In this document: positions 1 to 32,000 of the stretch, piece after piece
Layout of the letters: each line of letters begins with the position of its first letter
Numbering within the stretch: the first letter of the stretch is position 1
Source of the DNA: Prochlorococcus marinus str. NATL2A
GTDB taxonomy: Bacteria > Cyanobacteriota > Cyanobacteriia > PCC-6307 > Cyanobiaceae
Direction of reading: 5' to 3'
DNA: 32,000 bases
Assembly: GCF_000012465.1 (NCBI RefSeq)
Contig: NC_007335.2
Location: 330,001 to 362,000 of the forward strand
Translations under genes and position numbers: made by a program
Notes under the pieces: generated by a model
What the model saw: the letters and a program-made list of their open reading frames with translations, nothing else
Told to the model about the DNA's origin: nothing
Database searches by the model: none

Positions 1-98
1 GATTTAATAAACTTCCTTCAGGCCAGAAAAACGTTCTTATTTTTGGAAGTCTGGCTTTAGCCGCTGCCTGTTTTCTCTCTCTTTATTCTTTGAAATGA
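1..98 (+). CDS. rubA: Rubredoxin RubA, C-terminal fragment (5' end lies outside the window)
   Basis: Frame 3 reads ...FNKLPSGQKNVLIFGSLALAAACFLSLYSLK*, which looks like the C-terminal membrane anchor of cyanobacterial RubA. Its TGA stop overlaps the ycf48 ATG (ATGA). rubA-ycf48-psbEFLJ synteny is conserved in cyanobacteria. Confidence 0.55.
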   Translation, partial: FNKLPSGQKNVLIFGSLALAAACFLSLYSLK

Positions 99-1111
99 AA
101 CGTCTGTTTTCAAATGTCATTAATTTGACCCTTGTCTTAATAGTTGGAGTAGCTCTTAGTGGTTGTACTGTTAGCAATGCTTCCATAGGCTCATCAAGTC
201 CTTGGTCACTAGTTGACCTAGATACTGAAGCAAATCCACTAGATGTTGACTTTGTAGATGACAAAAATGGGTTCTTAGTAGGGACAAACAGATTAATTCT
301 TGAGACAAATGATGGAGGAATAACTTGGAAAGAAAGAAATTTAGACATACCAAGCGAAGGTAATTTTCGTTTAATAAGCGTTGATTTCAAAGGCCAAGAA
401 GGTTGGATTGCAGGTCAACCAGGATTGATTCTTCATACCACTGATGGAGGAAAAAATTGGACTCGTCTTGATTTGGGAAATAAGTTACCTGGAGATCCGT
501 ATTTGATAACAACAATTGATACTGATATTGCTGAGTTAGCAACTACTGCCGGGGCAATTTATAAAACTACCGATGCTGGTACCAATTGGGAAGCAATCGT
601 TGTTGATACTTCTGGCTCTGGAGGCATAAGAGAATTAAGACGTACAAATAACGGTGGATATATAAGTGTTAGTAGCCTTGGTAACTTCTTCTCAGTCCTA
701 AGACCTGGAGAAGAGATATGGAGCCCTCATCAAAGAGCAAGTAGTAAGAGAGTTCAAAGTGTTGGTGAACAGCCAAATGGTGATTTATGGATGCTTTCTA
801 GAGGAGCTGAAATCAGATTTAATGCAGATCCTGATGATATCGATTCATGGTCAAAGCCCATTATCCCAATAGTTAATGGGTATAACTATCAAGATCTTGT
901 TTGGGATCCATCTAAGTCGATTTGGGCCGCTGGAGGAAATGGAACTTTATTAGTGAGCAATGATGAGGGAAAAACTTGGGAAAAAGACCCTGTTGGTGAA
1001 TCTGTTCCAACAAATTTCATAAGAATTCTATTTCTGGACGATTTAAACAGTGAGAGTCCTAAGGGATTTGTATTTGGAGAAAGGGGCAATTTACTGCGGT
1101 GGCAGGGTTGA
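95..1111 (+). CDS. ycf48: Photosystem II assembly/stability factor Ycf48 (HCF136 homologue), lipoprotein
   Basis: 338 aa ORF. N-terminal signal peptide with lipobox LSGC. Repeated beta-propeller motifs (TxDGGxxW: TNDGGITW, TTDGGKNW, TTDAGTNW, SNDEGKTW). Sits directly upstream of psbE. Confidence 0.9.
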   Translation: MKRLFSNVINLTLVLIVGVALSGCTVSNASIGSSSPWSLVDLDTEANPLDVDFVDDKNGFLVGTNRLILETNDGGITWKERNLDIPSEGNFRLISVDFKGQEGWIAGQPGLILHTTDGGKNWTRLDLGNKLPGDPYLITTIDTDIAELATTAGAIYKTTDAGTNWEAIVVDTSGSGGIRELRRTNNGGYISVSSLGNFFSVLRPGEEIWSPHQRASSKRVQSVGEQPNGDLWMLSRGAEIRFNADPDDIDSWSKPIIPIVNGYNYQDLVWDPSKSIWAAGGNGTLLVSNDEGKTWEKDPVGESVPTNFIRILFLDDLNSESPKGFVFGERGNLLRWQG

Positions 1112-1218
1112 AATCATAAATTTTTGATGATTTCCATGACTCTGTGTAACCACCTTGCAACACAGACCGTTTCTTTTGGTTTCGCTTGATAAGATCACTG
1201 AGCTGATTAAGTGAGGCT

Positions 1219-1467
1219 ATGGCTGCCGGCTCTACCGGGGAACGCCCGTTTTTTGAGATCATTACTAGTGTCCGCTATTGGATTATCCATGCGGTAGCAC
1301 TTCCTGCGATCTTCGTGGCAGGATTCTTATTTGTGTCTTCTGGGCTTGCCTACGACGCTTTTGGAACTCCTAGACCAGATACGTATTTTCAGGCTGGAGA
1401 AAGCAAAGCTCCTGTTGTTGTTCAGCGCTTTGATTCCAAGGCGGAACTTGACACGCGTCTGAAATAA
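1219..1467 (+). CDS. psbE: Cytochrome b559 alpha subunit (PsbE)
   Basis: 82 aa with [32 protein letters not shown]..., including the heme-ligand His in the RYWIIH motif. Typical PsbE length. Confidence 0.97.
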
Positions 1468-1496
1468 ACAAATTTCATCTGATTGCTTTATTATCC

Positions 1497-1616
1497 ATGC
1501 AAGTCAATCCAAATCCAAATAAAGTTCCGGTTGAATTAAACCGAACTAGTCTTTATCTTGGACTCTTACTTGTTTTTGTAATGGGAATTCTTTTTTCCAG
1601 TTACTTCTTTAACTAA
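1497..1616 (+). CDS. psbL: Photosystem II protein L (PsbL)
   Basis: Hand-translated 39 aa: [39 protein letters not shown]. Matches the PsbL consensus (VELNRTSLY...FSxYFFN). Too short to appear in the ORF track. Confidence 0.93.
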
Positions 1617-1627
1617 ATCTCTTTATC

Positions 1628-1825
1628 ATGAGCAAATTAAAAGGACCTGATGGACGAGCAGGAGATCGTCTGCCAAATGGTATGCCTGCAGTCTCCTGGG
1701 AAAGAAGGTGGACAGAGGGAGCACTACCTTTGTGGTTAGTCGCTACTGCAGGTGGAACAGCTGTTATTTTTGTTCTTGGTATTTTCTTTTACGGTTCTTA
1801 CACTGGTATTGGTAACGCTGGTTAG
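1628..1825 (+). CDS. psbJ: Photosystem II protein J (PsbJ), long picocyanobacterial form
   Basis: 65 aa ending ...[33 protein letters not shown], the PsbJ C-terminal consensus. Occupies the last position of the psbE operon. Confidence 0.92.
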
Positions 1826-1862
1826 TTTTAACTAGAAAAATACTATTTTTTTGAAATAACTT

Positions 1863-1898
1863 AAAACCAACTGACTTTTATTGTTAGTTGGTTTTTTT
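1863..1898. terminator. Hairpin plus T-run between the convergent genes psbJ and mtnP (possible bidirectional terminator)
   Basis: AAAACCAACT (1863-1872) pairs with AGTTGGTTTT (1886-1895). The loop is 13 nt and T residues follow. Confidence 0.45.
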
Positions 1899-2829
1899 AA
1901 TGCCAATATTTATCCGTAAATAATTTGATCTTGCTTTTAGTCTTTTCTGGAACATGCTCTTCTGGGGTGACTAAGGCATCTTTTAATGCACTGTGAAAAG
2001 AGCTTGGCGGCCTTAATGATGAGACTCTTTTAGCAACAGCAGAAATTATTGATTTTGCAAAATTTGCATTTTCCTGGAGATTTTCAATGACCATTTCTAC
2101 AGATACATTTTCGCAATTTTGATTCCAGCAATCATAATCAGTAACCATTGAGAGGCTGGAATATGCGATTTCGGCTTCTTTTGCCAATCTAGCTTCAGTA
2201 TGGTTTGTCATACCTATTATTGAGCATCCCCAATCTCTATATAAGTTTGATTCTGCTCTTGTTGAAAAGGCTGGTCCCTCCATAGCAAGATATGTTCCTC
2301 CAATATGCATTTTTTTGTCTTTTGTTAAAAGTTTTTCTATTTCTTTCGAAAGTATTTGAGAAAGAATGTCGCAAAATGGATTTGCCATGCTTATGTGCGC
2401 TACAACTCCATTGTTGAAAAAAGTCAATGGCCTTTGATGAGTGCGATCAATAAATTGATCAGGAATAACAATGTCGCAAGGTTTGATATTTTCTTTTAAT
2501 GATCCCACCGCTGATGCGGATATCAACCATCTAACATTTAGAGAGCGCATAGCCCAGATATTTGCTTTGTATGGAATTTCACTTGGATTTAAAGTATGTT
2601 TCTCTCCGTGGCGAGCAAGAAAAACAATCTCAATTCCAAATAGATTGCCTATTAGTAACTTATTAGATGGTTTCCCATAGGGAGTGTCTAAGCTTAACTC
2701 GACTATGTCTTTAAGATTTTCTATCCTATATAGTCCGCTTCCGCCAATAATTCCTAATCTTGCTTGTTTGAAATCGTAGGCATCTGATTGTGTTCCCGAA
2801 ATATTCAAAAAATCATGTTCAGTGATCAT
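1897..2829 (-). CDS. mtnP: S-methyl-5'-thioadenosine phosphorylase (MTAP/MtnP, PNP family 2)
   Basis: 310 aa with LGIIGGSGLY...GIEIVFLARHG..H...PSEIPYKANIWAMRSLNV...ISASAVGSL and GGTYLAMEGPAFSTRAESNLYR, typical of MTA phosphorylases. The annotated N-terminus overlaps the divergent neighbour. The true start may be an internal TTG near 2808. Confidence 0.85.
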   Translation of the reverse strand: MITEHDFLNISGTQSDAYDFKQARLGIIGGSGLYRIENLKDIVELSLDTPYGKPSNKLLIGNLFGIEIVFLARHGEKHTLNPSEIPYKANIWAMRSLNVRWLISASAVGSLKENIKPCDIVIPDQFIDRTHQRPLTFFNNGVVAHISMANPFCDILSQILSKEIEKLLTKDKKMHIGGTYLAMEGPAFSTRAESNLYRDWGCSIIGMTNHTEARLAKEAEIAYSSLSMVTDYDCWNQNCENVSVEMVIENLQENANFAKSIISAVAKRVSSLRPPSSFHSALKDALVTPEEHVPEKTKSKIKLFTDKYWH

Positions 2830-4995
2830 CTAGTTTTAGCTGGTGGTGGTCATACTCATGCCCTTGTGTTGCTCCAGTGGGCAATGAATCCAAAATTGAA
2901 GCCTGCTGGAATGATTACTTTAGTTAATAAAGCAAGTACAACTGTTTATTCTGGAATGTTTCCAGGTGTCATAGCAGGTAAATACAAGATAGATGAAATA
3001 CTAATTGATTTGAGGAAACTTGCTTTAAAAGCAGGAGTTTCATTTGTGATGGCAGAAATTGAGGGGATCAATCTTAAGGAAAAAAAGTTACTTTTAGAAG
3101 GACGGCCAGAAATTGAATATTCTCTATTATCCCTAAATATAGGAACAAAAACTAATATAAATTCTAAACTTTTTAATAGAGGTGATAAAGATTTAGCTGT
3201 TCCAATTAAACCTTTTTCTGAATCCTATAAATTTATTGTCGATCAAGATATCCACAAGAATGATTCTTCTGCAAAACCATTTGTAATTATTGGTGGTGGA
3301 TTTGCTGGAATAGAAATAGCTTTTTCTTTAAGAAAAAGATGGCCAAAAAGGCCTATTTTATTAAAAGTCAAATCAGGAAGAAATATAAATAAAAACCTGC
3401 TAAGAAATTTAAAGGCCTTAGATATTGAAATCACACAAAAGCAACCATCTATTTTATATCCAAAATTAATATGTACCGGTAATAAATCATTTAATTGGTT
3501 AAAGGATAGTGGTTTACCTATAGATGAGAATGGGAGAGTTCTAACTAAAAAAACTCTTCAAGTCCTTAACTATCCAGAGTTATTTGCTGTAGGAGATTGT
3601 GGTGTCATTAAGGATTATCCTCGACCTTCTTCTGGAGTATGGGCAGTTCGTGCAGCAAAATCACTTGCAAATAATTTAGAGTTTATAACTAAGGGTTTAA
3701 AACTAGAGGAATGGAAACCTCAAAGAAAAGCAATACAACTGTTGGATATCAACATTAGAAAAAAGAAATCTAAAGCTTTTATTTCCTGGGGTGAAGTTAT
3801 TATTGGTCCTTTTGATTTTTTATCAAGTTTAAAAGAATTAATTGATAAACAATTTATCTCTAAATTTGATCTAGTTAAAGATATAAATTCAGATATGTCT
3901 TCTGAAGAAGACATGATTAAATGTAGAGGATGTGCGGCTAAATTAGCTTTTACTCCATTAAGTTCAGCATTAAAAAAAGTAGATTTAATAGAATCTTCAA
4001 AAGATGATTCTATAAATATAGGGATATTAAATTCTGATAAAACTTTGATACAAAGTGTAGATGGATTCCCTTCTTTAATTAGTGATCCTTGGTTAAATGG
4101 AAGACTTTTGGCGTTTCATTCCTGTTCTGATATTTGGGCATGCGGAGGATCTGTGATCTCTGCACAGTCTCTTATTAATTTACCATCCATATCTAATAAT
4201 TTACAGCAAGAATTGTTATATCAAGTTTTGGAAGGTATTAATTCTGCTTTAACTATCCAAGGTGCAAATCTTATAGGTGGACATACATTAGAATCAAGAA
4301 AAATATCTGAAGAGCCTTTTTCCCTAGGAATAGAAAGCTCATTAACTGTAAATGGGGTTATTGATGATAAAAAATATTTTTGGCCTAAGGGAGGAATGAG
4401 AAATGGAGATGAAATTTTAATTAGTCGTTCTTTGGGAACTGGAATTATTTTTTCTGCATTTATGAATGGTCAAGTAAAACCTTATATACTTGATAATGTC
4501 TTAAAAGAAATGAATAAAAGTCAGCATGAGATTGTTAATTATATTAATCAATTAACAAATCTAAATCCACGCTCAAAAATTGTTAATGCATGTACTGATA
4601 TAACTGGATTTGGTTTGCTAGGTCATTTGTCAGAAATGTTGGAATCTACAAATAGTGATCAATTAAAGATGAATTCAGAACCATTTAAAGTCAATCTTGA
4701 ACTGGATAAAATACCATTATATGATGGTGTGAAAGAACTTTTAGATAAAGGCTTTGAAAGCACTTTGGCCCCTGCAAATCAAATTTTCCTAAAAAATATT
4801 GATGGAGATAAAAACTTAAGGTTTGAGCTCACATCTAATGATTCTTGCTCTAATAGATCCTTTTATAATGCCATGCTGAAAATCTTAGTAGACCCACAAA
4901 CTTGTGGCCCTTTGGTTGTTTGTTGTTCATCGATTTATTCAGAAAAACTTATACAGCAAGGACCTTGGATTAAAATAGGTTTTATTTCCAAATAA
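2815..4995 (+). CDS. selD: Fusion protein: N-terminal FAD/NAD(P)-dependent pyridine nucleotide-disulfide oxidoreductase (NDH-2-like) plus C-terminal selenide,water dikinase (SelD, Cys type)
   Basis: Two Rossmann motifs (LAGGGHTH near the N-terminus, IIGGGFAGIE mid-domain, then AVGDCG). From about residue 370 come SelD hallmarks: KCRGCAAKL, VDGFPSLISDPWLNGRLLAFHSCSDIWACGG, GGHT, TDITGFGLLGHL. The ORF track starts at 2788, but the ATG at 2815 (MFSDHLVLAGGGHTH) is the more plausible start. Confidence 0.8.
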   Translation: MFSDHLVLAGGGHTHALVLLQWAMNPKLKPAGMITLVNKASTTVYSGMFPGVIAGKYKIDEILIDLRKLALKAGVSFVMAEIEGINLKEKKLLLEGRPEIEYSLLSLNIGTKTNINSKLFNRGDKDLAVPIKPFSESYKFIVDQDIHKNDSSAKPFVIIGGGFAGIEIAFSLRKRWPKRPILLKVKSGRNINKNLLRNLKALDIEITQKQPSILYPKLICTGNKSFNWLKDSGLPIDENGRVLTKKTLQVLNYPELFAVGDCGVIKDYPRPSSGVWAVRAAKSLANNLEFITKGLKLEEWKPQRKAIQLLDINIRKKKSKAFISWGEVIIGPFDFLSSLKELIDKQFISKFDLVKDINSDMSSEEDMIKCRGCAAKLAFTPLSSALKKVDLIESSKDDSINIGILNSDKTLIQSVDGFPSLISDPWLNGRLLAFHSCSDIWACGGSVISAQSLINLPSISNNLQQELLYQVLEGINSALTIQGANLIGGHTLESRKISEEPFSLGIESSLTVNGVIDDKKYFWPKGGMRNGDEILISRSLGTGIIFSAFMNGQVKPYILDNVLKEMNKSQHEIVNYINQLTNLNPRSKIVNACTDITGFGLLGHLSEMLESTNSDQLKMNSEPFKVNLELDKIPLYDGVKELLDKGFESTLAPANQIFLKNIDGDKNLRFELTSNDSCSNRSFYNAMLKILVDPQTCGPLVVCCSSIYSEKLIQQGPWIKIGFISK

Positions 4996-5010
4996 ATACT
5001 TATTAAATTT

Positions 5011-6267
5011 TTAAAAAGCAATATTTTCATCAATTAATTTCATTCTTTGCCGTTTTATTTCTATTCCTATTTCTGGTCCAGGTTCCCAACCTTTAGCTAT
5101 TAAATCATCTCCTTTTATTGGAGACTCTATATTCTTCCAATTAAATAGCCAAGATTTCAAATATTCTTTTAGTGGGTTATTTCTACATATTTCAAGCATG
5201 AAAGAAGATTCATTAGCATTGATTTTCTCAAGGTTTATTGTCCACTTTGATGGTGACCAATTTTTATATAAATGATTAGCTGTTATATTTTTTAGATATT
5301 TATTTAATCTACAAGCTCCTTCTATTATTTCTTTTTGCTGTTGATTTAAGTGTAATCTATTAGCTAGATAAATAGGGCTTTTAGATTCATAAACAAATGC
5401 TGTTAGGGGTTCAATATTAGACTTCTTTGCAATGAAAATTTTTTCAATAAGTCGTTTATCATTTTGTAATTTCGAATCTACTATTTTTAGCCCTCCACAG
5501 ACTTGTAGATTTTTTAATGCATTCTTCCAATATTTGTCTTCTAAAAGCAATTCTAGTTCCATTTTTAATCTTATTGATAATGCTGAAGGTGCTAAATCAG
5601 TATTATCTCCAATATGCCAATTCCAAGGCCAAAGATTTATTGTATCTTTTATTTGTTTTAAGGCTTGATTTGATAGATCAAAATCTAACTTGGCAGAATA
5701 GCGAGAAGCTCTAATAACTCTAGTTGGGTCATCTAAAACACTTGATTTATGCAAAAAGTCCATTTTCATATTTTCAATTGCATCTGATCCTGAAAATAAA
5801 TCGATTAGTCTATTATCTTTCAGTTCAATTGCCATTGCATTTATATTAAAATCTCTTCTTATTAGATCTTTTTTGATTGTTGATAACTCGACTATTGGGT
5901 TTTCTCCAGGTATTGGATACGTTTCTTTACGAGCAGATGCAATATCAACTTTTATGCCATTAATTATTACTTCTGAGGTTTTGTAATTTCTGTTATCTCG
6001 GATGACTTTTACTCTTTCTGCTCCAAGAACTTTTTGCAATTCTTTTATATAGGTTGAGGTCTCACCTTCAATAATTAAATCTAGATCATTGAAGATAATT
6101 TCATAATTTTGATTTTTAGATTTTTTTATTAAGTCTCTTACAACTCCTCCAACTATTGCAATAGAAGTTATATTGACTGAGCAAGCTGCTTCTAAAATAA
6201 TAGTTAGAATTCCTCTCGGTAATTCTTTTATCTCTTTTTCAATTGTAGATTTATCAAATAATTCCAT
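5011..6267 (-). CDS. tRNA nucleotidyltransferase (CCA-adding) / poly(A) polymerase family protein
   Basis: 418 aa with an N-terminal GGVVRDLI...DLDLIIEG nucleotidyltransferase head motif (GGxVRD ... DxD) and RRDFNINAM downstream. Confidence 0.75.
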   Translation of the reverse strand: MELFDKSTIEKEIKELPRGILTIILEAACSVNITSIAIVGGVVRDLIKKSKNQNYEIIFNDLDLIIEGETSTYIKELQKVLGAERVKVIRDNRNYKTSEVIINGIKVDIASARKETYPIPGENPIVELSTIKKDLIRRDFNINAMAIELKDNRLIDLFSGSDAIENMKMDFLHKSSVLDDPTRVIRASRYSAKLDFDLSNQALKQIKDTINLWPWNWHIGDNTDLAPSALSIRLKMELELLLEDKYWKNALKNLQVCGGLKIVDSKLQNDKRLIEKIFIAKKSNIEPLTAFVYESKSPIYLANRLHLNQQQKEIIEGACRLNKYLKNITANHLYKNWSPSKWTINLEKINANESSFMLEICRNNPLKEYLKSWLFNWKNIESPIKGDDLIAKGWEPGPEIGIEIKRQRMKLIDENIAF

Positions 6268-6310
6268 GAGAAATATGGTTTTAGCTAGTTAACATTTTTC
6301 AGATTAAATC

Positions 6311-8728
6311 TTACTCATCTATCAATTTCAATGGAGCTAGTCTTGGGTCTAATATTTTTGGCCCCATTCCTGAGAATTTTATAGCCAGTGAGATTTTTTC
6401 TCCTGAACCAAAAACATGTGTGATTATCCCTTCTCCAAATGAAGAATGTTCAACTCTATCGTTAACTGACCATCTCTTCCCTGGGGAAGGACCAGAATAT
6501 GTTTTTCTTACTGCATTTTCAGCTTCACTAGGAAAGGACTTTTTATTACTTTGGCGATCAATTCTAGTTAGTCTGTCTAGATTTTTTTCTCTTCTTAATG
6601 TAGCCCCACCAGATAATGGGATATCGCCTTTAACAAGTTCTTCTGGTATTTCGGAGAGGAATATAGATGCGATAGCTGGTTCTCTCATCCCTCCCCACAT
6701 TCTTCTCTCAGATGCATGAAAGAGAAATAGTTTTTCTTTCGCTCTAGTAAGTCCTACGTAACAAAGTCGCCTTTCTTCCTCAAGTGAAGATGGATCATCA
6801 AGCGATCTATAGCTTGGGAATAAGCCTTGCTCCATTCCCACAAGACAAACAACAGGAAATTCCAAACCTTTACTGCTGTGAAGAGTCATTAATGTGACTC
6901 GATTTGACGCAGTGTCTTTATTATCTGCATCGCTTGATAGAGCAGCAGTTGATAAAAAACCTTCTAAATTTGCATCTTCGCTTTCTTCCTGATATTGCAA
7001 CGCGGCATTAACTAATTCTTGAAGATTGCGTCTTCTTTCTTCAGCCTCATCTGTTCCTGTTGCAATTAATTCACTTAAATAGCCACTTTTTTCTAAAACT
7101 AATTGAACCAACTCGGCGGGGCTTGAAGAGAGAAGATGACTTTGTAATTCATTAATAAGCTCACTAAAAATTAAAAGACCTTTGGCTGATCTTCCTGCGA
7201 GAGATCTGACAGCTTCGGGGTCATTTACAACTTCCCAAAGAGGAATTTTTAATTGACTAGCAGCATCACTCAATCTTTGAACTGTTGTTTTGCCAATCCC
7301 TCTTTTAGGAACGTTTAAAACTCTCAGAAGACTGACACTGTCAGATGGATTAATTAAAAGTCTTAAATAAGCTAGTAGATCTTTAATTTCTCTTCGATCA
7401 TAAAAACGTAATCCTCCAACCACAATGTATGGAATACTCCAGCGGACCAATGAGTCCTCAATTGCTCTTGATTGCGCATTGGTTCTATAAAGAATAGCCA
7501 TATCTCCCCAATTTAATTCTGGATTCGAGGCATCTAAAATTCTTAGCCTATGAATAACTGCTTCTGCCTCTGCTATCTCATCGTCACACCTTGTTAATCT
7601 AATAGGCTCACCTTCTCCTCTAGTTGCTCTAAGAACTTTATCTATTCTTTCTTTATTGTTGGAGATTAGTGAATTTGCTGCTTCGAGGATGGTAGAGGTA
7701 GATCGATAATTTTCTTCTAGTTTTACAAGAGTTGAATCATATTTATTGTCTAGGCTTTTCTTTCCAAAGTCCTCTTGAAATCCCATTAGTATCCTAAAGT
7801 CCGCAGCTCTAAAGCTGTAAATACTTTGATCTGCATCGCCAACAACAAAAACGGATCGATTATTCCAATCTTGAAAAGAAGATGGATCTTTACCATTGGT
7901 CACCAACTGTTTAATTAATTCGTATTGTGTCCAATTAGTATCTTGATATTCATCAACTAAAACATGTTTGAAGCGACTGTGCCAATAAGTCCTTATTTTT
8001 TCATTTTGTTGTAGTAATTGAACAGGTATTAATAGAAGATCATCAAAATCTAATGCATTATTAGCAGCTAAAGCTTTTCTATAAAGTCTATAAGTTTCAG
8101 CAACTAATTTTCCTCTTTGACCTTCTTGATTATTTGATAAATCATCAGGAAGTAAGCATTGATTTTTGGCATTACTGATTGCCCATCGTACTTTTTTTGG
8201 TTCAAATCTTTTTGGATCTAATTGTAGATCTTGTGTAACTATTTCTTTGATAAGACTTTGGGCATCTGTTTCGTCATATATTGAAAACTGTTTAGTCCAT
8301 GTCAATCCTTCAGGGTCTTTGAATTTATCGATGTCAAAGCGTAATAATCTCGAAAACAAAGCGTGAAAAGTACCTATCCATAATTCACGACTGATTTCAC
8401 GATGTATACGATTACGAATTTCTCTTTGTTCTGCTACTTGTAAGGCAGTCCAAGGCTTCCCGTGGGTAAGACTTGATAACCTTTTTGCTAAAAGCAATTC
8501 AAGTCTATCTTTCATCTCTCTTGCAGCTTTATTGGTAAAAGTAACTGCAAGAATAGAACTAGGATCAACTTTGTATTCAGTAATTAAATGCGCAATACGA
8601 TGAGTAAGAGCTCTTGTTTTTCCGCTTCCTGCTCCTGCTACAACTAATAATGGACCATGAAAATGATCAACTGCATGTGACTGCGCCTCGTTTAATCCAT
8701 TTAGAAATATACTGTTTGATTGTTTCAT
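6311..8728 (-). CDS. pcrA: ATP-dependent DNA helicase, UvrD/PcrA/Rep family (SF1)
   Basis: 805 aa. Walker A AGAGSGKTRALTHRIAHL, TFTNKAAREM, DEYQDTN, VGDADQSIYSFRAA, NYRST, TLHSSKGLEFPVV, RRLCYVGLTRAK. Confidence 0.9.
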   Translation of the reverse strand: MKQSNSIFLNGLNEAQSHAVDHFHGPLLVVAGAGSGKTRALTHRIAHLITEYKVDPSSILAVTFTNKAAREMKDRLELLLAKRLSSLTHGKPWTALQVAEQREIRNRIHREISRELWIGTFHALFSRLLRFDIDKFKDPEGLTWTKQFSIYDETDAQSLIKEIVTQDLQLDPKRFEPKKVRWAISNAKNQCLLPDDLSNNQEGQRGKLVAETYRLYRKALAANNALDFDDLLLIPVQLLQQNEKIRTYWHSRFKHVLVDEYQDTNWTQYELIKQLVTNGKDPSSFQDWNNRSVFVVGDADQSIYSFRAADFRILMGFQEDFGKKSLDNKYDSTLVKLEENYRSTSTILEAANSLISNNKERIDKVLRATRGEGEPIRLTRCDDEIAEAEAVIHRLRILDASNPELNWGDMAILYRTNAQSRAIEDSLVRWSIPYIVVGGLRFYDRREIKDLLAYLRLLINPSDSVSLLRVLNVPKRGIGKTTVQRLSDAASQLKIPLWEVVNDPEAVRSLAGRSAKGLLIFSELINELQSHLLSSSPAELVQLVLEKSGYLSELIATGTDEAEERRRNLQELVNAALQYQEESEDANLEGFLSTAALSSDADNKDTASNRVTLMTLHSSKGLEFPVVCLVGMEQGLFPSYRSLDDPSSLEEERRLCYVGLTRAKEKLFLFHASERRMWGGMREPAIASIFLSEIPEELVKGDIPLSGGATLRREKNLDRLTRIDRQSNKKSFPSEAENAVRKTYSGPSPGKRWSVNDRVEHSSFGEGIITHVFGSGEKISLAIKFSGMGPKILDPRLAPLKLIDE

Positions 8729-8816
8729 TTTATAGACTTTAAATACATTTAATTGAATTTAGTTTTGCAACATTCATGGGGTACATTTTTATATTATTTA
8801 AGCAGCAAAAATAAAA

Positions 8817-9056
8817 TCATAAAAGCAGATTTGATGTTGCATTTTCTTTTTGTTTATATAGCTTAGAAAGTATTATTTTTATTTTATTAAGTTCTTGATG
8901 AGAGTTGATAATTGATTCGATTTTTCTTTGAGGCATTTTGAGCTTTTGTGAAATAGTTACAACCTCTTTTTCTAAACGATTTTTGTATTCGCTTAGTTCT
9001 TTAATTGACTCTTCAAGTTCTTCTTCAGTTGGACTTTTCATTTTTTTGTTTAACAA
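8817..9056 (-). CDS. Small hypothetical coiled-coil protein
   Basis: 79 aa ORF, charged and heptad-like (EEELEESIKELSEYKNRLEKE). It is the only ORF filling this gap. I recognise no family. Confidence 0.35.
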   Translation of the reverse strand: MLNKKMKSPTEEELEESIKELSEYKNRLEKEVVTISQKLKMPQRKIESIINSHQELNKIKIILSKLYKQKENATSNLLL

Positions 9057-9205
9057 TAGCTCAAATTAGTGATATCCCACTTTGCTTATAAGCTTTTTGA
9101 GATAACTCTATGGTTAGTTTTTCTTGGAAATTTTTCTTACAGTTAAGAAGCATTGCGTTCTTAGGTCTCTTTCAATCAAATTTGACTGTAAGTCTTAAGT
9201 TGAAT

Positions 9206-9229
9206 AAGTAATGAAGTAATGAAGTAATG
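9206..9229 (+). repeat. Perfect tandem 8-mer (AAGTAATG) x3 in the cpeB upstream region
   Basis: Read directly: aagtaatg aagtaatg aagtaatg, about 55 nt upstream of the cpeB ATG. Confidence 0.8.
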
Positions 9230-9281
9230 ACTATTAAGTCTTTACTTGAACTCTTTTACTTATTAGAAGGTAGGTATTTAA

Positions 9282-9833
<552 letters not shown>

Positions 9834-9889
9834 ATATTAAACTCTAATTGCTCCACTACATCACGCAAACCATTTCTTATTAAGCCACT

Positions 9890-10357
9890 ATGAAATCTGC
9901 AGTTACAACCGTTGTTAGCGCAGCTGATGCAGCAGGAAGATTTCCCAGCATGAGTGATTTTGAGTCTGTGAAAGGATCTTTTGATAGGGCAAAAGCTCGT
10001 CTAGAGGCTGCAGAAAAACTTGCTTCTTGTCTTGATAAATTTACCAATCTTGCCGTTGATGCTGTTTATCAAAATGGTTCATATGAGCAGGCTAATAAAG
10101 ATAAGTGCGTGAGAGATATTCATCATTACTTGCGTCTTATTAATTATTGCTTAGTAACTGGTGGCACTGGTCCTTTAGATGAATGGGGAATATCAGGTAT
10201 GAGAGAAATTATTCGTATCCAACTATTACCAACAGCTGCTTATATTGAAGCATTTATTTTTATTCGAGATGAAATTAAAATCAATGATGTTATGGGTCAG
10301 CAAGCCGAAACGGAATTCAAAGGATTATTGGATTATTTAATAAACGCACTTGCATAA
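9890..10357 (+). CDS. cpeA: Phycoerythrin (type III) alpha subunit, short Prochlorococcus form
   Basis: 155 aa. MKSAVTTVVSAADAAGRFPS..., KDKCVRDIHHYLRLINYCLVTGGTGPLDEWG. Lies immediately downstream of cpeB. Confidence 0.92.
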   Translation: MKSAVTTVVSAADAAGRFPSMSDFESVKGSFDRAKARLEAAEKLASCLDKFTNLAVDAVYQNGSYEQANKDKCVRDIHHYLRLINYCLVTGGTGPLDEWGISGMREIIRIQLLPTAAYIEAFIFIRDEIKINDVMGQQAETEFKGLLDYLINALA

Positions 10358-10427
10358 AAATAATTTAATTTAATTTAATTTATTTAAAATATTTTTTCGT
10401 AATGTTGAATAATTATTTGAACTTTTA

Positions 10428-11024
10428 ATGATTAATTCTTTAGATTTAAATAAATATATAGAACTTTATCAAGATTTTTTGCATCCAAATCCAAATATTA
10501 ATTCTCAAGCATTTTTGATTTTAAAAAAAGAATTTGAGGTTAAGTTTATGAATAATCTTTTAGCTAATCTCAAGGAAGAAGATTTATTTATAAGAAGAAA
10601 ATCAATATTAGCTTTGGGACGATTTGGAGAAAAAGCCTTAAAGTCAATCGTTCAATTGTATATGGATACTAACAATAAAACTGTTAAAGTTAGCTGTCTT
10701 AAAACAATTATCAAAGTTGTAGTTAATTTTAATTTAGAAGAATTAACTCAGGATGAGATGTTAGTAGTTGATTTAGCTCTTAAAGATAGTTCTCCTGAAA
10801 TGATCTTGACTGTTATTTCTCTTTTGAGGCAATTAGGGAGAACTGGTAGAAATATTTTGATGAAAACTTGTAGAGATAAAGACTTATTAAGAGCGAAAGC
10901 TTCTATCAGCGCACTTTTGGAAATGAAAGATCATACTATTGATGATTTATTTGAGGATTTATTAAATGATAAATCTATTGATCAAATGATAAAGGAAGAT
11001 ATTTTGAGAGACAAAATTATTTAA
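10428..11024 (+). CDS. cpeZ: HEAT-repeat phycobilin lyase subunit, CpeZ-like
   Basis: 198 aa with HEAT/PBS-lyase-like repeats (IRRKSILALGRFGEKALKSIV...). Its position after cpeA matches the known Prochlorococcus PE cluster order. Confidence 0.65.
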   Translation: MINSLDLNKYIELYQDFLHPNPNINSQAFLILKKEFEVKFMNNLLANLKEEDLFIRRKSILALGRFGEKALKSIVQLYMDTNNKTVKVSCLKTIIKVVVNFNLEELTQDEMLVVDLALKDSSPEMILTVISLLRQLGRTGRNILMKTCRDKDLLRAKASISALLEMKDHTIDDLFEDLLNDKSIDQMIKEDILRDKII

Positions 11025-11049
11025 TATTACAGATTCTTTATTAAGTCTT

Positions 11050-11913
11050 TTAGTTGTTGATTTTTTTTATAGCTAATTTAATAATTGCGATAACATTTTT
11101 ATCTTGCTCAATTTTAAGAAGGTCCCTGAGTGGATTTATAGCTTCATTAATATTAAGTTGGATTAATGACAATATGGAAGATTTTCGAATATCTGGATTT
11201 TTGTGTTTTAATTTTAATATTAAGGTAGGAATTAAAGATTCTATTCTATACAATTTACCAACTAATTTAATAGCTTCAATCTGAACATTTTCAGCAGTAT
11301 CATTAATAGCCCTTTCTACTATTTGAATTGCTTCCTGATCTTGGGACTGTCTAATGTGTTCTTCAAGTGCTGAAATTGCAGCTGATTTTACATTGGTGTT
11401 TTTTGATTTAGCTGCTTTTTTTATTGCATTAGAGGCTTTAGCTCCAATAAATTCTAAACACCATGCTGCAAGACCATATTGCATTTCTGTATATTCTTGA
11501 TTCTCCAAGACAATGATTAGATGATTAACAGCAGCCTCTCCAAAAATTGCAATTGCACCAGCTGCTGAAAATTGCACTACAGAATCTGAATCACTGGTAA
11601 GTGCTTTTATTAAATGAGGTAAAGCTGATGGATCGTTAACTAACTTTAAAGTCTTAGCTGCCGCTCTTCTCTGTATTACGTTTTTACTATTCAGAAGAGC
11701 TTTGATTAACTCAGGTAAAGCTGCCGAACCAACCTCGGCTAGTGCTATTGCATAATTTCTTCTTACCAAACCATTTTCATCACTAAGTCCTTTGATTAAT
11801 AGCTTGATGTCTTTTTGACTTGATTTTTTCTTACTCACTATGTTTTGTTTATCCCCCTCGGCCTTTTCACTTTCTTCTTCAGTAGTTATTTCACTGTTCA
11901 AGTAATTATCCAC
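11050..11913 (-). CDS. mpeX: HEAT-repeat (PBS lyase E/F type) protein, MpeX-like
   Basis: 287 aa with multiple HEAT repeats (VRRNYAIALAEVGSAALPELIKAL, VIQRRAAAKTLKLVNDPSALPHLIKAL, ...). Location between cpeZ and cpeY. Confidence 0.6.
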   Translation of the reverse strand: MDNYLNSEITTEEESEKAEGDKQNIVSKKKSSQKDIKLLIKGLSDENGLVRRNYAIALAEVGSAALPELIKALLNSKNVIQRRAAAKTLKLVNDPSALPHLIKALTSDSDSVVQFSAAGAIAIFGEAAVNHLIIVLENQEYTEMQYGLAAWCLEFIGAKASNAIKKAAKSKNTNVKSAAISALEEHIRQSQDQEAIQIVERAINDTAENVQIEAIKLVGKLYRIESLIPTLILKLKHKNPDIRKSSILSLIQLNINEAINPLRDLLKIEQDKNVIAIIKLAIKKINN

Positions 11914-12079
11914 TTTGTCTTATCTCCTTGAAAGCTTATTATATAATCTAGATTAAATTATTCACTATAATTTTATTACATGTATTTTCATAAATAATAT
12001 CCTTTTACATTCGGTATAAATTTTATGCTGAATATAATGCTCTCAGCTTATCTAATAAATAAATATCCTTATATTTAAA

Positions 12080-13384
12080 GTGCAATCTAATCCATTTAAT
12101 AATCTACCGAAAATCAATAAAATAGACGCTATCAATATTCTTAGAAGACCAATTTCTGAGGTTAAGCTTTTAGCAGATTATTATAAGGCTGTATTCCACT
12201 TAGCAAATTTTCCTTGTGAAGAATCAGAAGTGGCCCTTCTTGACTTTATTAAACATGACTGTGAAAAACTTGAATATAAGATAGCTAAAAGGAAAGCAAT
12301 TGAGGTACTCGCTAATTTCGGTTGTAAAAAAGCCATCCAAACTATTGCGGAGTTTCTAGAAAATGATGATGATTATCTTGTTGAGACAGTTATTTGGTCA
12401 TTAGCTAAACTTAAATGTAATGATATTGATATCATTAACAAGATTTGTTCAAAATTATATAAGCAATTTAATAATAAAAGAGTAGTAATACAAACATTAA
12501 CTCATTTAGGAGTTAGAAAAGAAATAGATATGATTAGATCATTATCAAGAGATAAACAAACCTCCAATGGAGTTAAAGGAGCCTCTTTTGCGGCATTAAT
12601 AAAACTTGCTGGTGAGGAGGATAAGCTGACTGATCTGAAAAAGTTTTTGAGACTATCAAATCAAAACGATAGACATTGTGCAGTTCAAGATATTATAAAT
12701 GCTGGTCATTTATCTGTTTTACCTGATTTAATTAAGGCGCCACTTTCTCCATCATTTAAATTACAGGCAATAGATTCTCTTTGGATTAATGAAGTAGTAT
12801 TATGTGAAAATATAAATCTACTTAATTGTATAGACTCAGTAGTTTTTGATGATCCAAGGAATATAGATACTTTAGAAGTTAATAATTTTAATAAAGACTT
12901 GAGTTTTCTTATTGAGCAACTTTTTCATACAGATTTTAATAGATGTTATCATTCAATCAAAGAACTACTAAAATTCCCTTTAGATAAAGTTTTATATTAT
13001 CTAAATAATAATTGGGATAGAGCCAAATCAGATTATGGAGCTATATATTTCTTTATTAATGTATATAAACTACTATTAGATCAGCAATTATATGATGATC
13101 TTCTTTTAGATAAAGTAGGTTTTTTACTATCCAATAATTGGCCTGATTATATGAAATTTAAATCTTCAGCAATACAAATATTGGGTTGCTTAAATGAAAA
13201 CAAATTCTATAATAATATGATTTATTTTTCAGATGAGAGTCATACACCTTATTGGAAAAATAGATATACTGCTTTGCTTGTATTACAAAATAAGCAAATT
13301 AATATTAAAAATAAATTCGCTAAATTATTTTTGAATGATAGTCATAGATTTGTGAGATTCAAAGCAAAAGAAATTAGTACTTAG
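12080..13384 (+). CDS. cpeY: Phycoerythrobilin lyase subunit CpeY-like (HEAT repeats)
   Basis: 434 aa. The start codon is GTG per the ORF track. HEAT-like repeats (RKAIEVLANFGCKKAIQTIAEFLENDDDYLVETVIWSLAKL). Size and position match CpeY in PE clusters. Confidence 0.65.
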   Translation: MQSNPFNNLPKINKIDAINILRRPISEVKLLADYYKAVFHLANFPCEESEVALLDFIKHDCEKLEYKIAKRKAIEVLANFGCKKAIQTIAEFLENDDDYLVETVIWSLAKLKCNDIDIINKICSKLYKQFNNKRVVIQTLTHLGVRKEIDMIRSLSRDKQTSNGVKGASFAALIKLAGEEDKLTDLKKFLRLSNQNDRHCAVQDIINAGHLSVLPDLIKAPLSPSFKLQAIDSLWINEVVLCENINLLNCIDSVVFDDPRNIDTLEVNNFNKDLSFLIEQLFHTDFNRCYHSIKELLKFPLDKVLYYLNNNWDRAKSDYGAIYFFINVYKLLLDQQLYDDLLLDKVGFLLSNNWPDYMKFKSSAIQILGCLNENKFYNNMIYFSDESHTPYWKNRYTALLVLQNKQINIKNKFAKLFLNDSHRFVRFKAKEIST

Positions 13385-13417
13385 TTTATTTCTCTTTGGT
13401 GAAGATAATGAGAATTT

Positions 13418-14017
13418 TTATTTCCAATACTCGTTAATGAAACAATCAAAATTAACTATTTTTTTAAATATTAATGGCCCAAACTCTGATCCCCAAACTT
13501 TTTTATCAGTTTCTATTGCATATCCAGAATCTTCTGAAATAAGAATGTTTTTGTTCACTGTTACTTTACTTTTAACATAAGTCTTATCACTCCCATATTC
13601 TATGTAGCATTTACAACCTGATTCGATAGTCCCTAAAAAATTTCCTGGTTTTTTTTCTTTAAAATACATAGAACACCCAGGCTTTTTATATAACTTATAT
13701 TTAGATATGTTGTCTAAAAGAGATATATCTAGTGCACCACCAGTGAATCTTTCTTTGTCTTCAATCTTATAGTTACTAAAAATAAAAATTTCTTCTTTTT
13801 GGGATAACTTATTTATAGACTGCCTATAAGGATTCCATATGTCGTGTTGATATCTCTGCTCAGAGTAAAACGCAAAACAGTTATAAGTTTTAAAAAATAA
13901 TGGCCTAATATGTATTTGAATATGTGCAAATTTTTTTGGATTATTTAAAGCTTGTTCCTTATTACTAAATACGCCCGAAACTATCTTTGCAAATTCTATG
14001 GTAGGGTTTTTTTTCAT
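13418..14017 (-). CDS. cpeT: T-type phycobilin lyase (CpeT/CpcT family)
   Basis: 199 aa. FAKIVSGVFSNKEQALNNPKKFAHIQIHIRPL... matches the CpcT/CpeT N-terminal signature. Confidence 0.8.
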   Translation of the reverse strand: MKKNPTIEFAKIVSGVFSNKEQALNNPKKFAHIQIHIRPLFFKTYNCFAFYSEQRYQHDIWNPYRQSINKLSQKEEIFIFSNYKIEDKERFTGGALDISLLDNISKYKLYKKPGCSMYFKEKKPGNFLGTIESGCKCYIEYGSDKTYVKSKVTVNKNILISEDSGYAIETDKKVWGSEFGPLIFKKIVNFDCFINEYWK

Positions 14018-14031
14018 CTTTTATATATTAT

Positions 14032-14565
14032 TTAATTTTTTAAAGAACGAATCTCAGATGCATAAGATGTTTGAAGGATTGCTAATGAATCTAGTGATCT
14101 TGTAACCGAAGATCTACTCCTTAAATTGTTTGAGATAAACCATATTCTTTCCTCTGTAGAAATATGACTGTATTCTGAATAAATAATTAAAGTTCCATCA
14201 ACAAGAATTTTATATAATGACACTACTTGAATTGCTTCAGTATATCCAACGCTCCTAACTATTTTTCCTTCTGTTTTAGAAACTTCTATCGGAACGAGTA
14301 TACTTTCGCCAGAAGAGTTTCCGTTTTGATTCTCCTCACCCCATTCACTTTTTGCTTCCCAACTAATTAGGAATGCTCTGTTTACTGCTTTAGTAGTTAT
14401 TAAATTATCTTTTAAAAATTTAATAACTCGTGCGTCGTTAGGTTTAGAAGGTGATATTTTTATTTTACTTCTTATTTCTTCAAATTCTTGAAATGCTAGA
14501 GAATGTCCGCTTCTCATTGAATTCCATTCCCCAACGCTTTTTAAGAAAAATTCTTTAATATTCAT
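14032..14565 (-). CDS. cpeS: S-type phycobilin lyase (CpeS/CpcS family)
   Basis: 177 aa. MNIKEFFLKSVGEWNSMRSGHSLAF... matches the CpcS/CpeS signature (FFxxSxGxWxSxR). Confidence 0.8.
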   Translation of the reverse strand: MNIKEFFLKSVGEWNSMRSGHSLAFQEFEEIRSKIKISPSKPNDARVIKFLKDNLITTKAVNRAFLISWEAKSEWGEENQNGNSSGESILVPIEVSKTEGKIVRSVGYTEAIQVVSLYKILVDGTLIIYSEYSHISTEERIWFISNNLRSRSSVTRSLDSLAILQTSYASEIRSLKN

Positions 14566-14604
14566 CTACTTTAATTGGATTGCTATTAATTTATTTTTAG
14601 AAGA

Positions 14605-15396
14605 TTAAATAATTTTACAAATATCACTTGTCGCAAAAGCTTTTGTTAAGTATGAAGTTTCTAGGAAACTTTTTGTTTTAAAACCAGTTGGAGAATTCCA
14701 TGATCTCATGTAGGGAACAATATCTTCGCCAAAAATATTATTATATTCATTAGAATCTATTAGAAAATCAATATGCTCTTCAAAACCTAGGTTATTTATA
14801 ATATTTGAACTTTGAGTTACTTCGCCTTTACTTTTGATGGGCCTACCAAGAATATGCTTGTATATTAACTTGATAGATTTATATTGGCTAATACCATCAA
14901 AGTAGAAATTTCTATAAATAGTTGATTTACAAATTTTCCTTGTAAATTCTCTTACTGTAAGATCACCATTCCTTAGCTTCCTTTCAATATCAATTGGACG
15001 CTCCGATTGCATTAATGATAAGTTTCCAAAGATGTGTTTATATAATGCATTGATTGCTACAAGTAATGCATCATCATCATTAGGAACAAATTCATTGATT
15101 TGAAGCATATTTATTCCAGCACTTTCCTTATTTAGTATTTTGTATTTATAACTTTCAATCTTATCCCTTCTGTAACTGCTCATAACATTGTTATGAATTA
15201 AGTTTTCGAGTTGCTTAGGTTTGGTTTTAGATGTGACTGTGAATTTTTCTTTTTCTCCTGGCATTGATGCTCCTCTTATATGTAATCCATACATTGTTTT
15301 TTTACTTCCAGATACTCTACTTTTGTTAAACTTAACTGGATCCTTATTAATAGCTTCTGCTCCTATTTTAAGCGCTTTAAAAGGGATACTTGACAT
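14605..15396 (-). CDS. ppeC: Phycoerythrin-associated linker polypeptide (gamma-like, PpeC)
   Basis: 263 aa with a PBS-linker domain: INALYKHIFGNLSLMQSERPIDIERKLRNGDLTVREFTRKICKSTIYRNFYF. Confidence 0.75.
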   Translation of the reverse strand: MSSIPFKALKIGAEAINKDPVKFNKSRVSGSKKTMYGLHIRGASMPGEKEKFTVTSKTKPKQLENLIHNNVMSSYRRDKIESYKYKILNKESAGINMLQINEFVPNDDDALLVAINALYKHIFGNLSLMQSERPIDIERKLRNGDLTVREFTRKICKSTIYRNFYFDGISQYKSIKLIYKHILGRPIKSKGEVTQSSNIINNLGFEEHIDFLIDSNEYNNIFGEDIVPYMRSWNSPTGFKTKSFLETSYLTKAFATSDICKII

Positions 15397-15500
15397 ATCA
15401 ATACTTAATACTAATTTAGTTTAACAATATGAAGAGAATAAATATAAATTTTTTATTTTTAGTTATCTATATTATTTAATTTCTTAATAATTTTTTGAAA

Positions 15501-16160
15501 TCATTGGCTTTTTTTCTGCGTTTCGGAGACTTTATTTTTATTAAATCCAGTGATGGTTGCTAGTGCAAACATTCCAAGTAAGGCACCTCCCAACATTAGT
15601 CCAGCGCCCTGACTGACGCCTGCTCCAACAGCAACAATAATTGAATCACTTATTAATAAACTGATTATTAGAGCGGGCGTGAAAAGCCTCCATCGTGTTC
15701 CCCCTATCCCTAGCGCATAGCTTAAAAAGTCAAAAAGTCCAGTCATTAGTAGTCCAGTCATTAGAAAGAAATTGCCTTCTAGTTGATTTTGGTTAAAACT
15801 TTCAATTCTTTTCATGGCTTTTATTCCAACTAATTTCCGAACAGGAGCTCGGCCGAAATTTCTGGCTATAAAAAATGCTATCTGGCAAAAAATTAGGTCA
15901 GATATAAAAATAGTTAGATAACCTGTTTTGAAACCAAGTAATGATCCGGCTAAAAGTGAGTAAACTGAGCTAGGTAATGCTGGAAGGATTACGCTAATTC
16001 CTCGAAGTATCAGAATTCCCAGAGGTGCCCAAATGCCCATTTCTTTCACGGCACTTCTTAATGGTTCAATTCCATACGTCTGAATTAAGAAGACAAGTAA
16101 AATGAAAGCACCTACAAAAAATGCAATAGTTAGGTACTTTTGTAATTTTTCTTTTTTCAA
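15501..16160 (-). CDS. TVP38/TMEM64 (DedA-related, 'SNARE-associated') family membrane protein
   Basis: 219 aa, multi-pass hydrophobic protein. The motifs PLGILILRGISVILPALPSSVYSLLAGSLLG and FFIARNFGR are typical of this family. Confidence 0.65.
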   Translation of the reverse strand: MKKEKLQKYLTIAFFVGAFILLVFLIQTYGIEPLRSAVKEMGIWAPLGILILRGISVILPALPSSVYSLLAGSLLGFKTGYLTIFISDLIFCQIAFFIARNFGRAPVRKLVGIKAMKRIESFNQNQLEGNFFLMTGLLMTGLFDFLSYALGIGGTRWRLFTPALIISLLISDSIIVAVGAGVSQGAGLMLGGALLGMFALATITGFNKNKVSETQKKSQ

Positions 16161-16329
16161 ATTGAACTCCTAGATATAGAGGATAAGCTCTTAAAAGAAT
16201 TCTATTTAAATTATCCTATTTAAAATGTGTTTGATTTAGTTAATCCACAAAGATTTACGTGACATAAAATTAATCAATTTTGTAATTTTTGGCACGATAC
16301 TAAAATAAAATTTTAAAGCTTAAAATTTT

Positions 16330-17286
16330 ATGCCCTCATCTCCTGTAAAAAACTTGGTTACTGGAGGGGCTGGCTTCGTTGGTTCTCATTTGATTGATCG
16401 TTTAATGAAATCTGGAGAAAAAGTTATCTGTTTGGATAATTTTTTTACTGGGAGTAAAGAAAATATTGAACACTGGATTGGACATCCATCTTTTGAGCTT
16501 ATAGATCATGATGTTATAGAGCCAATCAAGCTTGATGTGGATAGGATTTGGCATTTAGCTTGTCCAGCTTCTCCAATTCATTATCAATTTAACCCTATTA
16601 AAACAGCTAAAACGAGTTTTTTGGGGACTTATAATATGCTTGGATTAGCTAGGAAAGTTGGAGCTCGAATATTATTAGCAAGTACTAGTGAAGTTTATGG
16701 AAATCCCGAAATTCATCCTCAGCCTGAAAAATATAACGGCAATGTAAATCCTGTAGGAATTCGTAGTTGCTACGATGAGGGTAAACGTGTTGCGGAATCA
16801 TTGTGTTATGACTATATGAGAATGCATGGTTTAGAAATAAGAATTGCTAGAATATTTAATACCTATGGTCCTAGAATGTTATTAAATGATGGAAGACTTA
16901 TTAGCAACTTATTAGTTCAATCAATACATGGAAATGACTTGACTATTTATGGCAATGGTAAGCAAACCAGAAGCTTTTGTTTTGTTGATGACTTAATAGA
17001 TGGTTTAACTTTATTCATGAATTCTTTAAATGTAGGACCTATGAATTTAGGCAATCCTGAAGAATTATCTATTCTTCAAATAACTAACTTAATAAGAAAT
17101 ATCTCAATTGAAAAAGTAAATCTGAAATTTTTAAAAGCGCTAGATGATGATCCTTTAAGAAGAAAGCCTGATATTTATCTTGCAAAAAAAGAATTAAATT
17201 GGGAGCCTAAAATAATGTTTAAAGAAGGATTAGCAATTACAAGAGAGTATTTTGAAAAGAAATTAATCTTTGAAAAAAGTAAATAA
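16330..17286 (+). CDS. UDP-glucuronate decarboxylase (UDP-xylose synthase), SDR family
   Basis: 318 aa. VTGGAGFVGSHLIDRL, LACPASPIHYQFNPIKT, STSEVYG, YDEGKR, IFNTYGPRM. Very close to the UXS/ArnA-decarboxylase-type consensus. Confidence 0.85.
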   Translation: MPSSPVKNLVTGGAGFVGSHLIDRLMKSGEKVICLDNFFTGSKENIEHWIGHPSFELIDHDVIEPIKLDVDRIWHLACPASPIHYQFNPIKTAKTSFLGTYNMLGLARKVGARILLASTSEVYGNPEIHPQPEKYNGNVNPVGIRSCYDEGKRVAESLCYDYMRMHGLEIRIARIFNTYGPRMLLNDGRLISNLLVQSIHGNDLTIYGNGKQTRSFCFVDDLIDGLTLFMNSLNVGPMNLGNPEELSILQITNLIRNISIEKVNLKFLKALDDDPLRRKPDIYLAKKELNWEPKIMFKEGLAITREYFEKKLIFEKSK

Positions 17287-17375
17287 GTAATTAACTATTT
17301 TAAATTAAAAAGTTAATGAATAAGATGCTATGATGATATTTAAATTTAATATTTTTTGTAAATTATAATAATCCC

Positions 17376-18422
17376 ATGAATTCAAAGGCAAGTAATGAGA
17401 CGATTCTTGTAACAGGAGCCGCAGGTTTTATTGGCGCGGCTTTAGTAAAAGCTCTGCTTAACTTGAATTTTAAAGTTATAGGTATTGATAACTTAAATGA
17501 CTATTATTCTACGTCCTTAAAGAGATCCAGATTAACTGAAATTGAAAAAGTTTCCACGGTAAATGGAGAATGGTTTTTTTATGAGATTCCTATAGAAGAT
17601 AATAAAGTATTGCAAGACATAATTAATAGATACAATCCACAAGTTTTTGTTCATCTTGCCGCACAAGCGGGTGTTCGTTATTCAATAACCAACCCTGCTG
17701 CATATATACAAAGTAATTTGGTAGGTTTTGCAAATGTATTGGAAGGATGTAGGCAGAATCAAATACCTCATTTGATTTATGCATCTAGCAGTTCTGTTTA
17801 TGGTGGCAATAAAAATCTTCCTTTCTATGAAGAACAAGCCGTAAATCATCCAGTTAGTTTGTATGCAGCCACTAAGAAATCTAATGAATTAATGGCCCAT
17901 ACCTATAGCCACTTATATGATTTACCAACAACTGGACTACGATTCTTTACCGTTTATGGCCCATGGGGAAGACCCGATATGGCTCCAATGATTTTTGCGA
18001 GATCAATTTTAAATAATGAGCCAATCCAAGTATTTAATTACGGTAAAATGCAAAGGGATTTTACTTACATCGATGATGTAGTAGAGGGGATAATTCGTTG
18101 TTGCTTCAAGAAAGCAAGTATTGATGATGACTTTAATCCTCTTGTTCCTAACCCTTCAACTTCATCAGCACCTTATAGGATTTTTAATATAGGTAATTCA
18201 CGTCCAACTCAACTCACATATTTTATAGAGTTATTAGAGAAGAATTTGGGAAAGAAAGCTATAAAGAATTTTCAACCTATGCAGCCGGGAGATGTAGTTT
18301 CTACTGCTGCAAGAATGGACTTGCTTAATTCGTGGGTAGATTACAAACCCATAACATCCATAGAAAATGGTATTAAATTGTTCTCTGAATGGTACTTAGA
18401 CTATTTTAAAAATACTTTTTGA
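17376..18422 (+). CDS. NAD-dependent nucleotide-sugar epimerase, UDP-glucuronate 4-epimerase-like
   Basis: 348 aa. VTGAAGFIGAALVKALL, HLAAQAGVRYS, YASSSSVYG, YAATKKSNELMAHTYSHLY, RFFTVYGPWGRPDMA. This is the CapI/WbnF/GAE family signature. Confidence 0.8.
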   Translation: MNSKASNETILVTGAAGFIGAALVKALLNLNFKVIGIDNLNDYYSTSLKRSRLTEIEKVSTVNGEWFFYEIPIEDNKVLQDIINRYNPQVFVHLAAQAGVRYSITNPAAYIQSNLVGFANVLEGCRQNQIPHLIYASSSSVYGGNKNLPFYEEQAVNHPVSLYAATKKSNELMAHTYSHLYDLPTTGLRFFTVYGPWGRPDMAPMIFARSILNNEPIQVFNYGKMQRDFTYIDDVVEGIIRCCFKKASIDDDFNPLVPNPSTSSAPYRIFNIGNSRPTQLTYFIELLEKNLGKKAIKNFQPMQPGDVVSTAARMDLLNSWVDYKPITSIENGIKLFSEWYLDYFKNTF

Positions 18423-18455
18423 ACACTGGTTTTGATTTTTCTGTTTATTTAAAAC

Positions 18456-18686
18456 TTAGGCTAGTCCTAATAATTTAATTCTGAAGCGAGCAACATTTTT
18501 TGATTGGATTGGATTTGAAATTAGAAAAGGATGATTTTTAATCTTCTCAAAAGCTATTTCAATCTTTTCATCTATTTTTATATCTTTATTATTTCCTAGA
18601 TCACAATCTTTCCAAGCTGCATCAAATGCCATTGCAAAACTATCAGCATTATTATATAAATTTTCACTAGATGTTTCTAAATTCAT
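18456..18686 (-). CDS. Hypothetical small protein
   Basis: 76 aa ORF convergent with the epimerase gene. No recognisable motif. It sits at the edge of the gene-poor region. Confidence 0.3.
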   Translation of the reverse strand: MNLETSSENLYNNADSFAMAFDAAWKDCDLGNNKDIKIDEKIEIAFEKIKNHPFLISNPIQSKNVARFRIKLLGLA

Positions 18687-18955
18687 ATGAATAGAATCAA
18701 ATGTTTAAATCATTTTAACTCCTTAATGGGATATTAAAAATGACTAAGTCTTTGTAATATAGTTAATCATTATTAATTTTGCTCGATAAAGCCTATCGCT
18801 GTATAACTTATCCTTAATATGCTAACTAATGCGTTTGGAGATAAATGATAGTAAAACCAACATAAATTATTATTATTGTTTAAAATAAATTTGATTACCA
18901 GCTTTTTATTTTGCCAGATATTAACGATTTTTTAGTCTTACTTATTATTATCTTC

Positions 18956-18998
18956 ATTTTAATTGTCAACTTCTTTAGAAGAAGTTGACAATTAAAAT
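18956..18998. repeat. Perfect 43-nt palindrome (20-bp arms, 3-nt loop)
   Basis: ATTTTAATTGTCAACTTCTT tag AAGAAGTTGACAATTAAAAT. All 20 positions pair when checked base by base. Confidence 0.85.
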
Positions 18999-19102
18999 CA
19001 TCAAATCTTTTAACGTTTAAAAATAAGATGAGTTATTATTTAAAAATTATCAGCTTTAGTGAAAAGATTTATATATTTAACTTGTAGTATTTTTAAATAA
19101 AA

Positions 19103-19270
19103 CTACGAGTCTCTAAGAGTGGTTCCAAGTCTCAAAGCTAAAACCCCTGCAAAAATAACCATTAAAAATGATATACCAGCAAGATCAGGTGAATTTATAC
19201 CTAGACCTGATGAGAAATCTACTTTGGAAAGATCAAATGTACTTTGAACTCCGATTAAAAGGTTCATCAT
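19103..19270 (-). CDS. Candidate small membrane protein (55 aa)
   Basis: Hand translation: MMNLLIGVQSTFDLSKVDFSSGLGINSPDLAGISFLMVIFAGVLALRLGTTLRDS. It has one C-terminal TM helix. The tail (...AGVLALRLGTTL) loosely resembles PsaM-type peptides. Below the ORF-track size cutoff. Confidence 0.3.
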   Translation of the reverse strand: MMNLLIGVQSTFDLSKVDFSSGLGINSPDLAGISFLMVIFAGVLALRLGTTLRDS

Positions 19271-19528
19271 CTCTAAACTACTAATTTCTTTTATGCTAAC
19301 TCAAGATTGAAATGATCTTTTATTTTTTGAGCTTCTAGTATCAACTCTTATGCAGCTTTGTAATAATTAGGATTGGTCTGCTTATTAACTGACGACTTAA
19401 ATGCCTTTAAGTTCTAAAGAATGGTTGAGTAGATTAAAAATCAAAAATTATTGCCAACTCTTTTCTAGGCATTAAAAAGCAACTTGTTGGAGGTGCTTTT
19501 TAATATTCAAATGTACATATTTGAATGA

Positions 19529-19553
19529 TGTCAGGACCCAGCTTTTAACTTGG
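19529..19553 (-). repeat. Decayed third copy of the tRNA-Phe 3' end (old att scar)
   Basis: TGTCAGGACCCAGCTTTTAACTTGG compared with TGCCAGGACCCAGATTTGAACTGG in the gene: 4 mismatches in 25. Preceded (about 19474-19500) by a degenerate copy of the terminator hairpin (AAAAAGCAAC...GGAGGTGCTTTTT). Confidence 0.45.
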
Positions 19554-19600
19554 TAGTTTCAAAGCAAAATCCTTAAAAAGTAACTATCGGGTGTTTTTGC

Positions 19601-19665
19601 TATTAAAAAAGCACCTATTAGGTGCTTAATAAATGGTGCCAGGACCCAGATTTGAACTGGGGACA
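19601..19665 (-). repeat. Direct repeat copying the tRNA-Phe 3' 32 nt plus its downstream terminator hairpin (distal att site)
   Basis: 19634-19665 (TGGTGCCAGGACCCAGATTTGAACTGGGGACA) is identical to 22470-22501. 19601-19633 matches 22438-22469 with 2-3 differences, including the AGCACCT/AGGTGCT hairpin. Confidence 0.85.
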
Positions 19666-19741
19666 ACTTAAAAAAATACTAAAAAAACACTATTTATGCC
19701 TGTGAAGACAGGACAAATTTCTAGATATGGTGCCTTCTCAA

Positions 19742-19765
19742 AAACTTCCATACCACTTCCATACC
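19742..19765 (+). repeat. 24-nt repeat (AA + 2x ACTTCCATACC), left copy. An inverted single 11-mer lies at 19813-19823.
   Basis: AAACTTCCATACCACTTCCATACC is identical to 22342-22365. GGTATGGAAGT at 19813-19823 is the reverse complement of the 11-mer. Confidence 0.85.
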
Positions 19766-20083
19766 AGTACAATTCTTTGGGAGTTGTTTTTCTTTTTTAT
19801 TTAAGAATCATTGGTATGGAAGTTCTGGGGATTTACTCACCTCAGCAGTTCCAGAAGAGTAAATAAGTTGTTAGTAGTCATTGATGGGTCCTTTGAGAAA
19901 AAGACTTACGAAAGAAAATCTTTCAAGTAGAAGCAAGCAATCAAATCATTAGCGTTGGAGTTTATACAGAAGAGTTCAGGTCAAAAGATCTTTAAGCAAC
20001 TTCAGGACACCAATCAATTTCAAGTATCCGCTGTTCTTTAGTAGTAAAATTGCAAGACCAAAAGAGATAAAAGGTAAGAGAAG

Positions 20084-21172
20084 GTGGATAGTTCTAGTCA
20101 AGAAAGAGAAGGAAAGAAAAAAATTATTGAAATAAAAACATTTGCAGTTCCATTTGCTTTAGGAGAAAAGCAAGAAAATCTTACTATTAAAACAAATACC
20201 CCCTCCAAACCTTCTAAAGAACAAATAATCAATCAAGCAATTCAATTTCATCTAAAAGGAAATATTCAAGAAGCAGCAAAATATTATCAACTGTTTGTAG
20301 AGCAAGGTTTCAAAGATCACATAGTTTTTTCTAATTATGGAGTGGTTTTAAAAAATCTAGCTCAGACACAAGACGCAGAATTGTCATATCGCAAAGCGAT
20401 TGAAATTAAACCTGATTACGCAGATGCTCATTACAATTTGGGAAACTTATTGAAAGAACTAGGCAAATTACAAGACGCAGAATTGTCATATCGCAAAGCG
20501 ATTGAAATTAAACCTGATTACGCAGATGCTCATTACAATCTTGGAATCATATTGAATGATCTTGGTAAATCACAAGAAGCAGAATTGTCATATCGCAAAG
20601 CAATTAAAATTAAACCTGATTACGCAGAAGCGCATTACAACCTGGGAATCATATTGAATGATCTTGGTAAAAGTGACCAAGCAGAATTGTCATACCGCAG
20701 AGCAATTGAAATCAAATCTGATTACGCAGATGCTCATTACAATTTGGGAAACTTATTGAATGATCTTGGTAAATCACAAGAAGCAGAATTGTCATATCGC
20801 AAAGCAATTAAAATTAAACCTGATTACGCAGAAGCGCATTACAACCTGGGAATCATATTGAATGATCTTGGTAAAAGTGACCAAGCAGAATTGTCATACC
20901 GCAGAGCAATTGAAATCAAATCTGATTACGCAGATGCGCATTTAAATCTGGGAAACATATTGAGAGATCTTGGTGAATTACAAGATGCAGAATTATCAAC
21001 TCGCAAAGCAATTGAAATCAAACCTGATAACACAGATGCGCATTTAAATCTGGGAAACATATTGAGAGATCTTGGCAAATTAAAAGACGCAAGATTATGT
21101 TCAGAAAAGATTATGTCTTTAAGGTCCTGGTCACTTGCTGGTTCATACAGTTTTAATTATGAGATGATATAA
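20084..21172 (+). CDS. Tetratricopeptide-repeat (TPR) protein with about 8 near-identical 34-aa repeats
   Basis: 362 aa, GTG start. Repeats of AELSYRKAIEIKPDYADAHYNLGxxLxxLGKxxx with a 102-nt DNA period. No catalytic domain is attached. Confidence 0.85.
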   Translation: MDSSSQEREGKKKIIEIKTFAVPFALGEKQENLTIKTNTPSKPSKEQIINQAIQFHLKGNIQEAAKYYQLFVEQGFKDHIVFSNYGVVLKNLAQTQDAELSYRKAIEIKPDYADAHYNLGNLLKELGKLQDAELSYRKAIEIKPDYADAHYNLGIILNDLGKSQEAELSYRKAIKIKPDYAEAHYNLGIILNDLGKSDQAELSYRRAIEIKSDYADAHYNLGNLLNDLGKSQEAELSYRKAIKIKPDYAEAHYNLGIILNDLGKSDQAELSYRRAIEIKSDYADAHLNLGNILRDLGELQDAELSTRKAIEIKPDNTDAHLNLGNILRDLGKLKDARLCSEKIMSLRSWSLAGSYSFNYEMI

Positions 21173-22148
21173 GATTGATCTCATAATGCATAAGTTTGGT
21201 TAAGATCTTTGAGACTTCGTTGTCTATTAATTTAGACTCATTTATAACTTTATTTCTAATTGAAATATTTAACTGGAATATTTTCAATAAAAAATCTTGA
21301 GGGATATTGATATGATCAATCTTCCTAAGAATCTCATCAAAATATTCATACGGTAATCTCGGATGATTAACATCAGCGATCGGTAAACCCTCTAAAATGA
21401 TTTTTTTACCAGATCTTTCTATTTTCATAGAATCATCGTTAATACTCATCCCCTTGCAGACAATATGAATTCCAAGATCTTCAATATTTATTGACAAAGG
21501 AATTGAAAAAATTATGCTTTCTTCAGAAAAAAAACCTTGATAAAAAAAACGACTTAATGGACTAATTCTGCTATATGAATGTCTTAACTCACCATTTACA
21601 GCAGGATAATTAGGAGTGCTTATTCCATCCTTATTAGTAATAAAAGGAAAAGATCTTACTTTATGATTTACAAGTTCCACTATGGGAACGACAACACTAC
21701 TATTTTTAAACTTAAATACTCTAGCATTCAAAAATTGCTTTTTAATAACATTATTCCATGTCCCTTTATGCCTTTCGTCTATATCAACTAAAGCATATTT
21801 TTTAATTAATTCTTTTAAATTTGAATTAAATAAACTTAATCCCCTCTCAAATAATTCTGTTGTTTCTTTGCCGCCAGATCCCCATGAAAAGTTATCTTGG
21901 TAAAAATTAAAAAAATTTCTAATTTCCTGATTATATTCCTTATCTTTTTTAATTCTTAATTTATTATCTTCTAAATAAATATCGTCTTTTTTGATCATTA
22001 ACTTTGATGGAGTAAAAATTCTCGCTCTCAGACTTGGATTAACAGAAAAAATACCTCTTCCATATTCACCTTCCTTTTGAAATACATTATCTGCTACTCC
22101 GCCAAGTCTACGAAATTCAGAAAGTAAAAAATTCCAATTGTCGTCCAT
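21153..22148 (-). CDS. SET-domain-like protein (putative protein-lysine methyltransferase, Rubisco-LSMT-like architecture)
   Basis: W..LL.EF..LGG...(20 aa)..YGRGIFS...ARIFTPSKLMI, then VVPIVELVNHK and NGELRHSYSRISP. This resembles the GxG / NH / ELxxSY triad of SET domains. The ORF track starts at a TTG (22160). The ATG at 22148 (MDDNWNFLL) is more plausible. Confidence 0.45.
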   Translation of the reverse strand: MDDNWNFLLSEFRRLGGVADNVFQKEGEYGRGIFSVNPSLRARIFTPSKLMIKKDDIYLEDNKLRIKKDKEYNQEIRNFFNFYQDNFSWGSGGKETTELFERGLSLFNSNLKELIKKYALVDIDERHKGTWNNVIKKQFLNARVFKFKNSSVVVPIVELVNHKVRSFPFITNKDGISTPNYPAVNGELRHSYSRISPLSRFFYQGFFSEESIIFSIPLSINIEDLGIHIVCKGMSINDDSMKIERSGKKIILEGLPIADVNHPRLPYEYFDEILRKIDHINIPQDFLLKIFQLNISIRNKVINESKLIDNEVSKILTKLMHYEINLISSHN

Positions 22149-22341
22149 AAGAGATATCAATGCTACATGACTTATGTCTTCTCTTTAATCTAGTTGAACA
22201 CCAAGATTTAGAAAACTGGGTAAAGTTTGAAGCAAAACATCCAAACACCTTCGCTGGGATGTATCAGTTCTGGATTTCTAAAATGAATACCTGATTATTC
22301 ATAGAACATCATGGCAGTAATAATTCATTGATCTGATAGGG

Positions 22342-22365
22342 AAACTTCCATACCACTTCCATACC
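22342..22365 (+). repeat. 24-nt repeat (AA + 2x ACTTCCATACC), right copy
   Basis: Identical to 19742-19765, exactly 2600 nt away. Confidence 0.85.
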
Positions 22366-22441
22366 GTTTTTATAGATACTCAATTTGTGCCTTAACGAAC
22401 TTAAAACCCTGAAAACGCAACTATATTTTGTTTTGGGTATT

Positions 22442-22463
22442 AAAAAAGCACCTATAAGGTGCT
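22442..22463 (-). terminator. Rho-independent terminator immediately downstream of tRNA-Phe
   Basis: On the minus strand, an AGCACCT-tat-AGGTGCT hairpin is followed by TTTTTT. Confidence 0.6.
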
Positions 22464-22469
22464 CATTAA

Positions 22470-22545
22470 TGGTGCCAGGACCCAGATTTGAACTGGGGAC
22501 ACGGCGATTTTCAGTCGCCTGCTCTACCAACTGAGCTATCCCGGC
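22470..22545 (-). tRNA. trnF: tRNA-Phe (anticodon GAA), CCA encoded
   Basis: The reverse complement is GCCGGGATAGCTCAGTTGGTAGAGCAGGCGACTGAAAATCGCCGTGTCCCCAGTTCAAATCTGGGTCCTGGCACCA. It has a 7-bp acceptor stem, the anticodon loop CTGAAAA, and a GTTCAAATC T-loop. Confidence 0.95.
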
Positions 22546-22689
22546 TTTAAACCCTAATAATCTACCAATTCGTAAGTACCTTATTGAAAAATAAATTGAA
22601 ATCGCCTTATTTTTCTTTTGTCTAATTTCAAAGGTAATTTGAAAATCATGAAAATGCTAGCTTTCCAATGATTTTGTTGGAAGCAAATT

Positions 22690-22959
22690 TCATAACTTAG
22701 GAATAGCTTTGATCATCCTAACCAATGTTTTATGTGCATCTGAACAGTCTTGAAGAATATGATCGAATTTTATTTCTAATGTCTCGTCATCAATTTTAAG
22801 CTGAACAGCTTCTGGGGATAGGCTTATCATTTTTGCTGATTTAAAAGTTTTAATTTTTCCATAATATTTTGCATATGCATTGACAGCATCCTCATGGTCT
22901 TTGTTCATATGATTACATATTCTTGTACTTGACTCTTGGGTGATTGGCTCGGAGTTCAT
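22690..22959 (-). CDS. DUF2470-family protein (heme-oxygenase-like/HugZ C-terminal-type small domain)
   Basis: 89 aa with ICNHMNKDHEDAVNAYAKYYG, the HMNxDHxD signature of DUF2470. Confidence 0.6.
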   Translation of the reverse strand: MNSEPITQESSTRICNHMNKDHEDAVNAYAKYYGKIKTFKSAKMISLSPEAVQLKIDDETLEIKFDHILQDCSDAHKTLVRMIKAIPKL

Positions 22960-23056
22960 AAAATTTTTTTGTTAGTGATTTTAGAAACTTATTAATAAGA
23001 TAGATAGATTTAAAGAAATTCAGATTAAAAATTTTATAAAGAATTTAATCCTTTAT

Positions 23057-24292
23057 TCATAATAATCCCTGCAAAGCAATACTTGCTACTCCAGCAGCGG
23101 GGGGGGTGTTGCATATTTTTATTGGTATGCCAATTTCTCTTTCTCTTATTTTTTTCCAAGTAATATTTTTTGCACCTCCTCCAATAGTAATTATTTGCCG
23201 AGGTAAATCAGCTCCTAATTCATTAAGTTTTTGCCAGCCTCTTGCTTCTATTTTCGCTAACCCTTCAAATAATGCATGAAGATAAAGAGAATCACTGACT
23301 GGTCTTGGATCAAGTTTAGGTTGTAAATTTGGGTCATCTATTGGAAATCTTTCTCCTTGACTTGACAATGGAAGAAGGTTTAATCCTGATGATTTATTAG
23401 GATTTATTTGTTTGCTTAATTCTGCAATATATTCAAGATTAAAGAAGTCTAGTAGTATCGAAGCCCCTGTATTAGATGCTCCACCAGATAGCCAATTCCC
23501 TAACAATTTATGATTTGAAATACCTTTTCCCTCCAAGGGGTTATTTACAAATTTTTTAATTACTATTGTGCTACCAAGGATTGTTATCCCATCATTTTTA
23601 TTAGGGAAAGTAGCTAAAACCCCAGCATTAGAATCTGTAGTTCCTGCTATGACTTTAAGATTTTTTGGTAAACTTAATTCATCTGCTTTTTTAGTACATA
23701 CATTTCCCATTATTTGACCTGAAGGAATTATTTTCGGAAGACATTTTAACCATTTTAAATTTTGAAAATTTTCTGGCCATGAACTATTTGATATTTCCCA
23801 ACCCATCCTAATATTGTTACCTTCTTCCCCATACTCCCAATTATTTATAAGCCATCCACTAATCCAATCTGCTTGGTGCCTTAAGATTATTTCATTACCA
23901 TATAAGGCTAGAAGTTTTAGTGCTCTTCCAACACTTCCACTTACGCTTGATCCTGCACATTCTTTAGTAAATAGATTTCTTATCTCGTATGAATATTCCG
24001 AAAATGGTAAGAAATAAGGTAGGGCTTTCCCTAGAGGAACTCCATCTCTATTGCACGCTAGAAGTGTTCCAGAGGTTCCAGCTACTGAACAAGAAACCAA
24101 CTTTTCTTTGAGATCTCTTGGAATTTGTTGTATTAGAGTTTTGAGGCTATTTATCCAGTCTCCAGATATTTCTAGACCTTTAGAGTATTTTGTTGATGAT
24201 GTGAATAGTATTTTTTTTTTAACATTAATGATTGCAATCCTTACGCCTGATGTACCAAGATCTATACCAAGTACAAGAGAATTGTTTAACAT
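23057..24292 (-). CDS. FGGY-family carbohydrate kinase
   Basis: 411 aa. N-terminal LGIDLGTSGVRIA (actin-like ATPase phosphate-1 motif), AGTTDSNAG, and C-terminal ITIGGGAKN. Confidence 0.75.
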   Translation of the reverse strand: MLNNSLVLGIDLGTSGVRIAIINVKKKILFTSSTKYSKGLEISGDWINSLKTLIQQIPRDLKEKLVSCSVAGTSGTLLACNRDGVPLGKALPYFLPFSEYSYEIRNLFTKECAGSSVSGSVGRALKLLALYGNEIILRHQADWISGWLINNWEYGEEGNNIRMGWEISNSSWPENFQNLKWLKCLPKIIPSGQIMGNVCTKKADELSLPKNLKVIAGTTDSNAGVLATFPNKNDGITILGSTIVIKKFVNNPLEGKGISNHKLLGNWLSGGASNTGASILLDFFNLEYIAELSKQINPNKSSGLNLLPLSSQGERFPIDDPNLQPKLDPRPVSDSLYLHALFEGLAKIEARGWQKLNELGADLPRQIITIGGGAKNITWKKIREREIGIPIKICNTPPAAGVASIALQGLL

Positions 24293-24311
24293 TTTTTTTA
24301 TTAAATTCTTT

Positions 24312-25541
24312 TTATTTGAGCAAACTTAGTTCTTTTGCTTTTTGAGATACGTCCTCCCATGGGAGAAGAATATCCGTTCTGCCAAAATGACCATAGGCCG
24401 CGGTATCTCTATAAAAACGTCCACCTCTAATACTTGGTAGGTTTTGAAGATCGAATGCTTTAATAATTGCGCCTGGTCTTAGATCGAATTGATCTTGTAC
24501 AAGTTGTGTTAGTTCAGAGTCTGAAACCTTTCCTGTCCCAAATGAATCCACAAGTATCGATATAGGTTTTGCGACTCCGATTGCATAACTTAATTGAACT
24601 TCAACTTTTTTTGCAAGATTTGCTGCAACTAATGCCTTCGCAACAAATCTTGCTGCATAAGCTGCAGATCTATCAACCTTAGTAGGGTCTTTCCCTGAAA
24701 AAGCGCCTCCACCATGTCGAGCATATCCACCATAGGTATCAACAATTATTTTTCTTCCAGTTAGACCTGCGTCGCCTTGGGGTCCCCCAATAACAAATTT
24801 CCCTGTGGGATTAACAAGGAAGCGAGTTGATCCTTTAGCAGGTTTCAGAGGCAGGTCTTCGGTAGCAGGCTCAACAACAAATTTCCATAGGTCTTTAGCA
24901 ATTCTCTTTTGAATTTCCTCTTCAAGAGTTATTCCATCTACTTCGGATTTATGCTGAGTAGAAATCAGTATTGTGTCTATGGAGCATGGTACTCCGTTTT
25001 CGTATGAGACACTTACTTGGGTTTTGCCATCAGGTAAAAGATAATCGATTAATTGTTGATGCCTAACTAATGCCAGCCTTCGTGCTAATCGATGAGCGAG
25101 ACTTATTGGCAATGGCATAAGTTCAGGAGTCTCGTCGCAAGCAAATCCAAACATAATCCCCTGATCACCAGCCCCTACTTGATCGAGCGGATCTGTTGAA
25201 TGGTCTTCAGCTTCATTTACACCTTGAGCTATATCTGAAGACTGTTGGTCAAGTGCGACTAGAACGGCGCAACTATTAGCATCGAATCCGCCATCACTTG
25301 CACTTCTATATCCAATGTTTTTGATAACTTCTCTGACAAGCTTATTAAAATCCACCTCTGCTTTTGAAGTTATTTCTCCAGTTATTAAACATAAGCCAGT
25401 ATTAACAACTGCTTCACATGCGACTCTGCTGGTTGGATCTTCACTGAGGCATGCATCTAAAACTGCGTCACTCACTTGATCACAGATTTTGTCTGGATGC
25501 CCTTCAGTGACAGATTCAGATGTGAAAACGTATCTACTCAT
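24312..25541 (-). CDS. metK: S-adenosylmethionine synthetase
   Basis: 409 aa. [55 protein letters not shown]. Confidence 0.97.
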
Positions 25542-25564
25542 TTAAAATATTAATATTCAATATT

Positions 25565-26353
25565 TTAATAGCTTGAATGAATTTTTAATTCATTTAATTT
25601 TTCTATAAGAAATTTCTTTTCAGTCAGAACTGGGGGGGTTTGCCAGCCACCATTAAAACCAACTACTATTGTTATGCCAGCTTCTTTGGCCATTCTTAAA
25701 TCAGTATCTGCATCTGAAATAAGAGCACAATCTGACGGGTTAAAGTTCATTTTTTTGCAAAGTTCTATAACTGCTTCTGGATTGGGTTTAGAAGGTTTAT
25801 TTTCAGCACTCCAATGATAATCAAATATACCTTCCAATTTATTTCTGCAAATAAATTCTTCAATCCCTACTTGTGTATCATTTGTCATTAATGCAATAGA
25901 TACTCCTTCTTTTTTTAGAGAAACCAATAGATCTAAAGCTCCTGAAATTAGATTTCTATGCTTCTGCGCATTACCTTTTTGATTAAAAAGGTAAATATCT
26001 ACTTCATCGAAGATTTCTTTACCTATTGAAAGTGATTGAAACCAATCGAAACCAAATAAAGTAAAGATTGTCGCAGTTGATATAATGTTTTGCTCTCTAG
26101 AAGCTATAGCTAAACTTGCATTAGCTGAAAGATAATTTTTCTTTAATCCATAAACAGAAATAAGCAATTTTTTTAATAACCAAATTTTAATATTGTTTAG
26201 TTTTAATTTTTTAAGTTTATCTTCAAAAAAATTTATCCTAGTTTTAGCCAGTTCTAATAAGCACTCCTCACTATTTGATAAGGTCCCATCCTTATCAAAT
26301 ATTACTGCCTTAATAAAACCAACAGAGCTATTTTTTATTAATAGTTCTGCCAT
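25565..26353 (-). CDS. HAD-superfamily hydrolase (phosphatase-like)
   Basis: 262 aa. Motif I VIFDKDGTL, motif II-like ALMTND, motif IV-like ISDADTDLRMAKEAG. Confidence 0.7.
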   Translation of the reverse strand: MAELLIKNSSVGFIKAVIFDKDGTLSNSEECLLELAKTRINFFEDKLKKLKLNNIKIWLLKKLLISVYGLKKNYLSANASLAIASREQNIISTATIFTLFGFDWFQSLSIGKEIFDEVDIYLFNQKGNAQKHRNLISGALDLLVSLKKEGVSIALMTNDTQVGIEEFICRNKLEGIFDYHWSAENKPSKPNPEAVIELCKKMNFNPSDCALISDADTDLRMAKEAGITIVVGFNGGWQTPPVLTEKKFLIEKLNELKIHSSY

Positions 26354-26371
26354 TTCAATAAATGTAAATAA

Positions 26372-27481
26372 TCAAATAGTCATTACTGCAATAGGATCTT
26401 CTCCTTCTTCTGCTTGCTCAAGAAGCATTTGTTTGTATCTCGCTGCCATCTCTTCAGCCTTATCAAAAACTTTTTGAGGGTCAGTCAGCATGTCTCCAGG
26501 TTCTGGTTCAAGCGCCTTCGTCGATAGAGAAATTCTTCCTCTTTCAGCGTCTAGATCAATAATCATGACCTTCATTTGATCATTGACATTTAATACGGAG
26601 TGAGGAGTTTCAATATGCTCATGGCTTATTTCAGAGATGTGAAGAAGTCCACTTACGCCACCAATGTCTATAAATGCACCATAAGGTTTAATTCCTCTGA
26701 CTGCTCCTACAACAACTTCTCCAACTTCAAGGCGATTCATTTTTCTCTCGACTAAAGCCCTGCGATGACTTAAAACAAGCCTATTCCTTTCTTCATCAAC
26801 TTCTAAGAATTTCAATGGCAAGAAATCAGCAACTAGTTCTTCTTTCGCCTTTCTAGTGCTTATGTGTGATCCAGGAATAAATCCTCTGAGCCCTTCAACT
26901 CGAACAAGTGCACCGCCTCTATTTGTAGCAAAAACCTCGGAATAAATTGTTGCATCTTCTTTTTGTAATTGTCTAACTCTTTCCCAAGCTCGTTGATATT
27001 CAATTCTCCTGATAGATAAGGATAATTGGCCATCCTCATTTTCCTCAGTCATTATAAAAAATTCTCTAATTTCTGAGGGCTGTAAAACATCACTCAGACC
27101 CTCGACTCTATTTATTGAGACTTCTTGCATAGGCATAAAAGCAGCTGTTTTCGCTCCGATGTCAATCATTGCTCCTTTCGATTCAAGAGCAAAAACTGTT
27201 CCATTGACGATGTCACCAGGTTTAAAATTGTAGTCGTATTTACTTAGTAAAGATGCAAATTCATCAAGTGTGAAACCTGCAGTTTCAAGATCACTCTTAT
27301 TAATTCTGCTTGAAGAGTCATCAGCAGCAGGAATGTTTTTTGGAATATCGTCTTCTTTTAATTCAGTAATTGAATTTTCTTCAAACTCTGCAATTGTGGC
27401 ATTTGAAACAGTTTCTTCAGGTATAGATGTCTCTTTTTCAGGATTTTTTTCTTCAATTTTGCTTGCTGGATTTTCAGACAT
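26372..27481 (-). CDS. rpsA: 30S ribosomal protein S1 (cyanobacterial Rps1a type) with an acidic N-terminal extension
   Basis: 369 aa with three S1 OB-fold repeats (GDIVNGTVFALESKGAMIDIGAKTAAFMP; GGALVRVEGLRGFIPGSHIS; GEVVVGAVRGIKPYGAFIDIGGVSGLLHISEIS). Confidence 0.9.
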   Translation of the reverse strand: MSENPASKIEEKNPEKETSIPEETVSNATIAEFEENSITELKEDDIPKNIPAADDSSSRINKSDLETAGFTLDEFASLLSKYDYNFKPGDIVNGTVFALESKGAMIDIGAKTAAFMPMQEVSINRVEGLSDVLQPSEIREFFIMTEENEDGQLSLSIRRIEYQRAWERVRQLQKEDATIYSEVFATNRGGALVRVEGLRGFIPGSHISTRKAKEELVADFLPLKFLEVDEERNRLVLSHRRALVERKMNRLEVGEVVVGAVRGIKPYGAFIDIGGVSGLLHISEISHEHIETPHSVLNVNDQMKVMIIDLDAERGRISLSTKALEPEPGDMLTDPQKVFDKAEEMAARYKQMLLEQAEEGEDPIAVMTI

Positions 27482-27584
27482 GCTTGAATGGCGGTCTGCC
27501 TTTTTAGAACAGTGCGATAGGAATACAAAATGGCCCGCCGACCAAATTGAGATTAAATTCTACTTTATTGATAGGTCTTTCTAG

Positions 27585-28064
27585 TTAAATAACTGATGCC
27601 AATTGTTCTTTTTTTATTGGTTTTAGTGCTTCAAGGGTTTTCATGAAATCATTAATTCCATTAAACTGTCTATAAACAGATGCAAATCTGATATAAGCAA
27701 CTTCATTAATATCTTTTAAATGTGTAAGAACCATTTCTCCAATTTCAATTGATTTGATCTCTTTACAAACTCCTTGATGGAGTTCTAGCTCTATTTCGTC
27801 AACAATAAATTCAATTTTAGATCCATGTATAAGTGTTTTTTCACAGGCTCTGTTTAGGCCATTAATTATTTTACTTCGATTAAATAATTCTTTTGCTCCG
27901 CTTCTTTTTAAAACATTAATTGGTGTTGTTTCTACTCTTTCATAAGTAGTAAATCGGAAGTCGCAATTTAAGCACTCCCTTCTTCTTCTTACGCTTCTTC
28001 CAGAATCAGCCGAACGAGATTCAAGAACTCGACTGTCTGTATTTTGACAAGATGGGCACTGCAT
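27585..28064 (-). CDS. nrdR: Transcriptional repressor NrdR
   Basis: 159 aa. [17 protein letters not shown]...[20 protein letters not shown] zinc ribbon plus an ATP-cone. Confidence 0.95.
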
Positions 28065-28168
28065 GCAGCCCTTTTTAACGATTTAACTAACTTTAAACAT
28101 TTATTTGGCTTCTGAGAAGGGGTAGATTAAATAAAACTACTTTTAGACTTAAAATATTTTTTTAATTT

Positions 28169-28230
28169 CAAGTAAATAACAATAAAAAAAGCCCTGAATT
28201 TTCAGGGCTTTTTTTATTGTTATTTACTTG
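28169..28230. terminator. 62-nt perfect palindrome (30-bp arms); psbB-psbT terminator core (A7-GCCCTGAA/TTCAGGGC-T7)
   Basis: 28169-28198 pairs perfectly with 28201-28230, checked base by base. The right arm includes the psbT stop codon (28224-28226). Confidence 0.75.
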
Positions 28231-28319
28231 TCGTATTTCGGAGGATCACGAAATGCGACAGCAAAGAAGAGCGTTACAAGTGCCAAAGTAAGTATTAGCA
28301 CGTAGGAGAAAGCTTCCAT
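28224..28319 (-). CDS. psbT: Photosystem II protein T (PsbT)
   Basis: Hand translation: [31 protein letters not shown] (31 aa). It is 38 nt downstream of psbB, the canonical psbB-psbT arrangement. Confidence 0.93.
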
Positions 28320-28357
28320 CTAAGTTCTCGGTATAAAGGGGGATAAAGAATCCTGAT

Positions 28358-29881
28358 TTAGGCTCGACCAGGAACTCGGCGGGTAGATTCGTCTCCAAGT
28401 TTTTTGAAGAGACCAAACTCAACCTGATCCCCAAGCTCTGGATCGATACCTGAGAATCTGTCGCCAAATAGAGTCCTAGCGGCGTGCCACCAGTGCCCGA
28501 AGAGGAATAGTAAGCCAAAACACAAGTGAGCATAAGTGAACCAGGCTCTTGGAGAGCTTCTGAATACACCATCTGACTTGTATCTATCTCTGTCAAACTT
28601 GAAGGCCTCTCCAAGCTGAGATTTTCTAGCTAGACGTTTAACTATTACTGGATCAGTAAATGTTTGTCCATTTAATTCACCACCATAAACAGTAGCTGTG
28701 ACTCCAGTTTGTTCAATGGAGTACTTAGCTTCGGCTCGACGGAAAGGAATGTCAGCTTTGACATTCCCATCCTTGTCTTCAAGAATGACAGGGAAGTTCT
28801 CAAAGAAATTTGGAATTCTTCTTACTTCTAAGTCATTGCCATCGCTATCAGTAAATGAGATGTGACCTTGCCATCCACTCGGAACTCCATCTCCATTAAC
28901 CATTGCACCAACTCTAAATAGTCCTCCTTTGGCGGGACTATTACCTACATAGTCGTAGAAAGCAAGTTGCTCAGGAATAGATGCATAAGCCTCAGCTTTC
29001 GATGCACCATCATTCATAGATTCTTGCACTCTGCGGTTGATTTCAGTTTTGAAATAACCAGAATCCCATTGATATCTAGTAGGACCAAATAATTCCACTG
29101 GAGTTGTTGCTGATCCATACCACATTGTTCCAGCAACTACGAAGGATACAAAAAGAACAGCTGCCAAAGCACTTGCTAGAACGCCTTCAAGACTTCCTAG
29201 CTTTAGAGCCCTGTAGAGCCTTTCTCCAGGTCTATTGGTGATATGGAATATTCCACCAATTATTCCTAAAAGTCCTGCCCCAACATGATTGGCGACAATT
29301 CCTCCAGCATTGAATGGATTAAATCCTTCTGCACCCCAGACTGGAGCAACTTTTTCTACATGCCCAGTTAATCCATATGGATCAGAAACCCATATGCCTA
29401 CTGATGAACAATGAAATGCACCAAAGCCAAAGCATGTAAGGCCTGCTAAGAAAAGATGAATTCCAAATATTCTTGGAAGATCTAAAGCTGGCTCTCCAGT
29501 GCGGGAATCTTCCCACAATTCAAGGTCCCAATATGTCCAGTGCCATACGGCAGCAAGCATCAGGAGACCACTGAAAACTATATGAGCTGCAGCAACACCT
29601 TCGAAGCTCCAGAAACCGGGGTCAACTCCGGTTGCTCCAGTTATATCCCATCCGTTCCAGCTGCCTGTAATTCCTAGGCGGGCCATAAAGGGCATGACAT
29701 ACATGCCTTGGCGCCACATTGGATTAAGTACTGGATCAGAAGGATCAAAAATGGCCAATTCATATAAGGCCATTGAGCCGGCCCAGCCGGCTAACAAAGC
29801 AGTATGCATGAGGTGCACGGCCAAGAGACGGCCGGGGTCGTTGATAACGACTGTGTGCACCCGATACCAGGGCAATCCCAT
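28358..29881 (-). CDS. psbB: Photosystem II CP47 chlorophyll apoprotein
   Basis: 507 aa. [43 protein letters not shown]... Confidence 0.98.
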
Positions 29882-30361
29882 GGGTCAGGTTCGTATAACG
29901 AAGCTGCTTAATGCAGCAAGACTCGCATGATCGTAAATGGTATTGCTTGAGTTAATGCACAGGATGTAGAGACCTGAAATGACTTTTGACACTATTGAGT
30001 CAAATCTAGCTGGTTTTGAGGGGCTGAAAATTGAGAATAGACAGTCGCAGACTAGAAAAAATTAAAAAAAAAAGAAAAAGAAGAATTTTTCGAATTTCAA
30101 TTGATTTTGTAATTTTAAGACGTTTTCTTACCAAATTAATTTTAAAAAATTAAAAATCCGAGCTTAAATCAACATGAAATCGATAGTTTGAAAATTATTT
30201 TTCTTGGCTTTTCAAATCTAAAATAATTGACAAACTTTTTAAAATTATAATTTTTCGGCAAATTACAAAATCTCAGTCTCTTTGATTTAAAACCCAGTTT
30301 TTCTGCTGAAGGGATATATAGTTTATTTCAGTAAAATTTGTTCTGAGTAAAAACCTCGGTT

Positions 30362-30520
30362 ATGGAAACCACTAGTTTTGGCTTTGCCGCAAGTCTTTTA
30401 TTTGTTGGAGTACCAACTATTTTTCTTATCGGTTTATTTGTTTCTACCAGTGATGGTGAGAAATCAAGCTTTTATTCTGATACCAGCAAGGGTAGATTGA
30501 GCCCTGAGCCTAAAAAGTGA
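30362..30520 (+). CDS. psbM: Photosystem II protein M (PsbM), picocyanobacterial long form
   Basis: Hand translation: METTSFGFAASLLFVGVPTIFLIGLFVSTSDGEKSSFYSDTSKGRLSPEPKK (52 aa). The N-terminal TM helix matches the PsbM consensus (ME.N.LGF.ASLLFV.VPT.FLI). Confidence 0.85.
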   Translation: METTSFGFAASLLFVGVPTIFLIGLFVSTSDGEKSSFYSDTSKGRLSPEPKK

Positions 30521-30648
30521 TTTAGGACTTTTCTAATCAAAGATCTCAAGTTTTTGCTCGAGGTCAATATCACTACTGAGGTTTTACCGTAAAGGTATTG
30601 CTTCAAAGTTTTAATATCAAATTAAACGACTAAGATAATTGGTTCTTA

Positions 30649-31095
30649 TTGAGGATGAGTTCAAAAAATAATAGATGGATATTAACAAAAACAGTTCTTC
30701 CCCAGCACACTGACCATGCAGGGGTAATGTGGCATGGCTCTTATTTAAACTTTTTAGAAGAGGGGAGAATTGATGCTTTGGATAAAATTGGACATTCGTA
30801 TACAAAACTATCTGAAAAGGGTTTCGAAATTCCAGTCGTTTCAATTCAACTTAGATATAAAATATCTTTTATTCATGGTGAAAAGATTCTTTTAGCGAGT
30901 CAATTTAAGCTGGAAAATAAAATACGACTTACTTGTAAAACTTTATTCTTAAAATCAAATGGTGATATTGGCGCTGAGGCAATAATAGGACTTGTTGTTG
31001 TAAGAAAAACAAATGAATCTATAAAGTTAGTAAGAGAATTACCAGTACAAATTAAAAATATATTATTAATGCTAGAAGAGGGACCAAAACTTTAA
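30649..31095 (+). CDS. Hotdog-fold acyl-CoA thioesterase (4HBT/YbgC type; possibly the DHNA-CoA thioesterase of phylloquinone synthesis)
   Basis: 148 aa. HTDHAGVMWHGSYLNFLEEGRIDAL matches the 4HBT catalytic-Asp motif (xTDxxGVVxHxxYxxxxExAR). Confidence 0.7.
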   Translation: MRMSSKNNRWILTKTVLPQHTDHAGVMWHGSYLNFLEEGRIDALDKIGHSYTKLSEKGFEIPVVSIQLRYKISFIHGEKILLASQFKLENKIRLTCKTLFLKSNGDIGAEAIIGLVVVRKTNESIKLVRELPVQIKNILLMLEEGPKL

Positions 31096-31113
31096 GGAAT
31101 TGAAGAATCTATT

Positions 31114-31983
31114 ATGTTTAAATCCATTCCAGGTGACGCTTTTCTTAAATGGAGAAAAAAAATGATATTGATAGGCGGTAGGAAAGTTGATTTTGATTGG
31201 CTTTTGGATATGGTCGCTGGAGTCTCTTGGGCTAAATTGCAAAGCATTATTTTGAATCCTGAGAAGTTTATTTCCTTAGATATCTCAACTGATGAATTAG
31301 AAGTTATTTGGAAATCTCATTTAAAAGATCAAACCCCACTTCAGTATTTGATCTCTAAGTGCCCTTGGAGAGATGTTGAGTTAGAGGTTTCAGCAGAGGC
31401 TCTTATCCCTAGGCAAGAAACAGAATTTTTGATTGATATTGCTTTGAAAAAAATTATTAATTTTGATTCTGGAAGATGGGCTGATCTTGGTACAGGCTCT
31501 GGAGCTATTGCAGTATCTTTAGCTAAATCTCTTCCTAATTGGAATGGATACGCAACTGATATTAGTAATGAAGCATTAGAACTAGCAAAAAGAAATTTAA
31601 AAGCTATTGTGCCAAATGCGAATGTGAGATTTTCTTTGGGTGATTGGTGGGAACCTTTGAAAAGATGGAGGGGAAGATTTGATTTGGTTTTAAGTAATCC
31701 TCCTTATATACCCTCCTATTTAGTTGAAGAGTTAGAACCAGTTGTTAAAAACCATGAGCCAATTATTGCTTTGGATGGTGGAGAGGATGGAATGAATGCT
31801 TCTAGAAAAATCATCCTTGGAGCATTAAATGGACTTGCCAAAGGAGGTTGGTTGATTCTTGAACATCATTATGATCAAAGTGAAAAGATAACTAGTTTTA
31901 TGAAGAATATTGGAATGGAAGAAGTTTCTTTTGAAAAAGATTTAAGTGGAATCAAGCGCTATGCAATTTGTCGCAGAAAATGA
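31114..31983 (+). CDS. prmC: Peptide chain release factor N5-glutamine methyltransferase (PrmC/HemK)
   Basis: 289 aa. PRQETEFLID, DLGTGSGAIAVSLA (SAM motif I), LSNPPYIP (NPPY catalytic motif), EPIIALDGGEDG. Confidence 0.88.
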   Translation: MFKSIPGDAFLKWRKKMILIGGRKVDFDWLLDMVAGVSWAKLQSIILNPEKFISLDISTDELEVIWKSHLKDQTPLQYLISKCPWRDVELEVSAEALIPRQETEFLIDIALKKIINFDSGRWADLGTGSGAIAVSLAKSLPNWNGYATDISNEALELAKRNLKAIVPNANVRFSLGDWWEPLKRWRGRFDLVLSNPPYIPSYLVEELEPVVKNHEPIIALDGGEDGMNASRKIILGALNGLAKGGWLILEHHYDQSEKITSFMKNIGMEEVSFEKDLSGIKRYAICRRK

Positions 31984-32000
31984 AATGATCACTCAGCAAT

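Follow-up and report, generated by a model that had tools for sequence, protein, structure and literature searches.

No phototroph on Earth is more abundant than Prochlorococcus, whose island genes mostly carry the label hypothetical. SET enzymes of the Rubisco-LSMT class are best known from plants and animals, and the bacterial SET proteins reviewed to date are short, canonical domains that Pfam detects, many being secreted effectors with host histones as their methylation targets. In the LSMT class the roles of R222, D239, N242-H243 and Y287 are documented (PMC3105404, PMC7764450, PMC6400499); the arginine (LSMT R222, SETD3 R254) binds the AdoMet carboxylate (PMC6400499), the phenylalanine (LSMT F224) makes the cation-pi contact to lysine (PMC6400499, PMC3105404, PMC7764450), and Tyr287 of LSMT is the universally conserved SET tyrosine (PMC3105404). 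The passages of Iyer et al. 2010 (PMC2938197) on TPR-2OG dioxygenase, sulfotransferase and halogenase neighbourhoods predict these to be peptide- or protein-modification systems. Integrative elements that target tRNA genes (tycheposon-like) show a general pattern of full and partial tRNA copies (bioRxiv 10.1101/2020.12.28.424599).

Here we analysed a window of 32,000 nt from Prochlorococcus marinus str. NATL2A, in which a sequence-only reading had picked out a TPR gene and a SET-like gene as a possible two-component module. We find that the minus-strand gene encodes a predicted AdoMet-dependent SET-fold enzyme of the Rubisco-LSMT/SETD6/SETD3 class, and that the TPR and SET genes are coupled genetically in many genomes. 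Together they make up a new two-gene arrangement, and a literature search returned no earlier account of a SET-TPR pair, nor of TPR-enzyme island proteins in Prochlorococcus.

Results

We located the SET-like gene on the minus strand at 21153-22148 (331 aa, ATG start) or 21153-22160 (335 aa, TTG start), with a TAA stop; the in-frame ATG at 22148 yields the 331-aa length of most homologues. Its product carries WNFLLSEFRRLGG, YGRGIFS, PIVELVNH and ELRHSY, the motifs that had first suggested a SET domain, in the order originally described. The gene has dN/dS values of 0.19-0.41, indicating purifying selection, and both ORFs are real genes, beyond chance, as judged from hundreds of homologues, the dN/dS values and the match of the plus-strand product to TPR_1.

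The fold became apparent through deep alignments. As a single sequence, the 335-aa protein gave noise only against Pfam, NCBIfam and PDB sequences, and a profile of close homologues alone found no match in the PDB. A profile of 101 diverse relatives matched pea Rubisco LSMT in the PDB (E=6e-4), with SETD6 and PTAC14 the next SET proteins listed. The AlphaFold (AF2) model reached a pLDDT of 96.1 and a pTM of 0.91, and in Foldseek against the PDB its top 35 matches were all Rubisco LSMT, SETD3, PTAC14 or SETD6 (E 8e-7 to 1.5e-4, probability 1.00), at identities to the LSMT-class structures of just 9-13% and global TM-scores of 0.4-0.5. The 44 consecutive best matches were SET enzymes, SMYD2 and AKMT following the LSMT class, and in a viral structure library the significant matches were giant-virus SET proteins only. 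An earlier AF2 model from a shallow alignment of close homologues (pLDDT 67) had given suggestive, non-significant Foldseek matches (E of at least 0.04) and is superseded. The guess of a Rubisco-LSMT type, made from motifs, was thus right on both profile and structural evidence, the 101-sequence profile and the pLDDT-96 model agreeing on an LSMT-class SET match.

In the model, beta strands at residues 22-70 are followed by helices at 78-145, beta strands at 148-195 and a lobe at 201-334; the helical block between the two beta halves resembles an iSET insert. Aligned structurally with full-length LSMT and SETD3, the model extends over 405-470 columns. Within the family the C-lobe diverges most, and many matches cover positions about 4-226 only. 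Pfam SET (PF00856) matched neither this protein nor any of the 101 family members (0/101) even at E<=1, and the Rubisco-LSMT substrate-binding C-domain (PF09273) had no match in the protein or its family. Since membership follows from the profile-to-PDB match and the predicted fold, with no Pfam SET match, the proteins are best described as a new, unannotated family within the SET superfamily.

This family comprises at least 425 clusters at 50% identity, from cyanobacteria and from Alphaproteobacteria such as Rhizomicrobium. The premise that SET proteins are uncommon in bacteria therefore undersells it. Every source name that we encountered for the family was hypothetical or absent, no Pfam domain was on record, and a cluster look-up of distant members gave no informative names. 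The SET-like protein had no tblastn match in 50,697 phage records, so a cyanophage origin of the gene is not supported. PADLOC assigned it to no defence system and gave generic TPR matches only for the TPR protein.

Next, we scored residue conservation over the 101 diverse family members and took LSMT equivalents from the profile alignment. All coordinates here are on the minus strand. The predicted AdoMet-binding loop is the GxG motif G34-R35-G36 (22053-22061; G34 in 91/101, G36 in 98/101). R147-V-F149 (21714-21722) aligns with R222-A-F224 of LSMT, R147 being invariant (101/101). The SET 'NH' motif corresponds to PIVELVNH (residues 159-166, 21663-21686), aligned with D239...N242-H243 of LSMT, and is similarly conserved (E/D162 98/101, N165 100/101, H166 97/101). 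In ELRHSY (residues 191-196, 21573-21590), Y196 aligns with Tyr287 (E191 and Y196 each 99/101). The cofactor-binding and catalytic residues predicted from this alignment are intact. Position 149 is hydrophobic throughout (I46/F20/V18/L7/Y5) and never Asn; with Phe149 in this copy, the enzyme is predicted to be of the lysine rather than the histidine type. A SETD3-like histidine methyltransferase was rejected, the Asn determinant being absent (PMC6400499). This copy has F149 and Y196 but carries Q208 where 90/101 members have an aromatic residue (Y/W/F) aligned with Tyr300 of the LSMT lysine channel. The adjacent Tyr207 may compensate for Gln208, and the Tyr207-Gln208 'YQ' variant occurs in 6/34 close homologues.

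The partner gene lies on the plus strand at 20084-21172 (362 aa, GTG start, TAA stop). It matches Pfam TPR_1 with E=3.7e-66 over 8 repeat stretches. An initial description of a 362-aa 'pure TPR array' was accurate in length and in the array, and wrong as to 'pure', as the protein also has a 45-aa non-TPR head and a 26-aa tail, both conserved. The head (residues 1-45, 20084-20218, plus strand, ending in KKKIIEIKTFAVPFALGEKQENLTIKTNTPSKPSK) is common to island TPR proteins fused to a sulfotransferase, a class-I methyltransferase, a 2OG-Fe(II) oxygenase or unknown C-domains, and the TPR array is likewise common to the partner and the island TPR-enzyme fusions. At the DNA level, Tandem Repeats Finder reports 7.1 copies of a 102-nt unit (20368-21091, plus strand; 85% matches, no indels), one 34-residue TPR motif per unit, and the repeat search also picks up the array; among loci, partner length lies between 172 and 493 aa. 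Lysine is plentiful in the head and in every repeat, and their sequence is highly regular (ELSYRKAIEIKPDYA repeated). The C-terminal tail RLCSEKIMSLRSWSLAGSYSFNYEMI (about 26 residues, 21092-21169, plus strand) is kept in all Prochlorococcus partners and missing from the TPR-enzyme fusions; this window's copy lacks the terminal Lys (EMKLD). Tail conservation as a by-product of gene overlap was rejected, because the overlap comprises 3-14 codons and the conserved stretch about 26 residues. Divergence of the tail tracks that of the SET-like protein (r=0.90, Mantel p=2e-4), a co-divergence that linkage alone could explain.

The two genes converge and share 20 nt at their stop ends (21153-21172), exactly as the sequence-only reading had placed them, and no terminator lies between them; the only terminator-like hairpins are tRNA-associated. 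Of 18 homologous SET-like genes that we examined, from 16 Prochlorococcus/Synechococcus genomes, 17/18 stand beside an intact TPR gene that converges on them and overlaps at the 3' end, and the 18th beside a frameshifted remnant. The overlap measures 9-44 nt in the 17/17 intact pairs. This pairing holds across 29-91% identity and at three different tRNAs (tRNA-Phe, tRNA-Ser and tRNA-Pro), and convergent overlap, there of 98 nt, recurs in an unrelated contig of 40% GC (L059). Two results had been named beforehand as grounds for abandoning the module idea, a missing SET-fold match and a failure of the genes to co-occur; both points were examined, and we found the fold match as well as a TPR partner or its remnant with 18/18 picocyanobacterial homologues, neither point refuting the idea.

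The pair sits in a 2.7-kb islet bounded by repeats of the tRNA-Phe 3' end. Its anchor is tRNA-Phe(GAA) at 22470-22545 on the minus strand (ARAGORN; Rfam RF00005, 67.5 bits). A direct repeat of about 100 nt (19566-19665 vs 22403-22501) comprises the tRNA-Phe 3' end and its downstream terminator. The right att-like copy (22403-22501, repeat search) holds the tRNA-Phe 3' end and a 67-nt downstream flank with a terminator hairpin at 22446-22464. The left region (19521-19665) consists of the copy at 19566-19665, with a duplicate terminator at 19609-19627, and an older, decayed partial tRNA-Phe copy at 19521-19557; the tRNA parts of the left copies are 97% and 73% identical and the flank 81% (repeat search). 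The islet is thus flanked by the tRNA-Phe and two partial 3' copies of it. The two genes are the only ORFs of at least 100 aa between the repeats, which bears out the view that nothing else substantial is encoded there. No integrase or mobility gene lies within the islet, so it is at best a scar-bounded remnant and no active element. An Rfam scan of 18400-23100 returned tRNA only, and a promoter scan gave 13 sites vs 13.2 expected.

Several smaller traces accompany the islet. A relic at 22205-22294, on the plus strand like the TPR gene and ending in NWVKFEAKHPNTFAGMYQFWISKMNT and a stop, represents the C-terminus of a TPR-methyltransferase fusion gene; by tblastn it matches residues 700-725 of a TPR-Methyltransf_31 protein from locus L006 (65% identity over 26 aa, E=4e-9). 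A tandem 11-mer, ACTTCCATACC x2, occurs on the plus strand at 19742-19765, with an inverted copy at 19812-19831, and again at 22342-22365 (repeat search). The window holds 2 exact copies of the motif vs 0.01 expected, and it is also found on 30 metagenome contigs, most of which associate it with tRNA-Phe or its partial copies. Among related loci, L047 carries a replacement allele of the pair at 36% identity, and L050 is a deletion variant that lost 2,753 bp. We rejected L050 as a pristine 'empty site', since the first codons of the SET-like gene are retained, marking it as a deletion derivative.

In more distant relatives, the SET-like domain is fused to TPR-GT41 proteins in two cases (P0158, P0174), and TPR-sulfotransferase genes lie near distant family members. 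Neighbours and paralogous architectures include sulfotransferases, a class-I methyltransferase, a 2OG-Fe(II) oxygenase, GT41, a glycosyltransferase and a tryptophan halogenase. Outside the picocyanobacteria, 3/9 sampled contexts have no TPR neighbour, and many family members stand in ordinary chromosomal contexts. One distant paralogue cluster adjoins a TIR-STAND-WD40 protein.

Discussion

We consider it somewhat probable that the gene pair works as a single unit, namely a SET protein-lysine methyltransferase that is split and TPR-guided. The SET-like enzyme probably methylates a protein, and it would move the methyl group to a lysine, as suggested by Phe149 at the cation-pi position in place of the Asn of SETD3. 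The plus-strand gene would supply the substrate-selecting arm, with the conserved head and the TPR superhelix of variable length binding the target, and the partner-specific tail would dock the enzyme, replacing the covalent link of the sister island fusions (sulfotransferase, class-I methyltransferase, 2OG oxygenase) and of the distant SET-TPR-GT41 fusions. Judged by eye, both products lack an obvious N-terminal hydrophobic signal peptide, so the target is probably a protein inside the cell. The convergent 3' overlap would hold the genes inseparable and make their 3' ends antisense, which may tie the expression of one to the other, and the unit would diversify by expansion and contraction of TPR units and by cassette exchange at tRNA-anchored islands. 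That a TPR scaffold and a methyltransferase act together on a target protein, as originally suggested, we infer with added strength from the fusions and neighbourhoods.

The alternative that survives best, although we regard it as unlikely, is a non-protein substrate, namely that the enzyme, one among several exchangeable tailoring enzymes, methylates an amine of a peptide-derived or other small molecule, and that the TPR proteins scaffold a biosynthetic assembly instead of choosing a protein substrate. The neighbours and paralogous architectures are classic tailoring activities (sulfo-, methyl-, hydroxyl- and glycosyl-transfer, halogenase), and the relevant passages of PMC2938197 read TPR-2OG dioxygenase/sulfotransferase/halogenase neighbourhoods as peptide or secondary-metabolite modification. 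Such sulfotransferase, oxygenase and halogenase company, typical of small-molecule or peptide tailoring in the same passages, counts against a protein target. LSMT itself also accepts free lysine, if poorly (PMC7764450). However, every solved SET structure among our matches is a methyltransferase of proteins (Lys or His), the islet has two genes only and lacks a synthetase or precursor gene, proteins are the typical targets of TPR arrays and GT41, and the C-lobe varies like the substrate-binding lobes of LSMT-class enzymes.

We give little credence to the TPR protein being itself the substrate or regulated client, with lysines in its repeats or head, or in those of the head-sharing TPR-enzyme fusions, methylated to tune interactions. 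The lysine-rich, very regular head and repeats (ELSYRKAIEIKPDYA), the sharing of the head by many island TPR proteins and the tight co-inheritance of both genes would fit such a role. The SET/TPR-GT41 fusions and the TPR-enzyme parallel, however, suit a targeting arm better than a target; no fixed target lysine is evident, because repeat number and sequence vary widely, and the tail's terminal Lys is missing from this copy.

A phage-host conflict module, in which the variable TPR array detects a protein of phage or host that the SET enzyme then modifies to block or tolerate infection, strikes us as similarly improbable. This alternative concerns the biological role and is compatible with the split, TPR-guided mechanism. 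Prochlorococcus islands have been linked to coexistence with viruses (Avrani et al. 2011, as cited in PMC12801897), and those considered here are hypervariable and tRNA-anchored, with presence/absence and allelic replacement (the L050 deletion, the L047 allele); the repeats of the TPR array are homogenised and differ in number, and the paralogue cluster beside the TIR-STAND-WD40 protein points the same way. Against it, PADLOC returned no match for the SET protein and generic ones for the TPR protein, the 50,697 phage records and the viral structure library yielded no phage homologue, dN/dS stays below 1 and so does not point to diversifying selection on the whole enzyme, and many relatives occupy ordinary chromosomal contexts.

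Least probable of all is that the genes are mere neighbours or the SET-like protein a non-catalytic scaffold: TPR genes are abundant in islands, so that chance adjacency is possible at a single locus, 3/9 distant contexts lack a TPR neighbour, and the structural match PTAC14 is a structural subunit of the plastid RNA polymerase complex, but convergent overlap in 18/18 cases (the 18th a remnant) over 29-91% identity and three tRNA sites, its recurrence in L059, a specific tail in partners only, the existing gene fusions and the near-invariant catalytic and cofactor residues all speak against it.

Returning to the split, TPR-guided methyltransferase, a wider and decidedly speculative reading would join these strands into a combinatorial TPR-guided protein-modification toolkit in marine picocyanobacteria and some Alphaproteobacteria. 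A shared head and TPR 'address' would be joined to any of several exchangeable 'warheads' (SET methyltransferase, class-I methyltransferase, sulfotransferase, 2OG oxygenase, GT41), the SET warhead alone acting in trans from a convergent, overlapping gene and docking on a dedicated TPR tail. The toolkit would diversify through repeat expansion and warhead swaps at tRNA islands and would, in phage-host conflict, change how a common target, of host or phage, is modified after translation. Were this so, the methyltransferase relic beside the SET gene would be the trace of a warhead swap, and the plastid and eukaryotic LSMT/SETD3/SETD6 class would have its prokaryotic root in this bacterial family.

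Overall, a predicted fold, an active site and a probable chemistry can now be assigned to a hidden family of at least 425 clusters. In the islands, a single TPR address module appears to be joined to several modifying enzymes, and the SET enzyme probably belongs to a family of such repeat-guided modifiers found in ocean cyanobacteria. If the address-module principle is true, protein modification is a variable, horizontally shuffled trait in these organisms. Our reading predicts a TPR-SET complex, lysine methyltransferase activity and a pair-dependent methyl-proteome, for which the natural deletion and replacement alleles (L050, L047) can serve as controls.

Comparison with known systems

Pea LSMT (1MLV, 1OZV, 1P0Y, 2H21) is the best match by profile (E=6e-4) and by structure (E=7.6e-7). 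In both proteins a helical insert splits the SET core and a C-terminal lobe follows, features that are predicted in the islet enzyme, and R222/F224, D239, N242-H243, Y287 and G301-F302 (LSMT numbering) are aligned. In contrast to LSMT, at an identity of just 11-13%, the SET-like protein is bacterial, about 110 residues shorter, without a Pfam SET or Rubis-subs-bind match, has a beta-rich subdomain in the modelled C-lobe (residues 216-263) and has a dedicated TPR partner gene. SETD3 (actin His73) and SETD6 (RelA Lys310) share the LSMT-class fold, the AdoMet-binding Arg and the NH motif (PMC6400499), whereas in SETD3 Asn256 takes the place of the lysine-contacting Phe of LSMT and SETD6; the islet enzyme has Phe149, and neither system has a TPR partner.

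In SMYD1-3 and Toxoplasma AKMT, the next-best structural matches, a TPR module likewise cooperates with the SET domain, shaping or selecting the substrate-binding site (PMC3105404). There, three degenerate TPR-like repeats follow the SET domain in cis, whereas the islet pair has about 8 canonical 34-residue repeats in a separate convergent gene, and its SET-like protein has no MYND or post-SET zinc module. Enzymes of the GT41 O-GlcNAc-transferase type similarly use an N-terminal TPR array to bring protein substrates to a modifying domain, and P0158 and P0174 append family members to TPR-GT41; they transfer glycosyl rather than methyl groups, and in the islet array and enzyme are separate genes. 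The neighbourhoods treated in the relevant passages of Iyer et al. 2010 (PMC2938197) share the TPR-fused 2OG-Fe(II) oxygenase, the sulfotransferases and the Trp halogenase, but a SET-fold component and a TPR-only partner bearing a docking tail are absent from those passages. Finally, the bacterial SET-domain proteins reviewed in PMC3980110 have in common with the present family their bacterial origin and the SET fold, from which it differs in being LSMT-class, Pfam-invisible and TPR-paired, and in occurring in free-living phototrophs and soil Alphaproteobacteria. By this comparison the LSMT class has a sizeable bacterial branch with a design of its own, in which the predicted enzyme is accompanied by a separate TPR partner encoded in a convergent, overlapping gene.

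A convergent gene pair in a tRNA-anchored islet

We found that the islet, the 2.7-kb stretch between two copies of the tRNA-Phe 3' end, carries a TPR ORF (20084-21172, plus strand, GTG start, TAA stop, 362 aa) and a SET-like ORF (21153-22160, minus strand, TTG start, TAA stop, 335 aa), which share 20 nt (21153-21172). For the latter, an in-frame ATG at 22148 would give 331 aa, matching the length of most homologues. The sequence-only reading had described this convergent, overlapping pair as the only substantial genes between att repeats, and we recover the same layout: a direct repeat of ~100 nt (19566-19665 and 22403-22501), consisting of the last 32 nt of tRNA-Phe and 67 nt of downstream flank and taking in the tRNA terminator hairpin, encloses no integrase and no further ORF of at least 100 aa. 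No terminator was found between the two genes, so that any transcripts extending as far as the stop codons are necessarily antisense to each other in their 3' parts.

The window has a low GC content of the Prochlorococcus type (~31%), and every close homologue of either gene is found in a Prochlorococcus genome or a marine metagenome. Core genes flank the islet region on either side, with phycoerythrin-region genes, two nucleotide-sugar epimerases and two small ORFs on the left, and tRNA-Phe(GAA) (22470-22545, minus strand), a DUF2470 protein, an FGGY-type kinase and MetK on the right. A third, older and decayed copy of the tRNA-Phe 3' end (19521-19557, 73% identity) lies 108 nt away from the left att copy, which implies that integration or duplication took place here at least twice in succession. 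A full tRNA accompanied by partial copies is the known signature of tRNA-anchored islands and past integrations in Prochlorococcus (bioRxiv 10.1101/2020.12.28.424599), and this islet displays it. The AT-rich spacer between a 76-aa and a 55-aa ORF also contains an inverted repeat (18956-18998) whose 20-bp arms match perfectly around a 3-nt loop (ATTTTAATTGTCAACTTCTT / AAGAAGTTGACAATTAAAAT).

A new family of the SET superfamily

As a single query, the SET-like protein had no match in Pfam, NCBIfam or PDB sequences, and a profile built from its close homologues found nothing in the PDB either. An exhaustive profile search yielded 425 representatives of clusters formed at 50% identity, of which 300 reached E<=1e-10, mostly with lengths of 330-350 aa, and we aligned 101 diverse members (alignment A2; mean column identity 27%). 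The A2 profile matched pea Rubisco LSMT (E=6e-4), with SETD6 and PTAC14 being the next SET proteins listed. AlphaFold2 with a shallow alignment gave a model of pLDDT 67 with weak but consistent SET matches, and with A2 a model of pLDDT 96.1 and pTM 0.91. Searched against the PDB with Foldseek, the A2 model gave 35 matches (E 7.6e-7 to 1.5e-4, each with probability 1.00), exclusively Rubisco LSMT, SETD3, PTAC14 or SETD6, followed by SMYD2 and AKMT; in the viral library, giant-virus SET proteins were the sole significant matches. The profile and structure searches thus agree with the Rubisco-LSMT-type SET fold that had been proposed from a series of motifs, all of which are found in the order quoted.

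In the model, beta strands at residues 22-70, a helical insert at 78-145 and beta strands at 148-195, the last bearing the NH and Tyr motifs, precede a C-terminal lobe, a predicted split SET layout common to the LSMT class. Global TM-scores to LSMT-class structures are, however, only 0.4-0.5, with identities of 9-13%, and no family member reaches Pfam PF00856. These low values and the missing Pfam match indicate a new, unannotated family of the SET superfamily, whose nearest relative is the LSMT class.

Active-site residues and likely chemistry

Near-invariant columns in A2 are few and include G34, G36, R147, N165, H166, E191, Y196, G209 and F210. Among the 101 members, R147 is conserved in 101, N165 in 100, E191 and Y196 in 99 each, G36 and E/D162 in 98 each, H166 in 97 and G34 in 91. 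The profile alignment places R147-x-F149 on LSMT R222-x-F224, E162...N165-H166 on D239...N242-H243, and Y196 on Y287. According to published structures, the Arg and Asn-His of LSMT bind AdoMet, Tyr287 is the universally conserved SET tyrosine, and Phe224, Ile285, Tyr287 and Tyr300 form the lysine channel (PMC3105404, PMC7764450, PMC6400499). The protein is predicted to be a SET-fold enzyme that depends on AdoMet and retains its active site, and the dN/dS of its gene (0.19-0.41 against 13 homologues) points to purifying selection.

Two positions past the AdoMet-binding Arg, LSMT and SETD6 have a Phe that touches the substrate lysine, whereas the histidine methyltransferase SETD3 has Asn (PMC6400499). 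The window protein has Phe149, and the family has I, F, V, L or Y but never Asn there (101 members), making lysine methylation the better guess from these residues. Position 208, aligned with LSMT Tyr300, is aromatic in 90 of the 101 members, and in most relatives the two residues read x-Tyr208; the window copy reads Tyr207-Gln208 (21537-21542), a variant shared by 6 of 34 close homologues. The variant reflects either an aromatic residue moved by one position or a changed pocket, and Tyr207 may compensate for Gln208.

Conservation of the pairing

The sequence-only reading had suggested that the two genes could form a two-component module, and across genomes they do occur together; neither of the refuting outcomes it had named, no SET-fold match or no co-occurrence in other genomes, was observed. 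In 16 picocyanobacterial genomes we find 18 SET-like genes, 17 of which face an intact convergent TPR gene with an overlap of 9-44 nt; the 18th, in a Synechococcus genome (L016), faces a frameshifted TPR remnant whose tail is typical of its lineage. The pairs adjoin tRNA-Phe, tRNA-Ser and tRNA-Pro, are at times duplicated (L011, L015), and the pairing is kept in Synechococcus down to 29-31% identity. An unrelated contig of 40% GC (L059) again has a convergent TPR-only gene, with a 98-nt overlap and flanking sulfotransferases, and two distant relatives (P0158, P0174) are fusions of TPR, GT41 and SET-like domains. Outside Prochlorococcus and marine Synechococcus, a clear TPR-containing neighbour or fusion is present in five of nine independent contexts; one further context has a faint TPR match and three have no TPR neighbour. 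We conclude that the pairing is real and old.

In soil Alphaproteobacteria (Rhizomicrobium-like MAGs), SET-like genes form tandem paralogue pairs in the neighbourhood of two TPR-sulfotransferase genes. Among the contigs L017, L020, L022 and L024 (56-62% GC, Rhizomicrobium-like and others), L022 also encodes a tryptophan halogenase, and in L024 a SET-like gene and several unannotated genes of ~340 aa adjoin a 1,377-aa TIR-AAA-STAND-WD40 protein.

The TPR partner and its fused relatives

Described earlier as a pure TPR array, the partner has in addition a conserved N-terminal head (residues 1-45) and a tail (residues 337-362; RLCSEKIMSLRSWSLAGSYSFNYEMI). Between them are about eight TPRs, whose coding sequence repeats a 102-nt unit 7.1 times (85% identity, no indels). 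Partner length varies from 172 to 493 aa across loci. The tail is kept in every Prochlorococcus partner, and Synechococcus partners have a different tail, conserved among themselves. The overlap with the SET-like gene takes in no more than the final 3-14 codons, which rules out tail conservation as its by-product. Tail identity follows SET-like identity (r=0.90, Mantel p=2e-4), showing that tail and SET-like gene are inherited as a unit, although linkage alone could account for the correlation as well.

Other TPR genes of the same islands are longer and lack the partner tail. Their fusion products share the head, have repeats homologous to those of the window's partner (57-68% identity), and end in a sulfotransferase domain, a class-I SAM methyltransferase domain, a 2OG-Fe(II) oxygenase domain or a domain that Pfam does not recognise. 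Such fusions occur at the Prochlorococcus island loci L001, L006, L008, L011 and L014, and the C-domains without any Pfam match belong to proteins of 493, 578 and 633 aa. Given the shared head and repeats and the varied C-domains, the SET pair looks like the split form of a recurring architecture that joins a single type of TPR address module to modifying enzymes that can be exchanged for one another. Between the SET-like gene start and tRNA-Phe, on the TPR gene's strand, lies a relic (22205-22294, plus strand) that corresponds to the final ~30 residues of a TPR-class-I-methyltransferase fusion; its stretch 22205-22282 is 65% identical to a 728-aa L006 protein (E=4e-9). The resulting order of head, TPRs and tail (plus), SET-like gene (minus) and methyltransferase-end relic (plus) suggests that an inverted SET cassette took the place of a formerly fused methyltransferase domain.

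Island dynamics and a tandem 11-mer

L007 carries this pair at the corresponding tRNA-Phe site, with 83% nucleotide identity, and behind the same flank L047 has a divergent pair whose SET-like protein is 36% identical. Contig L050 (MDTG01015752.1) follows the window sequence to 19378 and again from 22132. The missing 2,753 bp (19379-22131) include the partial copies of tRNA-Phe and the TPR gene, as well as the SET-like gene except for its first few codons; as these are retained, L050 is a natural deletion variant that has lost the pair.

Just inside both islet ends is an exact 24-nt repeat (19742-19765, 22342-22365) formed by a tandem 11-mer (ACTTCCATACC, twice), with an inverted copy at 19812-19831. 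The tandem 11-mer has two exact copies in the window versus 0.01 expected, and its 22-mer is also present in 30 contigs from marine metagenomes (L026-L055) and one IMG/VR contig. In most of them, tRNA-Phe or a partial copy of its 3' end is ~40-150 nt away from the 22-mer; the surrounding DNA has 27-52% GC, and the inverted GGTATGGAAGT copy is often present. The motif probably serves as a recombinase-binding (att arm) element specific to the tRNA-Phe island. A 56-aa ORF (19696-19866, plus strand) spanning the motif and its inverted copy has no Pfam match and is probably not a gene.

Proposed mechanism and comparison with known systems

The SET-like gene and the TPR gene are genetically coupled, and the TPR protein's head and array are also used by fused enzymes. 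We propose that the TPR protein would recruit the substrate, that its tail would dock the enzyme, and that the enzyme would methylate a protein lysine. The target would be intracellular, as by eye neither product has an obvious N-terminal hydrophobic signal peptide. Among the alternatives, the enzyme could instead tailor a peptide or small molecule, for which the gene company matches the neighbourhoods in PMC2938197, or the TPR protein could itself be the substrate. A further alternative, participation in phage-host conflict, bears on biological function and could hold together with the proposed biochemistry. Mere adjacency of two genes, or a dead scaffold, is disfavoured by the same arrangement in 18 of 18 cases, the TPR-GT41-SET-like fusions and the invariant catalytic residues. 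Compared with known systems, the theme of a TPR protein plus a modifying enzyme is an established one, and the arrangement in two genes, one of them for a dedicated TPR partner, is a new variation on it.
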